Shown here: piece after piece, positions 1-24,063 of the stretch | Layout of the letters: each line of letters opens with the position of its first letter | Position numbering within the stretch: the first letter of the stretch is position 1 | Source of the DNA: a virus | Taxonomy: Duplodnaviria > Heunggongvirae > Uroviricota > Caudoviricetes | Direction: 5' to 3' (one strand) | DNA length: 24,063 nt | IMG/VR virus record: IMGVR_UViG_2657245124_000006 | Position numbers and translations under genes: made by a program | The notes under the pieces: model-generated | Database searches by the model: none | What the model was told of the DNA's origin: nothing | What the model saw: only the letters and a program-made list of their open reading frames with translations

Positions 1-468
1 TTAATTTAATCGGCTACGATAAAAGTCTCTTGTTATGTTGCGATCGATGACTACTTCACAACGTGCTGAAGGTCTGTAACCCTCACGAGCCTTAATCCAT
101 GGTTCTTCTTTATGAGTCATATCTTCAAGTTGTGCGCCAGAAAAAGCACCGTAGACTTCAAGAACGCCATCAATATGAGCTGCGGTTGCGGCTGGAATGG
201 ATGAAAGATCAAACCCAGGAGTGCGATCTGCAATCGTTATGTCCGAATACAGTGATTTTGTAGAAGAGAACCGGTTATAAATCGCACGGCTTACTGGGCC
301 ATGAATCCAAGCTTGAAACTCCTCATCCACTAACTTTTTATCGAAAAAAGCTAGATACCAAGCATCTGCGTAATAAGCTAATTTTTGCAGCTTCAAATTA
401 GACATAGTTTCACCTGAAGCTAAGATTTTTGTGATGATGTAATCACATAATTGGTTAATATTTATCAT
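1..468 (-). CDS. Panacea-domain (DUF4065) protein, GepA/SocA-like putative antitoxin
   Basis: 155 aa, ATG at 466-468, AGAGGGA ribosome-binding site upstream. The segment 'LKLQKLAYYADAWYLAFFDKKLVDEEFQAWIHGPVSRAIYNRF' matches the DUF4065 signature as I recall it. Stop codon is at window positions 1-3. Confidence 0.7.
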   Translation of the reverse strand: MININQLCDYIITKILASGETMSNLKLQKLAYYADAWYLAFFDKKLVDEEFQAWIHGPVSRAIYNRFSSTKSLYSDITIADRTPGFDLSSIPAATAAHIDGVLEVYGAFSGAQLEDMTHKEEPWIKAREGYRPSARCEVVIDRNITRDFYRSRLN

Positions 469-633
469 TATTTATCCCTCTAGGCTTGGTGTCTAAGCAG
501 CCAATCTTATTAAAGATATCGACCGTTAGAAATCTTTGAATACCAAGTTAACTTATAGTGGCATACATAGCTGAATAAATCGAGATTCAAACGTGCTAAA
601 ATGTGATGAATATGGATGAGCAGTGCTTTCATT

Positions 634-1653
634 TTACGTAGTTACCATAGTTGCTAATGGATTAAAACGTAGCGCTGTTTCTAGGTGGTCAGGAGCCAGA
701 TGAGCATAGCGCATGGTCATTTTTATGTCGTGATGCCCAAGGATTTTCTGCAGAGCCAGGATGTTTCCGCCGGACATCATAAAGTGTGCTGCGAACGTAT
801 GACGCAGAACGTGTGTTAGCTGACCGCGTGGAAGCACAATAGAAGTCTTATCCATTACAGATAAAAACTGGAAGTAGCAGTCAGTGAAGAAATTGAAACC
901 GTCTAGGGCAATGATTTCCTCATACAGCTCTTTGCTAATCGGAATGCTTCGGTTCTTTTTGCCTTTGGTCCTGACGAATGTGATCCGGTATTTCGTAACC
1001 TGAGAACGGGTTAGGTTCACAGCTTCGCGCCAGCGTGCTCCGGTGCTCAGACAGATTTTAACGACAAGAGCGAGCAGGGGACTTTGGCGGTTGCAGTCGT
1101 ACAATAGCTCGGTAATTTGTTCATGCGTCAGCCAGGCCATCTCCTTTTCTGCGATGGTGAATTTTCGCATGTTCTCCAGTGGGTTCGGATACGACCATTC
1201 GCCCAGGCGGGATAGTTCGCTAAAAACACTACTTAGATAGCTTTGCTCCAGGTTAATGGTGACCGGGCTTGCTCCTTTCTTCCATTTCTCGCTGAAGTAG
1301 ATCTCGCCTGTCAGGCGTTTATCTCGATAGTGGGCAAACATTTTAGAGGTGAGATCAGTTGCAAGGGGATTGCCCAGAGCGTCAACCATCAGCAGCAATT
1401 TGTCATAGACATGCTGCCCAGCAGTCAGTGATTTACCATGTAGTTTGAACCATAGCTCAACCACGTCTTTTAGTGTTCGACGATCCACTGATTCACCTAG
1501 CCAGGGCTTTGCTTCGGTTTCTTCCATCGTGTGACGCTCAAAAGCCAGTGCTTCGCCTTTGGTGGCGAATTGTTTACGCACACGACGCCCACTACGTCCG
1601 GCGGGGTAACATTCGCAAAGCCATTTTCCTGTGGTGAGTTTTCGTACAGCCAT
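634..1653 (-). CDS. int: Tyrosine site-specific integrase, P2-type
   Basis: 339 aa from ATG at 1651-1653 ('MAVRKLTTGKWLCECYPAGRSGRRVRKQFATKGEALAFE'), GGAGGG ribosome-binding site 9 nt upstream. C-terminal 'LRHTFAAHF...GHHDIKMTMRYAHL' carries the R/H/R/Y catalytic residues. The ORF-track start at 1809 is probably an upstream over-extension. Confidence 0.9.
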   Translation of the reverse strand: MAVRKLTTGKWLCECYPAGRSGRRVRKQFATKGEALAFERHTMEETEAKPWLGESVDRRTLKDVVELWFKLHGKSLTAGQHVYDKLLLMVDALGNPLATDLTSKMFAHYRDKRLTGEIYFSEKWKKGASPVTINLEQSYLSSVFSELSRLGEWSYPNPLENMRKFTIAEKEMAWLTHEQITELLYDCNRQSPLLALVVKICLSTGARWREAVNLTRSQVTKYRITFVRTKGKKNRSIPISKELYEEIIALDGFNFFTDCYFQFLSVMDKTSIVLPRGQLTHVLRHTFAAHFMMSGGNILALQKILGHHDIKMTMRYAHLAPDHLETALRFNPLATMVTT

Positions 1654-1841
1654 AAAAAATGCCCTCCAATAGAGAGCATTTTTACTGTATGTATAACCAG
1701 TGTCAATATATGAAATCCTGCGACCATACATCTCACTGAAGCCATAATGAAGTAGGCTATTCTTTTTGCTATGTGAGCATGTAACTTTTGCGGTTAACCT
1801 GTGGCTCATTTTTATTTTAGGCGCAGATATAAAAGCAAAAG

Positions 1842-2033
1842 TTATCGTGAGTTTTTAGTACAGATTTTTTTGGATTTACTAATAGTTCCATCATTGCAAA
1901 CGAATTTGCCATCTGAGGTACAGTGAGAAACACCTCCCTTTTTCCCTGAGCAGGGATAATTTCTAGCATAGGTAGCTAGTGGGTTTAATAACAAAGAACA
2001 TGACAAAACCACAAAAAATACCTTACCAAGCAT
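1842..2033 (-). CDS. Small secreted cysteine-containing protein (63 aa), candidate lysogenic-conversion moron
   Basis: ATG at 2031-2033 with a strong GGGAGGAAATT ribosome-binding site. It starts 16 bp after the CI stop, same strand. N-terminal signal-peptide-like stretch '[23 protein letters not shown]', then a ~40-aa mature part with 4 Cys. AT-rich codons. Confidence 0.55.
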
Positions 2034-2048
2034 AATTTCCTCCCGGTA

Positions 2049-2618
2049 CTATTTAACATACTTGACTGTTAAACTTATAATTTTACCAATTATTTCAATG
2101 TCTTCTATCTTGCATTCGAAGGCTCTGTTTCCACCCTCGACGAAGATTCTTCCACCGGGTAAACGAGTAATGTCACGGATCGTTATTTCGCCATCAATAC
2201 TTATTACCCATTTACCATCACGTATATCATCAAATTCCTTATCACAAATAAATTCAGAATTATTATCTGTGATTACAAAAAGATTCTTGAATGCCGACGG
2301 TAGAAATTCTCTATCGAAAATATAAAAACCGTCTTCACACAAGGCCCCATCAGATAATACATATTTAGCAACTTCCATAGTATTTGTATTACCTGAAGTT
2401 TGCTTTGAACCATGCCCGGTTGTGAGCCAATTAAGCGAGGTGCCTGTTTCAAGGGCGCACTGGATTACCCATTCTGCTGGAAATGAGTCACGCATGTAGC
2501 GTGTGGCGAGTGTACTTTTAGAGATTCCTAAATGATCGCACAACGCCTGTCGAGTCTTGAATCCATAAGCTTCTACCATGCGCTCTATAGCGCCTCGTCC
2601 GCCTTTCTCCAAATTCAT
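2049..2618 (-). CDS. cI: Immunity repressor, phage 186 CI-like (HTH plus C-terminal domain)
   Basis: 189 aa from ATG at 2616-2618 (track start at 2624 is GTG). GGAG ribosome-binding site upstream. HTH segment 'TRQALCDHLGISKSTLATRYMRD'. Sits between int and the divergent apl/cII genes; size matches 186 CI (192 aa). Confidence 0.8.
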   Translation of the reverse strand: MNLEKGGRGAIERMVEAYGFKTRQALCDHLGISKSTLATRYMRDSFPAEWVIQCALETGTSLNWLTTGHGSKQTSGNTNTMEVAKYVLSDGALCEDGFYIFDREFLPSAFKNLFVITDNNSEFICDKEFDDIRDGKWVISIDGEITIRDITRLPGGRIFVEGGNRAFECKIEDIEIIGKIISLTVKYVK

Positions 2619-2642
2619 GGTCACTCCAAGTGAACTTTTATC

Positions 2643-2671
2643 TTGACGATTTCACTGTGCGATCGTATGTT
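2643..2671 (+). promoter_or_regulatory. Putative rightward lytic promoter (pR-like): TTGACG - 17 bp - TATGTT
   Basis: Sigma70-like hexamers with 17-bp spacing in the cI-apl intergenic region. Adjacent short dyads (for example GATCGTATG / GATCCGTAT) may be CI operators. A leftward pL could not be placed. Confidence 0.4.
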
Positions 2672-2743
2672 TATGGTGTTCACAAAATACAAACGATCCG
2701 TATTCGTCCTGATTAATCATCATTAAACGAGGAATGTTGCATC

Positions 2744-2965
2744 ATGAGACCTAACATTTCAATCACTCTTACTACACCTCATGTGACTATTGAACGCTAT
2801 AGCGAGCTGACAGGGCTATCCATCGATACCATCAATGACATGTTGGCTGATGGACGCCTTATCCGTCACCGTCTGCGCAAAGATAAAAAACGCGAAAAAG
2901 TGATGATCAACATAGCAGCAATGACCGTTGATGCGCTTTCAGAATGCAATCTAAACCTTAATTAG
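2744..2965 (+). CDS. apl: Apl/Cox-like excisionase and switch regulator
   Basis: 73 aa, ATG at 2744, first gene of the rightward operon divergent from cI. Size and position match 186 Apl / P2 Cox. Sequence similarity not verified. Confidence 0.65.
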
Positions 2966-2997
2966 TTCGATTCTGAAATACATCAGAGGCATTGACC

Positions 2998-3507
2998 ATG
3001 TTTGATTACCAAGTTTCCAAACATCCACATTTTGATGAATCCTGTCGTGCATTCGCATTGCGCCACAACCTGGTGCAACTGGCAGAACGTGCTGGCATGA
3101 ATGTGCAGATTCTGCGGAACAAGTTGAACCCAGCTCAACCTCATTTATTAACCGCACCAGAAATCTGGCTGCTTACCGATCTGACTGAAGATTCAACGCT
3201 GGTAGATGGTTTTCTGGCTCAGATTCACTGCCTGCCATGCGTACCGATTAATGAGGTGGCAAAAGAGAAACTGCCACATTACGTCATGAGTGCAACCGCA
3301 GAGATCGGGCGTGTTGCTGCAGGTGCGGTATCTGGCGATGTAAAAACCAGTGCAGGTCGTCGTGATGCTATCAGCAGCATTAACTCTGTAACACGACTGA
3401 TGGCGTTGGCTGCTGTTTCATTGCAGGCCCGTTTACAGGCTAACCCTGCGATGGCGAGTGCAGTTGATACCGTGACTGGCCTCGGTGCTTCATTTGGTTT
3501 GCTGTGA
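2998..3507 (+). CDS. cII: CII-type lysogeny-establishment activator (phage 186 CII family)
   Basis: 169 aa from ATG at 2998 ('[24 protein letters not shown]...'). Track start at 2992 is TTG. Length equals 186 CII and the N-terminus matches my recollection of it. Confidence 0.8.
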
Positions 3508-3514
3508 GGTGCTT

Positions 3515-3811
3515 ATGCTGACGAAAGAACCATCATTTGCATCGCTGCTGGTAAAACAAAGCCCGGCAATGCACTACGGTCACGGCTGGATCACGGGTGA
3601 GGATGGAAAACGCTGGCATCCATGTCATTCACAAGATGAATTGCTGTCTGAATTGACCACGAGGAAACGGAGAAAGTCCAAATGTATGCGGCAGAAAGTG
3701 AAGTGGTTTATCAGTTTCGTTACAGAGGGGAGAGTTATTCAGTACCTGAAGATGATTTGCTCTGTTGCTATCCGTCATTGTCGGGCGATGGCAGTTACTT
3801 TTTCACGTTAA
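3515..3811 (+). CDS. Hypothetical early protein (98 aa); C-terminal half doubtful
   Basis: ATG at 3515 with GAGGTG ribosome-binding site just after cII. The last ~45 residues overlap the next ORF in another frame and look less protein-like. Confidence 0.35.
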   Translation: MLTKEPSFASLLVKQSPAMHYGHGWITGEDGKRWHPCHSQDELLSELTTRKRRKSKCMRQKVKWFISFVTEGRVIQYLKMICSVAIRHCRAMAVTFSR

Positions 3812-3906
3812 AGGATGGGACGTTTTTACGGGGAGAGCAGGTTAAAGAGACGATACGAAAAAATGTATCTCCTCTTGAGCGTTACCGTAAGAACAAAGAA
3901 CGATAG
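3682..3906 (+). CDS. Hypothetical early protein (74 aa)
   Basis: ATG at 3682 with GGAG upstream; charged, protein-like composition. Overlaps the 3515..3811 ORF by 130 nt. Confidence 0.45.
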   Translation: MYAAESEVVYQFRYRGESYSVPEDDLLCCYPSLSGDGSYFFTLKDGTFLRGEQVKETIRKNVSPLERYRKNKER

Positions 3907-3928
3907 CTGCGTTTGGGGGATATGAAGT

Positions 3929-4270
3929 ATGGCAATTAATGGCGCTGCAGCGACTGTTCCATTAAGCCCCGGTGAACGCCTGAATGGACTTAATCACATT
4001 GCGGAGTTAAGGGCGAAAGTGTTTGGCCTGAATATTGAGTCAGAGCTTGAGCGGTTTATTAAAGATATGCGTGATCCACGGGATATCAATAATGAACAAA
4101 ATAAACGGGCACTGGCTGCCATATTCTTTATGGCAAAAATTCCAGCTGAACGTCATAGCATCAGCATTAATGAGCTGACCACTGACGAAAAGCGGGAGTT
4201 GATTAAAGCAATGAATCATTTTCGTGCAGTGGTGAGCTTATTTCCCAGACGGCTAACCATGCCGAATTAA
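3929..4270 (+). CDS. Hypothetical phage early protein (113 aa)
   Basis: ATG at 3929, GGGGGA ribosome-binding site, clean ORF in the early operon. Confidence 0.6.
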   Translation: MAINGAAATVPLSPGERLNGLNHIAELRAKVFGLNIESELERFIKDMRDPRDINNEQNKRALAAIFFMAKIPAERHSISINELTTDEKRELIKAMNHFRAVVSLFPRRLTMPN

Positions 4271-4337
4271 CCAACTAATGAAATTAATGGCGTAAACCCG
4301 CCGGGCATCCCTTTATCTAAATTCAGGAGAATTGATT

Positions 4338-4571
4338 ATGCGTAATATTGAAACCCTCACGACTAAAACCGGACCGGATGACGCAGGGCTTAATATTTTA
4401 CTGACAGAGGCTCGTCTGGAAGAACGCCGGGCAAGGGCTGAAGCAATGGCTGCCCGCCTTGATAGTCTTGCGTGTCATATCACATCCCGCCAGCTAAACC
4501 ACGTCGAAGCGGCAGAACTGCTGCGTGTGACCGCTGAAGCAATCCAGAACGAAGCGCAGGAGATCCACTAA
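4338..4571 (+). CDS. Hypothetical phage early protein (77 aa)
   Basis: ATG at 4338 ('MRNIETLTTK...') with AGGAGA ribosome-binding site. Track start at 4332 is TTG. Confidence 0.55.
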   Translation: MRNIETLTTKTGPDDAGLNILLTEARLEERRARAEAMAARLDSLACHITSRQLNHVEAAELLRVTAEAIQNEAQEIH

Positions 4572-4798
4572 TGGCTGATGCAATGGATCTCGTACAGCAG
4601 CGCGTTGAAGAAGAACGCCAGCGCCATATCCGTGCTGCCCGTGCCAAAACACCGGGCGTGTCTCGCGTGCTTTGTATTGAATGTGAAGCGCCAATTCCGC
4701 CAGCACGCCGCCGCGCCATTCCTGGAGTGCAGCTTTGCATTACCTGCCAGGAAATCGCAGAGCTGAAAGGCAAACATTACAACGGAGGTGCTGTATGA
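4571..4798 (+). CDS. TraR/DksA-family C4 zinc-finger protein
   Basis: 75 aa; 'CIECEAPIPPARRRAIPGVQLCITC' gives C-x2-C-x17-C-x2-C, the TraR/DksA spacing. ATG at 4571. Confidence 0.8.
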   Translation: MADAMDLVQQRVEEERQRHIRAARAKTPGVSRVLCIECEAPIPPARRRAIPGVQLCITCQEIAELKGKHYNGGAV

Positions 4799-5652
4799 GC
4801 ACCATCCTGAAATGGGCGGGTAATAAAACCGCCATTATGTCCGAACTGAAAAAATACCTTCCTGCTGGCCCGCGACTGGTTGAACCTTTCGCGGGTTCTT
4901 GTGCTGTGATGATGGCGACGGATTACCCCAGCTATCTGGTTGCGGATATTAATCCTGATTTAATCAACCTCTATAAAAAGATTGCCGCTGATTGCGAAGC
5001 GTTTATATCTCGTGCCAGAGTTTTATTTGAGGAAGCAAACAGTGAGCTGGCTTATTACAACATAAGACAGGAGTTTAATTACTCAACTGAAATTACTGAT
5101 TTCATGAAGGCGATATATTTCCTGTATCTCAATCGTCACGGTTACCGTGGTTTATGTCGCTATAACAAGAGCGGGCATTTCAACATTCCCTACGGTAATT
5201 ATAAAAATCCGTATTTCCCTGAAAAAGAAATTCGCGCATTTGCAGAGAAAGCCCCGCGGGCAACGTTTATCTGCGCCAGCTTTGATGAAACGCTGGCGAT
5301 GTTGAAGGCGGGGGATGTGGTGTATTGCGATCCGCCGTATGACGGTACGTTTTCCGGCTATCACACTGATGGTTTCACTGAAGATGACCAGTATCACCTG
5401 GCATCCGTTCTTGAACATCGGTCATCAGAAGGTCATCCGGTCATTGTTTCTAACAGTGACACATCCCTGATTCGTTCGCTGTATCGCAATTTCACTCACC
5501 ACTACATCAAGGCAAAACGCAGCATCGGCGTGTCGGCTGGCGAGAGTAAATCTGCAACAGAAATCATTGCTGTTTCCGGGGCGCGCTGCTGGGTGGGATT
5601 TGATCCTTCGCGTGGCGTGGATAGTTCTGCTGTGTACGAGGTGCGTGTATGA
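4795..5652 (+). CDS. dam: DNA adenine N6-methyltransferase, Dam (D12) family
   Basis: 285 aa from ATG at 4795 (GGAGG ribosome-binding site). Motif I-like '[10 protein letters not shown]' and catalytic 'DPPY' ('YCDPPYDGT'). Start overlaps the upstream stop (ATGA); stop overlaps the repA start. Confidence 0.88.
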
Positions 5653-8063
5653 GTCATGCCGATATGAGCGACTCTAGCGGCTTTAACGAGGCCGCTGCAG
5701 CATTTTCATGGAACGGCCCGAAAAAGGCCATAAACCCTTATCTGGACCCGGCGGAAGTTGCGCCGGTTTCTGCGCTTTCAAACCTGATCACTCTGTATGC
5801 TGCCGATAACGAGCAGGAACAGCTGCGCCGCGAGGAATTGAGTGAACAGGTCTGGGAGCGTTATTTCTTTAATGAATCCCGTGATCCTGTCCAGCGCGAA
5901 ATGGAGCAGGATAAGCTCATTAGTCGGGCAAAGCTGGCGCATGAGCAGCAGCGTTTTAACCCGGACATGGTCATTCTGGCGGACGTCAGCGCCCAGCCCA
6001 CCCACATCAGCAAGCCGCTGATGCAACGTATCGAATACTTCAGCAGCCTGGGCAGGCCAAAGGCTTATTCCCGCTATTTGCGTGAGACGATTAAGCCATG
6101 TCTGGAGCGACTGGATTGTGTACGCGACAGTCAGCTATCTACTTCTTTCCGTTTTATGGCAAGCCATCAAGGGCTGGAGGGCCTGCTGATCCTGCCTGAA
6201 ATGAGTCAGGATCAGGTGAAACGCCTGTCCACCCTGGTAGCTGCGCATATGAGCATGTGTCTTGAGGCCGCTTGTGGTGATTTGTATACCAACGATGACG
6301 TAAAGCCAGAAGAAATCCGCAAGACATGGGAAAAGGTGGCAGCGGAAACCCTGCGTCTGGATGTTATCCCGCCTGCGTTTGAGAAACTTCGTCGGAAAAG
6401 AAACCGCCGCAAACCTGTGCCCTATGAACTCATACCGGGTTCGCTGGCACGTATGCTTTGCGCCGACTGGTGGTATCGAAAATTGTGGAAGATGCGTTGC
6501 GAATGGCGGGAAGAGCAGTTGCGTGCTGTCTGTCTGGTCAGCAAAAAAGCATCTCCCTATGTCAGCTATGAAGCCGTGATGCATAAACGTGAGCAGCGCC
6601 GCAAGTCGCTGGAGTTTTTCCGTTCTCATGAACTGGTGAACGAAGACGGAGACACGCTGGATATGGAAGATGTGGTAAACGCCAGCAGCAGCAACCCGGC
6701 ACATCGCCGCAATGAGATGATGGCCTGCGTTAAAGGTCTGGAGCTTATCGCGGAAATGCGCGGTGACTGCGCCGTTTTCTACACCATCACATGTCCGTCA
6801 CGTTTCCATTCCACGCTCAATAACGGCAGGCCCAACCCGACCTGGACAAATGCGACGGTAAGACAAAGCAGCGATTATCTGGTCGGCATGTTTGCTGCAT
6901 TTCGTAAGGCGATGCACAAAACCGGGTTGCGCTGGTATGGCGTACGGGTGGCTGAGCCGCACCATGACGGTACTGTGCACTGGCATCTCATGTGTTTCAT
7001 GCGCAAAAAAGACCGCCGCGCCATTACTGCATTGTTGCGTAAGTTTGCCATCCGTGAAGACCGCGAGGAGCTGGGCAATAACACGGGCCCACGCTTTAAG
7101 TCTGAGCTGATAAACCCACGCAAAGGAACGCCGACAAGCTACATCGCAAAATACATCAGTAAGAACATTGACGGGCGTGGTCTGGCTGGCGAGATCAGCA
7201 AGGAAACGGGTAAATCCCTGCGTGATAACGCCGAATACGTTAATGCCTGGGCGTCTCTGCATCGTGTTCAGCAGTTCCGCTTCTTTGGTATTCCGGGGCG
7301 CCAGGCTTACCGTGAACTGCGATTGCTGGCTGGTCAGGCGGCAAGACAACAGGGTGACAAAAAAGCAGGTGCGCCGGTACTGGATGATCCGCGTCTTGAT
7401 GCCATCCTGGCTGCTGCTGATGCTGGTTGTTTTGCCACCTACATCATGAAGCAGGGCGGCGTACTGGTTCCCCGCAAATATCACCTTATCAGAACAGCTT
7501 ATGAAATTAACGAAGAGCCGACTGCCTATGGCGATCACGGTATTCGTATTTATGGCATCTGGTCACCCATTTCAGAGGGCAAGATCTGCACTCATGCAGT
7601 GAAGTGGAAAATGGTTCGTAAGGCCGTTGACGTTCAGGAGGCGGTAGCCGACCAGGGCGCTTGCGCCCCTTGGACTCGTGGCAATAACTGTCCCCTTGCT
7701 GAAAATTTGTACCAACAAGGGAAAGACAAATCAGCTGATGGGGGCTCCAGAACGGACATTACCCGCATGGATGACAAGGAATTGCACGATTACCTGCACA
7801 GTATGAGCAAAAAAGATCGCCGGGAGCTGGCAGCAAGGTTGCGCTTGGTGAAACCGAAACGGCGTAAAGACTACAAACAGCGAATTACAGATCATCAGCA
7901 TCAGCAGCTCGTCTATGAACTGAAGTCCAGAGGATTTGATGGCAGCGAGAAAGAAGTCGATTTGCTCCTTCGCGGTGGCAGTATTCCGTCAGGAGCAGGC
8001 TTGCGTATCTTCTATCGGAACCAGCGTTTGCGGGAAGATGATAAGTGGCGGAACCTGTATTAA
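5649..8063 (+). CDS. A: Replication initiation protein, P2 gpA-like rolling-circle HUH endonuclease
   Basis: 804 aa. HUH-like 'VHWHLMCF' and two-tyrosine motif '[12 protein letters not shown]'. Position matches P2 gene A. Confidence 0.85.
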
Positions 8064-8155
8064 TTACGCGGGTTAACAATTCGTGCTCTTAATAATACCA
8101 GGCATATCAGGCTGATGAACGTAAAAAAACGTTTTACATCAGTAAGATTATTATA

Positions 8156-8175
8156 TACTGTAAATATAAACAGTG
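8156..8175 (+). promoter_or_regulatory. LexA box (SOS operator)
   Basis: TACTGTAAATATAAACAGTG: CTG-N10-CAG with AT-rich centre, 17/20 match to TACTGTATATATATACAGTA. A TTTACA -35-like hexamer lies just upstream. It is 42 bp before the 8217 start. Confidence 0.65.
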
Positions 8176-8216
8176 GTTATGTATACAGCATTTCTTGTGG
8201 TGTCATAGGAGGAAAG

Positions 8217-8405
8217 ATGCAGGACTATTTTTTGGAGTCTTTGAAGCTCCAGCGCATTGATTTTTTTCTTAAGCTTGTAGCGGCTAGTGAGTGTAGTGAT
8301 GAAGAGAAGGGGCTGGCTTTGCAGTGGGTTTCTGAACTAACAGATGAACTCATGGCAAAAATCAGAACCCACGAATACAACCGCTCAATGGATGTCATCA
8401 GTTGA
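8217..8405 (+). CDS. Small hypothetical protein (62 aa), first gene of the SOS module
   Basis: ATG at 8217 with GGAGGAAAG ribosome-binding site. The track ORF from 8115 would read through the promoter and LexA box. Confidence 0.5.
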   Translation: MQDYFLESLKLQRIDFFLKLVAASECSDEEKGLALQWVSELTDELMAKIRTHEYNRSMDVIS

Positions 8406-8415
8406 GGTGACTTTT

Positions 8416-8649
8416 ATGCGCATTGAAATAATGATCGATAAAGAGCAGAAGATTAGCCAGTCTATCCTGGACGCCCTTGAATCCGAGCTTTACCGCAATC
8501 TGCGCCCCCTGTATCCCAAAACGGTAATTCGTATCCGCAAAGGTAGCTCTAACGGTGTGGAACTGACCGGACTGCAACTGGACGAAGAAAGAAAACAAGT
8601 GATGAAAATTATGCAGAAGGTGTGGGAAGACGACAGCTGGCTGCATTAA
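8416..8649 (+). CDS. dinI: DinI-family protein
   Basis: 77 aa from ATG at 8416 (GAGGTGA ribosome-binding site). 'MRIEIMIDKEQ...LDALESEL...ERKQVMKIMQKVWEDDSWLH' aligns with E. coli DinI as recalled ('MRIEVTIAK...IDALAGEL...DKQRISEILQETWESADDW'). Confidence 0.85.
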   Translation: MRIEIMIDKEQKISQSILDALESELYRNLRPLYPKTVIRIRKGSSNGVELTGLQLDEERKQVMKIMQKVWEDDSWLH

Positions 8650-8651
8650 GA

Positions 8652-8694
8652 AACGTTGCTGGCGTCTGAACTTGCTTCTGACGTCAGCAACGTT
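8652..8694. terminator. Strong hairpin after dinI; possible bidirectional terminator
   Basis: Arms AACGTTGCTGGCGTC and GACGTCAGCAACGTT form a 15-bp stem with one G.U pair and a 13-nt loop. No clean U-tract on the + strand; a short TCTT follows on the - strand. Confidence 0.4.
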
Positions 8695-8915
8695 GAACAA
8701 CTAGTTTAGTGGGGCATTAGTCATGGGGTAAAATACAGTAACCATTATTTTCACTTCCGCTCAGATTTAACCGAACGTTAGTTTTGCTACGTATGATGGG
8801 CTGCAAATTACCTTTTGGGATTTGTGATAGATACGAAAATCCTATTAGATGCTTGTTAGACCGGAAGCGCCACTTCGAACGAAAAGTAATGGCCACTTAT
8901 GCCGGTTTAAAAGCC

Positions 8916-9446
8916 TTAACCTTGTATAGTTATTTGAATATTTTCTTCATTGACACCAAAGTATAGGGCTAGCCCTGCTTTTGCCTCCTGAAGTGTTAAC
9001 GGCTTAACTACATTTTCTTCTTCTTCTTCGTACTCATCACCCGCTTGATCGACAATCGAATTAGTCGGGGTTAATTTTGGAAGAGCTTTAAATTCCAACT
9101 TGTCAGCCTCAATGCCAATGTCTTTGAGGTTGCGATAAGAAACGGGATTCCGATTGCCATCCCATTGTCCTGGGATGTCAATTTCAGCATAAGAATTGAT
9201 GTTTATGATCCAGCGTTTAGGGTTTTCTGGAGCCCTGCTTACTCCCGAGATTCGACCGATCATAAAAGCATGATGATGTTTTGCTTCTTGTGATCCCCAG
9301 TCCTTTCTCGAATTTTGTACACAAACTAAATATTCGTGCTTAGCTGCATGGCTGGCGTCAAGTCTCCATGCTTGGCTTCCCCCTGTGTTCAAAATCTCTG
9401 TTAAACCACGAGCAGTAAGTACAGTAATACAGTTGGTAGTAGCCAT
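8916..9446 (-). CDS. Uncharacterised 176-aa protein, cargo gene at the phage right end
   Basis: ATG at 9444-9446, no competing frame, AT-rich. Acidic patch 'DEYEEEEEN'. I recognise no family. Transcribed divergently from the OLD-like gene. Confidence 0.6.
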   Translation of the reverse strand: MATTNCITVLTARGLTEILNTGGSQAWRLDASHAAKHEYLVCVQNSRKDWGSQEAKHHHAFMIGRISGVSRAPENPKRWIININSYAEIDIPGQWDGNRNPVSYRNLKDIGIEADKLEFKALPKLTPTNSIVDQAGDEYEEEEENVVKPLTLQEAKAGLALYFGVNEENIQITIQG

Positions 9447-9763
9447 TGAATTGTGACCCCGTCTTTTTTAGAGAAATACTATTGATGAATGTAGTTTACG
9501 TATTTTTTTATTGAGTAGTCAAGTTAGTATTCTGCTCGTTATTGGCTGTTTTTTGAGTGTTGTGAGTTAGTACTTTGTGTAGTACCTCTTGGTTTATGAG
9601 GGTTAAATCTAAGTTATGACAAAGGGAGGCAGGGGGAACGCGCAGCGCAAGGTGTACAGGAGGCCATAAGGACTCACTTGAAGTAAGAAAAGATCGATAA
9701 AGCAACAATGCATGTCTATGCCGCATGAATTCGCATGATCGTTTGAGGATCGTTTTAGCTGAG

Positions 9764-9791
9764 GCCCGCTAGGAATGGCGGGCTTTTGTTT
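9764..9791 (+). terminator. Rho-independent terminator
   Basis: GCCCGC - TAGGAATG - GCGGGC followed by TTTTGTTT. U-tract is on the + strand only. Confidence 0.6.
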
Positions 9792-9832
9792 ATGTCATGC
9801 AAGTGCATGAAAACCACTACATAAAGCGGGCA

Positions 9833-9851
9833 GGCGTGGCGGGGATACGAG
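9833..9851. other. Putative cos (cohesive-end) site of the P2/186 family
   Basis: GGCGTGGCGGGGATACGAG. The first 13 nt match the P2/186 cos motif GGCG(A/T)GGCGGGGA as I remember it. Located left of Q/P, where cos is expected. From memory, not a database hit. Confidence 0.45.
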
Positions 9852-9888
9852 CGCGCGCTGGGAGGTATAAGAATGAAGTACAATTAAC

Positions 9889-9916
9889 TTCACTTTGTTG
9901 AGTAAAATGCTATAAG
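9889..9916 (+). promoter_or_regulatory. Putative promoter of the OLD-like gene: TTCACT - 16 bp - TGcTATAAG
   Basis: -35-like and extended -10-like elements about 70 bp upstream of the 9983 start. Confidence 0.35.
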
Positions 9917-9982
9917 AATAATGCAAATTATTGAGTCCCATTAGTTCAAAACTTAGGGATATCTTATGTGAAAGGAGGTTAT

Positions 9983-11668
9983 ATGTTAGATAAATTGATT
10001 TTTAATTCAGGAAGTAATCCAACATCTAAATCTTCATTATCGGTTGACTTGACTCCATTGACAATTTTTGTGGGGCCGAATAATAGTGGTAAATCTAGAG
10101 CTTTAATCGATATAGAAAATCAACTGACAACCCGAAATGCAGCGCAGGGAGAAGTAATAAAACAGATATTAATCAAACCACTTTCTGAGGATGAAGCAAA
10201 AAAGGAAATTGAATCTTTACAAGTTGAGCCAAACCAGGATGAAAAGCATGCGGGGCATGTTGTTTTATCTAGGCTAAACCTCCGTGGTGAAGGAATATCT
10301 AGGATTCTAGTGTATTTGGATGGAATGTTAAGAGAATTCCAGCAACCCAATGAATTCAATCGGGAGCATCTATATCAATATTACTCGTTGCTGACTCTAA
10401 GGTTGGATGGTAGAAGTCGACTTTCCTTAACTTCAAGTCAAGGTTCATCCGATTTACAAGGAGAACCTACGAATAACCTTTCATTTCTTTTTAAAAATAA
10501 TAAAGCAAGGATGGAGCTAAGAGATATCGTTTTTGATGCTTTCGGGAAGTATCTTGTTATTGATCCAACAAATATAGGTTATCTTAGAATTCGTCTTTCT
10601 GAGCGCGCTCCTGAGACTGAACAAGAAGAAAGAGGTTGGGATGAAAAGTCAGTGCTTTTTCATTCAAAAGCGTCATTGATTACAGAGGCTAGCGATGGTG
10701 TTAATGCTTTTGTTGGGATGATGATTTCGCTGATAGTTGGCTCACCAAAGGTGACTCTAATTGATGAGCCGGAAGCTTTTTTACATCCATCCTTATGCTC
10801 AAAGTTAGGAAAGGAAATATCTAGGATTAGTGCTCATAGTAATAAAAATGTGTTTATTTCAACGCATAGCGCTAATTTTTTAATGGGTTGTGTTCAAGGT
10901 AAAGTGCCATTGAATATAGTTAGGCTTACTTTTGATGGTAAATCTGGTACGTCTAGATTACTAACAAAGGAACAATTGACGCCGCTCATGAGAAATCCGT
11001 TATTAAGATCTATTGGTGTGCTAAACGCATTGTTTTATAATTACGTTGTCGTTACTGAAGCGGATGCAGATAGGGCATTTTATCAAGAGATTAATGAGCG
11101 CTTATTGGCTGCTGGAGATCCTCGGGGTATTGAGGGATGCCTGTTTTTGAATGCTCAAAACAAACAAACTGTTTGGGATATAGTAAAACCCCTTCGTGAG
11201 CTAGGTATTCCCTGCGTTGGAGTGGTAGATATCGATATATTGAAGGAGGGAGGAGTTGTATGGAAAAAACCAATGCTTGGAGCTTTTTTTCCAGAAATGA
11301 AGCATGAAACTTTAGGTTTGGAAAGACAAAAGCTTTTTCAAGCCTTCAAAAATACGAATAAAAATATGAAGACAGATGGGGGCCTCTCCTTGTTATCGGG
11401 TTCAGATAAAACCGCCTGCTCTGAGTTTTTTAAATCCCTTTCAGATTATGGGGTTTTTGTCGTTCCAACGGGCGAGATCGAGTCTTGGTTGCAAAATCTT
11501 GAAATAGGTCGAGGAAAGAATACTTGGTTAACAAGTATTTTCGAGAAGATGGGGGATGATCCTAATGATGAATCATATGTGAAGCCATCTGAAGGTGATG
11601 TTTGGGATTTTATTGGGAATATAAAGCACTGGTTGGTTAACCCTGAAAGGAAGGGTATTCCCGAGTGA
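9983..11668 (+). CDS. OLD-family / AbiL-like predicted nuclease (ABC-type ATPase plus C-terminal Toprim-like domain)
   Basis: 561 aa from ATG at 9983 (AGGAGG ribosome-binding site; track start at 9968 is GTG). Walker A 'GPNNSGKS', Walker B/D-loop 'VTLIDEPEAFLHPS', H-loop-like 'ISTHSAN'. C-terminal 'VVVTEADAD' and 'VGVVDIDIL' fit a Toprim E...DxD pattern. Very AT-rich. Confidence 0.8.
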   Translation: MLDKLIFNSGSNPTSKSSLSVDLTPLTIFVGPNNSGKSRALIDIENQLTTRNAAQGEVIKQILIKPLSEDEAKKEIESLQVEPNQDEKHAGHVVLSRLNLRGEGISRILVYLDGMLREFQQPNEFNREHLYQYYSLLTLRLDGRSRLSLTSSQGSSDLQGEPTNNLSFLFKNNKARMELRDIVFDAFGKYLVIDPTNIGYLRIRLSERAPETEQEERGWDEKSVLFHSKASLITEASDGVNAFVGMMISLIVGSPKVTLIDEPEAFLHPSLCSKLGKEISRISAHSNKNVFISTHSANFLMGCVQGKVPLNIVRLTFDGKSGTSRLLTKEQLTPLMRNPLLRSIGVLNALFYNYVVVTEADADRAFYQEINERLLAAGDPRGIEGCLFLNAQNKQTVWDIVKPLRELGIPCVGVVDIDILKEGGVVWKKPMLGAFFPEMKHETLGLERQKLFQAFKNTNKNMKTDGGLSLLSGSDKTACSEFFKSLSDYGVFVVPTGEIESWLQNLEIGRGKNTWLTSIFEKMGDDPNDESYVKPSEGDVWDFIGNIKHWLVNPERKGIPE

Positions 11669-11675
11669 GTTTATT

Positions 11676-11700
11676 GAGCCGCTTTAGCGGCTCTTTTCAT
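11676..11700 (+). terminator. Rho-independent terminator after the OLD-like gene
   Basis: GAGCCGC - TTTA - GCGGCTC followed by TTTTCAT, sitting between the convergent OLD-like and Q genes. Confidence 0.6.
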
Positions 11701-11704
11701 ATTC

Positions 11705-12733
11705 CTATGCAAGGTTATATTCATTAAATTGCATTATTGGCTCCTTTATCCATTCATTTACTTCTTGAAGCCTTTTTTGCAATGGAATTAGCTCATTACG
11801 GACAAAGACCCTGCTGGCTTTCTCCACATCCCCAAATCCCCCGACATTATTTGGCATTATCCCCATCATTTGTGGCGGCACACGATGCGCAGCCATCATG
11901 TCATCCCGGCTCACGTTCTTGATATTCAGAAACTCATCCTTCGCCGCGACTTCTGACAACGGGATGATCTGAAGCCCGTCCTTTTTGCCGTTAGGCGAGT
12001 ACATAAACAGGTTGCGGAAGTTGCCAGGGCCTTTGGCGCTTTTCATCGCATTGCGGAGGTTGTTCACATCCTCCTGGTTCTGCGCGGCATCGGTCATGTA
12101 CATGATGAAGCCTGCATGACTGCCGTTAATGTAATACTTCCGGCGGAACAGCGTGGCGGACTCGTTGAGCAGGGCTGACGGAATGGCAGAAAGATAACCT
12201 GGCAGGCCGTAGATCTCCTGGTTGATGTCAGGTTCCATCAGATGAAAAATGCTGCCTTTCGTGAACTGATACGGCTGGGTTGTCATACCGTATTGCACAA
12301 ACCAGTAGGTATCCAGGTCTAACCCGCGTCGGGTGTATTTTGCCAGCGCAGGCTCAAGGGCTATAACTTCACCGAATCGGTTCGTGCGTTTCTCCAGGTA
12401 GGCGTTACCAAATACCAGATAGTCCTGCACAAAACGCGAAAAAGCCTGTTGGCTGAGCAGCGGATGAGGGATATAGGTACTGGTCAGAATGTTGCACTTT
12501 ACTGCAATCGGGGAACTGTGATGCACGGCAGCCCGGAAGGTGCGCGCCAGTCCGTCAAAACTTACGGGTGGCTCATACCAGCGATCCGTCTGTACGCATT
12601 CTACATAGTCCAGCAGTTCGCGGCGGTCCAGTACAGGAATGGGATCACCAAAGCTGAAAGCTTCGGCTGAAGTTTGATTTTTATGCTGGCTCCGTTTCGT
12701 CGCAGCAGCGCGGTTTTTCTTACTCTTTCCCAT
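11705..12733 (-). CDS. Q: Portal protein, P2 gpQ-like
   Basis: 342 aa from ATG at 12731-12733 (track start is TTG). Same size and position as P2 Q. Start overlaps the P stop. Confidence 0.9.
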   Translation of the reverse strand: MGKSKKNRAAATKRSQHKNQTSAEAFSFGDPIPVLDRRELLDYVECVQTDRWYEPPVSFDGLARTFRAAVHHSSPIAVKCNILTSTYIPHPLLSQQAFSRFVQDYLVFGNAYLEKRTNRFGEVIALEPALAKYTRRGLDLDTYWFVQYGMTTQPYQFTKGSIFHLMEPDINQEIYGLPGYLSAIPSALLNESATLFRRKYYINGSHAGFIMYMTDAAQNQEDVNNLRNAMKSAKGPGNFRNLFMYSPNGKKDGLQIIPLSEVAAKDEFLNIKNVSRDDMMAAHRVPPQMMGIMPNNVGGFGDVEKASRVFVRNELIPLQKRLQEVNEWIKEPIMQFNEYNLA

Positions 12734-14499
12734 CAAAAAATCTCCACAATATTGCTGGTATTGGCGGACTCGCCCTGCAGCGGTTCGTTAAACAGTGCGT
12801 GCATTGTTGCCCAGGCCAGATCGGCGTGGCTGGCTTCTTCGCTGCGGCTAGCTTCATAGGTCGGGCGGTTGCCGCTGGCGGTGGTGGCGCGACGGATTGC
12901 CATGAATGACTGCGCAATGTCGGTGTGCCCGGCGTCAAACTCCAGACGGCGGTGGCTGATAATGTCGTAGGCCTTGAGTACCAGGGCGTTTTTAACGTTG
13001 GGGTTGTAGACAAACTCCCGGACGGCAGGAAAGAACGCTTTCACGTTCTCATAAACCCCGTGACCGACGCCTGTCGAGTCGATGCCGATATAGGTCACGT
13101 TGTACTGCTCGGTCAGTTTTTTGATTGCATCAGCCTGGGCGCGGAAGTCCATCCCGCGCCACTGGTGACGCTCAAGAATGCGAAACTTACCGCCTGGCAC
13201 GGCTGGCGGTGCCACCACCACGCATCCGGCGCTGTCGCCATTCTGCGTACCTTTTGCCGGGTCATAACCGATCCACACCTCGCGCCAGCCAAACGGGCGC
13301 AGGGCCAGTGCATGAAAGTCGGTCCAGACTTCCCAACTGTCCACCATGCACGCCTGCAGCTCGCTGAGCGGAAACACGGATGCGAGATCGTCCACAAACT
13401 CGCACATCAGCAGGTTCTGGTATTCGTCCGGGCTGTACTCCATGCGTAGCTGGTCGAGGTCGAACAGGTTACAGCCGCCGCGCACCGCATCTTCCACGGT
13501 GACTATCTGGCGGTATTGCCCGTCTGCGCACAGCAGGCCGGGGGCCAGATTGCTGTGGGACAGGTCGATGTCCACCTTATCGGCTTTGTTGCGCCCACGG
13601 TTGAACAGCGCACCGGACCAGAACGGATAAGCACTGTGTGTCAGACTGGATGGCGTGGAAAAATAGGTTTGTCGCCATTTTTTGTGAATAGCCATACCGG
13701 AAGCCACTTTGCGCAGCTCCTGGAATTTCGGTATCCAGAAATATTCATCCAGATACAGGTTGCCGTGGTAACTCTGGGCCGTGCGGGCATTGGTGCCGAG
13801 GAAGTAAAGCGTGGCCCCGTTAGGAAGCACCATCGGATCGCCTTTCAGCTCCACCTCCACTTCTTTGGCAAAGTCGATGATGTACTGTTTAAAGACGTGG
13901 GCCTGAGCCTTGCTGGCAGAAAGGAAAATCTGGTTACGCCCGGTCAGCAGGGCGTCAATCAGGGCTTCACGGGCAAAGTAAAAGGTCGCGCCGATCTGGC
14001 GTGACTTCAGCAGGTTGCGGATGCGGTTGGTTTTTCCGGCTTCCCACCAGTGGCGCTGGTAGTTGAACATAGAGGAATGGAAGATTTCTTCCAGTTTCTC
14101 AATCTGTTCATCGGTGAAAACATTCTTTTCCGGCTGACGACGTGGGCCTTTGTTGCGGTTGGCAACGTTAGGGTTTAAGTCGGCTTCGTTGCCGCCATTG
14201 TTAAACTTGCCGATCCGCGCGTGGCGCTCAGACTGGCGTGCCAGCAGGTCAATTTCTTTGAAATCTTTCCCTTCTTTGTGCTCCTTCATAATGAGCTGGC
14301 AGTAGCGTGCGGCGGTGGTGAGCTGCATCTGATCCAGCGGCCCATAGTCACCCCACTTGTCGCGTTTTTTCCAGCTGTGAACGGTTGCAACTTTCTCGCC
14401 CAGCATTTCAGCAATGCGGGCGACGCGGTATCCCTGAAAGTACAGCAGCATGGCCTGCCGACGGGGATCGAGATCTGCGGGTGTCAGTGTGGTGTTCAT
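12733..14499 (-). CDS. P: Terminase large (ATPase) subunit, P2 gpP-like
   Basis: 588 aa, ATG at 14497-14499. Divergent from O as in P2. Confidence 0.9.
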   Translation of the reverse strand: MNTTLTPADLDPRRQAMLLYFQGYRVARIAEMLGEKVATVHSWKKRDKWGDYGPLDQMQLTTAARYCQLIMKEHKEGKDFKEIDLLARQSERHARIGKFNNGGNEADLNPNVANRNKGPRRQPEKNVFTDEQIEKLEEIFHSSMFNYQRHWWEAGKTNRIRNLLKSRQIGATFYFAREALIDALLTGRNQIFLSASKAQAHVFKQYIIDFAKEVEVELKGDPMVLPNGATLYFLGTNARTAQSYHGNLYLDEYFWIPKFQELRKVASGMAIHKKWRQTYFSTPSSLTHSAYPFWSGALFNRGRNKADKVDIDLSHSNLAPGLLCADGQYRQIVTVEDAVRGGCNLFDLDQLRMEYSPDEYQNLLMCEFVDDLASVFPLSELQACMVDSWEVWTDFHALALRPFGWREVWIGYDPAKGTQNGDSAGCVVVAPPAVPGGKFRILERHQWRGMDFRAQADAIKKLTEQYNVTYIGIDSTGVGHGVYENVKAFFPAVREFVYNPNVKNALVLKAYDIISHRRLEFDAGHTDIAQSFMAIRRATTASGNRPTYEASRSEEASHADLAWATMHALFNEPLQGESANTSNIVEIF

Positions 14500-14544
14500 G
14501 GCACAAACCTACAGCCTTGAATGAAGGCTTTCCCCGCCTGCGGT

Positions 14545-14562
14545 TTGTGTGGTTGTCGGTAC
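14545..14562. promoter_or_regulatory. Late-promoter activator site (TGT-N12-ACA) in the P/O divergent region
   Basis: TGTGTGGTTGTCGGTACA matches the dyad bound by Ogr/B/Delta-type activators at P2-family late promoters. Confidence 0.45.
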
Positions 14563-14641
14563 AAATACCGCGCATTGTTTCACTGCCCCCATCACCGCAA
14601 CCATAAGGCTCCAGTAAGTTTTTTCTAACGGAGCACGGCTC

Positions 14642-15475
14642 ATGACAGTGAAAGCAAAGCGTTTTCGCATCGGGGTGGAAGGTGCCACCACCGACGGACG
14701 CGAAATCCAGCGTGAATGGCTGGAACAGATGGCAGCCAGCTACAACCCGGCGGTGTATACCGCGCTGATTAACCTTGAGCACATCAAGTCTTATCTGCCG
14801 GACAGCACCTTTAACCGCTACGGCAAGGTGACGGCGCTGTTTGCTGAAGAAATAACGGAAGGTCCGCTGGCAGGCAAGATGGCGCTGTATGCCGATGTTG
14901 AGCCAACGGAGTCCCTGGTGGAACTGGTGAAAAAAGGCCAGAAATTATTCACCTCTATGGAAGTCAGCCCGAAGTTCGCTGATACGGGCAAAGCCTACCT
15001 GGTCGGCCTGGCTGCCACTGATGACCCTGCCAGTCTGGGTACGGAAATGCTGACATTCAGCGCCAGTGCAGCTCATAACCCGCTGGCAAACCGCAAGCAG
15101 AATCCTGCAAATCTCTTTACCGCTGCAGAGGAAACGGTGATCGAACTGGAAGAAATCCAGGATGACAAACCGTCCCTGTTTGCCCGTGTCACGGCGTTGT
15201 TTACCAAAAAAGAACAGTCCGATGACGCCCGGTTCTCTGATGTGCATAAGGCCGTGGAGCTGGTTGCCACTGAGCAGCAGAACCTGAGCGCACGCACCGA
15301 AAAATCCCTGTCTGAGCAGGAAGAACGCCTGTCTGAACTGGAGACTGCTCTGCAGGAGCAGCAAACCGCCTTTAACGAACTGGTGAATAAGCTGAGTCAT
15401 GAAGACAGCCGCCAGGACTACCGCCAGCGTGCAACAGGCGGTAACGCCCCCGCTGACACTCTGACCAATTGCTGA
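14642..15475 (+). CDS. O: Capsid scaffolding protein, P2 gpO-like
   Basis: 277 aa. 'FRIGVEGATTDGREI...INLEH' and C-terminal '...ATGGNAPADTLTNC' resemble P2 gpO. Confidence 0.88.
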   Translation: MTVKAKRFRIGVEGATTDGREIQREWLEQMAASYNPAVYTALINLEHIKSYLPDSTFNRYGKVTALFAEEITEGPLAGKMALYADVEPTESLVELVKKGQKLFTSMEVSPKFADTGKAYLVGLAATDDPASLGTEMLTFSASAAHNPLANRKQNPANLFTAAEETVIELEEIQDDKPSLFARVTALFTKKEQSDDARFSDVHKAVELVATEQQNLSARTEKSLSEQEERLSELETALQEQQTAFNELVNKLSHEDSRQDYRQRATGGNAPADTLTNC

Positions 15476-15491
15476 TGGAGCACAAAACCTG

Positions 15492-16550
15492 ATGAAGAAG
15501 AATACCCGCTTTGCTTTTAACGCTTACCTGCAGCAGCTGGCGCGTCTGAACGGTGTGGCAGTTGAAGAACTGTCCAGCAAGTTCACCGTGGAGCCGTCTG
15601 TACAGCAGACGCTGGAAGACCAGATCCAGCAGTCCGCCGCTTTCCTGACGCTGATTAACGTCACGCCAGTGACTGAGCAGTCCGGTCAGCTGCTGGGGTT
15701 GGGTGTTGGTAGCACCATTGCCGGAACCACTGACACCACCGCGAAAGAGCGTGAACCTGTCGATCCTACGCTGATGGTCGATGTGGAATACAAATGCGAG
15801 CAGACCAACTTTGACACGGTACTGACCTACGCGAAGCTGGACCTGTGGGCGAAGTTTCAGGATTTCCAGGTGCGTATCCGTGACGCCATCGTGAAACGTC
15901 AGGCACTGGACCGCATCATGATCGGCTTTAACGGCGTGAAGCGTGCGAAAACCTCCAACCGTAGCGAAAACCCGCTGCTGCAGGATGTGAACAAAGGCTG
16001 GTTGCAGAAAATCCGTGAGGATGCACCGGATCACGTCATGGGCAGCACCACCACGGGCGGTGAAACCACACCGGGCGCGGTGAAAGTCGGAAAAGGTGGC
16101 GAATATGCCAACCTGGACGCCGTGGTGATGGATGCCGTCAATGAGCTTATCGACGTGGTCTACCAGGACGATGACGATCTGGTGGTGATTTGCGGTCGTG
16201 AGCTGCTATCTGACAAGTATTTCCCGCTGGTCAACAAAGAGCAGGAAAACAGTGAAAAACTGGCTGCCGATATGATCATCAGTCAGAAACGCATGGGAGG
16301 CCTGCAGGCCGTGCGTGCGCCGTTCTTCCCGCCGAATGCGCTGCTGATCACCCGTCTGGATAACCTGTCCATCTACTGGCAGGAAGACACCCGCCGCCGT
16401 TCAGTTATCGACAACCCGAAACGTGACCGGATTGAAAACTTTGAATCCGTTAACGAAGCCTATGTGGTTGAGGACTACCGCTGCGCCGCACTGGTGGAAA
16501 ACATCCAGATTGGCGATTTCAGCGCCGCCGCAGCAGAAACCGGAGAGTAA
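15492..16550 (+). CDS. N: Major capsid protein, P2 gpN-like
   Basis: 352 aa. 'FAFNAYLQQLARLNGV...KFTVEPSVQQTL' and 'KVGKGGEYANLDAVVMDA' resemble P2 gpN. Confidence 0.9.
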   Translation: MKKNTRFAFNAYLQQLARLNGVAVEELSSKFTVEPSVQQTLEDQIQQSAAFLTLINVTPVTEQSGQLLGLGVGSTIAGTTDTTAKEREPVDPTLMVDVEYKCEQTNFDTVLTYAKLDLWAKFQDFQVRIRDAIVKRQALDRIMIGFNGVKRAKTSNRSENPLLQDVNKGWLQKIREDAPDHVMGSTTTGGETTPGAVKVGKGGEYANLDAVVMDAVNELIDVVYQDDDDLVVICGRELLSDKYFPLVNKEQENSEKLAADMIISQKRMGGLQAVRAPFFPPNALLITRLDNLSIYWQEDTRRRSVIDNPKRDRIENFESVNEAYVVEDYRCAALVENIQIGDFSAAAAETGE

Positions 16551-16553
16551 TCC

Positions 16554-17204
16554 ATGAGCCTGAGTCCCGCACGGCAGCATCGCCTGCGCGTTCAGGCTGA
16601 ACAGGCCGCCCGCGAGGGCGGCAGTGTTCGCCACGCATCGGGCTATGACCTGATGCTGCTGCAACTGGCGGAAGACCGCCGCCGTCTCAAGGGCGTTCAG
16701 TCCACGGTCAAAAAAGCGGAAATCAAGGTGGAGCTGCTGCCGAAGTACGCCGCCTGGGCAGAGGGTGTCCTGGCTGCCGGAGGCGCTCAACAGGATGACG
16801 TGCTGATGTACGTGATGCTGTGGCGCATTGATGCCGGAGATTATGCCGGGGCGCTGGAGATCGGGCGTCATGCCCTGCGTCATGGCTGGGTGATGCCGCT
16901 GGGTAACCGCAACGTGCAGACCGTGCTGGCAGAGGAAATGGCAGACGCCGCGCAGAGCGCAATGCTTGCCGCCACCGGCTTTGATGCCGATCTGTTGCTG
17001 CAGACGCTGGAGCTGACAGACGGTCTGGATATGCCGGACCAGTCACGGGCGCGTCTGCATAAAGCGATTGGCGCTGTCCTGAGTGAAAGCAATCCGGCTT
17101 CCGCCCTTAATCATCTCAACCATGCGTTACAGCTCGATCCCCGCTGTGGCGTGAAAAAAGACAAACAGCAGCTGGAGCGCAGACTGCGCAATGACAGCCG
17201 CTGA
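16554..17204 (+). CDS. M: Terminase small subunit, P2 gpM-like
   Basis: 216 aa, ATG at 16554 with GGAGAG ribosome-binding site, directly after N. Confidence 0.85.
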   Translation: MSLSPARQHRLRVQAEQAAREGGSVRHASGYDLMLLQLAEDRRRLKGVQSTVKKAEIKVELLPKYAAWAEGVLAAGGAQQDDVLMYVMLWRIDAGDYAGALEIGRHALRHGWVMPLGNRNVQTVLAEEMADAAQSAMLAATGFDADLLLQTLELTDGLDMPDQSRARLHKAIGAVLSESNPASALNHLNHALQLDPRCGVKKDKQQLERRLRNDSR

Positions 17205-17299
17205 CAGAACGTGCCCCCGCGCACGGGCGGCACGGGGTGGCGAAAGGCACTACCACATCAAAACCCCGTCCACCGCCCTCTATTTCAGGAGAAAGCAGC

Positions 17300-17764
17300 A
17301 TGAAGTTTGTTGCGCCAGAACAGGCACCGGAACAGGCGGAAATCATCAGAAATACGCCGTTCTGGCCTGATGTGGACCTGTCGGAGTTTCGCAGTGTGAT
17401 GCGCACTGACGGCACGGTGACGCAGCCGCGTTTAAAGCAGGTTGCGCTGTCGGCAATTTCGGAGGTCAACGCAGAGCTGTATGAGTTTCGCAGACGCCAG
17501 CAGATGCTGGGATATGCCTCGCTGGCAGAGGTTCCGGCGGAACAGCTGGACGGGAAAAGCGAGCGAATTCAGCACTATTTCAACGCGGTTTACTGCTGGG
17601 CTCGCGCCATGCTCAACGAACGTTACCAGGACTATGACGCCACGGCATCCGGTGTGAAGCGGGGCGAGGAACTGGCAGAAGCCAGCGGTGATTTGTGGCG
17701 TGACGCCCGCTGGGCCATCTGCCGGGTACAGGATGCGCCGCACTGCACAGTGGAGCTTATCTGA
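17300..17764 (+). CDS. L: Head completion protein, P2 gpL-like
   Basis: 154 aa from ATG at 17300 (AGGAG ribosome-binding site). The track start at 17237 lacks one. Confidence 0.8.
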   Translation: MKFVAPEQAPEQAEIIRNTPFWPDVDLSEFRSVMRTDGTVTQPRLKQVALSAISEVNAELYEFRRRQQMLGYASLAEVPAEQLDGKSERIQHYFNAVYCWARAMLNERYQDYDATASGVKRGEELAEASGDLWRDARWAICRVQDAPHCTVELI

Positions 17765-17967
17765 TGAAAGTGCGTGCGCATCAGTATGACACGGTGGACG
17801 CGCTTTGCTGGCGTCATTACGGGCGCACGCAGGGTGTCACGGAGCAGGTACTGAAGGCAAATCCGGGGCTTGCCGAATTTGGCCCTTTTTTACCTCACGG
17901 GCTGCAGGTGGAGCTGCCGGACATTCCGACCACCACCACCGTGCAGACCGTCCAGCTATGGGACTGA
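17764..17967 (+). CDS. X: Tail protein X, P2 gpX-like
   Basis: 67 aa, the same length as P2 gpX. 'YGRT.GV.E.VL.ANPGLAE...LPHG..VELPD' is conserved. Confidence 0.85.
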   Translation: MKVRAHQYDTVDALCWRHYGRTQGVTEQVLKANPGLAEFGPFLPHGLQVELPDIPTTTTVQTVQLWD

Positions 17968-17970
17968 ATT

Positions 17971-18186
17971 ATGACGCTTGAGCGAATCAGCGCCTTTATC
18001 ACGTATTGCATCGCCGTTGTGCTGGCCTGGCTGGGCGATTTGTCCATCAAGGATGCCTCAACGCTGGGTGGCCTGATGATTGGTGTGCTGATGCTGGCTA
18101 TCAACTGGTACTACAAACACAAAGCCTACCAGCTTCTGCGCGACGGGCAGATCTCGCGGGAGGACTATGAATCCATCAATCGTTAA
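17971..18186 (+). CDS. Holin, small two-TMD pinholin-like
   Basis: 71 aa with two hydrophobic segments and a charged C-terminus. It sits immediately before, and overlaps, the endolysin gene. Confidence 0.7.
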   Translation: MTLERISAFITYCIAVVLAWLGDLSIKDASTLGGLMIGVLMLAINWYYKHKAYQLLRDGQISREDYESINR

Positions 18187-18679
18187 ACGCTGCCTTGTCG
18201 GGGCCGTGCTGGCTATTGCTGCCACGCTGCCGGGTTTTCAGCAGCTTCACACCTCCGTGGAGGGGCTGAAACTGATTGCCGATTACGAAGGCTGTCGTCT
18301 GCAGCCGTATCAGTGCAGCGCGGGTGTCTGGACCGACGGCATTGGTAATACGTCGGGCGTCATTCCCGGCAAAACTATTACGGAACGACAGGCAGCAGAA
18401 GGGCTGATCTCCAACGTGCTACGTGTGGAGCGGGCGCTGGAAAGGTGTGTGAAGCAACAGCCGCCGCAGAAGGTGTATGACGCTACGGTGTCGTTTGCCT
18501 TCAACGTGGGGACGGGCAATGCCTGCAGTTTCACGCTGGTGAAATTACTCAATCAGCGGCGCTGGGCGGATGCGTGCCGACAATTGCCGCGCTGGGTTTA
18601 TGTAAAAGGTGTTTTTAATCAGGGGCTGGATAACCGCCGTGCGCGGGAGATGGCCTGGTGCTTACAGGGAGCAAACTGA
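18167..18679 (+). CDS. Endolysin, GH24 T4-lysozyme family with N-terminal SAR-like segment
   Basis: 170 aa. 'EGLKLIADYEGCRLQPYQCSAGVWTDGIGNT' matches the T4 lysozyme E..D..T catalytic region. N-terminal 'CLVGAVLAIAATLPG' is a weakly hydrophobic Gly/Ala-rich stretch. Confidence 0.85.
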   Translation: MNPSIVKRCLVGAVLAIAATLPGFQQLHTSVEGLKLIADYEGCRLQPYQCSAGVWTDGIGNTSGVIPGKTITERQAAEGLISNVLRVERALERCVKQQPPQKVYDATVSFAFNVGTGNACSFTLVKLLNQRRWADACRQLPRWVYVKGVFNQGLDNRRAREMAWCLQGAN

Positions 18680-18680
18680 A

Positions 18681-19058
18681 ATGAAAAAGAAATTAATCAG
18701 CGGACTGTTTCTGATGTTATGGATGGCGCTGTTAATCGCAGCAATGGTGTATCCGCAGGGGATTTTTCCGGTCCTGGCAGCGTCCGGTGTTTGGGTAGCC
18801 TGTCTGCTGACATGGGGGGCAATTACGGTAGCACTGGCTGCGTTAATTAAGAATGGCCCGCTCTGGCAGGAGTTAAGGGCATCTTTGCTGAAGACAATTA
18901 CCCGAAAAGAAAACGTATTTATCAGCTGGGTGATGCGATTGCTGATTGTCGTCAGTCTCGCCTGGACGGGGTGGGCTATTACCCTTGTCTTTTATCTACT
19001 GACCGTTATTGCCTTCTGGATCACCCGTAATCAGATGGCGCAACAGGTAGCAGCATGA
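18681..19058 (+). CDS. lysA: LysA-like membrane protein (lysis timing)
   Basis: 125 aa from ATG at 18681 (GGGAG ribosome-binding site); several transmembrane segments; position as P2 lysA. Confidence 0.65.
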   Translation: MKKKLISGLFLMLWMALLIAAMVYPQGIFPVLAASGVWVACLLTWGAITVALAALIKNGPLWQELRASLLKTITRKENVFISWVMRLLIVVSLAWTGWAITLVFYLLTVIAFWITRNQMAQQVAA

Positions 19059-19483
19059 ACCGGTTGCTGCTGGTTGTGCTGGCGTTATTACTGGCGGCGC
19101 TGGGCTGGCAGACGTGGCGGCTGGCTGATGCCAGCCAGACCATCAGCACGCAGGCAGACGAGCTTCGGAGCAAAAGCCAGGCACTGGCAAAGAGCAACAG
19201 CCAGCTTATCAGCCTGTCCATTCTGACTGAAGCCAATAACCGGGAGCAGGCGCGGCTCTATGCCGAAGCAGAACAGACCAGTGTACTGCTGAGACAACGA
19301 CAACACCGGATTGAGGAACTGAAACGTGAGAACGAGGATTTACGCCGCTGGGCTGATACTCCTTTGCCTGCTGATATTATCCGGCTGCGGGAACGCCCCA
19401 CACTCACCAGAGGTGCAGCTTACCGTCAGTGGTTGTCCGCGAGTGACGCCGTGTCGGCTGGGGCAGGCAGCGCCGCGCACTAA
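19055..19483 (+). CDS. lysB: LysB, Rz-like inner-membrane spanin
   Basis: 142 aa with N-terminal transmembrane anchor 'LLLVVLALLLAALGW' and a charged coiled-coil-like remainder. Confidence 0.75.
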   Translation: MNRLLLVVLALLLAALGWQTWRLADASQTISTQADELRSKSQALAKSNSQLISLSILTEANNREQARLYAEAEQTSVLLRQRQHRIEELKRENEDLRRWADTPLPADIIRLRERPTLTRGAAYRQWLSASDAVSAGAGSAAH

Positions 19484-19616
19484 CGGTGACCTGAACGCGT
19501 TGCTGGATGAAACGGAGGCCGCCTGGGCGGTCTGTGCAGACAAAGTGGACATGATTATTGCGTGTCAGGAGCGAAACAGTGAACAAACCAAAATCCCTGC
19601 GCCACGCCCTCAATAA
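19326..19616 (+). CDS. lysC: LysC, Rz1-like outer-membrane lipoprotein spanin
   Basis: 96 aa in an alternate frame, starting inside lysB (GTG at 19326). Lipobox 'LLILSGC'. Confidence 0.7.
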   Translation: MRTRIYAAGLILLCLLILSGCGNAPHSPEVQLTVSGCPRVTPCRLGQAAPRTNGDLNALLDETEAAWAVCADKVDMIIACQERNSEQTKIPAPRPQ

Positions 19617-20010
19617 AGCGGTGCCTTATGTCCGCAATAACCCGGACAAACTGCATCTGTTTGTGGATAACGGTTCGCTGGTTGCCACGGGGGCCTGCTC
19701 CATGTCATGGGAGTACCGCTATACCCTGAACGTGGTGATAGAGGATTTCAGCGGCGACCAAAATCTGCTGATGGCCCCGGTTTTACTGTGGCTTCGGGAT
19801 AACCAGCCCGATGCCATCAATAACCCGGCGTTACGGGAAAAGCTATTCACCTTTGAGGTGGATATTTTGCGCAACGATGTCTGTGATATCAGCCTTAACC
19901 TGCAACTGACGGAACGTGTGCTGGTCAGTACTGACGGCAGTGTGTCGAGCGTTGAAGCTGTAGCAGAACCCGATGAATCTGAAGAAATGTGGACGGTGAA
20001 ACGTGGCTGA
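19579..20010 (+). CDS. R: Tail completion protein, P2 gpR-like
   Basis: About 143 aa from GTG at 19579, which has an AGGAG ribosome-binding site 8 nt upstream. Track start at 19558 is TTG. Confidence 0.78.
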   Translation: MNKPKSLRHALNKAVPYVRNNPDKLHLFVDNGSLVATGACSMSWEYRYTLNVVIEDFSGDQNLLMAPVLLWLRDNQPDAINNPALREKLFTFEVDILRNDVCDISLNLQLTERVLVSTDGSVSSVEAVAEPDESEEMWTVKRG

Positions 20011-20449
20011 ACTGCAGAAGGTGGACGACTGGCTGAGTGCCTTGCTGGCGAATCTGGAACCAGTCACGAGAAGCCGCATGATGCGCCAGCTGGCGCAGGA
20101 ACTGCGCCGGACACAGCAGCAGAATATCAGGATGCAGCGCAATCCAGATGGCAGCAGTTATGAACCGCGCAGGGTAACAGCACGCAGCAAAAAAGGCCGC
20201 ATCAAACGTCAGATGTTTGCAAAGCTGCGCACCACAAAATACCTGAAAACTACCGCCAGCGCCGGCTCTGCCAGCGTACAGTTTGAAGGCAAGGTGCAGC
20301 GTATTGCCCGTGTTCACCATTACGGCCTGCGTGATCGCGTCAGTCGCAAAGGACCGGAGGTCCGTTACGCAGAGCGCCGCCTGCTGGGTGTAAATGATGA
20401 TGTTGAGGCAATGACCCGCGACATGATTCTGCAATGGCTGGCGGGGTGA
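20003..20449 (+). CDS. S: Tail completion protein, P2 gpS-like
   Basis: 148 aa from GTG at 20003, overlapping the R stop. P2 S is about 150 aa. Confidence 0.78.
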   Translation: MAELQKVDDWLSALLANLEPVTRSRMMRQLAQELRRTQQQNIRMQRNPDGSSYEPRRVTARSKKGRIKRQMFAKLRTTKYLKTTASAGSASVQFEGKVQRIARVHHYGLRDRVSRKGPEVRYAERRLLGVNDDVEAMTRDMILQWLAG

Positions 20450-20453
20450 TCTT

Positions 20454-20471
20454 TGTATCAGCACTGATACA
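20454..20471. promoter_or_regulatory. Late-promoter activator site (TGT-N12-ACA) upstream of V
   Basis: TGTATCAGCACTGATACA is a perfect 9-bp-arm palindrome in the S-V gap, where the P2 late promoter P_V is expected. Confidence 0.5.
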
Positions 20472-20517
20472 AGTTGCAGCACTGCCGCCTTTCTTCCCCT
20501 GATGGCAACCTTTCCCT

Positions 20518-21096
20518 ATGAACGCACAATTAACCGAAATCATGCGCCTTATCACCAACCTGATCCGCACTGGGGTAGTCACCGAAGTGGACAGGGAAAA
20601 CTGGCTTTGCCGGGTGAAAACGGGCGAGCTTGAAACCAACTGGATCAGCTGGCTGACGCTGCGTGCCGGGAATGCCCGCACATGGTGGCGACCATCGGAA
20701 GGTGAGCAGGTGGTGCTGCTGAGTCTGGGCGGCAATCTGGAAACCGCCTTTGCGTTACCCGCCATCTATTCGAATCAGTTCGCGCCACCGTCGACGTCGG
20801 CGGACGCCTGCGTGACAGAACATCCTGACGGTGGCTGGTTTGAATACGAACCCGCCACCGGGCGCTGGTATATCAGTGGCATCAAATCAATGGTCATTGA
20901 GGCCGCTGACAACATCACCCTGAAAACCAGTGAGTTTGTACTGGAGGCTGACCGCACGCGCATTAACAGCGAAGTGGTGATCAATGGTGGCGTTACCCAG
21001 GGCGGCGGAGCGATGAGTTCTAACGGGATCGTGGTTGATGCGCATCAGCATACTGGCGTCCTGAAAGGCGGCGACACAACCGGAGGCCCGGTATGA
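20518..21096 (+). CDS. V: Baseplate spike protein, P2 gpV-like
   Basis: 192 aa, ATG at 20518, with a Gly-rich C-terminus. Confidence 0.85.
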   Translation: MNAQLTEIMRLITNLIRTGVVTEVDRENWLCRVKTGELETNWISWLTLRAGNARTWWRPSEGEQVVLLSLGGNLETAFALPAIYSNQFAPPSTSADACVTEHPDGGWFEYEPATGRWYISGIKSMVIEAADNITLKTSEFVLEADRTRINSEVVINGGVTQGGGAMSSNGIVVDAHQHTGVLKGGDTTGGPV

Positions 21097-21452
21097 CGCT
21101 TTATAGCGGGATGAACAATACCAGCGGTAAAGCCATTACTGATATTGACCATCTGCGCCAGTCGGTGCGGGACATTCTGCTGACGCCGCAGGGTAGCCGC
21201 ATTGCTCGTCGTGAATATGGTTCCCTGCTGTCGGCACTGATAGACCAGCCACAAAATCCGGCGTTACGCCTGCAGGTCATGTCGGCAGTGTATGTGGCGC
21301 TGAGTCGCTGGGAGTCACGGCTGACGCTGGATTCCATCACCATCAACAGCAATTTTGACGGTTCAATGGTGGTGGCGCTGAGCGGGCGGCGTAATAACGG
21401 TGTGCCTGTTTCCCTTTCCGTATCAACAGGAGCAGAGAATGGCAGTGATTGA
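21093..21452 (+). CDS. W: Baseplate wedge protein, P2 gpW-like
   Basis: 119 aa, ATG at 21093 with GGAGG ribosome-binding site. Confidence 0.85.
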   Translation: MTLYSGMNNTSGKAITDIDHLRQSVRDILLTPQGSRIARREYGSLLSALIDQPQNPALRLQVMSAVYVALSRWESRLTLDSITINSNFDGSMVVALSGRRNNGVPVSLSVSTGAENGSD

Positions 21453-22347
21453 CCTTTCGCAGTTGCCTGCGCCGCAGATTGTGGATGTGCCGGACTTTGA
21501 GACGCTGCTTGCTGAACGCAAGGCAGAATTTGTGGCGCTTCATCCGAAAGATGAGCAGGAAGCAGTAATGCGTACGCTGGAGCTTGAATCTGAACCCGTC
21601 ACTAAATTGTTGCAGGAGAACGCTTACCGTGAATTGCTTCTGCGTCAGCGCATTAACGAAGCCGCGCAGGCGGTGATGGTGGCTTACGCGATTGGCGGAG
21701 ACCTTGACCAAATTGCTGCCAACTACAACGTGAAACGCCTGACGGTGACACCTGCTGATGATGACGCTGTACCGCCTGTTGCGGCTGTGATGGAAAGTGA
21801 TGAAGCGTTACGCCTGCGTGTGCCTGCAGCCTTTGAAGGACTTTCAGTTGCGGGGCCAACTGCAGCTTATGAATTTCATGCCCGAAGCGCCGACGGTCGG
21901 GTGGCGGATGCCAGTGCAACCAGCCCGGCACCTGCAGAGGTGGTGCTGACTGTCCTTAGCCGCGAAGGCGATGGAACTGCAGAAAAAGACCTGCTGGACG
22001 TGGTGGAAAAAGCTCTGAACAGTGAGAACGTCCGCCCGGTGGCTGACCGTCTTACGGTTCGCAGCGCAGAAATCATCCCGTATCGCGTGGAAGCCACCAT
22101 TTTTCTCTATCCGGGACCGGAAGCAGAGCCGGTAATGGCAGCGGCAAAAGCCAGTCTGCAGAAGTACATTGCCAGCCAGACGAGGCTTGGTCGGGATATT
22201 CGCCGTAGCGCCATCTTTGCTGCTCTGCATGTTGAGGGTGTTCAACGTGTGGAACTGGCTTCTCCGCTGGCGGATGTGGTCCTGAACAAAACACAGGCGG
22301 CATCATGTACGCAGTGGAGCGTAACCAACGGAGGAACGGATGAATAG
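21439..22347 (+). CDS. J: Baseplate assembly protein, P2 gpJ-like
   Basis: 302 aa from ATG at 21439 (AGGAG ribosome-binding site), the same length as P2 J. Confidence 0.85.
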   Translation: MAVIDLSQLPAPQIVDVPDFETLLAERKAEFVALHPKDEQEAVMRTLELESEPVTKLLQENAYRELLLRQRINEAAQAVMVAYAIGGDLDQIAANYNVKRLTVTPADDDAVPPVAAVMESDEALRLRVPAAFEGLSVAGPTAAYEFHARSADGRVADASATSPAPAEVVLTVLSREGDGTAEKDLLDVVEKALNSENVRPVADRLTVRSAEIIPYRVEATIFLYPGPEAEPVMAAAKASLQKYIASQTRLGRDIRRSAIFAALHVEGVQRVELASPLADVVLNKTQAASCTQWSVTNGGTDE

Positions 22348-22945
22348 TCTGCTGCCACCGGGTTCAACTTCACTGGAGCGCCGACTGGCGCAAACCTGTA
22401 GCGGGATTTCTGATTTGCAGGTGCCGCTGCGTGACTTGTGGAATCCGGCTACCTGTCCGGTCAGCTTCCTGCCTTATCTCGCCTGGGCGTTCTCTGTGGA
22501 TCGCTGGGACGAGGGCTGGACAGAAAGCGTCAAACGCCAGGTAGTGAAGGATGCTTTTTATATTCATCAGCATAAAGGAACCACCAGTGCCGTGCGGCGG
22601 GTGGTGGAACCGTTCGGATTCCTGATCCGCATTATTGAGTGGTGGCAGACCGGAGAAACACCGGGCACGTTTCGCCTGGATATCGGCGTGCAGGACCAGG
22701 GCATCACTGAAGATACCTATCTGGAACTTGAGCGACTGATAAGCGATGCCAAACCATGTAGCCGCCACATGATCGGCATGTCCATCAATCTGCAGACCAG
22801 CGGCCCGCATTGGGTGGGAGCCGCCAGCTATCTTGGCGAAGAAATCACGATCTATCCGTATATCAACGAAACGATTATTTCCAGTGGCACCGCGCATGAA
22901 GGCGGGGCGGTCCATGTTATTGACACAATGAGAGTGAATCCATGA
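22340..22945 (+). CDS. I: Baseplate/tail protein, P2 gpI-like
   Basis: 201 aa, ATG at 22340 with GGAGGAA ribosome-binding site. Confidence 0.85.
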   Translation: MNSLLPPGSTSLERRLAQTCSGISDLQVPLRDLWNPATCPVSFLPYLAWAFSVDRWDEGWTESVKRQVVKDAFYIHQHKGTTSAVRRVVEPFGFLIRIIEWWQTGETPGTFRLDIGVQDQGITEDTYLELERLISDAKPCSRHMIGMSINLQTSGPHWVGAASYLGEEITIYPYINETIISSGTAHEGGAVHVIDTMRVNP

Positions 22946-24063
22946 GCACAAAATTTTATACCCTGCTGACGGATATTGGCGCGGCGAAACTTGCCAGCGC
23001 CGCCGCGCTCGGTGTGCCGCTAAAAATTACCCATATGGCGGTGGGCGATGGCGGTGGAGTATTGCCAACGCCGGACGCAAAGCAGACGGCACTGGTAAAT
23101 GAGAAACGCCGGGCTACGCTGAATATGCTTTATATCGACCCGCAGAACAGCAGCCAGATTATTGCCGAACAGGTGATCCCTGAAAACGAGGGCGGTTGGT
23201 GGATACGTGAAGTGGGCTTGTTTGATGAGTCCGGGGCATTGATTGCCGTGGGCAACTGCCCGGAAAGCTATAAGCCGCAACTGGCTGAAGGCAGCGGGCG
23301 CACCCAGACCGTGCGCATGGTGCTGATTACCAGCAGTACGGACAATATCACCCTGAAAATCGACCCTGCTGTAGTGCTGGCAACCCGCAAGTATGTGGAT
23401 GACAAGGTACTGGAGCTGAAGGTGTACGTGGATGATCAGATGGCAAAACATCTTGCCGCACCGGACCCGCATTCACAGTACGCGCCAAAAGCCAGCCCGA
23501 CATTTACCGGAACCCCCAAAGCGCCAACGCCAGCGGCGGGGAATAATACCACGCAGGTTGCGACCACTGCGTTTGTACAGGCGGCACTGACGGCCCTTAT
23601 TAATGGTGCGCCAGCCACGCTGGACACGCTGAAAGAAATAGCCGCAGCCATTAACAATGATCCGAATTTCAGTACCACCATTAACAATGCGCTGGCACTA
23701 AAAGCGCCGCTATCGAGTCCGGCACTCACCGGAACGCCAACAGCCCCCACGGCGGCGCAGTCGGTCAACAATACACAGATTGCCACTACGGCTTTTGTGA
23801 AATCGGCGATTGCGGCAATGGTGGGTTCTGCACCTGCGGCACTGGATACACTGAACGAACTGGCGGCGGCGCTGGGGAATGATCCGAACTTTGCCACGAC
23901 AATGCTTAATGCGCTGGCAGGTAAACAACCGCTGGACAATACGCTGACTAATTTGAGTGGAAAGGATGTAGCTGGTCTTCTCGCATACCTTGGTTTGGGA
24001 GATACAAGCGGATACGTGGGACGCTGGGTGAATACCCGGGTTTTCACGTCATCAGGTACGTAC
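22942..24063 (+). CDS. H: Tail fibre protein, P2 gpH-like (partial, runs off the window)
   Basis: ATG at 22942 overlapping the I stop. Open frame to the window end; absent from the ORF track because it has no stop. N-terminus 'MSTKFYTLLTDIGAAKLASAA...MAVGDGGG' is P2 H-like. Confidence 0.85.
   Translation, partial: MSTKFYTLLTDIGAAKLASAAALGVPLKITHMAVGDGGGVLPTPDAKQTALVNEKRRATLNMLYIDPQNSSQIIAEQVIPENEGGWWIREVGLFDESGALIAVGNCPESYKPQLAEGSGRTQTVRMVLITSSTDNITLKIDPAVVLATRKYVDDKVLELKVYVDDQMAKHLAAPDPHSQYAPKASPTFTGTPKAPTPAAGNNTTQVATTAFVQAALTALINGAPATLDTLKEIAAAINNDPNFSTTINNALALKAPLSSPALTGTPTAPTAAQSVNNTQIATTAFVKSAIAAMVGSAPAALDTLNELAAALGNDPNFATTMLNALAGKQPLDNTLTNLSGKDVAGLLAYLGLGDTSGYVGRWVNTRVFTSSGTY
23497..23940 (+). 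repeat. Tandem in-frame repeat, 2 x 222 nt (2 x 74 aa), inside the tail fibre gene
   Basis: 'PTFTGTPKAPT...ATTAFV...GAPATLDTLKEIAAAINNDPNFSTT...' is repeated as 'PALTGTPTAPT...ATTAFV...SAPAALDTLNELAAALGNDPNFATT...'. Confidence 0.8.

Follow-up and report, generated by a model that had tools for sequence, protein, structure and literature searches.

A standalone Panacea gene and its predicted T1-class partner form a two-gene cargo cassette between attL and int of a P2/186-like prophage at Escherichia coli rybB

Results

The window (the whole stretch of 24,063 nucleotides analysed here, from the Caudoviricetes record IMGVR_UViG_2657245124_000006) begins with a complete reading frame on the minus strand, panA, which occupies positions 1-468, with its ATG at 468-466 and its TAA stop at 3-1, and encodes a protein of 155 amino acids. 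The product matches the Pfam family SocA_Panacea (PF13274, DUF4065) with E=2.1e-19 and 70.9 bits, over residues 27-124 and profile positions 1-112 of 113, and also matches phrog_1281 (E=2.4e-37); the identical sequence in RefSeq, WP_001710106.1, is named 'Panacea domain-containing protein'. The gathering cut-off of PF13274 is 25.7 bits, and a Panacea domain above that threshold is what defines the PanA class at the domain level. We show that positions 1-468 on the minus strand encode a standalone PanA protein, and that panA comes first in a conserved cassette of two genes. The initial annotation had placed a Panacea-domain gene at the window edge beside the integrase, and this holds; the gene span of 1-633 that it gave was too long, as panA stops short at 468 and positions 469-633 are leader. 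We rejected a SocA-type (type VI) identity for PanA: the NCBIfam SocA equivalog model scored 63.3 bits against a cut-off of 190, and the partner protein described below is not SocB-like. The defence-system models of PADLOC-DB v2 gave zero matches for PanA or for the partner. The putative antitoxin role of PanA comes from its family membership and the conservation of the gene pair.

The non-coding leader between int and panA (469..633, minus strand) is 165 nt long and carries a GAGGG ribosome-binding site at 476-480. According to the blastn boundaries it belongs to the cassette, being absent from cargo-free prophages, and its conservation is limited to the P2-like context. It contains a single weak inverted repeat, AAAGATTTC-N8-GATATCTTT, at 512-537. 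A promoter scan found no convincing minus-strand sigma-70 promoter in the leader that panA could use, and no minus-strand terminator was predicted between int and panA. Across the sequences upstream of panA in 68 loci, palindromes barely exceeded the shuffled expectation (12% at p<=0.05), with no operator-like enrichment. A 40-aa reading frame at 510-632 was rejected as a gene, having no family support.

The int gene itself (634..1653, minus strand) encodes a P2/186-type tyrosine integrase (Pfam Int_N 2.3e-32, Phage_integrase 4e-21), and its transcription is a possible source of read-through into panA and the partner. Beyond int lie a 63-aa reading frame and then a gene for a 186-type CI repressor. 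The 63-aa product (WP_001513672.1, window 1842-2033, minus strand), in the int-cI interval, is conserved, with a signal-peptide-like N-terminus and several cysteines, and had no family match. The same int-cI slot holds other cargo in related prophages; that of E2348/69 carries a KAP-NTPase (PADLOC PDC-S20/PifA-like) and an extra CI-like gene. Further into the window, between the replication gene and the portal gene, which is the classic P2 defence hotspot, we found a gene for an OLD-family ATPase-TOPRIM protein of 566 aa (9968-11668, plus strand; Pfam AAA_15, AAA_21 and OLD-like_TOPRIM; PADLOC Old, E=1.3e-20). With this Old-like gene and the panA cassette, the prophage thus has at least two accessory loci. 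Adjoining the Old-like gene in the gpA-gpQ hotspot is a 176-aa reading frame (8916-9446, minus strand) with no Pfam or PADLOC match, which may be paired with the Old-like gene or be cargo in its own right.

The panA stop codon ends at position 1 of the window, and any downstream partner had been predicted to lie to its left, beyond the window. Reading leftward in two complete E. coli loci (that of strain BE2-5, whose coordinates are used below, and a second one) revealed such a gene on the same strand as panA. It spans window positions -760..-5 (BE2-5 7240-7995) and encodes a 251-aa protein recorded as a 'hypothetical protein' (WP_001710104.1); in both loci the host gene rcdA comes next. Of 5426 complete E. 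coli genomes, 24 contain the first 700 nt of the window with 99-100% identity, and panA is identical in all 24. In every one of these 24 genomes the partner starts 5 nt past the panA stop, and the pair adjoins this int.

The pairing extends well beyond E. coli. Among 80 partner loci drawn from GTDB species genomes, 76 have PanA directly upstream on the same strand, and three of the four exceptions are gene fragments. These loci come from Proteobacteria, Bacteroidota, Planctomycetota, Cyanobacteria and archaeal MAGs, and the same order recurs in four further loci of our set (L003-L006). The adjacent partner that the initial annotation called for is therefore present, both in E. coli and in the unrelated loci, and with a 5-nt gap and an architecture kept in 76/80 loci the pair conforms to the two-gene definition of Kurata et al. 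(genes within 100 nt, architecture conserved across species). Divergence of PanA and of the partner is correlated (r=0.88); mean identity is higher in PanA (0.49) than in the partner (0.37), an unusual pattern for an antitoxin. We found more than 180 partner homologues of ~240-260 aa, all unnamed and devoid of Pfam domains, and a profile search of 1.84 billion cluster representatives gave 736 matches at E<=1e-3. The genes that flank the pair vary from locus to locus and include integrases, DarT/Macro, TrbL, an smpB-adjacent island and a Yersinia prophage remnant beside ybjL. Judged from these comparisons of sequence, PanA and its partner are an obligate, mobile module.

In Yersinia enterocolitica (L092/L093, 5533-6747), a 57%-identical PanA-partner pair adjoins ybjL, a gene of the rybB neighbourhood, and borders directly on genes for phage tail fibres, with no integrase gene intervening. 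This position beside ybjL and the tail-fibre genes suggests that the cassette also occurs at the other end of a P2/HP1-like prophage, or in a rearranged one.

We then mapped the attachment sites. The prophage-free locus of K-12 contains rcdA, rybB and ybjL only, and in BE2-5 an intact RybB gene (Rfam, 105 bits) stands at the far end of the prophage, beside ybjL. Both att sites are marked by an imperfect direct repeat of 27 nt, in which a core of 14 nt, AACAAAAAACCCAT, is identical: attL at BE2-5 7099-7125 (window -901..-875, as read from the two E. coli loci) and attR at BE2-5 14585-14611. Given this position of attL, phage DNA starts 114 nt past the partner stop codon, which places panA and its partner between attL and int. 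The integration site is thus rybB, a documented insertion site of P2-like prophages in E. coli W, B and Crooks (PMC3032704), and the attL junction whose mapping the initial annotation had proposed is found. The same int-PanA-partner arrangement recurs in another enterobacterial host (L094). The cassette is therefore cargo of a P2/186-like prophage inserted in the 3' end of rybB, and occupies the variable slot between attL and int.

The initial annotation had left two origins open, prophage cargo next to att or a host-side gene, and only the former stands. That panA is a host chromosomal gene merely abutting the prophage we regard as virtually excluded: it is absent from the empty site of K-12, it lies within attL, so that the att mapping refutes a host location, and it occurs in only 24/5426 genomes, always with this int. 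Conservation of the gene in prophage-free strains, the finding that would have spoken for a host gene, was not seen, and the int-PanA-partner order in a second enterobacterial host argues the same way.

A terminator-like hairpin lies at attL (window -881..-860, BE2-5 7140-7119, minus strand; AACCCGTTTACATAAATGGGTT followed by TTTTGTT). It is built from the phage side of attL and the rybB core; it appears to mimic the RybB terminator and would end transcripts leaving int and the cargo. We also noted a 23-nt direct repeat, CGCTGCCGCCACTTTGTCGCCAT, 91% identical between its copies, on both attP arms (BE2-5 7218-7240 and 14521-14543); one copy overlaps the ancestral int tail described below and the other lies just past ogr. 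These repeats might serve Int as arm-type sites or act as a substrate for recombination. The BE2-5 prophage is a ~7.5-kb remnant, in which cII, terminase and tape-measure genes are annotated as fragments (10998-12632); it retains intact int, panA and partner genes.

Integrase genes related to this one at 80-90% DNA identity are present in 1122 E. coli genomes, and in about 1,135 genomes the ~140-nt attP arm is all that is shared. At rybB, related prophages differ in what they carry from the attL crossover to int, as in a cargo hotspot: the slot holds a 240-aa reading frame in MS 145-7 and a 110-aa one in the BL21 lineage, and is empty in E2348/69 and strain 38. Homology to these related prophages by blastn stops exactly at the partner stop codon (BE2-5 7239) and picks up again 12-17 nt into the 3' end of int. 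The right-hand junction of the cassette, as defined by the blastn boundaries and the translated Int C-termini, thus lies within int at 634..650 (minus strand). The integrase ends in ...NPLATMVTT here and in ...NPLATLPSGDKVAAAVGITP in cargo-free relatives; the cassette has rewritten the 3' end of int, with a terminal MVTT in place of LPSGDKVAAAVGITP. The displaced ancestral tail, GDKVAAAVGITP with its stop codon, persists as an orphan remnant right after the partner stop (BE2-5 7200-7238; window about -800..-762). In MS 145-7, a different cargo reading frame is fused in frame to the same int-tail remnant, which implies a fixed point of cassette exchange. In a 2026 survey in NAR, the att-int region was described as a minor hotspot for defence in P2, holding 3% of P2 systems (PMC13586616); that survey counted recognisable defence systems, whereas the present cassette matches no PADLOC model.

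We next asked where the partner belongs. It is homologous to a Vibrio palustris protein, WP_077311930.1 (E=5e-81, 51% identity), which Dataset S1 of Kurata et al. 2022 (PMC8832971) lists in cluster T1, with order A|T, a gap of 4, reciprocity 5/5 and a 'noNTD' PanA. By its homology to this catalogued member, we assign the 251-aa partner to PanT cluster T1. The two loci share a standalone 'noNTD' PanA upstream (WP_077311932.1 in V. palustris), a hypothetical protein of ~240-250 aa and a gap of a few nucleotides; they differ in setting, the Vibrio T1 copies lying in other islands beside DarT/Macro and TrbL genes and the present pair in a P2/186-like prophage at rybB. T1 comprises 217 of 1,268 predicted pairs and is tied with T2 as the largest class of PanA partners (Kurata et al. 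2022, PMC8832971).

Two T1 pairs, from E. coli MOD1-EC5558 and from Salmonella phage Emek, were assayed in E. coli by Kurata et al. 2022 (PMC8832971) and scored 'not toxic', and Table S1 of that study gives 'mRNase' as the predicted mode of the assayed T1 members. These two pairs (Emek YP_006560565/6; MOD1-EC5558 WP_089622957/WP_077635758) likewise belong to FlaGs cluster T1, are phage-borne and have PanA upstream. The Emek partner has 161 aa and stops right after the core, and so is devoid of the Cys-rich linker and ribbon-helix-helix (RHH)-like tail of the long form. Short and long proteins both match NCBIfam MAG6450_fam weakly and have a collinear core, with KKxxFSF at its start and (V/I)xLD...N(I/L) at its end; aligned by hhalign, the Emek partner and the 251-aa family gave E=0.29, which is not statistically significant. 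A tblastn search of 50,697 phage records with the 251-aa partner gave zero matches. The gap of -20 nt listed for MOD1 fits an in-frame TTG start of the Emek-like E. coli pair, whereas the long form would need a 25-nt shift. Since the MOD1 gap fits the short form and the Emek partner is short, the long form was probably not among the assayed proteins; the T1 proteins assayed for toxicity appear to be of the short, ~140-160-aa form.

Structure models suggest what the long partner may be. Residues ~28-151 are predicted to adopt a RelE/HigB/ParE fold: the models contain the beta-alpha-alpha-beta-beta-beta core of the RelE/ParE superfamily, and this is a structural assignment, since at the level of sequence profiles the partner falls outside that superfamily. 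In both models RelE, HigB, YoeB and YafQ outscored ParE against this core. The core comprises ~125 residues with a ~35-residue insertion, and is followed by a Cys-rich linker and then by a putative RHH-like domain at the C-terminus (~205-248). The RHH matches came from one model and did not recur with the second, and RHH_1 matched none of the family members taken singly. Core residues that are invariant in the partner family include H84, W88, N110, Q118, D144, H147, N148 and Q150, within the motif GRVVGFWDE...FNIVLLDPLHNIQP. Identity within the family is 0.48 in the RelE-like core, against 0.22 in the RHH-like tail.

Sequence searches for this fold were negative. Pfam, including its RelE, ParE, HigB, YoeB and YafQ families, gave no match for 55 partner family members or for the consensus core, and hhalign of the family profile against single HigB and RelE sequences gave no signal. 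A Foldseek search of the PDB with the partner returned nothing significant (best E=0.6), and a profile search of PDB sequences with the partner family returned noise only. PADLOC and PHROGs had no match to the partner, and NCBIfam had the weak MAG6450_fam match only.

Discussion

We propose that the long T1 partner is an effector with a RelE-fold core that is held inactive by PanA, in a prophage cassette serving addiction and/or abortive defence. We hold this reading with moderate confidence, and no more than that because its short T1 relatives were non-toxic and the cassette matches no defence model. In a lysogen, transcripts of the pair would start in its own leader or reach it as read-through of the lysogenic cI-int operon, and would stop at the attL hairpin; panA and the partner would probably be coupled in translation. 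PanA would bind the RelE-fold partner directly and keep it inactive, as other standalone Panacea antitoxins do (direct neutralisation of a toxin by standalone Panacea has been reported; PMC10440598). Loss or displacement of PanA, when another phage infects or the prophage is lost, would free the effector, which would arrest growth, most likely through mRNA cleavage and a block of translation. The prophage would gain addiction and/or protection by abortive infection.

Other roles for the two proteins can be envisaged. The partner might be harmless by itself and use its RHH-like domain to bind and regulate DNA targets such as promoters of the prophage or the host; PanA would then be its modulator or sensor, and no cells would be killed. 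The non-toxicity of the assayed T1-cluster proteins would fit such a non-classical pair, as would the resemblance of the C-terminal domain to RHH repressors, the absence of a defence-model match for either protein and the higher conservation of PanA. We nevertheless consider it unlikely, given that conservation peaks in the RelE-like core with its invariant His, Asp, Asn and Gln residues and not in the RHH-like tail (0.48 vs 0.22), that the short T1 members have no tail, and that palindromes are not enriched upstream of panA. The RHH-like tail and the better conservation of PanA could also be read as a reversal of roles, since RHH domains are typical of antitoxins; PanA would then be the growth inhibitor, and the 251-aa protein its antidote and autoregulator. 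Three PanA proteins were themselves toxic in the assays of Kurata et al. (PMC8832971), and some phage records label Panacea genes as 'GepA-like toxin'. Set against this are the nine of nine validated PanAT pairs in which PanA is the neutraliser and the resemblance of the partner core to toxins rather than antitoxins, and we rate a reversal as highly improbable.

A narrower question concerns the target of the effector. The fold proposed for its core is shared by gyrase poisons of the ParE type and by mRNA-cleaving toxins of the RelE/HigB type. A gyrase poison seems improbable to us, somewhat less so than reversed roles: RelE, HigB, YoeB and YafQ all outscored ParE in both models, the cluster of invariant His, Asp, Asn and Gln residues just past the last core strand suggests catalysis, and Kurata et al. 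labelled T1 as mRNase. As a more tentative extension of the RelE-fold effector reading, one that we regard as possible and still doubtful, the long T1 partner may be a toxin with an RHH DNA-binding domain of its own that is inactive until triggered, with PanA as a pure neutraliser or as the sensor of the trigger.

The cassette can be compared with several known systems. It shares a Panacea domain in the antitoxin with SocAB, the Caulobacter type VI system that includes the founding Panacea protein, SocA; between the partner and SocB there is no relationship, and a ClpXP-adaptor mechanism is not implied for PanA. The partner has no sequence-level membership in the RelBE, HigBA, YefM-YoeB or ParDE systems, from which the pair differs in that the RHH-like domain is on the presumed toxin and not on the antitoxin, and in that the neutraliser is a Panacea protein. 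The validated PanAT pair of the Burkholderia prophage phi52237 is likewise prophage-carried, and phi52237 is a P2-like phage; its toxin is nucleotide-cyclase-like, with another fold and another effect (on transcription and ppGpp) than the RelE-like partner. In the PanT:PanA system of Bartonella choladocola and the toxFtsL:PanA system of Gelidibacter mesophilus (Ernits et al. 2023, PMC10440598), PanA also consists of the Panacea domain alone and neutralises its toxin by direct contact; those toxins, a membrane protein and a GAF/FtsL-like protein, are unrelated to the RelE-like partner.

The cassette adds a further case to a PanAT class that is already catalogued, in a prophage slot recognised as a site of accessory genes, and apart from the T1 question the locus is ordinary annotated prophage cargo. 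Two features are modestly new: how the domains of the long T1 form are arranged, and the junction of the cassette at a fixed point within int. Despite the size of T1, no member has yet been reported to be toxic or phage-protective. If the long partner does carry its own RHH domain, the effector would bind its operator or other DNA, and the usual division of labour in RelBE and ParDE would be inverted; if it is inactive until triggered, the lack of toxicity of T1 proteins under simple over-expression would be explained. T1 would then be a class of conditional, phage-triggered defence effectors, swapped among P2-like prophages at a fixed recombination point at the 3' end of int. With the copy in this E. 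coli prophage, the idea of T1 as a conditional RelE-like effector can conveniently be tested in a native host, and the same copy could reveal the signal sensed by PanA and whether P2-like prophages exchange defence cassettes through their att-int slot.

What the first reader, a model, noticed from the sequence alone, without database searches (positions are those of the whole stretch)
1842..2033. Small secreted Cys-containing peptide gene directly behind cI
A 63-aa ORF with a signal peptide and four cysteines starts 16 bp after the cI stop with a strong ribosome-binding site, so it would be expressed in the lysogen. P2 has no gene between C and int, as far as I recall. This is the classical position for a lysogenic-conversion or superinfection-exclusion factor.
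Basis: partly seen in the sequence, partly recalled or inferred. Interest (0 to 1): 0.55.

Follow-up and report, generated by a model that had tools for sequence, protein, structure and literature searches.

The report
Prophage YdcA-family periplasmic peptide gene
Directly behind the repressor gene of this 186-like E. coli prophage sits a real, strongly conserved gene for a 40-residue, disulfide-bonded, highly basic peptide exported to the periplasm; it belongs to the known but uncharacterised YdcA family and is cargo in a known hotspot, so it is only moderately surprising, though it gives testable clues to what YdcA proteins do.

Summary
Window 1842-2033 (minus strand) is a 63-codon ORF that starts 15 nt after the cI stop, behind a GGGAGG ribosome-binding site. 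It has a Sec signal peptide and four cysteines in the mature part (a fifth lies in the signal peptide).

It is a member of the YdcA family (NCBIfam NF007463, 114.6 bits against a cut-off of 93). RefSeq already annotates it. It occurs in 648 of 5,426 complete E. coli genomes. The mature peptide is under strong purifying selection (7 synonymous and 0 non-synonymous changes between two alleles).

Phages 186, SopEΦ and P2 have nothing at this position. Related phages carry other cargo there, including defence genes. YdcA-like genes also lie behind the repressor in Yersinia, Pasteurellaceae (unannotated in phages HP2 and S2) and β-proteobacterial P2-like prophages.

Two new clues emerged:
- The fold matches the lobes of Legionella Dis2, a protein that sits beneath the outer membrane.
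- The domain is fused to three unrelated secreted nuclease folds.

The function is untested. My best guess is an envelope-level exclusion factor that binds DNA or the outer membrane. It is a new member of a known kind, of moderate interest.

The parts
1842..2033 (-). YdcA-family precursor gene (63 codons plus stop)
   Evidence: ORF. NCBIfam NF007463 at 114.6 bits, above the cut-off of 93. PHROG 6000. Precomputed PF27300. RefSeq calls it 'YdcA family protein' WP_001513672.1.
1965..2033 (-). Sec (signal peptidase I) signal peptide, residues 1-23 ([23 protein letters not shown])
   Evidence: The -1 residue is A/G and the -3 residue is A/S/T/V in 33 of 33 homologues, and the leader is otherwise divergent. 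dN/dS in the leader is about 0.3-1, against about 0-0.03 in the mature part. The Cys is not conserved and there is no lipobox.
1845..1964 (-). Mature 40-aa peptide [40 protein letters not shown] (4 Cys, 9 K/R against 2 D/E, pI 9.7, 4.3 kDa)
   Evidence: Invariant residues are P27 C28 S29 K32 G33 G34 C38 F44 C46 G49 S52 S54 K55 C58. AF2 pLDDT is 85.6 for the domain. The best PDB match is Dis2.
2039..2044 (-). Shine-Dalgarno GGGAGG, 5 nt upstream of the ATG
   Evidence: Read from the sequence.
2049..2624 (-). 186-type cI repressor gene (RefSeq start corresponds to 2618), immediately upstream in the same operon
   Evidence: Pfam Phage_CI_repr 2.8e-33 and Phage_CI_C 2.7e-27. The stop is 15 nt before the peptide gene.
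1655..1683 (-). 13-bp hairpin plus U-run between the peptide gene and int. Its 3' arm is the int Shine-Dalgarno (GGAGGG). It is a candidate terminator or translational mask that would make the peptide gene the last expressed gene of the lysogenic transcript.
   Evidence: Fold of 1654-1845(-): -51.8 kcal/mol, z -3.85. A pairing hairpin of different sequence sits at the same place in relatives. Its function is inferred.
1678..1706 (-). Promoter-like TTGACA-17-AAAAAT whose spacer is a LexA-box-like CTG-N10-CAG, upstream of int
   Evidence: Promoter scan. The box is conserved in front of int behind different cargo. The same pattern occurs only once more in the window, at 8157-8174, against 0.04 expected.
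634..1653 (-). Tyrosine integrase gene, downstream of the peptide gene
   Evidence: Pfam Int_N and Phage_integrase. RefSeq annotation.
2744..3507 (+). Divergent early lytic genes apl/cox-like (2744-2965) and cII (2998-3507). These define the 186-type switch region.
   Evidence: PHROG 575 and PHROG 101, and Pfam Phage_CP76.

Best explanation
The ORF is a genuine accessory ('moron') gene inserted at the cI-int junction of a 186-like prophage.

Shown:
- It encodes a YdcA-family precursor.
- It lies 15 nt behind cI with its own strong ribosome-binding site and no separate promoter-like site.
- The mature peptide is under strong purifying selection.
- The junction is a cargo hotspot that holds defence genes in relatives.

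Inferred from sequence:
- The precursor is exported by Sec and cut after A23, giving a 40-residue, +7 peptide held by two disulfides in the periplasm.
- It is made whenever cI is made, that is, in the lysogen.

Inferred mechanism (weakest step): the peptide is a free copy of a small extracytoplasmic binding module. The same module forms the two lobes of Legionella Dis2, which sits under the outer membrane on lipoproteins DotC, DotD and DotK. It is also fused to the N-terminus of three unrelated secreted nuclease folds. I propose that the free peptide binds a polyanionic or outer-membrane-proximal ligand (DNA, or the phosphate-rich inner face or lipoprotein layer of the outer membrane). By doing so it would interfere with foreign DNA entering through the envelope, so it would act as a superinfection-exclusion type factor that protects the lysogen.
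For: Gene reality:
- Family hits.
- Sd/Nd in the mature part is 7/0 and 12/2 between E. coli alleles.
- The gene is intact in all 82 near-identical loci examined. It is annotated as a CDS in every row of a spread sample of the 648 E. coli genomes that carry it, one of which (H185) matches in two places.
- It is retained in a degraded prophage.

Export:
- Conserved A-x-A cleavage site on a divergent hydrophobic leader.
- K-12 YdcA is described as having a signal sequence and being predicted periplasmic (bioRxiv 10.1101/2024.02.12.579971).

Operon:
- A 15-nt gap to cI, with no minus-strand promoter or terminator hit between them.
- In phage HP2 the homologous ORF overlaps the cI stop (TAATG).

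Hotspot and location:
- 186, SopEΦ and P2 are empty at this position.
- PD-Lambda-1 sits in 813R9, and a PDC-S20 KAP NTPase sits right after the YdcA-like gene in L174.
- Rousset 2022 describes a cI-int hotspot, and K139 Glo is annotated 'periplasmic protein; involved in phage exclusion' at the same position.

Recurrence in a sample of 80 species:
- 7 homologues lie directly behind a 186-type CI. One more (Buttiauxella) lies one gene further away.
- 7 lie zero to three genes behind an S24-type repressor in β-proteobacterial P2-like prophages.
- Neighbouring cargo is often exported or membrane protein.

Binding-module idea:
- Dis2 is the top PDB hit in three searches. The best has TM 0.63-0.70, rmsd 1.7-1.8 Å, 42% identity and probability 0.90-0.94, and the next hit has probability 0.05.
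- Fusions to SNase, PLDc_2 and Endonuclease_NS.
- Mean net charge is +3.7 over 183 distinct domains.
Against: - No experiment or expression data for this gene was available.
- There is no hit in PADLOC and no homology to Glo.
- No isolated enterobacterial phage in the phage collection carries it.
- Most family members in the species sample (about 60 of 80) are in chromosomal, non-phage contexts. These include conserved core-like loci: K-12 ydcA next to cybB, and Atlantibacter/Citrobacter next to DUF2946/PepSY_TM. This fits a housekeeping or stress role better than phage defence.
- Nuclease fusions could equally mean envelope anchoring rather than DNA binding.
- Dis2 contacts proteins, not DNA (PMC12716638).
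Confidence: 0.4

Rival explanations
1. It is a host-fitness (lysogenic-conversion) factor rather than an anti-phage one. Like chromosomal YdcA, the periplasmic peptide would help the envelope cope with stress such as stationary phase or weak organic acids, and the prophage simply carries an extra, constitutively expressed copy.
For: - Deleting K-12/W ydcA makes E. coli W sensitive to 300 mM 3-hydroxypropionate, and the gene is reported as acid-induced via YdcI (PMC7642389).
- An RpoS-type constitutive promoter was mapped in the rydC/ydcA intergenic region (PMC5493296).
- Most family members sit in stable chromosomal loci.
- The gene is retained in a decayed prophage.
Against: - The 3-HP phenotype is indirect and was overridden by a yieP deletion.
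- The hypothesis does not explain the repeated placement in repressor operons of P2-like phages next to defence cargo.
- It does not explain the fusions to nucleases.
Confidence: 0.3
2. It is a Dis2-like adaptor or decoy for outer-membrane machines. The peptide would bind OmpA-like, VirB7-like or other outer-membrane lipoproteins and so modulate or block a type IV secretion or conjugation system, a secretin, or Tol-Pal-type complexes. The effect would be reduced conjugative DNA entry or colicin and filamentous-phage import.
For: - The Dis2 lobes have the same fold and 42% identity.
- Dis2 contacts DotK (OmpA-like), DotC and the DotD N-terminus near the outer membrane (PMC8486379, PMC12716638).
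- Family members occur on small mobilisable Acinetobacter and Psychrobacter plasmids.
- UniRef names one cluster 'Conjugal transfer protein'.
Against: - Loss of Dis2 barely affects the T4SS.
- No T4SS genes accompany the family in the 80 sampled loci.
- The UniRef name is unsupported automatic annotation.
- The Dis2 relationship itself is only probable.
Confidence: 0.15
3. It is an exported cationic toxin, bacteriocin-like peptide or signalling peptide that acts on neighbouring cells.
For: It is small and cationic, with two disulfides and a Sec leader. Superficially these features resemble defensin-like peptides.
Against: - There is no immunity, processing or export partner gene, and the neighbours vary.
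- A Sec signal alone delivers a protein only to the periplasm in E. coli.
- The domain occurs as an N-terminal module of larger enzymes and inside a T4SS complex.
Confidence: 0.05
4. It is not a functional gene, but a chance ORF in a cI-int spacer.
For: It is short (63 codons), and many genome records label it only 'hypothetical protein'.
Against: - Curated family hit above the cut-off.
- 448 family clusters.
- 7 synonymous against 0 non-synonymous changes in the mature part.
- Strong Shine-Dalgarno sequence.
- Invariant Cys pattern.
Confidence: 0.02

Closest known systems
YdcA family (E. coli K-12 YdcA/b1419; NCBIfam NF007463 / PRK10040; Pfam PF27300)
   Same: Same architecture: a Sec leader followed by one roughly 35-residue domain, PCSGxKGGxxxC...FxCxDGxxSxSKxxC, with 4 invariant Cys. 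It scores above the curated cut-off. RefSeq already uses this name for the identical protein.
   Different: K-12 ydcA is a chromosomal gene next to rydC/cybB with its own (RpoS-type) promoter. This copy is prophage cargo driven from the repressor operon. The K-12 locus matches only weakly: 78% over 45% of the query, annotated 'periplasmic protein' (H186). The family's function is unknown.
Legionella pneumophila Dis2 (Lpg0823), a component of the Dot/Icm T4SS outer-membrane cap (PDB 7MUC/7MUD chain AN)
   Same: Each Dis2 lobe has the same small disulfide-pinned fold and motif (CS-KMGG..C....VCNxG..S). It is the top PDB hit, with TM 0.63-0.70, rmsd 1.7-1.8 Å and 42% identity. The profile E-value is 1.1e-5 with the leader and 0.038 without it. 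It is periplasmic and lies close to the outer membrane.
   Different: Dis2 has two lobes and five disulfides and is a stoichiometric part of a T4SS. The published work calls it Legionella-specific with no structural relatives. The phage protein is a single free lobe with no T4SS nearby.
Glo of Vibrio phage K139 (periplasmic exclusion protein encoded between cI and int)
   Same: It is in the same phage family (Peduoviridae), at the same operon position (cI-orf2-glo-int), and has the same cellular compartment. The GenBank record annotates it as 'periplasmic protein; involved in phage exclusion'. From my memory of Nesper et al. 1999, J Bacteriol 181:2902, Glo was shown to take part in exclusion; that paper was not readable here.
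   Different: There is no sequence relationship: hhalign aligns only the signal peptides, with probability 2%. Glo is 137 aa and lacks the Cys motif.
Defence and accessory hotspots of P2-like prophages (old/tin, Z/fun, cI-int in K139-like phages)
   Same: It is variable cargo at a fixed position between conserved genes. Relatives carry PD-Lambda-1 and a PDC-S20 KAP NTPase at the same junction. The hotspot concept is described in PMC9122126 and PMC13586616.
   Different: The YdcA-like gene is not a recognised defence gene (no PADLOC hit). Unlike typical cytoplasmic defence systems, it acts outside the cytoplasm.

Membership tests
YdcA family (NF007463 / PF27300) | Scores above the curated family cut-off | tested here: met
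   NF007463 scores 114.6 bits against a cut-off of 93, E 1.3e-33, covering profile positions 1-58 of 58. PF27300 is precomputed for the identical protein.
YdcA family (NF007463 / PF27300) | N-terminal Sec signal peptide with a signal peptidase I site | tested here: met
   K4, a hydrophobic core and T-Y-A before the predicted cut. The -1/-3 rule holds in 33 of 33 homologues. No dedicated predictor was run.
YdcA family (NF007463 / PF27300) | Four invariant cysteines and the PCSGxKGG / FxCxDG / SxSK motifs | tested here: met
   All invariant columns are present in the window protein.
Dis2 (Lpg0823)-like T4SS outer-membrane-cap proteins | Fold of the disulfide-pinned lobe | tested here: met
   [not shown]
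Dis2 (Lpg0823)-like T4SS outer-membrane-cap proteins | Two tandem lobes | tested here: not met
   The window protein has a single domain. Two- and three-lobe relatives do exist elsewhere (P0080, P0081).
Dis2 (Lpg0823)-like T4SS outer-membrane-cap proteins | Association with a Dot/Icm-type secretion system | tested here: not met
   The window is a P2/186-like prophage. No T4SS families appear among the neighbours of 80 homologues.
K139 Glo-type periplasmic exclusion proteins | Sequence homology to Glo | tested here: not met
   hhalign probability is 2%, and only the leaders align.
K139 Glo-type periplasmic exclusion proteins | Encoded between cI and int and exported to the periplasm | tested here: met
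   Position. Export is inferred from the leader.
K139 Glo-type periplasmic exclusion proteins | Excludes superinfecting phage | not testable with these tools
   This needs plating or DNA-entry assays.
Exclusion lipoproteins (T5 Llp, phi80 Cor, lambda Bor type) | Lipobox with a conserved +1 Cys | tested here: not met
   VLSC at residues 9-12 lies too close to the N-terminus, and the Cys is absent from many homologues (P0019, P0031, P0036 and others).
Known or candidate anti-phage defence proteins (PADLOC-DB 2.0) | Match to any model | tested here: not met
   0 families at E<=0.01.

The most novel reading that the evidence does not exclude
The YdcA/Dis2 lobe would be a previously unrecognised extracytoplasmic mini-domain that binds DNA, or another phosphate-rich polyanion at the inner face of the outer membrane. 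Free, repressor-co-expressed copies in P2-like prophages of γ- and β-proteobacteria would then be a new class of periplasmic blockers of DNA entry, acting against superinfecting phage DNA and perhaps transforming or conjugative DNA. The hosts include the naturally competent Haemophilus, Moraxella and Acinetobacter. If true, this would also assign a function to the E. coli y-gene ydcA and to Legionella Dis2.
Probability: 0.15. Interest if true: 0.7.

Novelty: new member of a known kind. Interest (0 to 1): 0.42.

Why it matters
YdcA is one of the remaining E. coli K-12 proteins with no function, and the prophage copy sits in about 12% of complete E. coli genomes.

This analysis gives the family three concrete handles:
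- It is repeatedly recruited into the lysogeny operon of P2-like phages, at a junction that otherwise holds defence genes.
- It probably shares a fold with the lobes of Legionella Dis2, which has been described as Legionella-specific and without structural relatives.
- It is fused to three unrelated secreted nucleases.

Together these make a simple, cheap hypothesis testable: that it is a periplasmic polyanion- or outer-membrane-binding peptide that affects DNA entry. If the answer is instead a stress-tolerance role, the gene is an ordinary lysogenic-conversion moron.

Tried and rejected
- **Local Pfam.** It gave no real hit for the ORF (only GULLO2-like, E 0.076). The family model PF27300 is newer than the local copy.
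- **Conserved downstream partner gene.** I tested this after seeing tightly linked genes in HP2, Mcat17, an Acinetobacter phage-plasmid and small plasmids. The partners are unrelated (tRNA_anti-like, DUF4236, or no family), so I rejected the idea.
- **Lipoprotein reading of VLSC.** Rejected, because the Cys is not conserved and lies too early.
- **Homology to K139 Glo.** Rejected.
- **PADLOC.** No hit.
- **'ydcA' of F-like plasmids and the gonococcal genetic island.** This is a different gene, a putative methylase in the plasmid leading region, so those papers are irrelevant.
- **Metal binding.** I considered this reading (Cys/His, with DUF2946/PepSY_TM neighbours in Atlantibacter and Citrobacter). 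I set it aside because the Dis2 cysteines are all in disulfides.
- **Nuclease inhibitor.** Rejected, because the fusions involve three unrelated nuclease folds.
- **Searches that yielded nothing.**
  - The afdb50 library was unavailable.
  - Nesper et al. 1999 (PMC93736) is not held.
  - Rfam found nothing meaningful in 1500-2800.
- **Effect of the signal peptide on the Dis2 hit.** I re-ran the PDB profile search without the leader. This weakened the Dis2 E-value from 1.1e-5 to 0.038, so the earlier value was partly inflated by the leader.

Full report
**What is there.** The finding's coordinates hold a minus-strand ORF, 2033 to 1842, of 63 codons: [63 protein letters not shown]. Upstream on the same strand is a 186-type repressor at 2049-2624, with Pfam Phage_CI_repr and Phage_CI_C. 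Downstream is a tyrosine integrase at 634-1653. Divergent from cI are an apl/cox-like gene and a cII (CP76) gene. The cI stop (TAG, 2051-2049) is followed by 15 bases containing GGGAGG (2044-2039), and the ATG lies 5 nt after that. P2 indeed has no gene between C and int. In 186 and SopEΦ, cI and int abut or overlap.

**It is a real gene of a named family.**
- The protein matches NCBIfam NF007463 (PRK10040) at 114.6 bits against a cut-off of 93, and PHROG 6000, which has no known function.
- The identical protein carries the precomputed Pfam family PF27300, and RefSeq names it 'YdcA family protein' or 'hypothetical protein'.
- A profile search over 1.84 billion representatives found 448 family clusters.
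- In an alignment of 33 homologues the leader diverges freely, but the cleavage motif is kept: the -1 residue is A in 32 and G in 1, and the -3 residue is always A, S, T or V. From P27 onward the sequence is nearly fixed, with four invariant cysteines.
- Between E. coli alleles the mature part shows 7 synonymous and 0 non-synonymous changes (window vs L173), and 12 against 2 (window vs L174). The leader shows dN/dS of about 0.3-0.4.
- The gene is in 648 of 5,426 complete E. coli genomes. It is annotated as a CDS in every row of a spread sample, one of which (H185) matches in two places. It is intact in all 82 near-identical loci examined, 80 IMG/VR viral contigs and 2 genome contigs.
- It survives in a prophage that has lost most late genes.
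- The predicted mature peptide has 40 residues, 9 K/R against 2 D/E, pI 9.7 and a mass of 4.3 kDa.

**Position and expression.**
- Fifteen bases leave no room for a terminator, and the scan found no promoter-like site for the ORF on the minus strand. Co-transcription with cI from the lysogenic promoter is therefore the natural reading. This is inferred; no expression data were available.
- The 188-nt spacer to int is structured (z -3.85).
- It ends in a 13-bp hairpin plus a U-run (1655-1683) whose 3' arm is the int Shine-Dalgarno sequence.
- Just upstream is a TTGACA-17-AAAAAT promoter-like site whose spacer is a LexA-box-like CTG-N10-CAG.
- This int leader is conserved in relatives regardless of what cargo precedes it, and the hairpins there differ in sequence but still pair.
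- The only other copy of the box in the window lies in front of the DinI-like/Tum-like region.
- This suggests the lysogenic transcript effectively ends with the peptide gene, while int has its own SOS-controlled promoter. That is an inference noted in passing.

**The junction is a cargo hotspot.**
- Escherichia phage vB_EcoM-813R9 carries a 558-aa protein there that matches PD-Lambda-1.
- Klebsiella phage 4LV2017 carries an unrelated 349-aa gene.
- E. coli JA0072 has cI, then the YdcA-like gene, then a KAP NTPase (PDC-S20), then int.
- Rousset et al. 2022 describe a defence hotspot between cI and int in K139-like Vibrio phages (PMC9122126). [quoted passage not shown]
- K139 itself encodes Glo there, annotated 'periplasmic protein; involved in phage exclusion'. 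Glo is a positional and compartmental analogue only, because it is not homologous.

**Recurrence across phages.**
- A tblastn search of 50,697 phage records found no enterobacterial phage isolate with the gene. It did find homologues in Haemophilus HP2 and S2, Moraxella Mcat phages, Acinetobacter phages and Pseudomonas Y12.
- In HP2 the homologue is an unannotated 60-codon ORF that overlaps the cI stop (TAATG). It is followed by a secreted OB-fold protein and then int.
- In a one-genome-per-species sample of 80 loci, the commonest immediate upstream neighbour is a 186-type CI. This holds for 7 of 79 loci, from Escherichia, Yersinia and Pasteurellaceae, where cI has diverged to 32-38% identity. 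Buttiauxella has one gene in between.
- Seven β-proteobacterial loci (Comamonas, Iodobacter, Deefgea, Aquabacterium and a Hydrogenophilales MAG) have the gene zero to three genes behind an HTH_3 plus Peptidase_S24 repressor. In five of these a P2 gpD homologue is convergent downstream.
- Adjacent cargo in these operons is unique to each phage and often has a signal peptide, lipobox or membrane segments.
- The remaining roughly 60 loci are heterogeneous chromosomal contexts. They include K-12 ydcA beside cybB, and an Atlantibacter/Citrobacter locus beside DUF2946/PepSY_TM. The family also occurs on 4-5-kb mobilisable plasmids of Acinetobacter and Psychrobacter.

**Clues to molecular activity.**
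- *Structure.* AlphaFold2 models are confident for the mature domain, with pLDDT 85.6 for the 35-residue core.
  - The best PDB match, with either model, is chain AN of 7MUC/7MUD. This is Legionella Dis2 (Lpg0823), part of the Dot/Icm outer-membrane cap.
  - With the mature model the match has TM 0.63-0.70, rmsd 1.7-1.8 Å over 33-36 columns, 42% identity and probability 0.90-0.94. All other hits have probability of at most 0.12.
  - Dis2 is described as two similar lobes pinned by five disulfides, lying close to the outer membrane and touching DotK, DotC and DotD. It is reported to have no structural relatives and to be Legionella-specific, and its loss has only subtle effects (PMC8486379, PMC12716638).
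- *Domain fusions.* Among 20 long family members scanned, the only confident Pfam domains found C-terminal to the YdcA domain are nucleases of three unrelated folds: SNase (P0115, L160), PLDc_2 (P0184) and Endonuclease_NS (P0194, P0202, P0215). The domain usually starts right after the leader and carries a mean net charge of +3.7. What three different secreted nucleases share is their substrate (nucleic acid) or their location (the envelope). The module is therefore most simply a binding or anchoring unit for DNA or for the phosphate-rich inner face of the outer membrane.

**What is known of the family.**
- K-12 YdcA is a 57-aa protein of unknown function with a predicted signal sequence (bioRxiv 10.1101/2024.02.12.579971).
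- An RpoS-type promoter maps to the rydC/ydcA intergenic region (PMC5493296).
- A ydcA deletion made E. coli W sensitive to 3-hydroxypropionate, and the gene is cited as acid-induced through YdcI (PMC7642389).
- The 'ydcA' of F-like plasmids and of the gonococcal island is a different gene.

**Verdict.** This is lysogen-expressed envelope cargo in a classical and now documented hotspot, but exclusion is an inference from location, analogy and the binding-module clues. A stress or fitness role like that hinted for chromosomal ydcA is a serious rival.

The gene is a new member of a known but uncharacterised family, not a new kind of element. Three points go beyond the existing annotation:
- The recurrent link between a phage repressor and a YdcA-like gene, including ORFs missed in the HP2 and S2 records.
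- The probable relationship to Dis2.
- The fusions to secreted nucleases.

Together they turn 'function unknown' into a short list of cheap experiments.

Noticed in passing
window 1655-1706 (minus strand), between the peptide gene and int: A promoter-like TTGACA-17-AAAAAT has a spacer that is a LexA-box-like CTGGTTATACATACAG. It is followed by a 13-bp hairpin plus a U-run, whose 3' arm is the int Shine-Dalgarno sequence. This int leader is conserved in relatives behind different cargo, and the hairpins there differ in sequence but still pair. It suggests an SOS-controlled int promoter, with read-through from the lysogenic transcript terminated or translationally masked.
   Followed up: partly
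window 8157-8174: This is the only other LexA-box-like palindrome in the window (ACTGTTTATATTTACAGT). It lies just after the replication endonuclease gene and in front of a small ORF and a DinI-like gene in relatives. That is the expected position of a Tum-type SOS-induced antirepressor promoter, as in phage 186.
   Followed up: no
window 1-468 (minus strand): A Panacea/SocA-like antitoxin-domain gene (Pfam SocA_Panacea 2e-19) lies between int and the prophage end. In E. coli relatives it is followed by a 251-aa hypothetical protein next to host rcdA. In another strain the pair is absent and int abuts rcdA. This makes it variable cargo at the int-att spot, possibly a toxin-antitoxin or defence pair.
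   Followed up: partly
[not shown]
   Followed up: yes
L174 1142-2473 and L004 3091-4767 (relatives of the window's cI-int junction): In E. coli JA0072 a KAP-family NTPase matching PADLOC PDC-S20 sits directly after the YdcA-like gene. In phage vB_EcoM-813R9 a PD-Lambda-1 homologue occupies the junction, where it is annotated 'chromosome segregation ATPase'.
   Followed up: partly
P0057, P0058, P0060, P0062, P0105 (β-proteobacterial family members): These roughly 105-aa members carry a second conserved Cys-rich C-terminal motif, CPCSSGxLCTGPRGGKYC..G.K.Y. It has no Pfam match and was not analysed further.
   Followed up: no
L176 (E. coli PE15, prophage between rcdA and ybjL): This is a decayed copy of the same prophage. 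Portal, tail and tape-measure genes are truncated pseudogenes, yet the cI, YdcA-like and int module is intact and 99.9% identical to the window.
   Followed up: no

What the first reader, a model, noticed from the sequence alone, without database searches (positions are those of the whole stretch)
4795..5652. Orphan Dam-family methyltransferase in the early operon
A D12-class adenine methyltransferase with the DPPY motif overlaps the TraR-like gene upstream and repA downstream, with no restriction endonuclease partner nearby. It could protect phage DNA from restriction or affect methylation-dependent regulation.
Basis: partly seen in the sequence, partly recalled or inferred. Interest (0 to 1): 0.4.

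Follow-up and report, generated by a model that had tools for sequence, protein, structure and literature searches.

The report
Orphan Dam methylase of a P2-like prophage
This is an ordinary, already annotated DNA adenine methylase gene that many P2-like prophages of E. coli and its relatives carry just upstream of their replication gene, probably to methylate their own DNA as it is copied.

Summary
Window 4795-5652 (+) encodes a 285-aa D12/Dam-family N6-adenine DNA methyltransferase. It has motif I (EPFAGS) and motif IV (DPPY) and sits behind a strong ribosome-binding site. ATGA overlaps join it to the TraR/DksA-like gene upstream and to the P2-type replication endonuclease gene A downstream.

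No restriction endonuclease is present. The window is a Fels-2/RE-2010-like (Felsduovirus, P2/186-type) prophage in an E. coli chromosome. The dam-A block occurs in about 1,300 of 5,426 complete E. coli genomes and is annotated "DNA adenine methylase" everywhere.

The protein is 45% identical to E. coli Dam. It keeps six of the seven GATC base-contact residues and is under purifying selection.

In 72 of 72 related prophage loci across Enterobacterales, dam is followed by gene A. When another gene identified by a family match sits between them, it is also a DNA-modification gene: a C5-cytosine methylase, a PAPS-reductase-like gene or a DpdA-like gene. It is never a nuclease.

This favours self-protective methylation of replicating phage DNA. 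I found no sequence evidence for GATC-based regulation. Specificity and role are inferred; I found no direct assay of this clade.

Verdict: already known, low interest.

The parts
4795..5652 (+). dam: 285-aa orphan Dam-family (D12, alpha-class) N6-adenine DNA methyltransferase
   Evidence: PF02086 at E=3.3e-76. TIGR00571 at 319 bits, cut-off 115. E. coli Dam structure 2G1P at E=4.5e-72. 45% identity to E. coli Dam. RefSeq WP_001710110.1 'DNA adenine methylase'.
4784..4790 (+). Shine-Dalgarno sequence GGAGGTG for dam, inside the 3' end of the TraR-like gene
   Evidence: Read directly from the sequence.
4882..4899 (+). Motif I (EPFAGS, aa 30-35), AdoMet-binding loop
   Evidence: Invariant across the clade and aligned with E. 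coli Dam EPFVGAGS.
5140..5205 (+). Target-recognition beta-hairpin (aa 116-137), aligned with E. coli Dam residues 118-139. Includes Y117, R118, L120, R122 and P132; Y136 follows.
   Evidence: Alignment to 2G1P. Residue roles are taken from PMC4417163. Conservation across the clade is shown.
5329..5340 (+). Motif IV DPPY (aa 179-182), catalytic loop. The codons GAT CCG themselves contain a GATC site.
5575..5649 (+). Clade-specific C-terminal tail (aa 261-285) with a retained [W/F]xGxD...GxD motif. It is absent from E. coli Dam.
   Evidence: W266, D270 and D276 are invariant among 28 relatives of at least 70% identity. The rest of the tail evolves fast.
4571..4798 (+). Upstream TraR/DksA-type C4 zinc-finger gene. 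Its stop overlaps the dam start (ATGA).
   Evidence: PF01258 and TIGR02419.
5649..8063 (+). Gene A: P2-type rolling-circle replication endonuclease. Its start overlaps the dam stop (ATGA).
   Evidence: PF05840 at E=6.5e-128. It follows dam in 72 of 72 related loci.
2643..2671 (+). Candidate early lytic promoter (pR-like: TTGACG-17-TATGTT) next to the divergent cI gene. This is the presumed start of the operon that contains dam.
   Evidence: Consensus scan only. No strong terminator-like site lies between it and dam. Its function is inferred by analogy with phage 186.
2049..2618 (-). cI repressor (186 type), expected to keep the dam operon silent in the lysogen
   Evidence: PF07022 and PF16452. 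RefSeq annotation.

Best explanation
The gene encodes an active, stand-alone Dam-family N6-adenine DNA methyltransferase that most probably methylates GATC.

It lies in the early lytic operon of a Fels-2/RE-2010-like (P2/186-type) prophage. The cI repressor should keep it silent in the lysogen. After induction or infection it is made together with the TraR-like protein and the replication initiator gpA, to which it is translationally coupled.

When rolling-circle replication produces many phage genomes, the small pool of host Dam becomes limiting. The phage enzyme makes up the shortfall, so progeny DNA is packaged fully methylated. That would protect it from methylation-sensitive nucleases that cut unmethylated or hemimethylated GATC: MboI/DpnII-type restriction enzymes in the next host, and MutH in the present one.

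Shown here: family membership, intact motifs, conserved GATC contact residues, purifying selection, orphan status, and the conserved position in front of gene A.

Inferred: GATC specificity, timing of expression, and the protective role.
For: Family and integrity: PF02086, TIGR00571, and best solved relatives E. coli Dam, DpnM and T4 Dam. All three of those enzymes methylate GATC; this is from the literature and my own knowledge.

GATC contacts: the E. coli Dam base-contact residues K9, Y119, L122, R124, P134 and Y138 (PMC4417163) are conserved as K6, Y117, L120, R122, P132 and Y136. The one difference is N120 to R118. That position also varies in GATC-specific T4 Dam (Ser) and in other P2-like Dams (Asn/Gly).

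Selection: dN/dS is 0.05-0.19 against ten relatives; an eleventh pair was uncomputable because dS was saturated.

Orphan status: the best PADLOC model is the orphan MTase class. No endonuclease is in the prophage.

Linkage to replication: dam is followed by a gpA homologue in 72 of 72 loci from many genera of Enterobacterales. This holds even where Dam identity falls to 49% and gpA identity to 31%. The junction is direct in 47 of them, usually a 4-nt overlap.

Same slot in relatives: it additionally holds a C5-cytosine methylase, a PAPS-reductase-like gene or a queuine-tRNA-ribosyltransferase/DpdA-like gene. The position therefore looks like a DNA-modification cassette.

GATC is not avoided in the phage: 84 sites observed against 82.7 expected, as expected for DNA that is normally methylated.

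Literature: host Dam is limiting for high-copy DNA, and phage Dams are regarded as anti-restriction functions (bioRxiv 10.1101/2020.06.22.160242). Orphan phage methylases that are silent in lysogens and protect only exported DNA are a recognised class (PMC12707154).
Against: I found no assay of this clade, so neither activity nor specificity is demonstrated. The known hosts of this clade (E. coli, Salmonella, Klebsiella) are Dam-positive, so the benefit of a second GATC methylase is quantitative and has not been measured. The in vivo role of even T4 Dam remains unclear (PMC12707154). P2 itself does well without any methylase (PMC3091744). The protein scores below the cut-off of the E. coli Dam equivalog model (283 against 441 bits). 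It also carries a 5-residue deletion after DPPY and the N120R change, so a modified or relaxed specificity is not excluded. Promoter and operon structure rest on a consensus match and analogy with phage 186.
Confidence: 0.6

Rival explanations
1. The methylase is mainly a regulator of the phage's own life cycle. Methylation of particular GATC sites would control replication initiation at ori (inside gene A), packaging, the cI/pR switch or late transcription. The precedents are P1 pac sites and the Dam-dependent excision reported for the related prophage SopE-phi.
For: The linkage to the replication gene is invariant. Two GATC sites (2661, 2695) lie in the cI/pR switch region. Two GATC sites in gene A (5883, 7533) are conserved in 100% and 91% of 22 relatives. 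P1 needs Dam methylation of pac (PMC12707154). SopE-phi excision is favoured by Dam (PMC7380047).
Against: No GATC cluster exceeds chance: P=0.72 for the tightest three-site cluster. GATC density in gene A and the early region is near the window average. As a set, the ten GATC sites in gene A are no better conserved than other 4-mers, 0.365 against 0.40. The two conserved sites lie in conserved codons. The slot also takes C5 methylases and DpdA-like genes, which would not serve a GATC-based switch.
Confidence: 0.15
2. The enzyme has a specificity other than, or broader than, GATC. It would then protect against a wider set of restriction systems than host Dam does, which would explain why a Dam-positive host's phage keeps it.
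For: It is only 45% identical to E. coli Dam and scores below the equivalog cut-off. The clade invariantly carries N120R, R137N and a 5-aa deletion after DPPY. Redundancy with host Dam is otherwise hard to explain. Phage and prophage adenine methylases with relaxed specificity are known (PMC7556043; PMC5778455, listed).
Against: R122 (reads the fourth base pair), L120 and P132 (third base pair), K6 and Y136 (first base pair) and the intercalating Y117 are all retained. The N120 position is variable among bona fide GATC enzymes. The known relaxed enzymes belong to other families.
Confidence: 0.15
3. The methylase acts on the host rather than on the phage. A burst of Dam would over-methylate the chromosome and disturb SeqA sequestration of oriC, mismatch repair or Dam-sensitive promoters to the phage's benefit.
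For: It is co-expressed with a TraR/DksA-like RNA-polymerase-binding factor, another host-directed early function. Dam overproduction has strong physiological effects (PMC5585154 title and abstract). Dam overexpression also modifies other cellular DNA such as retron msDNA.
Against: There is no direct evidence. The neighbours in the same slot in relatives (C5 methylase, DpdA-like) point to modification of phage DNA. The lytic cycle is short relative to the consequences of altered repair.
Confidence: 0.07
4. It is the modification half of an unrecognised restriction-modification or exclusion pair. The nuclease partner would lie elsewhere in the prophage: the OLD-like ATPase/TOPRIM protein (9968-11668) or the unknown ORF at 8916-9446.
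For: A nuclease gene exists 4.3 kb downstream.
Against: The cargo locus is variable. It holds an AIPR protein in RE-2010 and a retron effector in 4LV2017, while dam stays constant. The two genes are in different transcription units with different expected timing. OLD-family proteins are not known to be methylation-sensitive (my own knowledge). No endonuclease adjoins dam in any of 72 loci.
Confidence: 0.03

Closest known systems
Dam of Felsduovirus prophages (Salmonella phage RE-2010/ELPhiS gp10, YP_007003503; Fels-2; Klebsiella phages ST11-VIM1phi8.4 and 4LV2017)
   Same: The nucleotide sequence is 95-96% identical. The length is the same, the gene order is the same (DUF5347, DUF2732, TraR/DksA, dam, gene A) and the 4-nt overlaps are the same. 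This is the same gene in the same kind of phage.
   Different: Only the immunity region and the cargo locus of the surrounding prophage differ. RE-2010 has a P2-type repressor and an AIPR protein where this prophage has a 186-type cI and an OLD-like nuclease.
Escherichia coli Dam (PDB 2G1P, 4GOL and others)
   Same: Same fold family and motif order. It is 45% identical over 260 residues. Six of the seven base-contact residues for GATC are identical.
   Different: It is not the orthologue: it scores below the NF008152 cut-off. It has N120R, R137N, a 5-residue deletion after DPPY and a different 25-residue C-terminal tail. It is phage-borne and expected to be expressed only in lytic growth.
Phage P1 Dam (Dmt) and T4/T2 Dam
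   Same: These are phage-encoded orphan GATC adenine methylases made during lytic growth (PMC12707154).
   Different: P1 methylation is required for pac cleavage. No comparable GATC cluster is seen here. T4 Dam is only about 22% identical.
DpnM (M.DpnII 1, PDB 2DPM)
   Same: Same family, E=5.9e-34. It is GATC-specific.
   Different: DpnM is part of a restriction-modification cassette with a cognate endonuclease. This gene has none.
Mu-like prophage Dam homologue M.EcoMIV of E. coli EC958
   Same: It is a prophage-borne D12 methylase that is transcriptionally silent in the lysogen (PMC4659465).
   Different: It belongs to a different clade (about 24% identity) and a different phage type, a transposable Mu-like prophage.

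Membership tests
D12-class / Dam family N6-adenine DNA methyltransferases (PF02086, TIGR00571) | Profile match above the curated thresholds over the full domain | tested here: met
   PF02086 scores 256.8 bits (cut-off 22) over profile positions 1-253 of 253. TIGR00571 scores 319 bits (cut-off 114.85).
D12-class / Dam family N6-adenine DNA methyltransferases (PF02086, TIGR00571) | Alpha-class motif order: AdoMet-binding motif I (FxGxG) N-terminal, target-recognition region in the middle, catalytic motif IV (DPPY) C-terminal | tested here: met
   EPFAGS at aa 30-35, hairpin at aa 116-137, DPPY at aa 179-182.
D12-class / Dam family N6-adenine DNA methyltransferases (PF02086, TIGR00571) | Residues that read GATC in E. 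coli Dam: K9, Y119, N120, L122, R124, P134, Y138 | tested here: met
   Six of seven are identical: K6, Y117, L120, R122, P132, Y136. N120 is R118, a position that also varies in T4 Dam and other relatives.
D12-class / Dam family N6-adenine DNA methyltransferases (PF02086, TIGR00571) | Catalytic formation of N6-methyladenine at GATC | not testable with these tools
   This needs DpnI/MboI digestion or methylome sequencing of DNA from a dam-negative host. I found no published assay of this clade.
Chromosomal Dam orthologue of Enterobacteria (NCBIfam NF008152 equivalog) | Score above the equivalog cut-off | tested here: not met
   282.9 bits against a cut-off of 441. Identity is 45%. The gene lies inside a prophage, not at the chromosomal dam locus.
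Type II restriction-modification system | A cognate restriction endonuclease gene adjacent to the methylase | tested here: not met
   The neighbours are TraR-like and gpA. No endonuclease is in the prophage or next to dam in 72 related loci. The best PADLOC class is orphan MTase.
Early-operon Dam of Fels-2/RE-2010-like P2-type prophages (Peduoviridae, Felsduovirus) | Synteny (TraR/DksA gene, dam, gene A) with overlapping stop and start codons | tested here: met
   The order and overlaps are identical in RE-2010 and in E. coli strain 1297KP, which matches the 3.8-kb query (window 4300-8100) at 100%. gpA lies downstream in 72 of 72 loci.
Early-operon Dam of Fels-2/RE-2010-like P2-type prophages (Peduoviridae, Felsduovirus) | Expression only during lytic growth, from the cI-repressed early promoter | not testable with these tools
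   There is only a consensus promoter match at 2643-2671 and the adjacent cI gene. This needs RNA-seq or RT-PCR before and after induction.

The most novel reading that the evidence does not exclude
The position immediately upstream of gene A in P2-like prophages is a dedicated, exchangeable DNA-modification slot. It would hold Dam alone, or Dam plus a C5 methylase, a PAPS-reductase-like enzyme or a DpdA-like transglycosylase. Translational coupling to the replication initiator would make modification co-replicational and confined to phage DNA. The clade-specific C-terminal tail of Dam ([W/F]xGxD...GxD) would be a docking peptide for the phage or host replication machinery.
Probability: 0.1. 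Interest if true: 0.4.

Novelty: already known. Interest (0 to 1): 0.12.

Why it matters
It matters little by itself. The gene is a routine annotation found in about a quarter of complete E. coli genomes and in many Salmonella and Klebsiella prophages.

Two modest points may be useful. First, nobody appears to have measured the specificity or the benefit of this very common prophage methylase, although the experiment is easy. Second, its invariant place in front of the replication gene, shared in relatives with other DNA-modifying enzymes, marks a spot in P2-like phages where anti-restriction functions collect. That could help annotate unknown genes found there.

A burst of phage Dam may also be a liability. 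Dam overexpression triggers retron-Sen2 defence by methylating its msDNA.

Tried and rejected
1. AlphaFold2 model from 28 close relatives. Mean pLDDT was 45.7 and pTM 0.43, which is unusable. The alignment was too shallow, and more distant sequences taken from loci may not be submitted. I ran no fold search. Sequence homology to solved Dam structures made it unnecessary.

2. M.EcoMIV of E. coli EC958 looked like a published transcription test of this gene. The locus turned out to be a Mu-like prophage with a different 254-aa Dam (24% identity). It is not the same clade, so I use it only as an analogy.

3. GATC statistics. I looked for avoidance, enrichment, clusters near promoters or ori, and preferential conservation in gene A. 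All were negative.

4. I tested whether the C-terminal tail tracks the gpA subtype, as a docking peptide for gpA would. It does not. The tail occurs with both the ~80% and the ~33% gpA types, and tail-less Dams occur with a 77% gpA. The tail also evolves fast.

5. Literature searches for a direct assay of Fels-2/RE-2010-type Dam found none. Search terms included STM2730, ELPhiS, P2-like prophage Dam and Peduoviridae methyltransferase.

6. The alternative TTG start at 4735 (305 aa) is rejected. It has no Shine-Dalgarno sequence, and the homologues start at the ATG.

Full report
**Observation.** Window 4795-5652 (+) is an intact ORF of 285 codons.
- It matches Pfam PF02086 (D12-class N6-adenine methyltransferase) end to end at E=3.3e-76.
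- It scores 319 bits against NCBIfam TIGR00571, the Dam subfamily, whose cut-off is 115.
- Motif I (EPFAGS, aa 30-35) precedes the target-recognition hairpin (aa 116-137) and motif IV (DPPY, aa 179-182). This is the alpha-class order.
- The start ATG overlaps the stop of a TraR/DksA-type zinc-finger gene (4571-4798) in an ATGA.
- The stop overlaps the start of the 804-codon gene at 5649-8063 in another ATGA.
- That downstream gene is the P2 gpA rolling-circle replication endonuclease (PF05840, E=6.5e-128).
- A GGAGGTG ribosome-binding site lies at 4784-4790. Homologues all start at the same Met, so the mechanical TTG start at 4735 can be discarded.

**Where the window comes from.** A 3.8-kb stretch of the window (4300-8100) is 100% identical to the chromosome of E. 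coli strain 1297KP. There the region is a prophage inserted next to rcdA, and the ORF is annotated 'DNA adenine methylase' (WP_001710110.1).
- The prophage has a 186-type cI repressor, CII and Fil, followed by DUF5347, DUF2732, TraR, dam and A. P2-type portal, terminase, capsid, lysis and tail genes come next.
- Its closest relatives in the phage collection are Klebsiella and Salmonella Felsduovirus-type phages such as 4LV2017, the ST11/ST512 prophages and RE-2010.
- These relatives are about 95% identical. In the annotated records, the gene order and 4-nt overlaps are the same and the dam gene is already annotated.
- The dam-A block matches 1,297 of 5,426 complete E. coli genomes.
- The protein family has more than 6,500 relatives at E<=1e-20 in the large protein collection.

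This is therefore a very common, already annotated gene.

**Orphan status.**
- The flanking genes are not nucleases.
- RefSeq annotates no restriction enzyme in the part of the prophage examined.
- The best PADLOC model is the orphan-methyltransferase class, at 364 bits against 288 for the best type II R-M methylase model.
- The only nuclease nearby is an OLD-like ATPase/TOPRIM protein (9968-11668) in the variable cargo locus next to the portal gene.
- That locus holds an AIPR protein in RE-2010 and a retron effector in 4LV2017 while dam stays constant. The two genes are therefore not a pair.

**Likely activity.**
- The best solved relatives are E. coli Dam (E=4.5e-72), DpnM and T4 Dam, all of which are GATC enzymes.
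- Identity to E. coli Dam is 45%, and the protein falls below the equivalog cut-off. It is a paralogue-like phage lineage, not a recently captured host gene.
- The E. coli Dam residues that read GATC have known roles (PMC4417163). R124 reads the fourth base pair. L122 and P134 read the third. K9 and Y138 read the first. Y119 intercalates.
- All of these are conserved here, as R122, L120, P132, K6, Y136 and Y117. They are invariant or nearly so in the clade.
- N120, which hydrogen-bonds to a base, is Arg here. That position is Ser in T4 Dam and Asn or Gly in other P2-like Dams, so it is not diagnostic.
- Whole-gene dN/dS against ten relatives is 0.05-0.19, so the enzyme is kept functional.
- GATC specificity is thus well supported but inferred. 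I found no published assay of this clade.

**Comparative context.** A scan of one genome per species returned 80 loci in many genera of Enterobacterales.
- In all 72 loci with enough downstream sequence, dam is followed by a gpA homologue. This holds even where Dam identity drops to 49% and gpA identity to 31%.
- In 47 loci the junction is direct, usually the same 4-nt overlap.
- In 7 loci a PAPS-reductase-like gene (PF01507) lies between dam and A.
- In 5 loci the gene between is a C5-cytosine methylase (PF00145). In one further locus that methylase lies just upstream of dam.
- In 2 loci the gene between matches the queuine-tRNA-ribosyltransferase/DpdA-like phage family phrog_887.
- In the remaining 11 loci there is a short unannotated gap of 177-957 nt. 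One gap ORF was scanned and gave only a weak match to an unknown-function family.
- None of the identified inserts is an endonuclease.

The place in front of the replication gene therefore behaves as a DNA-modification slot. This is the strongest argument available from sequence that dam serves to modify phage DNA as it replicates.

**Test of the regulatory alternative.**
- GATC occurs 84 times in the window against 82.7 expected.
- The tightest three-site cluster is what chance gives (P=0.72).
- Density in gene A, which contains the P2-type origin (my own knowledge), and in the early region is near average.
- The ten GATC sites of gene A are on average no better conserved among 22 relatives than other 4-mers, 0.365 against 0.40. 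Two sites (5883, 7533) are well conserved but lie in conserved codons.
- Two GATC sites (2661, 2695) do fall in the cI/pR switch region. Two sites in 160 bp is weak evidence.

Regulation is not excluded. P1 pac methylation and the Dam-dependent excision of the related SopE-phi are precedents. Nothing here points to it.

**Most likely mechanism.**
- cI keeps the early operon silent in the lysogen. This is inferred from a candidate promoter at 2643-2671 and analogy with phage 186.
- After induction or infection, the TraR-like protein, Dam and gpA are translated from one message.
- While gpA drives rolling-circle replication, the phage Dam supplements the limiting host Dam, so that progeny genomes are fully methylated at GATC before packaging.
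- Literature supports the premises. Endogenous Dam is limiting for high-copy DNA, and phage Dams are viewed as anti-restriction functions (preprint 10.1101/2020.06.22.160242).
- Orphan phage methylases that are silent in lysogens and protect only exported DNA are a recognised class (PMC12707154).

The benefit remains unmeasured. The known hosts of this clade (E. coli, Salmonella, Klebsiella) are Dam-positive, P2 itself has no methylase (PMC3091744), and even T4 Dam lacks a clear in vivo role. I put about 0.6 on this account as a whole: above 0.9 for an active Dam-family methylase, about 0.8 for GATC, and about 0.5 for protection as the selected function.

**Small unexplained feature.** The clade has a 25-residue C-terminal tail that E. 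coli Dam lacks.
- It has an invariant W266, D270 and D276 among close relatives.
- It otherwise evolves fast.
- It does not track the gpA subtype.
- The structure prediction was too poor to say anything about it.

**Verdict.** The gene is an ordinary, widely annotated orphan Dam of Fels-2/RE-2010-like P2-type prophages. Novelty: already known. Interest: low (0.12). The only mildly new point is the comparative observation that the position in front of gene A collects DNA-modification genes.

Noticed in passing
L016:4852-5862, L017:4876-5874, L035:4861-5613, L013:4864-5694, L045:4840-5673, L065:4795-5952 (related prophages): In relatives, the junction between dam and gene A holds an extra gene joined by 4-nt overlaps. 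It is a PAPS-reductase-like gene (PF01507, phrog_424) in 7 loci, a C5-cytosine methylase (PF00145) in 5 loci, or a queuine-tRNA-ribosyltransferase/DpdA-like gene (phrog_887) in 2 loci. The position looks like an exchangeable DNA-modification slot.
   Followed up: partly
window 9968-11668 (+): This is an OLD-like ATPase/TOPRIM nuclease (AAA_15/AAA_21 plus OLD-like TOPRIM; PADLOC Old) in the variable cargo locus next to the portal gene. RE-2010 carries an AIPR protein at the same spot and phage 4LV2017 a retron St85 effector.
   Followed up: partly
window 8916-9446 (-): This 176-aa ORF has an acidic stretch, no Pfam or PADLOC match, and matches only phrog_37247, a family of unknown function. It is divergent from the OLD-like gene and may be part of the same cargo module.
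   Followed up: no
window 9692-9790: Three GATC sites lie within 57 bp (9692, 9737, 9748). They are followed by a GC-rich hairpin with a T-run (about 9761-9790) in the long AT-rich intergenic region upstream of the OLD-like gene. The GATC cluster is within chance. The hairpin could end a small transcript.
   Followed up: partly
window 2661-2698: Two GATC sites lie in the cI/pR switch region, one between the -35 and -10 elements of the candidate early promoter. This is weak but is the only place where Dam-dependent control of the switch could be looked for.
   Followed up: no
window 1-468 (-), continuing left of the window: A Panacea/SocA antitoxin-domain protein lies at the prophage end. Just outside the window sits a 251-aa hypothetical protein, probably its toxin partner.
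   Followed up: no
proteins P0009, P0010, P0109 (E. coli): These are Dam fused to a gpD late-control domain (PF02086 plus PF05954, 456-496 aa). They probably come from prophage remnants in which everything between dam and gene D was deleted.
   Followed up: no
window 4795-5652 compared with 5649-8063: dam is lower in G+C than gene A: 47.1% against 53.0% overall, and 48% against 57% at third codon positions. This is consistent with an independently acquired module.
   Followed up: no
window 8115-8649 (+): A short phrog_698 ORF and a DinI-like ORF overlap after gene A, where phage 186 has its LexA-controlled antirepressor Tum (the 186 comparison is my own knowledge). This may be the SOS-induction module of this prophage.
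   Followed up: no

Follow-up and report, generated by a model that had tools for sequence, protein, structure and literature searches.

The window, by which we mean the whole stretch of 24,063 nucleotides that was analyzed, is a P2-family prophage in an E. coli chromosome, with 100% identity to strain 1297KP, and the stretch was matched in 1,332 of 5,426 complete E. coli genomes. Directly of interest is a short module 3′ of replication gene A (5649-8063; Phage_GPA E = 6.5e-128), consisting of a LexA-boxed promoter, a gene for a 62-aa protein, and a gene for a DinI-like protein (Table 1). A preliminary description of this DNA had already read a 62-aa ORF followed by a DinI-family gene downstream of a replication gene. 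That order was borne out, and the span it gave for the module, 8156-8649, was accurate, with slight corrections to the coordinates of single elements.

The same description had drawn a comparison with 186-type prophages, and the CI repressor, an Apl-like gene, CII, and gene A all agree with a prophage of this type. The CI of the window, labeled "phage repressor protein CI" in RefSeq, has the same domain architecture as 186 CI. The rest of the 186-type switch is also present, namely a Cox/Apl-like gene and a CII that is 68% identical to 186 CII. Against the Peptidase_S24 model, CI scored 16.3 bits, below the cut-off of 23.3, and it appears to be without a recognizable self-cleavage (LexA-like S24) domain. 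A DNA adenine methylase gene (4735-5652, + strand) lies directly 5′ of gene A and overlaps it. Fels-2 has the same arrangement, with the gene annotated as similar to the methylase of retron Ec67, and in 186 the place is taken by another gene, annotated as PAPS reductase.

Table 1. Features of the SOS module and of the loci compared with it. Positions are those of the window, except for L025, whose own positions are given.
Feature	Position	Strand	Basis or remark
CI repressor, 189 aa, presumed TumA target	2049..2618	-	Phage_CI_repr 2.8e-33, Phage_CI_C 2.7e-27
tumA promoter, -35 hexamer TTTACA (186 p95 is the counterpart)	8133..8138	+	by inspection
-10 hexamer TACTGT, the left arm of LexA box 1	8156..8161	+	17-nt spacer after the -35
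LexA box 1, TACTGTAAATATAAACAGTG	8156..8175	.	17/20 to consensus
LexA box 2, CAGTGGTTATGTATACAGCA, predicted	8171..8190	.	14/20; 5-nt overlap with box 1
tumA ribosome-binding site AGGAGG	8207..8212	+	sequence; AGGAGG kept in related loci
tumA-like gene, 62 aa, predicted CI antirepressor (phrog_698)	8217..8405	+	ATG 8217, stop 8403-8405
dinI-like ribosome-binding site GAGGTG	8404..8409	+	sequence; overlaps the tumA stop codon
tumB (DinI-like) gene, 77 aa	8416..8649	+	Pfam DinI (PF06183) E = 1.3e-22
Strong hairpin closing the module, T-run absent after it	8652..8694	+	MFE fold of 8640-8715
L025, CI and tumA	CI ~3204-3725; tumA 10001-10186		186-like CI, 62% identity to CIs that occur with 186-type Tum

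The operator was examined in the window and in related loci. No CTGT-N8-ACAG other than the one in TACTGTAAATATAAACAGTG occurs in the 24 kb window, and no other 20-mer there comes within three mismatches of the consensus TACTGTATATATATACAGTA; 100 shuffles gave no such match. The proposal that a near-consensus LexA box overlaps the promoter was correct, as this box covers the -10 hexamer. What did not stand was the idea of a single box, because a second, overlapping one follows at 8171-8190. Only three 20-mers on the + strand of the window score at least 14/20, and they include box 1 (17) and box 2 (14). Among 33 genome loci, drawn from many genera of enterobacteria, 31 have a CTG-N10-CAG box 5′ of the tumA orthologue; of the two loci that lack it, one is cut by the end of the contig and the other is a frameshifted copy. 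The second box recurs at an offset of +15 in 102 of 114 related loci with a TumA of the window type, whereas all 81 loci with a 186-type Tum have a single LexA box. Judged from its sequence, the tumA operator is of the colicin style, with two LexA boxes that overlap, and LexA is predicted to bind both. This difference between the two types predicts a late, tightly locked SOS switch for the window type, with all-or-none induction as in the colicins.

The promoter layout agrees with that of phage 186. TACTGT is the annotated -10 of 186 p95 and lies within the LexA site there as well, and a -35 of TTTACA or TTTCAC is kept at an equal distance in related loci. A second candidate for the -10, TATACT at 8154-8159 with a 15-nt spacer, could serve instead. 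A generic sigma-70 promoter scan of the window did not call the tumA promoter because its -10, TACTGT, matches only 3 of the 6 positions of TATAAT.

The 62-aa protein belongs to phrog_698, a family of unknown function (E = 3.6e-38). It has 484 homologues at E ≤ 0.01, almost all of them unnamed. RefSeq labels it "hypothetical protein" and the protein after it "DinI-like family protein." It is covered by no Pfam, NCBIfam, or PADLOC model, and a sequence search of the PDB with it gave no match. In some phage and UniRef records, the family is named "levan regulatory (domain) protein." We found no support for this name here, and it looks like a propagated misannotation. When the gene was compared with 31 related loci, pN/pS was 0.00-0.29, and synonymous divergence, leaving out two nearly identical loci, was 0.43-0.79. 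These values point to a real gene under strong purifying selection. An AlphaFold2 model of the protein (mean pLDDT 90) is a helical hairpin with helices at residues 2-23 and 28-61 and a conserved Cys26 in the turn. A Foldseek search of the PDB with this model returned only generic helical hairpins, none at E ≤ 0.001, so the fold is functionally uninformative.

Only 10 nt separate the tumA stop codon from the dinI ATG. The DinI-like protein scored 80.4 bits against the Pfam gathering score of 24.2 and belongs to the DinI family. Against the NCBIfam equivalog NF007893, it scored 42 bits, with a cut-off of 111. By these scores it is a phage DinI-like paralogue and not the chromosomal E. coli DinI. 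It matches phrog_189 (2.6e-29) at profile positions 71-148 of 151 and is 41% identical to residues 71-145 of 186 Tum. Among solved structures, DinI 1ghh and 7ywa are related to it only distantly. From its family, TumB most likely modulates RecA filament activity and hence the strength or duration of the SOS signal, in line with the effect on RecA that the preliminary description had proposed.

The module is followed by a strong hairpin at 8652-8694, after the dinI stop codon, built of a 15-bp stem with a 3-bp stem above it. Folding of 8640-8715, which includes the hairpin, gave an energy of -33.7 kcal/mol (z = -5.4). Related sequence lies directly 3′ of tumA in three loci without dinI (L013, L023, and L036). 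The hairpin is probably a terminator or a transcript-stabilizing stem. Whether as a terminator or as the boundary of a recombination event, it seems to be where the module ends on its 3′ side. The promoter scan also flagged a smaller, terminator-like hairpin at 8394-8411, GTCATCAGTTGAGGTGAC followed by TTTTAT, which reaches from the stop codon of tumA into the ribosome-binding site of dinI. This hairpin is common to Fels-2 and locus L004. Since it is not conserved in most other loci, we treated it as probably incidental; it could lower dinI translation. An Rfam search of the window found no known RNA.

Some neighboring genes were recorded as well. A cargo island lies between the dinI-like gene and the portal gene (11705-12736, - strand), at about the position where P2 carries old. 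It holds a 175-aa ORF (8916-9446, - strand; phrog_37247, of unknown function, with no Pfam or PADLOC match) and, at 9968-11668 on the + strand, a gene for a 566-aa protein with an OLD-family ATPase and a TOPRIM nuclease. The latter matches PADLOC "Old" at 1.3e-20 and Pfam AAA_15, AAA_21, and OLD-like_TOPRIM, and is an "ATP-dependent nuclease" in RefSeq. The OLD-like gene is probably an anti-phage defense insert. Just outside the integrase, RefSeq has a Panacea-domain protein with an adjacent hypothetical protein (window 1-468, - strand, and the flanking chromosome, 1241-2469 in locus L038). These two genes lie beside rcdA at the edge of the prophage and may form a toxin-antitoxin pair of the PanA type.

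The relationship of the 62-aa protein to Tum is visible at the profile level. Tum of 186 (146 aa) has an N-terminal part followed by a C-terminal DinI domain. When PHROG profiles were used, residues 1-70 of 186 Tum matched phrog_698 (5.9e-6), phrog_8554 (3.4e-12), and phrog_1993 (1.5e-23), and the 62-aa protein matched phrog_8554 (2.4e-8) and phrog_1993, the family of PSP3 TumA (2.2e-3). An hhalign comparison of the two family alignments aligned columns 1-44 with columns 1-44 in register at E = 6.5e-4. The probability was only 27.5% because both family alignments hold little diversity. By eye, a motif C-x7-AL-x-[LW]-[IV]-[AS]-[ED]-[IL] is common to 186 Tum, PSP3 TumA, and the window protein. 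Pairwise BLASTP gave no similarity between the 62-aa protein and either 186 Tum or PSP3 TumA, and no match between PSP3 TumA and 186 Tum. The 62-aa protein thus appears to be homologous to the N-terminal half of 186 Tum, at the profile level only and with modest statistics. The features of a tum or tumA gene were also found around it: a LexA-boxed promoter, a position after gene A in a prophage with the CI/Apl/CII switch, and a DinI-like gene directly 3′.

The closest known relative of the module is in Fels-2, and the comparison with it covers the part of the locus that does not reach cI. STM2728 of Fels-2 is 98.4% identical to the 62-aa protein, with one residue different, and its DinI-like protein, STM2726.1, is 99% identical to that of the window. 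Box 1 of the Fels-2 operator is identical to box 1 of the window, box 2 lies at an equal offset, and the module occupies the same position after gene A. The two prophages differ in host, which is Salmonella for Fels-2 and E. coli here, and in the cargo downstream, which is a 243-aa ORF in Fels-2 and the 175-aa ORF with the OLD-like nuclease in the window. A tum homologue of Fels-2 reportedly made lexA null mutations lethal in Salmonella.

PSP3 also has two genes after gene A behind a LexA box. In its record, a DinI-like tumB comes after tumA, which is described as "similar to 5′ end 186 tum; UV induction of prophage." PSP3 TumB is 77% identical to the window DinI protein (tblastn), and PSP3 tumA encodes 60 aa compared with 62 aa here. 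PSP3 differs in that its TumA falls in another PHROG family (phrog_1993) and in having a single LexA box at -40. The tum gene of Fels-2 and PSP3 has been described as split in two by a stop codon, with the antirepressor activity encoded by the upstream gene in PSP3 (Lemire et al. 2011; PMC3121763). The sources that Lemire et al. give for this are Bunny, Liu and Roth 2002 and G. E. Christie (personal communication), and it is only as the latter communication that the antirepressor role of PSP3 TumA has entered the literature (via PMC3121763). A literature text search for TumA/TumB returned only unrelated papers. A paper on the Salmonella SOS regulon makes no mention of Fels-2, and the strain used there appears to lack it.

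In the 186 record, Tum is expressed from the LexA-repressed p95 after gene A. Induction of 186 starts when SOS de-represses p95 and Tum inactivates CI, and it is reversible once LexA returns (PMC7708051). The window resembles 186 in its LexA-repressed promoter with the -10 inside the box and in its CI/Apl/CII switch. In contrast to the window, which has separate genes and a double box, 186 has one 146-aa polypeptide and a single box. A likeness in logic extends to Gifsy GfoA/GftA and N15 AntC, in which a small LexA-repressed antirepressor acts against a non-cleavable repressor, and the Gifsy prophages have a dinI homologue in the antirepressor operon.

The operator itself has its nearest look-alikes elsewhere. 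Colicin promoters on small mobilizable plasmids are 83-85% identical to window positions 8150-8196, and the stretch of pColR that aligns is the operator in front of the colicin R gene. Like the window, the colicin operators have a box offset of 15 nt and a second box starting with CAGTGG; the two pColR boxes score 15/20 and 14/20. The colicin double operator is bound by two LexA dimers, which results in very tight repression, no detectable basal expression, and delayed induction (PMC2994835, PMC4482635). The colicin operators control a toxin, whereas the operator in the window controls a putative prophage antirepressor gene. The resemblance may be due to convergence under the constraints of LexA binding and not to common descent.

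Taken together, the region is very probably the SOS-induction operon of a 186/Fels-2-type P2-family prophage in its split tumA-tumB form. The suggestion that the 62-aa protein is a candidate LexA-controlled antirepressor of the Tum kind is thus supported by the profile homology and by the literature on PSP3 and Fels-2. The module has already been described in the relatives Fels-2 and PSP3 and is not new; it is under-annotated in databases. The double-box operator, the optional nature of dinI, and the pairing of one TumA with many CIs are additions of the present analysis.

The best account of the E. coli copy is that it works like the switch of 186, Fels-2, and PSP3, as its homology, position, and regulation suggest. 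In an undamaged cell, LexA would sit on the two overlapping boxes, over the -10 and the region of the transcription start, and keep the promoter shut. Sustained DNA damage would lead to RecA-stimulated cleavage of LexA, and tumA and tumB would be transcribed together. The TumA helical hairpin would then bind CI and stop it from binding its operators. With CI sequestered, the lytic promoter would fire and the prophage would be induced. TumB, the counterpart of the C-terminal half of 186 Tum and of the shortest product that 186 tum yields from an internal start, would be dispensable for the core switch.

One possible objection is that the 62-aa protein is SOS-induced but acts on a target other than CI, such as RecA, cell division, or replication, and that CI is inactivated in another way. 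The variation of the two proteins gives this some support. Across 27 loci, median pairwise identity was 82% for TumA and 43% for CI, and the two identities did not covary (Spearman rho 0.02). The missing covariation counts against a strictly cognate TumA-CI pair, since such a pair would be expected to co-vary. In addition, an identical 62-aa TumA is paired with 16 CI clusters that are mutually less than 70% identical, the lowest pairwise identity being 33%. Nevertheless, we consider a target other than CI improbable. Profiles relate the protein to the N-terminal half of Tum, a proven antirepressor, its position and regulation are the same, and the upstream gene of PSP3 is the one reported as antirepressor (Lemire et al., PMC3121763). 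A CI with no above-threshold S24 domain would need an antirepressor. Finally, the CIs paired with the window TumA keep a motif in the N-terminal domain that is a possible shared docking site.

This motif was found by comparing CI sequences. The median identity of CI over the 27 loci was 65% in the helix-turn-helix half of the N-terminal domain and 34% in the C-terminal domain. CIs that occur with a window-type TumA keep S-[KQ]-S-T-[LM]-A-[NT]-R-Y-x-R-D-x-F-P-A-[ED]-W, and those that occur with a 186-type Tum mostly have A-S-S-S-L-x-N-R-Y-T-R-G-x-I-S-Y-D-F. Viewed more coarsely, CI and Tum type were associated, in that none of the 34 CI clusters contained both Tum types. The sole exception to this pairing is locus L025 (Pantoea stewartii ATCC 8199), in which a 186-like CI accompanies a window-type TumA. 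This locus is a natural test case for whether the type of TumA must match the type of CI. The common motif across CI clusters that share one TumA hints at the helix-turn-helix half of the CI N-terminal domain as the docking site of TumA, and such docking would fit an antirepressor that blocks DNA binding. Because shared phage ancestry could give the same pattern, we offer the docking site as a hypothesis. We also observed CIs of 308-318 aa beside an identical TumA in eight loci (L123, L135, L140, L155, L159, L170, L182, and L194). In most of them, the N-terminal helix-turn-helix motif is visible twice, as in the 286-aa CI of PSP3 (L003).

It is less likely still that the active inducer is the DinI-like protein, with the 62-aa protein as an accessory or chaperone. 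In 186, the DinI domain and the antirepressor are on one polypeptide, and a DinI-like gene is present in most loci, as this explanation would have it. The 186-type N-terminal domain is fused to DinI in 79 of the 81 loci sampled, and the window-type tumA is split from dinI in 99 loci of the 114-locus sample. In 13 other loci of that sample, however, tumA is kept and dinI is missing. Where upstream DNA of dinI-less loci was examined, the LexA box was also kept, which makes tumA the constant core. On this comparison, dinI appears optional, and tumA with its LexA operator appears to be the constant part of the module. Moreover, the 186 record describes the DinI-only products that arise from internal starts in tum as modulators of SOS induction and not as the antirepressor, and in PSP3 the activity was reported for the upstream gene (PMC3121763). 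That either the ORF or the LexA box arose by chance and has no function, as the shortness of the ORF, its "hypothetical" label, and the negative promoter scan might suggest, can be dismissed as refuted by the comparative data, namely the low pN/pS with synonymous sites near saturation in diverged loci, the many homologues, and a box that never arose in shuffles and is conserved across genera.

With CI as the presumed target, the loose pairing of TumA and CI allows a more speculative reading of the Fels-2-type TumA, to which we give rather less than even credence. It could be a generalist antirepressor, held under a double LexA lock, expressed late and in severe SOS, and docking on the conserved helix-turn-helix half of CI. 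If this were true, TumA could switch on P2-family prophages with many CI variants, co-resident ones included, and the Tum family would match the subtype of the CI N-terminal domain rather than the whole CI.

The module described here would govern the timing of exit from the chromosome for a prophage that is very common in E. coli. If the name tumA were moved to the 62-aa family, a small gene that is very widespread would be correctly annotated. The occurrence of one TumA sequence with many CI variants provides a testable idea of where the antirepressor binds, and the pairing of TumA and CI also makes one ask if heterologous prophages of the P2 family could induce one another.

Follow-up and report, generated by a model that had tools for sequence, protein, structure and literature searches.

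The window analysed here is a 24,063-nt stretch of DNA from a prophage in E. coli 1297KP that is 186-like and of the P2/186 type. The interval examined (8650-11704) runs from the DinI module to portal gene Q and, with its flanks, comprises the following features.

8158-8173, plus strand: LexA box CTGTAAATATAAACAG of the SOS operon, a perfect match, in the left backbone flank outside the cargo
8416-8649, plus strand: DinI-like gene, the final backbone gene on the gpA side (Pfam DinI, 79 bits; NCBI WP_001217562)
8652-8694, plus strand: 19-bp inverted repeat 3′ of DinI, found by repeat search, at the position of the 186 t95a terminator
8700-9708: R-slot cassette, on the gpA/DinI side of cos, a 1-kb block with the 176-aa gene and flanking non-coding DNA
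8916-9446, minus strand: gene for a 176-aa protein (WP_000246368) with a predicted PUA-like (EVE/YTH/ASCH) barrel (residues ~1-125), an acidic linker (128-144), and a C-terminal helix motif
9493-9522, minus strand: promoter-like site TTGACT-18-TAAACT, ~47 bp upstream of the 176-aa start codon, from a consensus scan; a match of a type expected at chance frequency
9709-9859: conserved cos core between the two slots, with GCATG repeats, a terminator, and the cohesive-end site, near-invariant in a six-prophage alignment
9761-9786, plus strand: intrinsic terminator hairpin with T tail (terminator scan: 11 pairs, 6 GC), counterpart of 186 t95b
9833-9851: cos 19-mer GGCGTGGCGGGGATACGAG, the cohesive-end site, aligned to P2 cosL GGCGAGGCGGGGAAAGCAC and 186 GGCGTGGCGGGGAAAGCAT
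9860-11704: L-slot cassette, on the portal side of cos, with the OLD-like gene, its leader, and a terminator (block 9870-11690)
9983-11668, plus strand: predicted stand-alone OLD-family ABC-ATPase + Toprim nuclease, 561 aa (WP_057698812), from Pfam, PADLOC, and alignment
11676-11693, plus strand: GC-rich hairpin lying where the OLD and portal genes converge (terminator scan: 7 pairs, 6 GC, then a T tail)
11705-12733, minus strand: portal gene Q, the right backbone flank (Pfam Phage_portal; NCBI annotation)

The initial annotation described an AT-rich island between an SOS/DinI module and portal gene Q, with two divergent genes separated by a structured non-coding region of about 520 bp, and the composition, flanks, and gene layout agree with that description. 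In particular, GC content is 41.3% over 8650-9708 and 37.8% over 9860-11704, against 53.0% in the cos core and 55.9% in the structural-gene backbone to the right. The left flank comprises the LexA box, a 62-aa ORF, and the DinI-like gene, which is kept in most related prophages; the right flank is portal gene Q. The LexA box is the sole zero-mismatch match in the window, and its position matches the p95 LexA site of 186. The inverted repeat at 8652-8694 marks the left edge of the variable region, and the backbone homology of other genomes stops at about 8660-8705. The two divergent ORFs occupy 8916-9446 (minus strand) and 9968/9983-11668 (plus strand); for the latter, both the NCBI annotation and a Shine-Dalgarno sequence, AGGAGG, point to a start at the ATG at 9983 and hence a product of 561 aa. 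The hairpin at 11676-11693 is likely a bidirectional terminator. The same prophage encodes a DNA adenine methylase.

The gap between the two genes (9447-9982, about 520-535 bp) contains a genuine cos site, as had been proposed. The ~150-bp cos core is nearly invariant among six prophages that carry differing cargo on either side, and aligns with the P2 and 186 genome ends. The 19-mer and its conserved flanks align with P2 cosL and 186 cos, and all 14 of the related E. coli prophage loci compared carry the 19-mer unchanged. A search with the P2 cos 19-mer at up to 3 mismatches gave no match; the 3′ half of the site differs, and cos was located by alignment instead. The terminator at 9761-9786 aligns with the 186 right end and is conserved in the six-prophage alignment. 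The gap is structured to the extent of this hairpin, whereas RNA folding of its cargo-specific DNA is no better than that of shuffled sequences on either strand (z = +0.33 and +0.44). A permissive Rfam scan of 8400-10100 returned no match, ruling out a retron or other known non-coding RNA in the gap. The suggestion that each gene has its own signals is upheld only in part: consensus promoter matches occur at chance level (8 found, 7.9 expected), and we therefore claim no OLD promoter.

The interval has the characteristics of the gpA-gpQ hotspot of P2-like prophages: it lies between replication gene A and portal gene Q, adjoins cos, and varies in gene content. Its flanks are common to 1290 of 5426 complete E. 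coli genomes, in most of which the cos core is the middle one of three conserved pieces; the whole interval, with the same gene content, is shared by only one. Cargo at this locus in other genomes includes TIR, SIR2, HEPN, PIN, KAP NTPase, DUF262, retron, HipA/HIRAN, and STAS proteins. The comparison with related prophages thus bears out the proposal of a variable accessory/defence hotspot. The locus itself is not new: its type and the OLD family are already established, and its location and behaviour are the same as those of the gpA-gpQ hotspot described by Rousset et al. 2022 (PMC9122126) and Moura de Sousa et al. 2026 (PMC13586616). These papers treat the region as a single hotspot, whereas here we find two slots split by the cos core, in 14 E. 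coli loci.

The two slots vary separately. In the six-prophage alignment, the sequence varies with the R cargo to the left of 9709 and with the L cargo to the right of 9859. Of the 14 loci, 13 have an occupied L slot and 10 an occupied R slot, with cargo on either, both, or neither side; P2 and 186 have only about 190 bp between cos and portal gene Q. Neither gene is universally conserved. The R-slot block occurs, at 98.5-100% identity, in only 8 of the 5426 genomes, and the L-slot block (9870-11690) occurs, at ≥99.8% identity, in 19, of which 18 have other R-slot cargo. Both cassettes are found together in the source genome only, that is, in 1 of the 26 genomes having either. Elsewhere, the 176-aa gene is paired with HipA/HIRAN or a STAS module, and the OLD gene with a 111-aa gene, four hypothetical genes, or exonuclease+HipA+HIRAN; entries of Rousset Table S5 (PMC9122126) add OLD pairings with a HEPN or an acetyltransferase gene. 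Each gene is also found alone outside P2 phages. The 111-aa and 141-aa R-slot proteins of other prophages, compared by eye, are unrelated to the 176-aa protein. A 59-aa ORF (8717-8896, minus strand) was considered as a partner of the 176-aa gene and rejected, its 74-75% identical homologs in Hafnia and Pseudenterobacter having unrelated downstream genes.

The OLD-family assignment of the L-slot protein is confirmed by matches to Pfam AAA_15, AAA_21, and OLD-like_TOPRIM, by the PADLOC "Old" model (71.7 bits), and by a collinear alignment with P2 Old at 24% identity. The protein has an N-terminal ABC-type ATPase with the Walker A lysine, Walker B acid, D-loop histidine, and H-loop histidine. Its C-terminal Toprim domain has the acidic residues for metals A and B as well as a basic residue for the transition state. 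Specifically, K37, D261, H268, H295, E359, D363, D416, D418, and E500 are invariant in 24 diverse homologs, E498 is conserved in 23 of them, and K512 in 19. The Walker A lysine, Walker B aspartate, D-loop and H-loop histidines, DxD motif, and distal acidic pair are shared with P2 Old, in which mutation of the matching residues abolishes killing (PMC7049728). Sequence aligners set E359 opposite P2 E402 and leave P2 E398 unmatched; in the model, E359 lies where the first Toprim strand ends, which suggests that it is the metal-A glutamate. In an AF2 monomer, a helical/strand insertion separates Walker A from Walker B, at about residues 60-230. A single-sequence search of the PDB gave no match, and a profile search returned generic ABC ATPases only, plus a weak match to the Thermus scotoductus (Ts) OLD that covers the N-terminal part alone (E 0.0025).

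The neighbours of the OLD-like gene are cos and portal gene Q. Neither here nor in four other contexts of the gene is there a downstream UvrD/PcrA/Rep helicase (Class 2), a retron RT/ncRNA (Class 3), or a separate AriB (Class 4), and homologs in Methylolobus, Canicola, and Hafnia are likewise solitary. By these sequence criteria the protein is a Class-1-type single-gene OLD retaining the catalytic residues of P2 Old. Gabija (GajA with the UvrD-like helicase GajB) was rejected, as the helicase gene is absent from the slot and in PADLOC the GajA models score much lower than the Old model. PARIS (AriA with the DUF4435/Toprim protein AriB, or a fusion) was rejected as well: the AriA models cover just the ATPase part (~54 bits), the match of the best AriAB fusion model is confined to residues 262-310, and the second gene is absent. 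Entries of Rousset Table S5 (PMC9122126) contain near-identical OLDs (WP_057698812, WP_001682736, and WP_033555189) as "AAA_15/AAA_21", with varying neighbours.

P2 Old is itself a Class 1 OLD nuclease, the abortive tRNase behind P2-lambda interference, and, like the OLD-like gene here, its gene is a moron beside cos in a P2-family prophage. The initial annotation placed P2 tin and old at this position. The hotspot is the same, but P2 tin and old are both on the gpA side of cos and are co-transcribed leftward, with old upstream of tin, whereas the OLD-like gene lies on the portal side, points rightward, and stands alone, with no tin gene; on these grounds, and at 24% identity, we reject it as an orthologue or positional counterpart of P2 old. 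The Ts OLD, the V. cholerae (Vc) OLD, and E. coli YbjD/OldB resemble the OLD-like protein in being isolated ATPase+Toprim proteins that lack a helicase or retron partner, and YbjD shows no significant sequence similarity to it on comparison. P2 Old has RecBCD status or ssDNA hairpins as its trigger and the tRNA anticodon stem as its substrate, whereas Vc OLD is a RecBCD-independent DNA nickase, and the Toprim domain of YbjD is not needed for the anti-phage phenotypes tested. Because the known members differ and similarity is low, no common mechanism can be assumed for Class 1 OLDs, and neither trigger nor substrate is transferable to the OLD-like protein. Its relatives and its location suggest an anti-phage activity for this subfamily. 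By analogy with P2 Old and V. cholerae OLD, the gene may be a lysogenic-conversion gene that would stay silent until the ATPase module receives a cue of infection; the Toprim nuclease would then be freed on tRNA or DNA, aborting the infection of a competing phage.

The 176-aa protein had been called unassignable, and at the level of profiles this stands: searches of Pfam, PADLOC, and NCBIfam gave no match, and none of 37 family members matches a Pfam EVE, ASCH, YTH, or PUA profile at E up to 1. A PDB search with the family profile gave no sequence match at E up to 10, nor did one with the sequence alone, and a BFVD fold search returned uncharacterised jumbo-phage proteins only. At fold level, however, the protein is assignable. 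A confident model places a PUA-like pseudo-barrel in residues ~1-125; residues 128-144 form a disordered acidic linker, which leads to a conserved C-terminal helix motif of 30 residues. The barrel points to a PUA-like reader. W27, F61, Y86, W95, Y104, H57, R78, and R99 are invariant in the family and are candidate residues for an aromatic-cage pocket that would bind a modified base or nucleotide. The PUA-like (EVE/YTH/ASCH) fold reads modified bases or nucleotides. Compared with PUA/EVE-type readers (the VcaM4I/TspA15I group, PD-T4-3, and McrB N-terminal domains; YTH/THYN1), the 176-aa protein differs in having neither a nuclease/effector domain nor a Pfam EVE/ASCH/YTH match, and in having the acidic linker and the C-terminal helix motif.

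The family comprises about 1000 clusters at 50% identity, lacks annotation, and is carried singly on phages, ICEs, and small plasmids. In conjugative elements its members lie between TraC and TraU, beside TraG_N, or between ParB_N/DUF932 and an SNF2 helicase; one member is the sole cargo of a 4.7-kb mobilisable Acinetobacter plasmid, and another lies within a phage head module. The barrel is fused in some relatives to DUF3427+HNH, AbiTii, or a MazE/AbrB domain, and such fusions are rare (only 2-4 among the 150 relatives listed). PUA+DUF3427+HNH is a published architecture of modification-dependent restriction enzymes (PMC6765204). We rejected that identity for the 176-aa protein, which has no nuclease domain; DUF3427+HNH_2 occurs only in a distant relative (P0323). 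Among the entries of Rousset Table S5 (PMC9122126) covered here, WP_000246368 does not occur. In the closest reference phage, 186, the same slot between tum/DinI and cos holds orf97. Orf97 blocks 186 infection when plasmid-expressed, and it lies on the strand of tum, read through from the SOS promoter p95, whereas the 176-aa gene lies on the opposite strand.

We conclude that the interval is the cos-proximal accessory hotspot and that it probably holds two independent single-gene modules with no mutual need, a Class-1-type OLD in the L slot and a PUA-like protein in the R slot. The conserved 150-bp cos core would serve as a fixed anchor, and each slot would be exchanged separately via recombination with related prophages. 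Because the cassettes assort independently, the two genes appear to act separately, and the distribution thereby answers the question, left open in the initial annotation, of whether they act together. A single two-component system, in which the PUA-like protein would be the sensor of modified phage DNA and would switch on or guide the OLD nuclease, with divergent promoters around cos for co-regulation, would fit the adjacency, divergence, and AT-richness of the genes and the partnerships of OLD-type ATPase/Toprim proteins in Gabija, PARIS, and retron systems (PMC10568477). Co-occurrence in a single genome, the many other partners or solitary occurrences of each gene on other element types, and the conserved cos core, which sends the two genes to opposite ends of the packaged linear genome, make such a system extremely improbable; the distribution brings it close to refuted. 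It is also very improbable, though less so, that the OLD-like protein works for the prophage itself (in replication, recombination, DNA repair, or the processing of cos ends) instead of in defence. In favour of such a role, the gene directly adjoins cos; in addition, Cran1, an archaeal OLD, is reportedly essential as a cell-cycle gene, and it is unclear what YbjD natively does in E. coli (PMC13261556). However, the OLD cassette is missing from about 98% of similar prophages (19 of 1290 have it) and, at this site, from P2 and 186, and the gene is therefore dispensable for the phage life cycle; moreover, in unrelated bacteria members of the family stand alone beside restriction and toxin-antitoxin genes, and a decayed prophage remnant in Hafnia still has one.

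For the independent R-slot module, relatives and location suggest an anti-phage activity of the 176-aa family. Because the protein has no enzymatic effector domain, it would most likely work through binding alone, occluding or sequestering modified nucleic acid or nucleotide to the benefit of its mobile element; the outcome would be either exclusion of rival phages or shielding of the element from modification-dependent restriction. A counter-defence role, in which an effector-less copy of a sensor masks modified bases on the element's own DNA or sponges a modified-nucleotide alarm and so aids establishment in new hosts, is possible though not probable. The reader fold lacking an effector, the single carriage by conjugative elements, the member that is sole plasmid cargo, the member in a phage head module, and the adenine methylase of the carrier prophage all fit such a role, as does the reported binding of m6-dAMP, as an immune trigger, by a PUA domain (bioRxiv 10.64898/2026.01.15.699771). 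Against it, defence genes dominate the gpA-gpQ hotspot, just 28 of 1511 P2 elements had detected anti-defence genes (PMC13586616), and the effectors of the fused relatives (HNH, AbiTii) are of defence type, equally fitting a defence sensor.

A more far-reaching reading, possible yet doubtful, joins two proposals: that the 176-aa protein founds a new widespread family (~1000 clusters) of binding-only, effector-less PUA-like readers, and that gpA-gpQ is two hotspots joined at cos. Such a reader might be either a decoy or sponge blinding modification-dependent restriction or modified-nucleotide alarm pathways, or a new one-protein exclusion factor coating modified phage DNA; the C-terminal helix on its acidic tether would be an autoinhibitory or oligomerising switch.

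These results have consequences for how such loci are handled. The two genes are to be regarded as separate units for cloning and assay. Catalogues of gpA-gpQ "arrangements" mix unrelated systems, and the 19-nt cos site could set system boundaries; if the published single hotspot is two joined at cos, the reported 1,650 arrangements would shrink. The OLD-like protein represents an untried, strongly length-conserved subfamily of stand-alone OLDs, in a class with few members whose characterised representatives are mechanistically divergent. The predicted fold of the 176-aa protein offers an initial structural foothold in a protein family that is spread across kinds of mobile elements, lacks annotation, and may read modified nucleic acids with no effector of its own; such a reader could be a minimal defence of a new type or a novel form of anti-restriction decoy.

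The window matches the E. coli 1297KP chromosome (NZ_CM173856.1) at 100% identity. The prophage belongs to the P2 family and is 186-like; its genes for integrase, CI, CII, Fil, a Dam-type methylase and replication endonuclease A come before the head, lysis and tail genes. The gene order around the cargo interval (8650-11704) confirms the presence, between DinI and portal gene Q, of the two divergent genes described in the initial annotation.

Gene order around the cargo interval
5649-8063, + strand: gene A
8158-8173: perfect LexA box
8217-8405, + strand: 62-aa ORF (PHROG 698)
8416-8649, + strand: DinI-like gene, 77 aa
8652-8694: 19-bp inverted repeat
8916-9446, - strand: 176-aa ORF
between the 176-aa and ATPase/Toprim ORFs: gene-free stretch of ~530 bp
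9983-11668, + strand: ATPase/Toprim ORF, from ATG 9983 with AGGAGG upstream (GTG 9968 is the mechanical ORF start)
11676-11693: GC hairpin
from 11705, - strand: portal gene Q

The SOS equivalent in phage 186 is tum, a single longer ORF with a DinI-like C-terminus, in place of the separate 62-aa and 77-aa ORFs of the window. Transcription from the SOS side past the hairpin at 8652-8694 would run antisense to the 176-aa gene.

The interval is AT-rich, as had been noted, with GC contents of 41.3% (8650-9708) and 37.8% (9860-11704), as compared with 53.0% in the stretch between and 55.9% in the structural genes. The putative cos site is also borne out: the sequence at 9833-9851 (GGCGTGGCGGGGATACGAG) aligns with P2 cosL and 186 cos, and has a conserved GCGCGC after it. 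Ahead of it lie a terminator that corresponds to 186 t95b and the GTGCATgAAAACC...ATAAAGCGGGCA segment, which is likewise conserved. The stretch 9709-9830, from the R-slot boundary to cos, contains five to six GCATG/TGCAT repeats that P2 and 186 share at their right ends; these are possible recognition elements for terminase. An Rfam search of the gap between the cargo genes returned no match, and the cargo-specific part of the gap folds no better than shuffled sequence; thus, the region of ~520 bp that had been called structured and non-coding is indeed non-coding, but is structured at the terminator only.

A megablast search of 5426 complete E. coli genomes (query 8000-12200) detected the flanks of the interval in 1290 genomes and the whole interval in only one. 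Most matches consist of three pieces: the end of A plus DinI, a block of ~150 bp, and the portal gene. Between the pieces, other genomes carry TIR, SIR2, HEPN, PIN, KAP NTPase, DUF262, DprA, HipA/HIRAN, STAS, S1 peptidase or retron genes, or none. This diversity supports the proposed variable cargo/defence hotspot, and the comparison with related prophages shows that gene content varies and that the two genes are not conserved in all relatives. Alignment of six prophages places the middle block at window 9709-9859, with the sequence to its left tracking the DinI-side gene and the sequence to its right tracking the portal-side gene. The gpA-gpQ region beside cos has already been described as a single defence hotspot (Rousset et al. 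2022; Moura de Sousa et al. 2026), often with more than one system present (Rousset et al. 2022); we found no mention of a split at cos in either of them. Our alignments reveal two slots divided at cos: an R slot, from DinI to cos, and an L slot, from cos to portal gene Q. All 14 E. coli loci examined have the cos 19-mer without a mismatch; with this as a marker, the R slot is filled in 10 of the 14 and the L slot in 13, and both are empty in one prophage. P2 tin and old sit in the R slot, and the spacing from cosL to the portal gene in P2 and 186 is only ~190 bp. The OLD gene of the window, in the L slot, does not correspond to P2 old.

A HipA+HIRAN pair occupies the L slot in CFSAN061772 (locus L006, 5805-7456) and, with a 3'-5' exonuclease, the R slot in N1420 (locus L010, 3471-5083), indicating that cassettes can cross between the sides of cos. 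In BL21(DE3), a retron (effector plus RT, annotated 'St85 family') occupies the L slot (locus L042, 1140-3996), and the R slot holds an acidic 111-aa gene (WP_001059831), the same as the companion of the OLD gene in strain 1105. In TKEC21-59 (locus L039, 2605-3300), the R slot contains DUF2971 and the L slot DprA, with ~700 bp from cos to dprA unannotated; since the validated DprA system of Rousset includes a PRTase, a gene has possibly been missed or degraded in this stretch. A Panacea-domain gene and a neighbouring hypothetical gene (window 1-468, - strand, and 241-1469 of locus L001, upstream of the window start) lie between chromosomal rcdA and the integrase gene of the prophage (window 634-1653). 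They appear to form a further site of cargo, at the att-integrase junction; PMC13586616 mentions this as a minor hotspot of P2.

Whether the two genes act jointly or separately had been left open; their distribution answers that they work independently. Eight genomes carry the R cassette (8700-9700) and 19 carry the L cassette (9870-11690), with both in the source genome only; given 1290 backbone genomes, ~0.1 co-occurrences are expected if the cassettes are independent and 8 if they form an obligate pair. Elsewhere, the L-slot companion of the 176-aa gene is HipA+HIRAN or a three-gene STAS module, and the R-slot companion of the OLD gene is the 111-aa gene, four hypothetical genes, or exonuclease+HipA+HIRAN; Table S5 of Rousset et al. 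adds a HEPN or acetyltransferase gene as further OLD partners. Packaging leaves one gene at each end of the linear genome.

The HMM searches proposed in the initial annotation yielded Pfam and PADLOC matches for the OLD-like protein and none for the 176-aa protein. The OLD-like protein (561 aa, WP_057698812) matches AAA_15, AAA_21 and, just over threshold, OLD-like_TOPRIM, and its best PADLOC model is Old, in agreement with its designation as an OLD-family ATPase/Toprim protein. The OLD family is known and the protein already catalogued. Its homologs form a large family of more than 3500 matches, fixed in length at ~561 aa and 53-60% identical across distant Proteobacteria. Homologs are solitary in every context examined. 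The Methylolobus homolog adjoins a BrnT/BrnA pair, the Canicola homolog is close to a type I restriction gene, and the Hafnia homolog lies within a decayed P2-like remnant, with a cos-like site directly upstream. Class 1 OLD is defined as an isolated gene without a helicase (PMC7049728; PMC13261556), and the OLD-like protein fits this definition.

In Hafnia alvei, the OLD gene has outlived its phage. The decayed prophage, beside ybjL (loci L018 and L019, 3851-7300), has kept a DUF6236 gene, an OLD gene (64% identical) and a portal fragment, with the cos-like site at 4903-4921 (3 mismatches); an Ogr gene is present in L019 only.

The OLD-like protein is collinear with P2 Old (24% identity, 515 aligned columns), for which the residues essential to killing were established by Schiltz et al. 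(PMC7049728). In particular, P2 Old K37, D299, H306, H332, D453, D455, D541 and E543 align with K37, D261, H268, H295, D416, D418, E498 and E500 of the OLD-like protein, and the aligners differ on K550, pairing it with R510 or K512. The aligners place E359 opposite P2 E402 and leave P2 E398 without a match. In the model, E359 stands at the end of the first Toprim strand, and it is invariant together with D361 and D363; E359 is therefore probably the metal-A glutamate and D363 the equivalent of P2 E402. [quoted passage not shown] Similarity of the OLD-like protein to YbjD is below detection. The mechanism of the characterised OLDs cannot confidently be carried over to the OLD-like protein, and we found no literature report of its being tested.

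The 176-aa protein (WP_000246368) belongs to a real, conserved family, with 74 homologs down to 36% identity sharing 16 invariant positions, and 1013 cluster representatives in a profile search, nearly all of 160-190 aa and with the same two-part layout. It has no match in Pfam, PADLOC, NCBIfam or PDB sequences, its sole database match being PHROG 37247 (function unassigned). Though without sequence-database annotation, the protein is not unassignable, contrary to the earlier description, since its fold can be assigned from an AF2 model (mean pLDDT 85), in which a PUA-like barrel (~residues 5-125) is joined through an acidic, disordered linker (128-144) to a C-terminal helix, confidently predicted, within the conserved motif PLTxxEAKAGLAxxFGVxxxxIxITIxG. 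Fold relatives listed include YTH domains, VcaM4I, the 5hmC-specific PD-T4-3, DrmA, THYN1 and ASCH proteins, with McrB N-terminal domains just under the top 20. In rare relatives, the C-terminal helix is replaced by a DUF3427+HNH, AbiTii or MazE/AbrB domain; PUA placed ahead of DUF3427+HNH is the architecture already published for modification-dependent restriction enzymes (PMC6765204). One relative from the profile search, P0228 (224 aa), has a tandem barrel duplication and lacks the C-terminal helix.

Mobile elements of many kinds carry the stand-alone form on its own: further P2-like prophages, a small integrase element, ICE transfer regions, a site between ParB_N/DUF932 and an SNF2 helicase, an Aeromonas prophage (between the portal and capsid genes), and a 4.7-kb mobilisable Acinetobacter plasmid, as sole cargo. 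We found no conserved partner gene in the neighbourhoods of homologs. In our reading, the 176-aa protein would be a reader domain acting through binding alone. Such a protein may exclude rivals or, slightly less probably, may shield the element that carries it against modification-dependent restriction or against alarm signalling. The DNA adenine methylase gene in the early operon (4795-5652, + strand) may bear on a methylated-base reader in the same prophage; it belongs to the backbone and is present too in prophages without the 176-aa gene.

Taken together, the initial observation is confirmed and its interpretation supported, with corrections concerning the P2 old counterpart, the independence of the two genes and the fold of the 176-aa protein. 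The two-slot geometry is a useful refinement when defining systems at the gpA-gpQ locus, and it is the PUA-like family that could repay experiments.

Follow-up and report, generated by a model that had tools for sequence, protein, structure and literature searches.

The question raised by this locus is what a 176-residue protein, encoded at one end of a P2-like prophage genome, contributes to the element that carries it. The window, which is the whole stretch of DNA that was analyzed (24,063 nucleotides of virus record IMGVR_UViG_2657245124_000006), is 100% identical from position 8650 to position 9970 to the chromosome of Escherichia coli 1297KP, where a prophage encodes the same protein (100% match) under the RefSeq name "hypothetical protein" (WP_000246368.1). 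The exact 176-residue sequence is found on 970 public contigs, and comparison with P2-like homologs gives dN/dS values of 0.09-0.18. The preliminary description of this DNA, which had called the open reading frame (ORF) clean, was right in this respect: it is a genuine, conserved gene of a P2-like E. coli prophage. The protein is a member of PHROG 37247 (phrog_37247), to which it has a full-length match with an E value of 6e-94; no function is annotated for this group, and being part of it therefore gives no information on mechanism. The G+C content of the ORF is approximately 40-43% versus 52-55% in the phage core, which fits acquired cargo. In one relative, on a P2-like viral contig (L030, 8001-8530), the gene is split into two overlapping ORFs with an apparent frameshift, and such a copy would represent a sporadic pseudogene within the family.

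To establish the position of the gene within the packaged phage genome, the two termini of phage P2 were joined and the resulting junction was aligned to the window. The P2 cos 19-mer has no match in the window at three or fewer mismatches, and the longer alignment was required for placement: window positions 9803-9860 are 78% identical to the P2 cos junction over 58 nucleotides (E = 2e-9), and the 19-mer thereby located (Table 1) differs from that of P2 at five positions. The 387 bp that separate this cos equivalent from the start codon are non-coding and contain no gene; therefore, the ORF is the rightmost gene of the packaged genome. Approximately 150 bp around cos (9709-9859) are 87-96% conserved in P2-like phages of Yersinia, Salmonella and Klebsiella, whereas both flanks are variable, and thus two independent cargo slots adjoin one conserved packaging site. 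Homology stops at about 9857-9870 in seven of eight E. coli prophages, and cos is the right boundary of the slot occupied by the ORF, parting it from the OLD-like cargo on the other side. The old/tin mRNA of P2 begins approximately 150 bp inside cosR and runs leftward, and the ORF has the position and the leftward orientation of P2 old and tin. The locus thus has the attributes of a P2-type old/tin slot (lying between gene A and cosR, leftward, dispensable and variable), with a promoter that is only a weak match to consensus. Both the "extreme right end" and the "cargo position" of the preliminary description hold for this last, low-G+C gene before cos. The slot lies within the gpA-gpQ hotspot of P2-like phages described by Rousset et al., which contains mostly defense cargo and few known anti-defense genes (PMC9122126); the 176-residue protein is not listed in the accessible part of the supplement to that study. 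The ORF is carried by 8 of 5426 complete E. coli genomes.

Table 1. Features of the locus and its surroundings, with positions in the window
Feature	Position	Strand	Basis or location
Replication endonuclease A	5649-8063	+	Local gene order
62-aa ORF, PHROG 698 (no function assigned in PHROG)	8217-8405	+	Local gene order
DinI-like gene	8416-8649	+	Local gene order
Inverted repeat, 19-nt arms, 5-nt loop, 89% complementary	8652-8694		Between the convergent dinI-like gene and 176-aa ORF
176-aa ORF, complete CDS (176 aa + stop, ATG start)	8916-9446	-	ORF listing
C-terminal tail, residues 148-176, predicted helix-plus-strand mini-module (PLTxxEAKxGLAxxFGVxxxxIxITIxG)	8919-9005	-	Helix 152-163, pLDDT 80-87
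Linker, residues 123-147, predicted disordered, acidic (DEYEEEEEN)	9006-9080	-	pLDDT <50 for residues 126-144
N-terminal domain, residues 1-122, PUA-like (ASCH/EVE/YTH-type) beta-barrel, predicted ligand-binding module	9081-9446	-	Predicted fold
Sigma-70-like promoter candidate, TTGACT-18-TAAACT	9493-9522 (written 9522-9493)	-	Consensus scan, 9/12 matches; 47 nt 5' of ATG
cos cohesive-end equivalent, 19 nt, GGCGTGGCGGGGATACGAG	9833-9851	+	Alignment to P2 cosR/cosL junction
OLD-like ATPase-nuclease	9968/9983-11668	+	Past cos, before portal Q
Portal Q and terminase P	After OLD-like gene	-	Local gene order

The divergent promoter that the preliminary description assigned to the ORF is weakly supported: one sigma-70-like candidate was found, at the position of the leftward old-tin promoter of P2 just inside cosR, but it is not above chance, as shuffled sequence averages 3.4 such sites. 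The inverted repeat at 8652-8694 is likely to be a two-way terminator and the left edge of the cargo module; in more distant P2-like loci, nothing downstream is matched any longer except the right part of this repeat with the bases next to it, and there this match starts 6 bp past the stop codon. These more distant relatives are without the 200 bp that lie 3' of the stop codon in the window. A 59-residue ORF just downstream (8717-8896) was rejected as a partner because it lies within these 200 bp. A 13-nucleotide inverted repeat (92% complementary; 8760-8772 and 9601-9613) brackets the 176-residue ORF with 828 nucleotides between its arms, which could be the ends of an inserted cassette or a chance occurrence. 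Rfam yielded no match in the window from 8500 to 10100. Farther to the left, the 62-residue ORF and the DinI-like gene stand in place of P2 orf91 after gene A and are kept in related prophages. A Dam-type DNA adenine methylase gene (4735-5652, plus strand) lies just upstream of replication gene A, and a Dam homolog with 70-100% identity is present in 14 of 16 close P2-like loci, some of them incomplete; co-occurrence of Dam with the ORF is uninformative because Dam is part of the lineage background of these loci.

A functional link between the protein and the OLD-like gene, raised in the preliminary description, did not survive a check of co-occurrence. The OLD-like protein combines AAA_15/AAA_21 and OLD-like TOPRIM domains (PADLOC Old, 1e-20). 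In the packaged genome its gene lies at the left end, between cos and portal Q, whereas P2 old itself is at the right end. Only 2 of the 16 closely related P2-like loci that carry the 176-residue ORF also have the OLD-like gene; elsewhere (L002, L003) the slot between cos and Q contains either a STAS-like trio or a pair consisting of a hypothetical protein and a HIRAN protein. According to the accessible part of the PMC9122126 supplement, an identical OLD-like protein (WP_057698812) is encoded beside a HEPN_LA2681 gene, in place of the 176-residue ORF, in another prophage. The OLD-like gene was rejected as a partner on these grounds: it is on the other side of cos, rarely present, exchanged for other cargo and paired elsewhere with HEPN.

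The family to which the protein belongs is large and extends well beyond phages. A first homology search found 74 relatives, all annotated as hypothetical. Grouped at 50% identity, the matches of an exhaustive profile search make up 1001 clusters with E values of 1e-3 or less, 769 of them at 1e-10 or less; almost all members are 160-190 residues long and matched over their full length. A further deep search brought up nothing other than canonical members annotated as "hypothetical", and literature searches with the family accessions and PHROG 37247 found nothing. The range of the family comprises many bacterial phyla and one thaumarchaeon, Candidatus Nitrosotalea, of which a 20-kb contig (NZ_RCMB01000012.1; L074/L076) contains two copies approximately 12 kb apart with identical profile scores, the sole archaeal occurrence seen. 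Most database copies are on small mobilizable plasmids: PLSDB contains 193 plasmid records with the gene, of which 163 are mobilizable, and most are 4-9 kb in length. ColE1-type plasmids of Enterobacter, Salmonella, Klebsiella, Citrobacter and E. coli are among the carriers, as are 60 plasmid records of Acinetobacter, including the pRAY-type resistance plasmid pABLAC2 (aadB). On pABLAC2 of A. baumannii (L089), a 48%-identical member (1532-2017) is directly downstream of the relaxase gene, among few plasmid genes. Only 2 of 50,697 phage records contain the family by tblastn, and members are present in 348-kb Brevundimonas phages. Other contexts are the transfer (tra) region of a Pseudomonas integrative and conjugative element (ICE), an integrase-flanked islet, another P2-like prophage and, in Pectobacterium, an islet next to ParDE. 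The gene is not confined to phages.

Viral and genomic collections supplied 54 groups of the family, defined at 80% identity, whose neighborhoods were surveyed for all ORFs within 5 kb. No conserved neighbor was found within this distance, and no ORF cluster is common to more than 4 of the 54 groups. The flanking genes are those usually seen on mobile elements and encode integrases, ParA, Rep3, resolvase and phage structural proteins, with few defense genes (AbiU, AIPR, SNF2 helicase; a handful among 102 flanking ORFs), and there is no enrichment of methyltransferase or modification genes among them. In ColE1-type plasmids of Enterobacterales (L088, 1156-1746; L092, L093, L094, L046 and L029), a Sel1/TPR-repeat protein of approximately 195 residues is encoded 4-5 bp after a homolog with approximately 62-74% identity, and in one of them (L092) an annotated NYN-domain coding sequence overlaps the 3' end of the Sel1 gene; homolog and Sel1 gene may be a clade-specific operon. 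The Sel1-repeat protein was rejected as a partner for the family, being confined to one clade of ColE1 plasmids and lacking in the window as well as in most family members. It is well supported that the gene moves independently, as cargo (a "moron") without a fixed partner, on many kinds of mobile elements.

The three-part layout read from the sequence in the preliminary description, with a beta-rich N-terminal region of approximately 110 residues, an acidic linker and a short helical tail, is reproduced by an AlphaFold2 model built from 50 homologs (pLDDT 83.8, pTM 0.67), in which residues 1-122 are a confidently modeled domain rich in strands, with six strands and three short helices in residues 5-110, DEYEEEEEN falls within the disordered segment, and the tail contains a helix. 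The linker is net negative in 44 of 50 homologs, has a median length of 21 residues, and varies in length and sequence over the family. Structure comparison of the model gave scores of 7.8 for PH1033 (EVE), 7.3 for YTHDC1 and for VcaM4I (an EVE-HNH enzyme), 6.9 for PD-T4-3 (5hmC-specific) and for DrmA, 6.4 for ASCH, 6.2 for THYN1, and 5.4 and 5.1 for the N-terminal domains of McrB. Foldseek returned the same families with weak scores, the best being the ASCH domain of TRIP4 (E = 5e-3). By both methods, the N-terminal domain of the model has the small pseudo-barrel common to EVE, YTH and ASCH domains, and its assignment to the PUA-like superfamily, by a predicted model and remote matches, is well supported. 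Thus, of the statement that the protein could not be placed in any family, the part that concerns named sequence families stands and the part that concerns fold class does not. Searches of Pfam, NCBIfam and PADLOC with the 176-residue protein yielded no match (in PADLOC-DB v2.0.0, zero families at E values of 1 or less); none of 50 homologs matches Pfam EVE (PF01878), YTH (PF04146) or ASCH (PF04266) even at E values of 10 or less; alignment by hhalign of a 150-sequence family profile to YTHDC1 gave a probability of 0.05, which is no similarity; sequence and profile searches of the PDB gave no significant match and none to a PUA family; and the viral fold search of BFVD gave only two weak matches, both uncharacterized. 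Since there is no profile-level link to the PUA families, this is a remote, separate family inside the superfamily. Matches to Gp8/baseplate proteins (E = 0.03-0.11) were rejected as noise, and no phage structural, replication or antirepressor family, which would have spoken against the accessory function proposed in the preliminary description, was matched.

Conservation was scored in 150 diverse representatives. The most conserved positions of the N-terminal domain are T11 (95%), S/T24 (97%), W27 (98%), N45 (95%), H57 (90%), F61 (97%), R78 (98%), W95 (97%), R99 (91%), P101 (99%) and Y104 (99%), and those of the tail are A155 (93%), K/R156 (95%) and I172 (90%). No acidic residue of the N-terminal domain is conserved in 80% or more of these representatives, which speaks in favor of a pocket for binding and against an enzyme of the metal-dependent or acid-base kind. 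Mean-field coupling analysis of 383 sequences (effective number 273) returns the strand pairs that were expected, together with a cluster that joins R13/G14/L15, Q25/A26, Q44/N45 and S52/A55/H57, which would fit specificity-determining positions around an invariant core. Judging from these patterns of conservation, T11, S24, W27, N45, H57, R78, W95, R99 and Y104 probably come together in one pocket. The conserved aromatic residues (W27, F61, W95 and Y104, at 97-99%), accompanied by N45, H57, R78 and R99, and the pocket-like couplings would fit a modified-base reader; the probable ligand of the predicted pocket is a nucleobase, in all likelihood a modified one, whether in DNA, in RNA or as a free nucleotide. 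The N-terminal domain is near neutral (median pI of approximately 7), so it is not an obvious DNA-coating protein.

Couplings of the tail are mostly internal (A155-I172, L159-I170, F163-G176) and weak toward the N-terminal domain, and when 6188 flanking ORFs were searched with a profile of just the tail, it did not turn up on its own in any of them. In a few of the best 150 representatives, the tail is replaced by other domains: DUF3427 plus HNH (P0200), AbiTii (P0212) or a MazE/AbrB-like domain (P0224). The AbiTii fusion was found on two independent contigs, beside an Abi_2-like gene, and is the sole such fusion among the matches listed (120 of 155), the others being AbiTii proteins of 256-326 residues without the N-terminal domain; the DUF3427-HNH fusion is on a single 1.9-kb contig. 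Thin as they are, these rare fusions suggest that the N-terminal domain can act as a sensor for defense effectors. Because the tail occupies the place that effector domains have in the fused relatives, its probable role is to let the protein self-associate or dock to a partner protein.

The EVE, YTH and ASCH proteins that the 176-residue protein resembles in predicted fold (PH1033, YTHDC1, THYN1 and the ASCH domain of TRIP4) have no detectable sequence-profile similarity to it and are cellular housekeeping proteins, whereas the present family is on mobile elements and has its own C-terminal helix-strand tail; in addition, the long loop of YTHDC1 that contains W428 and L439 is absent. The type IV enzymes VcaM4I (EVE-HNH), PD-T4-3 (GIY-YIG) and McrB have PUA-type sensors, and in such enzymes the sensor is coupled to a nuclease or to an McrB-type NTPase; neither is present in the 176-residue protein, beside it or in a conserved neighbor, and therefore it cannot restrict DNA alone. 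In Metis MisA and PUA-Cal-HAD, a PUA-like pocket, such as is predicted here, serves as a small-ligand sensor in phage conflict; according to their descriptions, the MisA sensor is fused to an NAD+ diphosphatase and PUA-Cal to a calcineurin-like phosphoesterase, both with partner genes, and the 176-residue protein has neither. Nucleotide sponges of the Tad1, Tad2 and Acb2 type are small oligomeric proteins that soak up a nucleotide signal of immunity; the small size of the 176-residue protein and its lack of an effector would be compatible with this class, and no sequence or fold match to these families was found among the PDB matches. P2 Tin and Old have no sequence or fold relation to it, but they share its slot, its leftward orientation beside cosR, and the character of stand-alone, low-G+C cargo. 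Tin is non-catalytic and poisons a T-even protein, so a binder alone can exclude phages from the old/tin slot. Modified bases and nucleotides are central signals in phage-bacterium conflict, as in type IV restriction, Metis, PUA-Cal-HAD and the Brig glycosylases, and to our knowledge every characterized reader in this field is coupled to an effector. The PUA fold and the idea of a modified-base reader are already known; what is new is a large, unnamed and uncharacterized family with the unusual combination of a reader and a tail without an effector.

The most sensible class of function for the 176-residue protein is an accessory role in exclusion or anti-defense, and its putative role is probably in conflicts between mobile elements. 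Within this class, a non-catalytic role in exclusion or defense is put forward tentatively, with rather less than even confidence; the choice of defense over counter-defense is made because the slot contains mostly defense cargo, the fused relatives carry defense effectors, and P2 Tin is a precedent for a factor that only binds. The protein would be a stand-alone, non-catalytic reader consisting of the PUA-like barrel, a flexible acidic linker and the conserved 29-residue helix-strand tail. From its place in the old/tin lysogenic-conversion slot, the gene would be transcribed leftward from just inside cos, and the protein, made from the prophage (or from multicopy plasmids in the case of relatives), would bind the modified nucleic acid of an incoming competitor. 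The competitor would then be blocked either stoichiometrically or via a recruited host factor, so that the outcome would be Tin-like, non-nucleolytic exclusion or defense. Against this model, the protein has no effector domain and no conserved partner, and how binding alone stops a competitor is unexplained. The fusions that link the domain to defense are rare, as detailed above; there is no PADLOC match, and defense genes are few among the 102 flanking ORFs. Finally, a host-protective role is less natural for the 348-kb Brevundimonas phages that carry the gene, and the near-neutral charge of the N-terminal domain likewise counts against the model.

The same features that describe a reader without an effector could also describe a counter-defense protein, which is the main, though unlikely, alternative. 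The lone reader would compete with modification-sensing immunity of the host, either by shielding the element's own modified DNA from type IV enzymes with related sensors or by acting as a sponge for a modified-nucleotide alarm (such as m6dAMP). A sensor-type domain without an effector is as a decoy or sponge would be, and the carriers (predominantly mobilizable plasmids, an ICE transfer region and 348-kb phages) must establish themselves in new hosts. PUA-like sensors of m6dAMP are present in Metis (10.1101/2025.11.05.686725) and PUA-Cal-HAD (10.64898/2026.01.15.699771), and fusion of a related domain to HNH/DUF3427 suggests a ligand shared with type IV-like nucleases. Of the five annotated plasmids for which mobilization genes are listed, four have the gene running in the rotational sense of those genes, which is a weak observation. 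However, the family is rare in phage records, its flanking ORFs are not enriched in methyltransferases or modification genes, and the P2-like slot contains few known anti-defense genes. Each variant also has a difficulty of its own: a small plasmid does not break down the DNA of its host and thus has no obvious use for an m6dAMP sponge, and a shield that is made after entry comes late relative to restriction. A more ambitious version, somewhat less probable again, is that the family is a widespread, unrecognized counter-defense device of plasmids, ICEs and phages, in which a free-standing immune-sensor fold would mop up an alarm nucleotide (such as m6dAMP) or mask modified bases from type IV restriction, and the tail would drive formation of a high-capacity oligomer.

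Two further roles are less likely than either exclusion or counter-defense. One, which appears decidedly improbable, is a housekeeping or regulatory function with no part in conflict, whereby the protein would bind the nucleic acid of its own element (such as hemimethylated sites or a regulatory RNA) and tune replication, copy number or expression. Many 4-9 kb plasmids of ColE1, pRAY and MOBV types have no more than about 5-8 genes, this gene among them, and pRAY-type plasmids have no identified rep gene (PMC6160057); moreover, ASCH and YTH domains generally bind RNA or DNA. Yet the slot in P2-like phages is dispensable and quick to change its contents, few complete E. coli genomes have the gene, one copy is frameshifted (L030), and the replicons that carry it are unrelated (RNA-primed ColE1 types, RepM, Rep3, P2 rolling-circle and ICE), so no single replication system needs it. 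The other is that the PUA-like domain works as an enzyme, in the manner of certain ASCH proteins such as the ac4C amidohydrolase YqfB, which uses Lys and Glu, the RNase ZmASCH and the glucosyl-5hmC hydrolase BapA. Such an enzyme would remove or alter a base modification or cut RNA, and this is the least probable of the alternatives, given that the N-terminal domain has no conserved acidic residue, whereas BapA needs an aspartate according to the accessible part of its description, that there is no match to Pfam ASCH, and that the conserved set is mostly aromatic residues and arginine, which is typical of readers.

A non-catalytic role in exclusion or defense is thus the reading preferred here for a family of approximately 1000 clusters (50% identity) that has no Pfam, NCBIfam or PADLOC model and is present in cargo hotspots of phages and ICEs as well as on the smallest mobilizable plasmids that Enterobacterales and Acinetobacter carry. 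An answer would explain a gene that takes up an appreciable part of what many small clinical plasmids encode. Once known, the ligand and the direction of action would define either a new, non-enzymatic mechanism of exclusion or the first decoy or sponge directed against modification-sensing immunity.

Follow-up and report, generated by a model that had tools for sequence, protein, structure and literature searches.

In phage λ, cos is laid out as cosQ-cosN-cosB, and a nick site that yields 5′ cohesive ends is flanked by repeated short motifs. The terminase of phage P2 reportedly acts on circular monomers, an observation linked with the names of Pruss and Calendar and of Bowden and Modrich. For P2 and P4, a 55-bp cos core with 19-nt ends has been described by Ziermann and Calendar (1990), as cited in PMC5694545, PMC3931495, and PMC9594776, and longer cos flanks lift the efficiency of transduction more than 1000-fold (PMC9594776). 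A hotspot between gpA and gpQ adjoins cos (Rousset et al. 2022, PMC9122126), and the segment from cosL to gpQ is a pick-up site for foreign genes, a finding that PMC5694545 credits to Dodd and Egan (1996).

The DNA analyzed here, referred to as the window, is a stretch of 24,063 nucleotides that represents a Fels-2/186-like P2-family prophage of E. coli. Its landmarks are as follows. Gene A (bp 5649–8063) and DinI (bp 8417–8649) lie to the left of the locus under study. To the right are a Q-like portal gene (bp 11705–12736, minus strand; Pfam Phage_portal), the gene for a P-like terminase large subunit (bp 12733–14499, minus strand; Pfam Terminase_6N, Terminase_6C, and Terminase_5), and the gene for a P2 gpM-like terminase small subunit (bp 16554–17204, plus strand; Pfam Phage_term_smal, 2.2e-40), the product of which is presumably the reader of the motifs discussed below. 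The locus itself, bp 9447–9982, had been described in an earlier, sequence-only reading as one structured unit of 520 bp. That unity does not hold: conservation breaks sharply at 9708/9709 and again at about 9858/9859, and the locus consists of three adjoining parts, namely, the upstream region of a left cargo gene, cos, and the upstream region of a right cargo gene.

The predicted cos site and its limits

We consider it very probable that bp 9708–9858 are the cos (cohesive-end) packaging site of a Fels-2-type P2-family prophage and that the sequences on either side are upstream regions of cargo genes. The site has gene A/DinI to its left and portal gene Q to its right, in an element that also carries gpP- and gpM-type terminase genes. 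The sequence-only reading had suggested a packaging region, with a cos-like motif in the second of two segments that it took to be related, and in this it was right: the second segment, bp 9824–9866, holds the predicted P2-family cleavage site. The motif, GGCGTGGCGGGGA starting at bp 9833, is the sole site of its kind within the window. The predicted 19-nt 5′ cohesive end is GGCGTGGCGGGGATACGAG, bp 9833–9851 of the plus strand, a GC-rich end (pattern GGCGWGGCGGGGA......) with a single occurrence in the window. It matches the annotated cos of SEN8 at 19/19 positions, the end of 186 at 15/19, and that of P2 at 14/19. The 186 and P2 ends are known experimentally and are annotated in their records; the SEN8 cos is itself assigned by annotation. 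Nicking is predicted to occur at 9832/9833 in the top strand and at 9851/9852 in the bottom strand. The sequence records of SEN8 and EtG terminate exactly at the equivalent of bp 9832, and those of R18C and 476A terminate within 1 nt of it.

A comparison with the cos regions of P2 and 186, which the sequence-only reading had put forward as a check, bears the assignment out, since a base-for-base alignment is obtained between the block and the joined ends of P2, 186, and P4. The block also aligns with the joined ends of SEN8 and with Fels-2, RE-2010, MLG42, and Kp4845-2. By alignment, bp 9804–9858 of the plus strand are the equivalent of the published 55-bp P2/P4 core, with identities of 42/55 to P2, 44/55 to 186, and 43/55 to P4.

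The conserved DNA as a whole is an island of 151 bp, bp 9708–9858 of the plus strand, or −125 to +26 when numbered from the nick in the top strand. Mean identity among 54 cos sites of this type falls from 0.898 within −125 to +26 to 0.35 just outside. In blastn searches, 97–106 P2-family phage records match solely over the cos block, and prophages that are otherwise near-identical differ in the cos flanks. Conservation is confined between the breakpoints 9708/9709 and 9858/9859, and the flanks beyond are variable. In a wider family set of 118 loci, the pattern used for retrieval fixes positions −29 to +13, so the invariance of these positions in that set is not independent evidence. The GC-rich block recognized by the sequence-only reading is present (GC 0.48 over bp 9600–9899 versus 0.33–0.40 in the flanks), and it is mostly cos DNA with the composition of the prophage backbone, with an AT-rich foreign cassette on either side.

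Homology with P2 and 186 suggests that the site would work as follows. During lytic growth, the phage’s own terminase would recognize cos on replicated phage DNA and make a staggered cut, at 9832/9833 in the top strand and 9851/9852 in the bottom strand. The resulting 19-nt 5′ overhangs, GGCGTGGCGGGGATACGAG, would be the ends of virion DNA and would re-anneal after injection. Candidate recognition elements are three copies of GCATG at −123, −110, and −100, an ATGCA-NN-TGCAT dyad at −36 to −25, and the nick-proximal core.

Repeated motifs and a hairpin in the left arm

The GCATG motifs and dyads singled out by the sequence-only reading are indeed clustered, with five copies, at bp 9710, 9723, 9733, 9796 (minus strand), and 9805, within 100 nt. 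GCATG is under-represented in the window as a whole (48 copies found versus 91.6 expected), and the Poisson probability of at least five copies in 100 nt is about 2e-6. Three direct copies (9710, 9723, and 9733; bp 9710–9737, plus strand) are spaced by 13 and 10 bp and are candidate terminase recognition sites. The corresponding GCAT is found at −123, −110, and −100 in 83/118, 96/118, and 104/118 family cos regions, respectively (70–88%), and these positions lie outside the pattern used for locus retrieval. Next to the triplet, at bp 9737–9758 of the plus strand, a repeat finder identified a tandem 11-mer, GATCGTTTGAG / GATCGTTTTAG, which contains two Dam (GATC) sites and is kept in Fels-2-type cos sites. 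Closer to the nick, bp 9795–9810 form the dyad TCATGCA-AG-TGCATGA; ATGCA is present at −36 in 91 of the 118 family members. Judged from the alignments, the GCATG-centred motifs are conserved parts of cos that occupy fixed positions across the family, and terminase may bind at them.

Between the GATC 11-mers and the dyad lies a GC-rich hairpin (bp 9764–9791, plus strand), found by scan and by folding, in which bp 9764–9771 pair with bp 9776–9783 around a GGAA loop and are followed by TTTTGTTT. The sequence-only reading had called this an intrinsic terminator of the plus strand, and the shape is confirmed: at bp 9761/9764–9791, the terminator scan finds 11 pairs, made up of an 8-bp core stem with G-U extensions, and the GGAA-looped hairpin runs into UUUUGUUU. 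The RNA fold has a predicted energy of −20.5 kcal/mol (z = −4.85), and none of 200 shuffles is as good. In Fels-2-type cos sites, TTT follows the stem in 54/54 cases, and a mean of 7.7 of the 8 pairs can form. When the stem columns are examined in the whole-family alignment, 79% of cells pair, as against 28–44% in slid controls. P2-type and 186-type sites have about 5/8 pairs and no T-run, and P2 itself lacks the hairpin. Because the hairpin is only partly kept in P2- and 186-type sites and is absent in P2, a universal role in packaging is doubtful.

It had also been remarked that no plus-strand gene lies upstream for such a terminator to serve. This is true locally, but only because the insertion of a minus-strand cargo gene has separated DinI from cos. 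Where relatives have nothing in the left slot, the hairpin lies about 130 nt past the DinI stop codon. In the window, the A, orf, and DinI genes farther upstream are co-oriented with it. The terminator scan finds no other strong plus-strand terminator between DinI and cos, either in the window or in MLG42. Gene order and sequence conservation suggest that the hairpin is most likely the intrinsic terminator of the rightward A/DinI transcription unit. The hairpin at −69 to −50, with its T-run, would stop transcription of the A/DinI operon inside the left arm of cos, and termination there would spare cos, the right cargo, and the head-on portal–terminase operon from rightward transcription.

Alternatively, the hairpin of bp 9764–9783 may primarily be a DNA-level element of cos, that is, a dyad or cruciform bound by terminase or by a host factor, with its likeness to a terminator being secondary. 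Its position relative to the nick is fixed family-wide, and the inner CCAG...CTGG is conserved in sequence even where the outer stem varies. The outer pairs show compensatory changes (GC 55, CG 22, and UG 11 for columns 72–91; CG 52 and GC 15 for columns 74–89), and P4 and 186 have a hairpin without a T-run at the same place. However, P2 packages well without such a hairpin, only about five of the eight pairs form in P2-type and 186-type sites, and the T-run is invariant (54/54) exactly where the stem is strongest, which is the prediction of selection for termination. We consider a primarily DNA-level role unlikely, though far from negligible, and note that the two roles are not mutually exclusive.

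It is tempting to propose that in the Fels-2-type lineage a terminator has been fixed in the left arm (−69 to −42), replacing the nick-proximal dyad of P2 and P4. The 28-nt element would then have two roles, one as an RNA terminator that keeps early or SOS transcription out of cos and the convergent portal–terminase operon, the other as a terminase spacing or recognition element. The phased GCATG triplet and two Dam sites would be the array to which the gpM small terminase binds, on that side of the nick which becomes the right end. The proposal is a tentative one, and taken as a whole we think it has the lesser chance of being correct.

Termination of the A/DinI unit also has to be weighed against a discrete plus-strand small RNA that ends at the 9764–9791 terminator, as the sequence-only reading had envisaged, and that might regulate, for example, the neighboring cargo genes or packaging. 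The strong terminator shape, strictly conserved in Fels-2-type cos, would suit such an RNA, as would the fact that in the window no plus-strand gene ends directly upstream of the hairpin. Nevertheless, no σ70-like plus-strand promoter is found in bp 9300–9760, and there is no match to an Rfam family: a scan of bp 8500–12000 at permissive E-values returned noise only, in the form of eukaryotic miRNA and lncRNA models. To the left of the hairpin, conservation reaches only as far as bp 9708, and what is conserved there are the GCATG/GATC motifs common to P2, 186, and P4 sites that have no T-run. Since the sequence left of bp 9708 is unrelated between relatives, any promoter must sit within the 56 nt of cos motifs, which are also all that there would be of a conserved RNA body. 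Folding of the whole of bp 9709–9795 is only marginal (z = −1.85), and in empty-slot relatives the hairpin directly follows DinI, so the DinI transcript is available for termination. With a promoter, a family match, and a conserved body beyond the cos motifs all missing, a small RNA gene is improbable.

Exchangeable cargo on both sides of cos

On each side of the cos site is a cargo slot of the published P2 defence hotspot, and the two slots exchange their contents independently of each other; unrelated cassettes occupy the same positions, between gpA and gpQ, in related prophages. In the window, the right slot, between cos and the portal gene, is occupied by a gene for an OLD-family ATPase-TOPRIM nuclease of 561 residues (bp 9983–11668, plus strand), identified with Pfam and PADLOC. 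The protein matches the Pfam ATPase models AAA_15 and AAA_21 and also OLD-like_TOPRIM, the last with 23.4 bits against a cut-off of 23.2. Its best PADLOC match is Old (1.3e-20), its RefSeq name is “ATP-dependent nuclease”, and an alignment of 312 residues with P2 Old shows 24% identity (E 3e-12). A hairpin terminator (bp 11676–11693, from the terminator scan) lies between this gene and the portal gene and is placed as are tQ of P2 and tW of 186, both annotated in the records of those phages. Elsewhere the right slot holds a HIRAN pair (MS1665), a hypothetical gene and an HNH endonuclease (SEN8), or unrelated genes (Fels-2 and RE-2010), and in MLG42 it is empty.

The upstream region of the OLD-like gene, bp 9859–9982 of the plus strand, is specific to this cargo, as relatives diverge immediately past +26. 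The GGGAGG and the mini-ORF ATG AAG TAC AAT TAA listed by the sequence-only reading are present, at bp 9860–9887, and the 4-codon ORF (bp 9873–9887) might be thought of as a translated leader that regulates the OLD-family gene downstream. The GGGAGG is Shine-Dalgarno-like and lies 7 nt before the ATG, and the ORF is 96 nt upstream of the OLD-like start. Against a regulatory leader, the DNA that contains the ORF belongs to the cargo and differs between relatives, and what conservation the ORF shows is uninformative because it is limited to copies of this one cargo that are nearly identical (99.4% identity). Furthermore, bp 9860–9982 have no fold signal (z 0.16), and no plausible promoter is found upstream of the mini-ORF except inside cos. 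The likeliest cargo promoter, TTCACT-16-TATAAG (about bp 9888–9915, located by eye), lies downstream of it. We regard a leader function as very improbable.

On the other side, comparison with empty-slot and other-cargo relatives delimits a left cargo cassette of bp 8705–9708 (minus strand), in a variable slot between DinI and cos. Its gene (bp 8916–9446, minus strand) encodes a 176-residue protein that matches phrog_37247, function unknown; there is no Pfam, PADLOC, or NCBIfam match to the protein and no known defence annotation for phrog_37247. The promoter/upstream region of the gene is the 262 bp from 9447 to 9708. The cassette is found in only 8/5,426 complete E. coli genomes, and a search of these genomes and of phage records for other contexts of bp 9500–9708 returned nothing beyond the eight copies of the same cassette. 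In other prophages, the left slot carries a 111-residue gene (strain 1105) or two other genes (EC11), or is empty (MLG42 and Kp4845-2). An ORF of 72 codons at bp 9508–9726 of the minus strand is considered spurious; it has no Pfam or PHROG match, is unannotated in RefSeq, and has its start inside the GCATG motifs of cos.

The left cassette includes a G-rich block, bp 9617–9668, that the sequence-only reading had taken for the left member of a pair of related segments of about 45 bp (bp 9621–9665 and 9824–9866) and had suggested as terminase-binding repeats. The two segments resemble each other no more than expected by chance. Their best local alignment scores 11, which is reached by 14% of 2000 shuffles; scores as high as 14 are obtained when other tiles of the window are aligned with the cos core, and an unbiased repeat finder does not report the pair. 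Against 118 family cos cores, the score of the left segment is reached by 13–23% of shuffles and by 30% of random window tiles. Neither strand of the G-rich block gives a fold signal (z +1.32 and +0.31), and folds of bp 9590–9708 on both strands are no better than shuffles.

There is hardly any chance that these segments are functional direct repeats, whether bound by terminase or derived from a duplicate or relic of cos that stayed behind when cargo was exchanged via cos ends. In favor of such repeats, both segments have a purine- and G-rich composition with a GGAGG-like string at the end, and a relic cos is conceivable given the speculation of Rousset et al. that cos ends promote recombination at the hotspot (PMC9122126). 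Against them, the alignments are at chance level against both the window’s own cos and the 118 family cores. The left segment is not part of the 151-bp island, accompanies only a single, rare cassette (that of 8/5,426 E. coli genomes), and has none of the cos motifs that are invariant in the family, namely, AAAACC, AAGNGGGC, and GGCGWGGCGGGG. A relic cos at bp 9617–9668 was rejected on the same chance-level alignments.

Comparison with cos sites of P2-family phages and of λ

The cos sites of P2 and the defence hotspot around them are already known, and the locus raises no new question for specialists. The assignment does fix the annotation: what had been a structured intergenic region is a packaging site, which marks the predicted virion ends at 9832/9833 and 9851/9852. 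The two neighboring AT-rich genes, one of which encodes an OLD-family nuclease, become recognizable as exchangeable cargo in the slots of the known P2 defence hotspot. In addition, the 151-bp unit, −125 to +26, gives practical limits for the design of Fels-2-type cosmids or transducing particles, in agreement with PMC9594776.

The cos sites of P2, 186, and P4 have the same position in the genome, from the A-gene side to portal gene Q, and the same orientation as the site described here. They share the ATGCA-NN-TGCAT dyad at −36, with ATGCAACTGCAT at the place of the bp 9795–9810 dyad, and their GCAT triplets coincide with the one here in spacing and in position (−123, −110, and −100). The differences are as follows. 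The final bases of the cohesive end are ATACGAG here and AAAGCAC or AAAGCAT in the P2, 186, and P4 sites. The nick-proximal dyad of P2 and P4, CCGCCC..GGGCGG, is degenerate here. The strong hairpin and T-run at −69 to −42 have no counterpart in P2, whereas 186 and P4 have a hairpin without a T-run; the terminator annotated in 186, t95b, precedes the GCAT triplet and is outside cos.

Also close are the Fels-2-type cos sites of Salmonella phages Fels-2, RE-2010, SEN8, and SopEPhi and of Klebsiella and Yersinia Peduoviridae, which have 87–96% identity over bp 9709–9870. These sites have the same hairpin and T-run, the same tandem GATC 11-mers, and cargo genes on both sides. Only the cargo differs, along with a single C-to-T change in the stem, by which the C-G pair at bp 9770/9777 becomes T-G.

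As in the window, the defence hotspot of P2 has variable cassettes set directly against cos and includes an OLD-family nuclease, P2 old. The arrangement is not the same, however, as the OLD-like gene here lies on the portal side of cos on the plus strand, whereas P2 old lies on the A side on the minus strand.

With λ cos, the locus shares a general logic, in that repeated motifs are candidate sites for the small terminase subunit, but no sequence similarity. The overhang is 19 nt here and 12 nt in λ, and, in contrast to λ, the extended conserved arm lies here on the side that would become the right end of virion DNA.

The cos block between gene A and the portal gene

The window matches part of the chromosome of E. 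coli strain 1297KP at 100% identity and is a P2-family (Peduoviridae) prophage. Rightward replication gene A (5649-8063, + strand) and a DinI-like gene (8417-8649, +) are followed by leftward genes for the portal (11705-12736, -) and terminase large subunit (12733-14499, -), and then by scaffold (14642-15475, +), major capsid (15492-16550, +) and terminase small subunit (16554-17204, +). The region under study, 9447-9982, lies in the A-to-portal interval. GC content is 0.48 across 9600-9899, against 0.33-0.40 in the flanks; the phage backbone has about 0.51.

Judged by alignment, the backbone block at 9708-9858 is cos, the cohesive-end packaging site. A packaging region, to be compared with the coses of P2 and 186, had been suggested by the sequence-only reading; when the right and left ends of P2, 186, and P4 are joined, they indeed align with the block base for base and in the same orientation. 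The cos-like motif that it pointed out, GGCGTGGCGGGGA, is present once, at 9833. The equivalent of the 55-bp core published by Ziermann and Calendar in 1990, as cited in PMC5694545, PMC3931495, and PMC9594776, is 9804-9858, with 42-44 of the 55 bp identical to P2, 186, and P4. The window's counterpart of the 19-nt cohesive end, GGCGTGGCGGGGATACGAG (9833-9851), has exactly the sequence annotated as cos in Salmonella phage SEN8. Database records of SEN8 and Erwinia EtG stop precisely where 9832 would fall, and those of R18C and Yersinia 476A at most one base from there. Positions relative to cos are counted from the predicted top-strand nick at this point (9832/9833).

A pattern scan of IMG/VR added 117 unique cos regions, giving a family set of 118 in which positions -29 to +13 are fixed by the retrieval pattern and are not independent evidence, whereas positions outside are. 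The 54 sites with the window's 19-mer, here called Fels-2-type as distinct from P2-type and 186-type, have a mean pairwise identity of 0.898 over -125 to +26 and of 0.35 in the 10-19 nt immediately beyond. This delimits a conserved unit of 151 bp (window 9708-9858).

Most sequence features listed in the sequence-only reading are found where it placed them, but the relatedness of two segments of about 45 bp (9621-9665 and 9824-9866) proved spurious. Their best local alignment has a score that 14% of shuffles attain and unrelated window tiles exceed, and a repeat search of the window did not report the pair. Shuffles and random tiles come as close to the 118 family cos cores as the left segment does.

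Left-arm motifs and the hairpin with T-run

Three GCAT(G) motifs at -123, -110, and -100 occur in 83, 96, and 104 of the 118 sites, respectively, and P2, 186, and P4 have a GCAT triplet with the same 13/10-bp spacing. Nearer the nick are a dyad, ATGCA-NN-TGCAT, at -36 to -25 (91/118 sites) and an AAAACC...AAGCGGGCA stretch extending up to the nick. Five copies of GCATG lie between 9710 and 9809, although the pentamer is under-represented across the window (48 found versus 91.6 expected); the Poisson probability of five in 100 nt at the observed density is about 2e-6. Since their positions are fixed across the family, the GCATG "dyads" noted earlier are real, conserved elements of cos. From position and conservation, the GCATG motifs are candidate terminase binding sites, which agrees with a published >1000-fold gain in transduction from cos flanks extending past the 55-bp core (PMC9594776). 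Two tandem 11-mers, GATCGTTTGAG and GATCGTTTTAG (9737-9758), conserved among Fels-2-type coses, each start with a Dam site, placing two methylation sites one helical turn apart in the left arm. It is possible that these link methylation state to packaging.

A hairpin at -69 to -50 and the T-run behind it (together 9761/9764-9791) gave the strongest terminator-like signal in a scan of 8000-12000. The fold (-20.5 kcal/mol, z = -4.85) was equalled by 0 of 200 shuffles, bearing out the + strand terminator structure noted in the sequence-only reading. When all family sites are aligned, 79% of cells pair in the 8-pair stem, compared with 28-44% after the partners are slid, and compensatory changes occur in the outer pairs. 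The signal comes largely from Fels-2-type sites, which average 7.7 of 8 pairs; the stem is followed by TTT in 54/54 and by five or more Ts in eight in 51/54. P2-type and 186-type sites average about 5/8 pairs and have no T-run, and P2 itself lacks the hairpin.

The simplest reading is that the Fels-2-type hairpin is the terminator of rightward A/DinI transcription. Where relatives have nothing in the left slot (the DinI side of cos), about 130 nt separate it from the DinI stop upstream and no further terminator intervenes, and the scan found no other strong + strand terminator from DinI to cos in the window. For the corresponding operon of 186, the annotated terminator is t95b, which sits shortly before the GCAT triplet. 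The sequence-only reading saw no upstream + strand gene for the hairpin to terminate, and none does lie directly upstream; on the present reading, it serves the rightward A/DinI unit and looks orphaned only because a minus-strand cargo gene was inserted upstream.

Alternatively, the hairpin may have a DNA-level role in cos. A second dyad, CCGCCC..GGGCGG, at about -24 to -5 (window 9809-9832), reads as a minus-strand hairpin followed by TTTT. This nick-proximal dyad is strong in P2-type and P4-type coses and degenerate in the window, whereas a strong -69 to -50 hairpin with T-run is confined to the Fels-2 type; these hairpins seem to be alternatives. The proposed small RNA is unsupported, as the promoter scan gave no promoter-like + strand site for it, Rfam gave no match, and only 56 conserved nt, all cos motifs, precede the hairpin. 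Folding of the cargo-side segments gave no signal (z +1.32, +0.31, and +0.16).

Two cargo slots flanking cos

Among E. coli prophages, 9709-12000 is common to hundreds of genomes at about 99% identity, with different sequence left of 9709, and strain 1105 matches everything but 8660-9704. In Klebsiella phage Kp4845-2 and Yersinia phage MLG42, only about 25 bp separate the DinI region from the 9709 equivalent; in MLG42, the equivalent of about 9858 leads to the portal region without any gene, so that both slots are empty. Because of these sharp breakpoints, what was taken for a single 520-bp non-coding unit resolves into three: a left cargo cassette (8705-9708), the backbone block (9708-9858), and a right cargo cassette (about 9859-11700).

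The left cassette, which just 8 of 5,426 E. coli genomes carry, comprises a minus-strand 176-aa gene (8916-9446) and its upstream region. The protein belongs to phrog_37247, a PHROG of unknown function, and has no Pfam, PADLOC, or NCBIfam match; sited in a known defence hotspot, it is a candidate for an uncharacterised single-gene anti-phage or moron function. Far upstream of the gene, in otherwise AT-rich cargo, is a G-rich block, GGGAGGCAGGGGGAACGCGCAGCGCAAGGTGTACAGGAGG (9617-9668), that gives no fold signal, is not significantly similar to cos, and occurs only together with the cassette. A 72-aa ORF (9508-9726, -) starts inside the cos GCATG motifs and extends across the upstream region of the cargo; it matches no family, is absent from the RefSeq annotation, and is probably spurious.

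The right slot, on the portal side, holds an OLD-family ATPase-TOPRIM nuclease gene (9983-11668, +; Pfam AAA_15, AAA_21, and OLD-like_TOPRIM), which in virion DNA would be the gene nearest the left end. Between this and the convergent portal gene is a 36-bp gap with a GC-rich hairpin, GAGCCGCTTTAGCGGCTC (11676-11693), in the position of P2 tQ and 186 tW; it probably terminates both genes. The 4-codon ORF noted earlier is present at 9873-9887, but its translation is unsupported: it lies in cargo-specific sequence, relatives diverging directly after +26. Unrelated genes fill the right slot in Fels-2, RE-2010, SEN8, and E. coli MS1665. MS1665 pairs the same 176-aa left cargo with a hypothetical gene and a HIRAN-domain gene in place of the OLD-like nuclease; thus, the slots vary independently.

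Relation to known P2-like loci

The sequence-only reading correctly sighted a known feature; among its details, the 45-bp repeats are spurious, and the small RNA and the mini-ORF are unsupported additions. Rousset et al. (2022) described the cos-adjacent gpA-gpQ hotspot of P2-like phages and a core cos signal common to P2 and P4 (PMC9122126), and a 2026 study confirms the hotspot at scale (PMC13586616). In PMC5694545, recognition of cosL-to-gpQ as a foreign-gene pick-up site is credited to Dodd and Egan (1996) and Nakayama et al. (1999). The right cargo protein has Old as its best PADLOC match, with 24% identity to P2 Old, but P2 old lies on the opposite side of cos and on the opposite strand. 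The sole mildly new detail is a terminator-shaped hairpin strictly associated with Fels-2-type cos, which could, along with the phased GCATG and GATC motifs, be part of terminase recognition.

Follow-up and report, generated by a model that had tools for sequence, protein, structure and literature searches.

The P2-like prophage of E. coli studied here carries one gene at a place where P2 has none. In P2, only the tQ terminator separates cosL from the portal gene Q, and the P2 sequence thus bears out the earlier remark that no gene lies there. The locus raises the question of what the additional gene encodes, whether it arrived as a unit, and what it may do for the bacterium that carries the prophage. 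The question is addressed in a window of 24,063 nucleotides, i.e., the whole stretch of DNA that was analysed. The original prediction, which was made from the DNA letters, described the gene as a self-contained member of the OLD family located between cos and Q. The open reading frame, the domains of its product, the homology of cos and the position of the portal gene all agree with this description.

The gene and its flanking signals

The features of the locus are listed in Table 1. The gene is flanked by cos on the left and, directly downstream, by the portal gene, which is convergent to it. The ATG at 9983 is taken as the start codon and is also the RefSeq start. A GTG at 9968 lies in the same frame and is a possible alternative, but the ATG is favoured because of the AGGAGG in the leader.

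Table 1. Features of the cos-Q region and its surroundings (positions in the window)
Feature	Position	Strand	Remarks
PUA-like (EVE/YTH-fold) protein gene	8916-9446	divergent from the OLD gene	176 aa; left of cos
G+C-rich hairpin followed by a T-run	9761..9786	+	terminator scan; just left of cos, near the left edge of the module
cos packaging site	9803..9860	.	almost the same sequence as the 'putative cos site' annotated in phage Cartapus
AT-rich leader	9861..9982	+	candidate promoter; Shine-Dalgarno AGGAGG at 9973-9978
OLD-family ATP-dependent nuclease gene	9983..11668	+	561 aa; stop codon 11666-11668; RefSeq WP_057698812
ABC-type ATPase region	9983..11029	+	about aa 1-349
OLD-type Toprim nuclease domain	11030..11518	+	about aa 350-512; Pfam OLD-like_TOPRIM at aa 350-418
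Intrinsic terminator	11676..11700	+	GAGCCGC-TTTA-GCGGCTC then TTTTCAT; 8 nt past the stop codon; terminator scan
Portal gene Q	11705-12736	-	Pfam Phage_portal and RefSeq; backbone gene bounding the slot, outside the module

The predicted 19-nt cohesive end, GGCGTGGCGGGGATACGAG, occupies positions 9833-9851 and matches P2 cosL at 14 of its 19 bases. The core of cos is kept in related loci.

The gene was also predicted to have its own promoter and a flanking terminator. The terminator part of this claim holds, being supported by both the scan and the folding energies, while the promoter part does not find the same support. The downstream hairpin (11676-11693) has a folding energy of -14.2 kcal/mol (z-score -4.06) with a T-run on the + strand only, and the terminator accompanies the OLD gene in the Cronobacter copy. 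The hairpin to the left of cos has a folding energy of -20.5 kcal/mol (z-score -3.65). The possibility that the downstream hairpin is the backbone tQ terminator of the P operon was considered and ruled out, as P2 tQ differs in sequence and the T-run is on the opposite strand. Because P2 tQ is different, and because Cartapus has no hairpin at the corresponding spot, the hairpin is assigned to the OLD module. With respect to the promoter, a scan for consensus sigma-70-like promoters between cos and the ATG found none. A candidate was picked by hand, consisting of TTCACT (9889-9894) and TATAAG (9911-9916) with a 16-nt spacer and a TG at 9908-9909; this combination is not kept in Cronobacter or viral relatives. 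A promoter of its own is thus presumed solely from the isolated position of the OLD gene.

Domain architecture and active site

The protein matches the Pfam families AAA_15, AAA_21 and OLD-like_TOPRIM, the last with 23.5 bits, just above the gathering score of 23.2. To this last family belong matches in all members (43/43) of a family alignment of 43 sequences reaching down to 52% identity, and in each of the 43 the OLD Toprim is formed by the C-terminal 210 residues. In contrast, DUF4435 gives no match at E ≤ 1 in the OLD protein and none at E ≤ 0.01 in its 43 relatives. The profile searches proposed earlier for separating an OLD Toprim from DUF4435 therefore point to the former throughout the family. 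The best PADLOC model is Old (1.3e-20).

The four motifs quoted in the original prediction are all present, and the invariance of their key residues across the 43-sequence alignment indicates that they are not due to chance. The Walker A motif GPNNSGKS corresponds to aa 31-38 (G31-S38; nt 10073-10096). The motif LIDEPEAFLHP corresponds to aa 259-269, with the Walker B and its catalytic Glu spanning V257-E264 (nt 10751-10774). TEADAD lies at aa 358-363 and DID at aa 416-418. The ATPase region further contains a signature-like SDG (aa 237-239), the D-loop His (H268) and the H-loop His (H295). Between Walker A and the signature motif there is an insertion of about 200 aa, at the place of the TsOLD dimerisation domain. 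K37, D261, E262, H268 and H295 are invariant in the alignment.

In the Toprim domain, alignment indicates E359, D416 and D418 as the ligands of metal A and D363, E498 and E500 as those of metal B. All of these are invariant in the 43 sequences except E498, which is kept in at least 90%. R510 (or K512) takes the place of P2 K550 and Ts R487. The two-metal active site of the OLD protein is complete. In the model, a helical insert of about 75 aa separates the DxD strand from the GEIE strand.

The AlphaFold model of the protein has a pLDDT of 88.8, and both of its domains match solved OLD proteins, namely Thermus OLD, GajA and the retron Eco8 OLD. Foldseek ranks 6P74 (Thermus scotoductus OLD) first, with a match that covers the full length. 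The fold of the ATPase head resembles those of SMC, Rad50 and ABC heads, and ABC transporters match the model at this head alone; OLD proteins alone match both domains. Searching the PDB by sequence gave no match for the single protein, and for the family profile only marginal matches on the ATPase motifs (TsOLD, E 7e-4). The link to the solved OLD proteins consequently comes from the fold search. The Pfam domains, the profile searches and the fold matches agree with the predicted ATPase plus Toprim architecture. Either an absent C-terminal nuclease domain or a best match to a non-defence ABC ATPase had been named as evidence to the contrary; the Toprim domain is present, and full two-domain matches are confined to OLD proteins.

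Class assignment and exchange of the module

By published definition, Class 1 OLDs are single-gene systems, with no UvrD-like helicase, no reverse transcriptase plus ncRNA and no separate Toprim partner beside them (PMC10568477). The neighbourhoods of homologues were compared in 109 loci. No gene family was present beside the homologues in more than 9 of these, the commonest neighbours being the P2 portal and terminase, and no recurring partner (helicase, reverse transcriptase or AriB) was found. Three diverse genomic contexts of homologues contain no partner gene either. Neither the Rfam scan nor the tRNA scan gave a match in the window, and there is no reverse transcriptase ORF near the OLD gene. 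As no partner gene recurs, the OLD protein belongs to Class 1, i.e., it is a stand-alone OLD, which settles the subfamily question that the original prediction had left open.

The clade to which the protein belongs includes none of P2 Old, YbjD, GajA, the Eco8 effector and PARIS. At 50% identity (E ≤ 1e-30) this clade forms 894 clusters. Its members are about 560 aa in length, and it extends across Proteobacteria, Bacteroidota, Cyanobacteria, Gemmatimonadota, Acidobacteriota, Planctomycetota, Bacillota and Patescibacteria. Many homologues lie in ordinary chromosomal contexts and not in recognisable defence islands.

The mobile module consists of cos, the leader, the gene and the terminator. 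Homology with 18 other E. coli genomes begins at about 9709, and homology with the Cronobacter copy begins at 9776. The module has a G+C content of 0.37-0.40, compared with 0.52-0.63 in the structural genes. The OLD gene is found in 19 of 5426 complete E. coli genomes, and in one strain, H43, it is interrupted by an IS element. It assorts independently of the cargo to the left of cos: in the 18 E. coli genomes the OLD gene is accompanied by different left-hand cargo, and in at least seven genomes the 176-aa gene is accompanied by different right-hand cargo, for example a hypothetical gene and a HIRAN gene. The low G+C content, the mapped boundaries and the swapped cargo are all in accord with the view that the module was acquired. 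Moreover, the locus reveals two slots in the P2 hotspot, one on each side of cos, whose cargo is exchanged independently.

The gene order, with the OLD gene adjoining cos between replication gene A and portal gene Q, identifies it as cargo of the gpA-gpQ locus, a known defence hotspot of P2-like phages (Rousset et al. 2022, PMC9122126; also PMC13586616). Other P2-like phages have AIPR, Abi-alpha, TIR, DUF4145 or HIRAN genes at the same place. Homologues of the OLD protein with 35-100% identity are located in the hotspot near the portal gene, mostly adjacent to it, on P2-like contigs whose portals are 47-100% identical to the portal of the present prophage. The protein itself (WP_057698812) is present in Table S5 of Rousset et al. 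2022 (PMC9122126), where it is labelled 'AAA_15/AAA_21/SMC_N' without comment, is not recognised as OLD or Toprim, and stands beside a HEPN_LA2681 gene. The curated arrangement no. 95 of the same work, with 34 occurrences, contains a version of the sequence whose stored part differs by one substitution (PMC9122126). The protein is absent from the table of cloned, tested systems of that study (PMC9122126). The 'Old-family endonuclease' of the screen of Vassallo et al. was considered as a possible report of the present gene, and was found to be P2 Old itself. That swappable defence genes lie beside cos in P2-like phages is published knowledge, which is confirmed here. Since the slot is a published hotspot and the exact protein is already in its table, the novelty is reduced; an OLD gene at a known defence site is a real find, and a fairly ordinary one.

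Proposed function and relation to known systems

It appears most likely, with a probability of about three in four, that the gene is an accessory gene (moron) of the P2-like prophage whose Class 1 OLD product protects the lysogen against other phages by abortive infection. By analogy with TsOLD and P2 Old, the insertion in the ATPase head would probably serve for dimerisation, and the nuclease would be gated by the binding and hydrolysis of ATP. In the lysogen the gene would be transcribed from a promoter of its own, which is an assumption, as no promoter was detected, and its product would be harmless until an infection cue. The Toprim site would then cut double-helical nucleic acid, with the transition state possibly stabilised by R510 or K512, and the cutting would halt translation or replication, so that the infection is aborted. 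On the basis of characterised relatives, the odds are roughly even between the cutting of a tRNA stem, the target of P2 Old and AriB, and the nicking of DNA, the activity of Vc OLD and GajA.

One possible, tentative reading is that the protein guards RecBCD in the manner of P2 Old, i.e., that inhibition of RecBCD by a phage leads to cutting of tRNA anticodon stems and shutdown of translation. P2 Old is the sole characterised OLD detected by the family profile (48.6 bits), the alignment from Walker B to the C-terminus pairs all the catalytic residues, and the P2 hotspot carries each of the two genes as single-gene cargo. However, the identity is only 24% with the ATPase insertion unaligned, cos separates the two genes, which also differ in orientation, and other Class 1 OLDs act otherwise, Vc OLD being a RecBCD-independent DNA nickase and YbjD sparing recBC cells. 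Equally tentative is the proposal that the protein targets DNA, nicking or degrading replicating phage DNA like Vc OLD, GajA and TsOLD. The top structural matches are the DNA-cutting OLDs TsOLD, GajA and Eco8 OLD, the two-metal site is the one defined on DNA substrates, and Vc OLD illustrates that a single-gene OLD is able to defend via DNA nicking. On the other hand, P2 Old and AriB use this fold and active site to cut tRNA. Structural similarity does not discriminate between substrates, and beyond the motifs there is no sequence similarity to these DNA-cutting proteins. It is unlikely that the gene serves a non-defence role, such as DNA processing or repair, a prophage-stabilising toxin, or a cell-cycle function like that of Cran1. 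Such a role would fit a family with unusually high conservation (more than 50% identity across phyla) that is often chromosomal and without defence neighbours. Archaeal Cran1, an OLD-family ATPase, reportedly has a non-defence role, which makes a housekeeping role possible for OLD ATPases. The present gene, however, is patchy and low in G+C, is swapped with unrelated defence genes and is IS-interrupted in H43, a pattern usual for accessory defence cargo but not for a core function.

Two further readings are far less probable. The divergent 176-aa protein may be regarded as a sensor of modified bases with the OLD protein as its effector, since the two genes are adjacent across cos in the window, and the PUA-like fold serves as a reader domain in modification-dependent nucleases. 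Nevertheless, the two genes occur together in only one of the 5426 complete E. coli genomes, the 176-aa family is not among the recurring neighbours in the 109 loci, and the neighbour of the OLD protein in the table of Rousset et al. is a different gene. Because both genes assort independently, the pairing is very improbable and is effectively refuted. The chance is slimmer still that the protein is the ATPase of an ABC transporter, or a fused PARIS- or AbiL-type ATPase with DUF4435. Names such as 'cobalt transporter ATP-binding subunit', 'EcfA2' and 'AbiEii toxin' are attached to some homologues, and there are weak ABC_tran and transporter matches over the Walker B and signature region. These matches, however, span only about 60-150 residues with scores far under the cut-offs, and no permease neighbours were found in the window or in the three diverse contexts. 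In addition, a Toprim without DUF4435 is present in all 43 family members, and the AriAB and AbiLi matches of PADLOC are limited to the ATPase. Both identities are thus ruled out by the domain and context results.

Class 1 is the least understood OLD class, with phenotypes for three members only (P2 Old, Vc OLD and YbjD), each of which works differently. As a compact module of one gene that occurs naturally in an E. coli phage, and as a member of a very widespread clade, the OLD gene offers a convenient handle on how stand-alone OLDs sense infection and on whether they cut tRNA or DNA. More speculatively, and with rather less likelihood than either substrate proposal, the protein may represent a large, unusually conserved clade whose trigger and/or substrate differ from those of every characterised OLD. 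In that case it would define a new mechanism among one-gene abortive-infection systems, and the member borne by an E. coli phage would be easy to test.

Comparison with the multi-gene OLD classes reveals clear differences. No GajB UvrD-like helicase is adjacent to the gene as in Gabija (Class 2), and the PADLOC GajA model scores 3.9e-10, against the value given above for Old. There is no reverse transcriptase or ncRNA as in the retron Eco8 system (Class 3), whose NCBIfam effector model NF038234 gives 31.2 bits against a cut-off of 250. Compared with PARIS (AriA/AriB, Class 4), there is neither a separate AriB nor a DUF4435, and the PADLOC AriA, AriAB and AbiLi matches cover the ATPase only. 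The identities of fused PARIS, AbiL, Gabija and retron effector, some of which had been named in the original prediction as sharing the architecture, are thus ruled out by domain or context tests.

Among stand-alone OLDs, TsOLD (PDB 6P74) is also encoded by a single gene and matches the fold over its full length, whereas the sequence similarity is confined to the Walker motifs (E 7e-4), and the distance from DxD to the metal-B motif is about 80 residues in the present protein versus about 45 in TsOLD. Vc OLD of Vibrio cholerae is a single-gene Class 1 OLD that defends alone as a RecBCD-independent DNA nickase (PMC12392090); compared by description only, it resembles the present protein in being single-gene Class 1, and its mechanism differs from those of P2 Old and YbjD. 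YbjD (OldB) of E. coli K-12 is likewise a single-gene Class 1 OLD that defends alone, with an anti-phage phenotype, and it does not kill recBC cells (PMC13261556). It was not detected by the family profile, and shows no detectable sequence-level relationship. As the mechanisms of Vc OLD, YbjD and P2 Old all differ, none of them is transferable to the present protein.

The closest comparison is with P2 Old (UniProt P13520), a stand-alone Class 1 OLD that defends by itself and cleaves tRNA-Thr(UGU) in a manner requiring its ATPase (PMC12445682). The phenotypes that characterise P2 Old, namely lambda exclusion, lethality in recBC hosts and cutting of the tRNA-Thr(UGU) stem, are described in PMC7049728 and PMC12445682. 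The present protein is not an orthologue of P2 Old. The identity of 24% applies to aa 254-544 only, i.e., the C-terminal half, with the ATPase insertion not alignable, and the substrate and trigger of P2 Old are therefore not transferable. The present gene lies to the right of cos, is transcribed toward Q and has no tin-like partner, unlike P2 old, which lies to the left of cos and is co-transcribed with tin. Nevertheless, both genes are accessory cargo of the gpA-gpQ hotspot, and both encode, in a single gene, an ABC ATPase followed by a Toprim (561 versus 586 aa), with homology from Walker B to the C-terminus that includes the long helical insert between the DxD and metal-B strands. The ATPase residues pair with K37, D299, H306 and H332 of P2 Old, and the profile alignment pairs the Toprim residues with E398, D453, D455, E402, D541, E543 and K550. 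The residues of P2 Old that are essential in vivo have been defined by mutation (PMC7049728), and, in the BLAST and profile alignments, every one of them has a conserved counterpart in the present protein.

Start, domains and catalytic residues of the OLD protein

The sequence AGGAGG lies 4 nt ahead of the ATG of the OLD gene, and an in-frame GTG at 9968, which overlaps this Shine-Dalgarno sequence, is an unlikely start. RefSeq gives the same coordinates under the name 'ATP-dependent nuclease' (WP_057698812). The motifs from which the original prediction derived an ATPase plus a Toprim domain are all four found in the ORF, at aa 31-38, 259-269, 358-363, and 416-418.

Pfam assigns AAA_15 and AAA_21 to the N-terminal region of the protein and OLD-like_TOPRIM to aa 350-418. 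Because the latter match is marginal (23.5 bits against a gathering score of 23.2), the comparison of OLD Toprim with DUF4435 that had been proposed as a check was carried out on 43 family members with identities down to 52%. OLD-like_TOPRIM matched in all 43 and DUF4435 in none. The top PADLOC model is Old (1.3e-20, aa 254-515), and the matches of AriA, AriAB, AbiLi, PtuA, and HEC-01A are confined to the ATPase. All NCBIfam models stay well below their cut-offs; that for the retron Eco8 effector reaches 31 bits of the required 250, and transporter models about 23 bits at most. Public names in this clade include 'cobalt transporter ATP-binding subunit', 'energy-coupling factor transporter EcfA2', 'ABC-type cobalamin/Fe3+-siderophore transport ATPase', and 'AbiEii toxin'. 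These names are misleading and mirror the ATPase half only.

In P2 Old, K37, D299, H306, H332, E398, D453, D455, E402, D541, E543, and K550 are all needed to kill recBC hosts (Schiltz et al., PMC7049728). The OLD protein is 24% identical to P2 Old over aa 254-544 (BLAST), and the family profile matches P2 Old with 48.6 bits, family positions 256-543 pairing with P2 Old 294-582. The counterparts derived from the BLAST and profile alignments are, in the same order, K37, D261, H268, H295, E359, D416, D418, D363, E498, E500, and R510. In the 43-sequence family alignment, all of these except R510 are invariant or at least 90% conserved; at the position of R510, arginine is in the majority. As the essential residues have conserved counterparts, the ATPase and the two-metal Toprim site are both intact in full.

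The AlphaFold2 model built with the family alignment is confident (pLDDT 88.8, pTM 0.87). Foldseek against the PDB ranked Thermus scotoductus OLD (6p74) at the top, followed by retron Eco8 OLD and GajA, all three aligning with the model over the full length. PDB searches by sequence only were nearly blind, which puts this clade at a great distance from the OLD proteins with solved structures.

The cos-Q slot and its mobile module

Coordinates of features at the cos-Q slot
Feature	Position	Strand	Remarks
cos region	about 9803-9860		near-identity with annotated cos of phage Cartapus
predicted 19-nt cohesive end	9833-9851		P2 cosL match at 14/19 bases
OLD gene	ATG 9983, stop 11666-11668	+	ORF, 561 aa
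terminator hairpin	11676-11700	+	7-bp G+C-rich stem then TTTTCAT, starts 8 nt past stop
portal gene Q	11705-12736	-	

The window is a P2-like (Peduoviridae) E. coli prophage that shows 100% identity with strain 1297KP and has rcdA/ybjJ next to its integrase end. Between rcdA and the integrase are a Panacea-domain protein and, beside it, a hypothetical gene (window 1-468, - strand; 1258-2486 of locus L001, just outside the window start), a possible PanA-type toxin-antitoxin pair at the minor int-att defence hotspot of P2-like phages (PMC13586616). In the early operon, a DNA adenine methylase gene (4735-5652, +), directly upstream of replication gene A and overlapping it, might influence restriction or modification-dependent defences by modifying the DNA of prophage or host.

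The cos-proximal hotspot between gpA and gpQ in P2-like phages is already documented (PMC9122126; PMC9519451; PMC13586616). In P2 itself, the 167 bp between cosL and Q hold the tQ terminator alone, and tin and old are on the opposite side of cos; therefore, it is correct that P2 has no gene between cos and Q. The reading of the OLD gene as an acquired module is borne out by its low GC content (37-40% versus 52-63% in the structural genes), by the independence of the left-hand cargo, and by a copy in Cronobacter. Of 5426 complete E. coli genomes, 19 have the gene at ≥99.9% identity. In 18 of the 19 carriers, the cargo left of cos is different, and homology to the window does not start until about 9709, a short way to the left of cos. 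The left-hand cargo of the window (8650 to about 9870) is also found in at least seven other genomes, and in one that was inspected the cos-Q slot holds a hypothetical gene and a HIRAN gene and no OLD gene. On the Cronobacter chromosome, nucleotide homology covers exactly 9776-11697, from a decayed cos through leader and gene to the hairpin, and phage genes are absent around it. Together, the E. coli homology boundaries and the Cronobacter span define a mobile unit made up of cos, leader, gene, and terminator. On either side of cos, the hotspot has a slot that behaves independently of the other.

The Cronobacter dublinensis copy (L004, 5794-7715; 77.5% nucleotide and 88% protein identity) lies alone between rcdA and ybjL, has a mutated cos core, and is probably all that is left of a P2-like prophage. 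The int end of the window prophage is likewise flanked by rcdA. In E. coli MS1665, whose prophage has the left-hand cargo of the window, the cos-Q slot (L143, 4855-6506; corresponding to window 9870-11700) contains a two-gene cassette encoding a hypothetical and a HIRAN-domain protein. In E. coli strain MB30 (NZ_CP073968.1, 3105353-3108238), the IS5-like ISKpn26 splits the OLD gene, a natural knockout.

The gene had been credited with its own promoter and a flanking terminator. The terminator holds: the hairpin has a folding energy of -14.2 kcal/mol (z-score -4.06) and a T-run on the + strand only, is unlike P2 tQ, and accompanies the gene in Cronobacter. The promoter is putative: a scan of the 120-bp AT-rich leader found no consensus site, and a hand-picked candidate (TTCACT-16-TATAAG with extended-10 TG) is not kept in relatives. 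Since the gene is insulated by cos, an upstream hairpin (9761-9786), and an opposite-strand neighbour, a promoter of its own may reasonably be inferred.

Family, class and probable function

The family comprises 3529 proteins at E≤1e-5 (word-indexed search), mostly about 560 aa, and 894 clusters at E≤1e-30 when 50%-identity representatives were searched exhaustively, with members in many phyla and in viral contigs. No neighbour gene is conserved across three annotated contexts, and clustering of the neighbours in 109 loci (homologues of ≥33% identity) yielded no family in more than nine loci, the commonest being P2 portal and terminase. In P2-like viral contigs with portals 47-100% identical to that of the window, homologues of 35-100% identity sit in the hotspot beside the portal gene, mostly as its immediate neighbour. 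Neither a helicase, reverse transcriptase, or AriB gene nor an Rfam RNA or tRNA occurs in the window. Under the published class scheme, in which genetic context decides (PMC10568477), the OLD protein is a Class 1 (stand-alone) OLD.

More distant OLD-like proteins, 22-26% identical to the OLD protein, adjoin gpA in other P2-like contigs (loci L121-L135). Those that P2 Old detected are just 27-28% identical to it, which rules them out as P2 Old orthologues. This group being separate, the P2 hotspot holds at least three separate OLD-like lineages.

The OLD gene is read as a prophage-expressed, single-gene abortive-infection nuclease, with a probability of about 0.75. The dimerising ABC heads would gate the two-metal Toprim site through ATP binding and hydrolysis, and after an infection cue this site would cut a double-helical substrate, for which a tRNA stem and DNA have about equal odds. 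A role outside defence is conceivable but improbable, given the patchy distribution of the gene, its exchange with defence genes, its low GC, and the IS insertion in one strain. The original finding is correct, and its interpretation is supported except for the promoter.

Comparison with known systems

The hotspot itself is known, and a supplementary table of Rousset et al. (Table S5) already contains the OLD protein WP_057698812, though its label there says less. Arrangement no. 95 of Rousset et al., 'AAA_15/AAA_21/SMC_N', is curated with 34 occurrences and no comment (PMC9122126), and its entry is the OLD protein sequence with one substitution in the part given. The sequence is absent from their tested-systems table (PMC9122126). 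The 'Old-family endonuclease' of Vassallo et al. was P2 Old itself. The main value of the OLD gene is as an easy experimental entry to a very widespread, unstudied clade of stand-alone OLD nucleases.

YbjD is not detected by the family profile, whereas P2 Old is. The characterised Class 1 OLDs differ from one another in mode of action: P2 Old senses the inhibition of RecBCD and cuts tRNA in the anticodon stem, for which it depends on its ATPase (PMC12445682), Vc OLD is a RecBCD-independent DNA nickase (PMC12392090), and YbjD has an anti-phage phenotype that does not need its Toprim domain (PMC13261556).

Follow-up and report, generated by a model that had tools for sequence, protein, structure and literature searches.

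The window, that is, the whole stretch of 24,063 nucleotides that was analysed, contains five tightly coupled lysis genes on the plus strand at positions 17971-19616, all confirmed at these coordinates in the list of open reading frames. With their flanking tail genes, the features are as follows.

17764..17967, plus strand: left flank, tail protein X, homologue of P2 gpX (PF05489, E=5e-34; 61% identity to P2 X)
17971..18186, plus strand: class II holin, 71 aa (open reading frame, PF16080, phrog_20, hydropathy)
18167..18679, plus strand: endolysin, a GH24 lysozyme of P1 Lyz type, 170 aa (PF00959, PDB matches)
18167..18238, plus strand: endolysin codons 1-24, putative signal-anchor-release (SAR) domain, MNPSIVKR-CLVGAVLAIAATLPGF (hydropathy, conserved Cys9)
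18287..18334, plus strand: endolysin catalytic motif E41-G-C43-x6-C50-x5-T56 (alignment to P1 Lyz)
18681..19058, plus strand: LysA-like accessory membrane protein, 125 aa (phrog_162, NF038378)
19055..19483, plus strand: LysB, i-spanin (Rz-like), 142 aa (TIGR03495, phrog_89)
19326..19616, plus strand: LysC, o-spanin (Rz1-like), 96 aa, GTG start (NF038368, PF23793)
19579..20010, plus strand: right flank, tail completion protein R, homologue of P2 gpR (PF06891, E=2e-46; 54% identity to P2 R; start according to RefSeq)

At the level of sequence families, the five genes are assigned by matches that lie far above chance level. The holin and endolysin genes overlap by 20 nt, the endolysin being read in the +1 frame. 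In P2, the lysis region likewise lies between tail genes X and R of the late operon, and P2 LysA, LysB and LysC belong to PHROG families common with the cassette (phrog_162, phrog_89 and phrog_456/952), as proposed in an earlier, sequence-only reading of this DNA, according to which the accessory lysis and spanin genes keep P2 organisation. A scan for promoters and terminators over positions 17000-20700 returned counts close to the shuffled expectation, and no internal signal was found. Antisense open reading frames are also present in the region and are unannotated in the identical RefSeq record.

Both spanin proteins pass curated NCBIfam models of the P2 proteins. LysB matches TIGR03495 (phage_LysB) with E=2e-49 and 167 bits, above the cut-off of 92.75, and falls in phrog_89 with P2 LysB, to which it is 35% identical over 79 aa. 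A transmembrane segment at its N-terminus (residues 4-20) precedes a periplasmic domain, and residues 23-98 match PF12325, a coiled-coil family, at a score below threshold. LysC matches NF038368 (P2_Rz1) above its cut-off (E=1e-36, residues 5-88) and PF23793 (E=2e-15), and is 45% identical to P2 LysC over 92 aa from residue 1. A Shine-Dalgarno sequence, GAGGA, is found 8 nt 5' of its GTG, and the signal peptide MRTRIYAAGLILLCLLILSG is followed by the lipobox Cys21 (19386-19388), with Gly at +2; the lipobox LLILSGC (LSGC) is thus intact, as had been read earlier. The lysC frame had also been called embedded, but it is overlapped instead. Relative to lysB, the gene is read in the +1 frame; 158 nt are common to both, a further 133 nt follow the lysB stop, and the last 38 nt also belong to the start of gene R. 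P2 lysC, too, is in the +1 frame of a lysB that it overlaps and extends into R. The arrangement is therefore that of P2 LysB/LysC and not the embedded one of lambda Rz/Rz1 (spanin gene architectures are reviewed in PMC6139136). In RefSeq, the lysC start is placed at a CTG, which drops most of the signal peptide.

Between the endolysin gene and lysB sits the gene of the LysA-like protein, with the Shine-Dalgarno sequence AGGGAG 8 nt 5' of its ATG. The protein has four hydrophobic segments and matches phrog_162 with E=1.3e-43 (P2 LysA matches the same PHROG with E=1.8e-67) and NCBIfam NF038378, the DNZ54_00345 family, with E=7e-35. It is strongly diverged from P2 LysA, pairwise BLAST being weak (31% over 32 aa), and belongs to the DNZ54_00345 subfamily. 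lysA is missing from 24 of 78 otherwise near-identical cassettes (~30%). Its product is a putative antiholin or lysis-timing factor. Among the best 120 database matches to the endolysin, 43 are endolysin-LysA fusions of 276-296 aa. A programmed frameshift between the two genes was considered and rejected: the junctions differ, with independent 1-nt indels, the fusion clusters listed are nearly all singletons, and no fusion was found in the 78 IMG/VR loci.

The endolysin belongs to the GH24 (T4-lysozyme type) family PF00959, with E=1.1e-38, and to phrog_7. Its best PDB matches are P1 Lyz (1XJT, E=2.6e-26; 1XJU, E=6.6e-25), then phage 21 R (3HDE/3HDF), and 4ZPU is also among them; it is 34% identical to HP1 Lys (E=2e-27). 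The catalytic triad E-x8-(D/C)-x5-T is present as E41, C50 and T56, with a caging cysteine, Cys43, at E+2; the motif EGCR..PY.C.AGVWTDGIGNT is conserved and aligns with AEGCRRDPYMCPAGVWTDGIGNT of P1 Lyz. P1 Lyz and the cassette endolysin both have E-x8-C-x5-T, a caging Cys at E+2 and, within the N-terminal membrane segment, a further Cys. The segment is shorter in the cassette enzyme, and its Cys9 (codon 18191-18193) stands at the very start, whereas the P1 Cys is a few residues in. R21 has E-x8-D-x5-T by sequence, and its N-terminal anchor is not known to contain Cys; it is reportedly regulated by refolding and not by a disulfide (Sun et al. 2009).

The cysteines are highly conserved. K7, C9, E41, C43, C50 and T56 are invariant among the window, Fels-2, Yersinia 56.17, EtG, Midge and HP1, at 35-91% identity. 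Among 55 close homologues, C9 and C50 never vary and C43 is kept in at least 90%. Loci were also collected by the holin: a search with the holin alignment gave 80 loci, all with 100%-identical holins, so diversity was drawn from the HP1 and Yersinia holin queries. In 194 of 196 loci with HP1-family holins the downstream neighbour is such a lysozyme, and an N-terminal Cys is found in all 120 distinct endolysins that adjoin these holins. Among diverse representatives whose N-terminus is hydrophobic and whose catalytic residue is Cys, the N-terminal Cys is present in 27 of 28 and the E+2 Cys in 28 of 28; the two representatives with a catalytic Asp have neither. An AlphaFold2 model built with the 55 close homologues has a mean pLDDT of 71 but falls below 50 at residues 42-65, which is too uncertain for the geometry of the Cys43/Cys50 disulfide. 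On this evidence, the endolysin is predicted to be of the SAR type, in the disulfide-caged subtype of P1 Lyz.

The N-terminus comprises K7-R8 and then C9-F24, CLVGAVLAIAATLPGF. Its most hydrophobic 15-residue stretch, L10-F24, is 47% Gly/Ala/Ser/Thr, in keeping with the Gly/Ala-rich anchor on a T4-lysozyme fold that the sequence-only reading had described. On the Hessa scale, the sum for the best stretch of 17 residues is +3.08, making this the least hydrophobic membrane segment of the cassette. The hydrophobic stretch is short (13-16 residues) and includes an A-I-A motif, and the same features could be those of an ordinary cleavable Sec signal peptide, in which case a periplasmic enzyme would be silenced otherwise than by tethering. 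The core ahead of Pro22, CLVGAVLAIAATL, has only 13 residues and follows two basic ones, and A16-I17-A18 can be read directly as a possible cleavage motif. Moreover, the N-terminus of HP1 Lys is a signal peptide according to SignalP (PMC7312051), and there is a precedent of a misassigned SAR domain in T4 RI, which proved to be cleaved (PMC8385771). Cleavage is nevertheless disfavoured because a specific cysteine is conserved in the segment, which would not be expected in a cleaved peptide. This invariant Cys co-occurs with the catalytic and E+2 cysteines, and the same triad in P1 Lyz, the prototype of this kind of SAR endolysin, serves activation through disulfide isomerisation once the uncleaved SAR domain is released (PMC6116005, citing Xu et al. 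2004 and 2005). A cleavable signal peptide, named at the outset as the finding that would overturn the SAR assignment, thus appears quite unlikely, while the short core and A-I-A leave some room for it.

The holin matches PF16080, the HP1 family, with E=4.3e-9 and 36.7 bits (curated cut-off 28.8), and phrog_20 with E=2e-26, a PHROG that also holds HP1 Hol; RefSeq labels it 'HP1 family phage holin', a family that is TCDB 1.E.7. The match to PF04971 (P21 holin S) is under the curated cut-off (E=7e-5, 23.2 bits against 26), and no NCBIfam model was matched. Pairwise BLAST against HP1 Hol is not significant (21% identity, E=0.19). Family membership therefore rests on profiles, pairwise BLAST against both HP1 Hol and P2 Y being uninformative. 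Profile alignment with phage 21 S21 by hhalign gave a probability of 86% and E=4.7e-6 and spans both transmembrane segments, so that remote homology to this pinholin is detectable; together with the closeness of the endolysin to P1 Lyz 1XJT, this upholds the resemblance to the P21/P1 type claimed earlier. Hydropathy gives the 71-residue protein two hydrophobic stretches and no more, as first described; they span residues 6-22 and 29-47 and are joined by an acidic loop of 6 residues. A third transmembrane segment is impossible since the C-terminal tail (residues 49-71, 23 residues) is charged, hydrophilic and basic. From the positive-inside rule, both termini are probably cytoplasmic (N-in, C-in).

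The hol and lys products of Haemophilus phage HP1 are an experimentally characterised pinholin and SAR endolysin (PMC7312051), and they share with the cassette the Pfam and PHROG of the holin, the PHROG of the endolysin, its Cys triad and N-terminal anchor, the overlap of the two genes and a single holin start. HP1 differs in having no LysA and in the place of its cassette, which follows the tail tube gene and does not lie between X and R. In experiments, HP1 Hol killed cells that neither lysed nor leaked beta-galactosidase, and HP1 release requires Hol plus a Sec-dependent endolysin (PMC7312051). Phage 21 offers a similar pairing: S21-68 has two transmembrane segments and 68-71 aa, against 71 aa here, and is likewise encoded with a GH24 endolysin that bears an N-terminal anchor. 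However, hydropathy does not show the feature that marks the phage 21 pinholin, a first segment that is weakly hydrophobic and SAR-like. Segment 1 of the cassette holin (ISAFITYCIAVVLAWLG) has a Hessa sum of -0.56 and 35% Gly/Ala/Ser/Thr, and segment 2, at +1.94, is the weaker; the corresponding sums are +6.2 and +0.19 in S21-68, whose first segment is 65% Gly/Ala/Ser/Thr, and +3.9 and +0.5 in HP1 Hol, whose first segment is also weakly hydrophobic. Because the order of hydrophobicity is reversed, a phage 21-style exit of segment 1 from the membrane is not evident. In phage 21 itself, a pinholin deleted for segment 1 still functions and triggers early. Nor does the cassette holin have the 6-residue insertion or the dual start of S21, a single start codon being found and no dual-start motif. 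The label 'pinholin-like' fits the membership in the HP1 family and the remote homology to S21, but not a first segment that is more hydrophobic and not SAR-like, so a pinholin function, though plausible, is putative.

A canonical large-hole class II holin would fit several of the same facts, and this reading is possible though the less probable one. A SAR endolysin requires depolarisation only, so hole size is unconstrained by it and could be large; SAR endolysins do function with canonical holins such as P1 LydA (PMC6116005, PMC9025707), the P1 holins being unrelated to the one studied here and encoded elsewhere in the P1 genome (PMC9025707). The wholly hydrophobic segment 1 and the absence of a dual-start motif point the same way, and the KP12 holin numbered beside the SAR endolysin (peg.320) has been modelled as a heptamer at low confidence (pLDDT ~51; PMC9902359). 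Against large holes stand membership in the family of HP1 Hol, which released no beta-galactosidase (PMC7312051), and the remote homology to the phage 21 pinholin. Moreover, every partner endolysin has an export signal of its own in the four of four holin lineages examined, which is expected if the holes block soluble enzyme. It is conceivable, if rather unlikely, that the HP1-family holins of enterobacterial P2-like phages switch topology in a way unlike phage 21 and are timed by alternative antiholin devices, namely the optional LysA-like protein and, in a Yersinia lineage that has no lysA, a dual-start holin (MGLKMEK...). Here segment 2, and not segment 1, is weakly hydrophobic and glycine-rich, which would agree with the N-in/C-out topology, an unusual one, that has been proposed for active HP1 Hol.

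The cassette has many close counterparts. The same five genes in the same order are found in Escherichia phages 500465-1 (Wadgaonvirus) and Cartapus, in Klebsiella phages KP12 and 4LV2017, and in a prophage of E. coli 1297KP. Over positions 17700-19700, DNA identity is 96.6-97.0% to the best-matching phage records, KP12, 500465-1 and 4LV2017 among them; the KP12 copy (96.7% identical) has already been discussed in print (PMC9902359), and the holin of Cartapus is 100% identical in protein. E. coli 1297KP differs by 5 nt over the whole 24-kb window, and the sole coding difference in the cassette is a private endolysin change, S122F (18531 C>T). Phage Midge has the identical architecture, its genes being labelled class II holin, SAR endolysin, putative antiholin, i-spanin and o-spanin, and the annotation of phages EtG and Fels-2 shows it as well. 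Among 5426 complete E. coli genomes, 1031 (~19%) carry this cassette type and 1498 the P2 Y/K type.

The sequence-only reading had described the cassette as mosaic, with a holin and endolysin unlike P2 Y and K. The dissimilarity is clear: P2 Y is a longer holin of 93 aa in phrog_175, P2 K is lambda R-like, in phrog_90 and without an export signal, and BLASTP of the cassette holin and endolysin against the two found nothing meaningful. Such a pair amid P2 homologues (X at 61%, R at 54%, LysC at 45% and LysB at 35%) could suggest that a P1/21-type module was recently spliced into a P2 backbone, which we regard as highly improbable. The whole backbone has diverged from P2 to an equal degree, with no more than 174 nt out of 2.4 kb aligning to P2 DNA, at 66% identity, and GC content is continuous through the region (0.545-0.588), without a compositional break. 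The same arrangement recurs in phages of four genera, Wadgaonvirus, Felsduovirus, Eganvirus and Duonihilunusvirus. In E. coli records, the 2-kb region and the holin-endolysin pair alone were matched in 1044 and 1036 cases respectively, nearly all in common, and no close relatives with swapped lysis genes were seen among the records matched. The word mosaic thus stands for a comparison across phage genera, but not for an unusual recombinant, given the 1031 genomes and the even GC content. Altogether, the arrangement is a standard cassette of several Peduoviridae genera, Fels-2, 500465-1, KP12, EtG and Midge included, and the present copy is an already known, ordinary lysis module of P2-family prophages in E. 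coli.

The reading preferred here, to which we give a probability of roughly 0.8, is a regular lysis cassette in the late operon of an E. coli prophage from the P2 family (Peduoviridae, Wadgaonvirus-like), with a SAR-endolysin/class II holin mechanism. Gene content, families, motifs with their conservation, and prevalence were observed directly. Export, tethering, disulfide isomerisation and the depolarisation trigger are transferred from experiments on P1 Lyz, phage 21 and HP1, and the general pinholin/SAR-endolysin model has been reviewed (PMC6116005). By this analogy, the endolysin would be exported through Sec and anchored in the inner membrane by a weakly hydrophobic SAR domain at its N-terminus, and it would stay silent as long as a disulfide with Cys43 ties up Cys50 of the active site. 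The class II holin would meanwhile build up in the membrane until its timed lesions collapse the proton motive force. The SAR domain may then leave the bilayer, and the thiol of Cys9 would attack the Cys43-Cys50 disulfide and free Cys50, after which the released endolysin would refold and degrade the cell wall. The LysB/LysC spanin complex would afterwards remove the outer membrane, and the LysA-like four-transmembrane protein may serve as an optional modulator of timing, possibly as an antiholin.

As a routine module whose logic is already understood from P1, phage 21 and HP1, the cassette has little discovery value. It provides an example for annotation, the CTG start given to lysC in RefSeq removing most of a signal peptide. 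For the P2-family phages, it illustrates that two lysis types are common, Y/K on the one hand and an HP1-type holin with a SAR endolysin on the other, and the natural presence or absence of lysA beside an identical holin is a ready comparison for the role of LysA.

The lysis cassette consists of five consecutive, translationally coupled ORFs at 17971-19616 on the plus strand, all of which were found where a sequence-only reading had placed them. It is located between two tail genes in a P2-type late operon, with the head genes O, N, M and L upstream.

17764-17967: tail gene X, left flank of the cassette
17971-18186, plus strand: holin, 71 aa
18167-18679, plus strand: endolysin, 170 aa, in the +1 frame with a 20-nt overlap with the holin gene
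18681-19058, plus strand: LysA-like membrane protein, 125 aa
19055-19483, plus strand: LysB, with an ATGA overlap with the preceding gene
19326-19616, plus strand: LysC, in the +1 frame relative to lysB
19579-20010: tail gene R, right flank of the cassette

P2 proteins X (61%), R (54%), LysC (45% over 92 aa) and LysB (35% over 79 aa) resemble their counterparts in the window, and P2 LysA, despite weak BLAST similarity, falls in the same PHROG as the LysA-like protein. In contrast, the P2 holin Y (phrog_175) and endolysin K (phrog_90) have no meaningful similarity to the window holin and endolysin, which belong to phrog_20 and phrog_7, the families of HP1 holin and endolysin (Hol/Lys). Because this pair matches the HP1 families and not Y/K, and the rest is P2-like, the earlier description is correct at the family level: a holin and endolysin of HP1/P1/21 type are joined to P2-type accessory and spanin genes.

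Both spanins score over the cut-offs of their families, LysB (one N-terminal transmembrane segment) with TIGR03495 and LysC with NF038368 (P2_Rz1) and PF23793. The lysC start is GTG 19326, preceded at 8 nt by the Shine-Dalgarno sequence GAGGA; from this codon LysC has the signal peptide MRTRIYAAGLILLCLLILSG and lipobox Cys21, in agreement with the annotated N-terminus of P2 LysC (MRTKIFAAG...) and with the NCBIfam model from residue 5. The RefSeq start, CTG at 19368, leaves six residues ahead of the lipobox cysteine and strips the n-region and most of the h-region from the lipoprotein signal peptide, and is probably a misannotation. The lipobox noticed earlier is intact, but lysC is not embedded as had been thought: since it ends 133 nt past the lysB stop (with a 38-nt overlap with R), it belongs to the 'overlapped' class typified by P2 (PMC6139136).

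The holin is placed above the cut-off in Pfam PF16080 'holin family HP1' (36.7 bits, cut-off 28.8), and its match to PF04971 'P21 holin S' is below cut-off. Simple hydropathy gives exactly two membrane segments, I6-G22 and A29-Y47, the number expected; a third is impossible because an acidic six-residue loop lies between them and the tail after them is charged. The label 'pinholin-like' is in keeping with HP1 family membership and by a remote alignment of the holin-family profile with both segments of the phage 21 pinholin S21 (hhalign probability 86%, E=4.7e-6; the S21 sequence used is 100% identical to phage 21 record OL657228). However, a defining feature of S21-68, a weakly hydrophobic first segment, is absent by Hessa comparison. 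The first segment of the window holin is strong (-0.56) and the second weaker (+1.94), the reverse of S21-68 (+6.2 for the first, with 65% Gly/Ala/Ser/Thr, and +0.19 for the second) and of HP1 Hol (+3.9 and +0.5), to which it has 21% pairwise identity. In experiments, HP1 Hol was lethal without lysis or beta-galactosidase leakage, and was needed for phage release (PMC7312051). Family and partner make a pinholin function of the window holin a reasonable assumption, but the label is unproven.

The endolysin is of the T4-lysozyme type, as proposed (PF00959, E=1e-38), with P1 Lyz as its best solved relative (1XJT, E=3e-26; 1XJU, E=7e-25), followed by phage 21 R. Its N-terminus, MNPSIVKR-CLVGAVLAIAATLPGF-QQ, contains two basic residues and then a short Gly/Ala/Thr-rich stretch, close to the Gly/Ala-rich anchor described before, with the lowest hydrophobicity among the membrane segments of the cassette. 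The catalytic motif E41-G-C43-RLQPYQ-C50-SAGVW-T56 (E-x8-C-x5-T plus a cysteine at E+2) aligns with AEGCRRDPYMCPAGVWT of P1 Lyz. Together with Cys9 in the anchor, the motif cysteines correspond to the P1 Lyz triad, which serves activation by disulfide isomerization once the uncleaved SAR (signal-anchor-release) domain is released (review PMC6116005). Six diverged P2-family phages, HP1 among them, all have the complete triad (35-91% identity), and in 55 close homologues C9 and C50 show no variation and C43 almost none. An N-terminal cysteine was found in all 120 distinct endolysins adjoining HP1-family holins (194/196 loci). Where diverse cluster representatives combine a hydrophobic N-terminus with a catalytic Cys, the N-terminal cysteine is present in 27/28 and the E+2 cysteine in 28/28, and both are missing from the two whose catalytic residue is Asp; as the representatives are interrelated, this co-occurrence is supporting evidence and not a formal statistic. 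It could also be hypothesized that the N-terminus is a cleaved signal peptide, given its short hydrophobic core and A-I-A motif, the signal peptide called by predictors in the HP1 homologue (PMC7312051) and the cautionary precedent of T4 RI for such assignments (PMC8385771). However, this appears quite unlikely because a specific cysteine is conserved inside the export segment.

E. coli strain 1297KP carries, between rcdA and ybjL, a prophage from which the 24-kb window differs by 5 nt in total (18531, 1702, 2481, 2675 and 12602). The C>T change at 18531 (codon 18530-18532) produces endolysin S122F; Ser122 is kept in at least 90% of the 55 close homologues, and the 78 related IMG/VR loci include none with Phe at this position (74 have Ser, and in 4 the motif was not matched). 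The nearest named phage is 500465-1, classified in Peduoviridae, genus Wadgaonvirus. A 561-aa OLD-family ATPase-TOPRIM nuclease (9983-11668, plus strand; PADLOC Old E=1e-20; Pfam AAA_15, AAA_21 and OLD-like TOPRIM) lies in a low-GC island (~8000-11700, GC 0.37-0.42) flanked by the replication genes and portal gene Q, a position presumably equivalent to the P2 old/tin cargo hotspot. It adjoins an unannotated 176-aa ORF (8916-9446, minus strand) with no family match. At the prophage edge, just outside the integrase gene (634-1653), a SocA-like Panacea antitoxin-domain protein is encoded (1-468, minus strand; PF13274, E=2e-19); in 1297KP, a 251-aa hypothetical protein adjoins it beyond the window start, and the two may form a cargo pair for toxin-antitoxin function or defence.

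The LysA-like protein (phrog_162; NCBIfam DNZ54_00345 family) has four hydrophobic segments. Where IMG/VR loci have a holin 100% identical to that of the window (L009-L088; n = 78), its gene is present in 52; in 24, lysB directly follows a 171-aa endolysin with a different C-terminus, so lysA is dispensable for this holin-endolysin pair, consistent with the P2 record, where lysA is 'nonessential; affects timing of lysis'. In Fels-2 its place is taken by two short ORFs of 77 and 57 aa. The lysA frame is open upstream of its ATG (18609-18681), and public protein collections contain many endolysin-LysA fusions of 276-296 aa. These result from 1-nt indels that arose independently close to the 3' end of the endolysin gene (e.g. 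a G lost from CGGGAG), are nearly all single-sequence clusters and occur in 0/78 loci; programmed frameshifting was rejected on these grounds in favour of apparent sequencing errors or prophage decay. In Yersinia-type P2-like phages (L005, L141-L199), lysB directly follows the endolysin without lysA, and holins start with MGLKMEK..., two Met codons with Lys between, similar to the dual-start antiholin/holin motif of phage 21 and lambda. The window holin has one start codon only, hence no such motif, and is accompanied by lysA. A dual-start holin and lysA may be alternative routes to antiholin supply.

The 2-kb cassette region matched 58 phage records and the holin protein 83, including Fels-2, SopEPhi, RE2010, Cartapus, 500465-1, KP12, 4LV2017, Yersinia phages, Erwinia EtG and Escherichia phage Midge. 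The individual gene labels in the Midge annotation read 'holin class II / SAR endolysin / putative antiholin / i-spanin / o-spanin', and a P1 Lyz-like SAR endolysin along with P2-type overlapped spanins was reported for KP12 (PMC9902359); the cassette is already known. The window pair occurs in 1031 and the P2 Y-K pair in 1498 of 5426 complete E. coli genomes; both lysis types are commonplace. GC content is smooth across the region, and no close relative with swapped lysis genes was seen (1044 records match the region, 1036 the pair alone). The cassette is mosaic in that a non-homologous holin and endolysin sit in a P2-type frame, but it is typical of its lineage and not unusual: the mosaic reflects an old replacement, between genera, by non-homologous genes and is not peculiar to the window.
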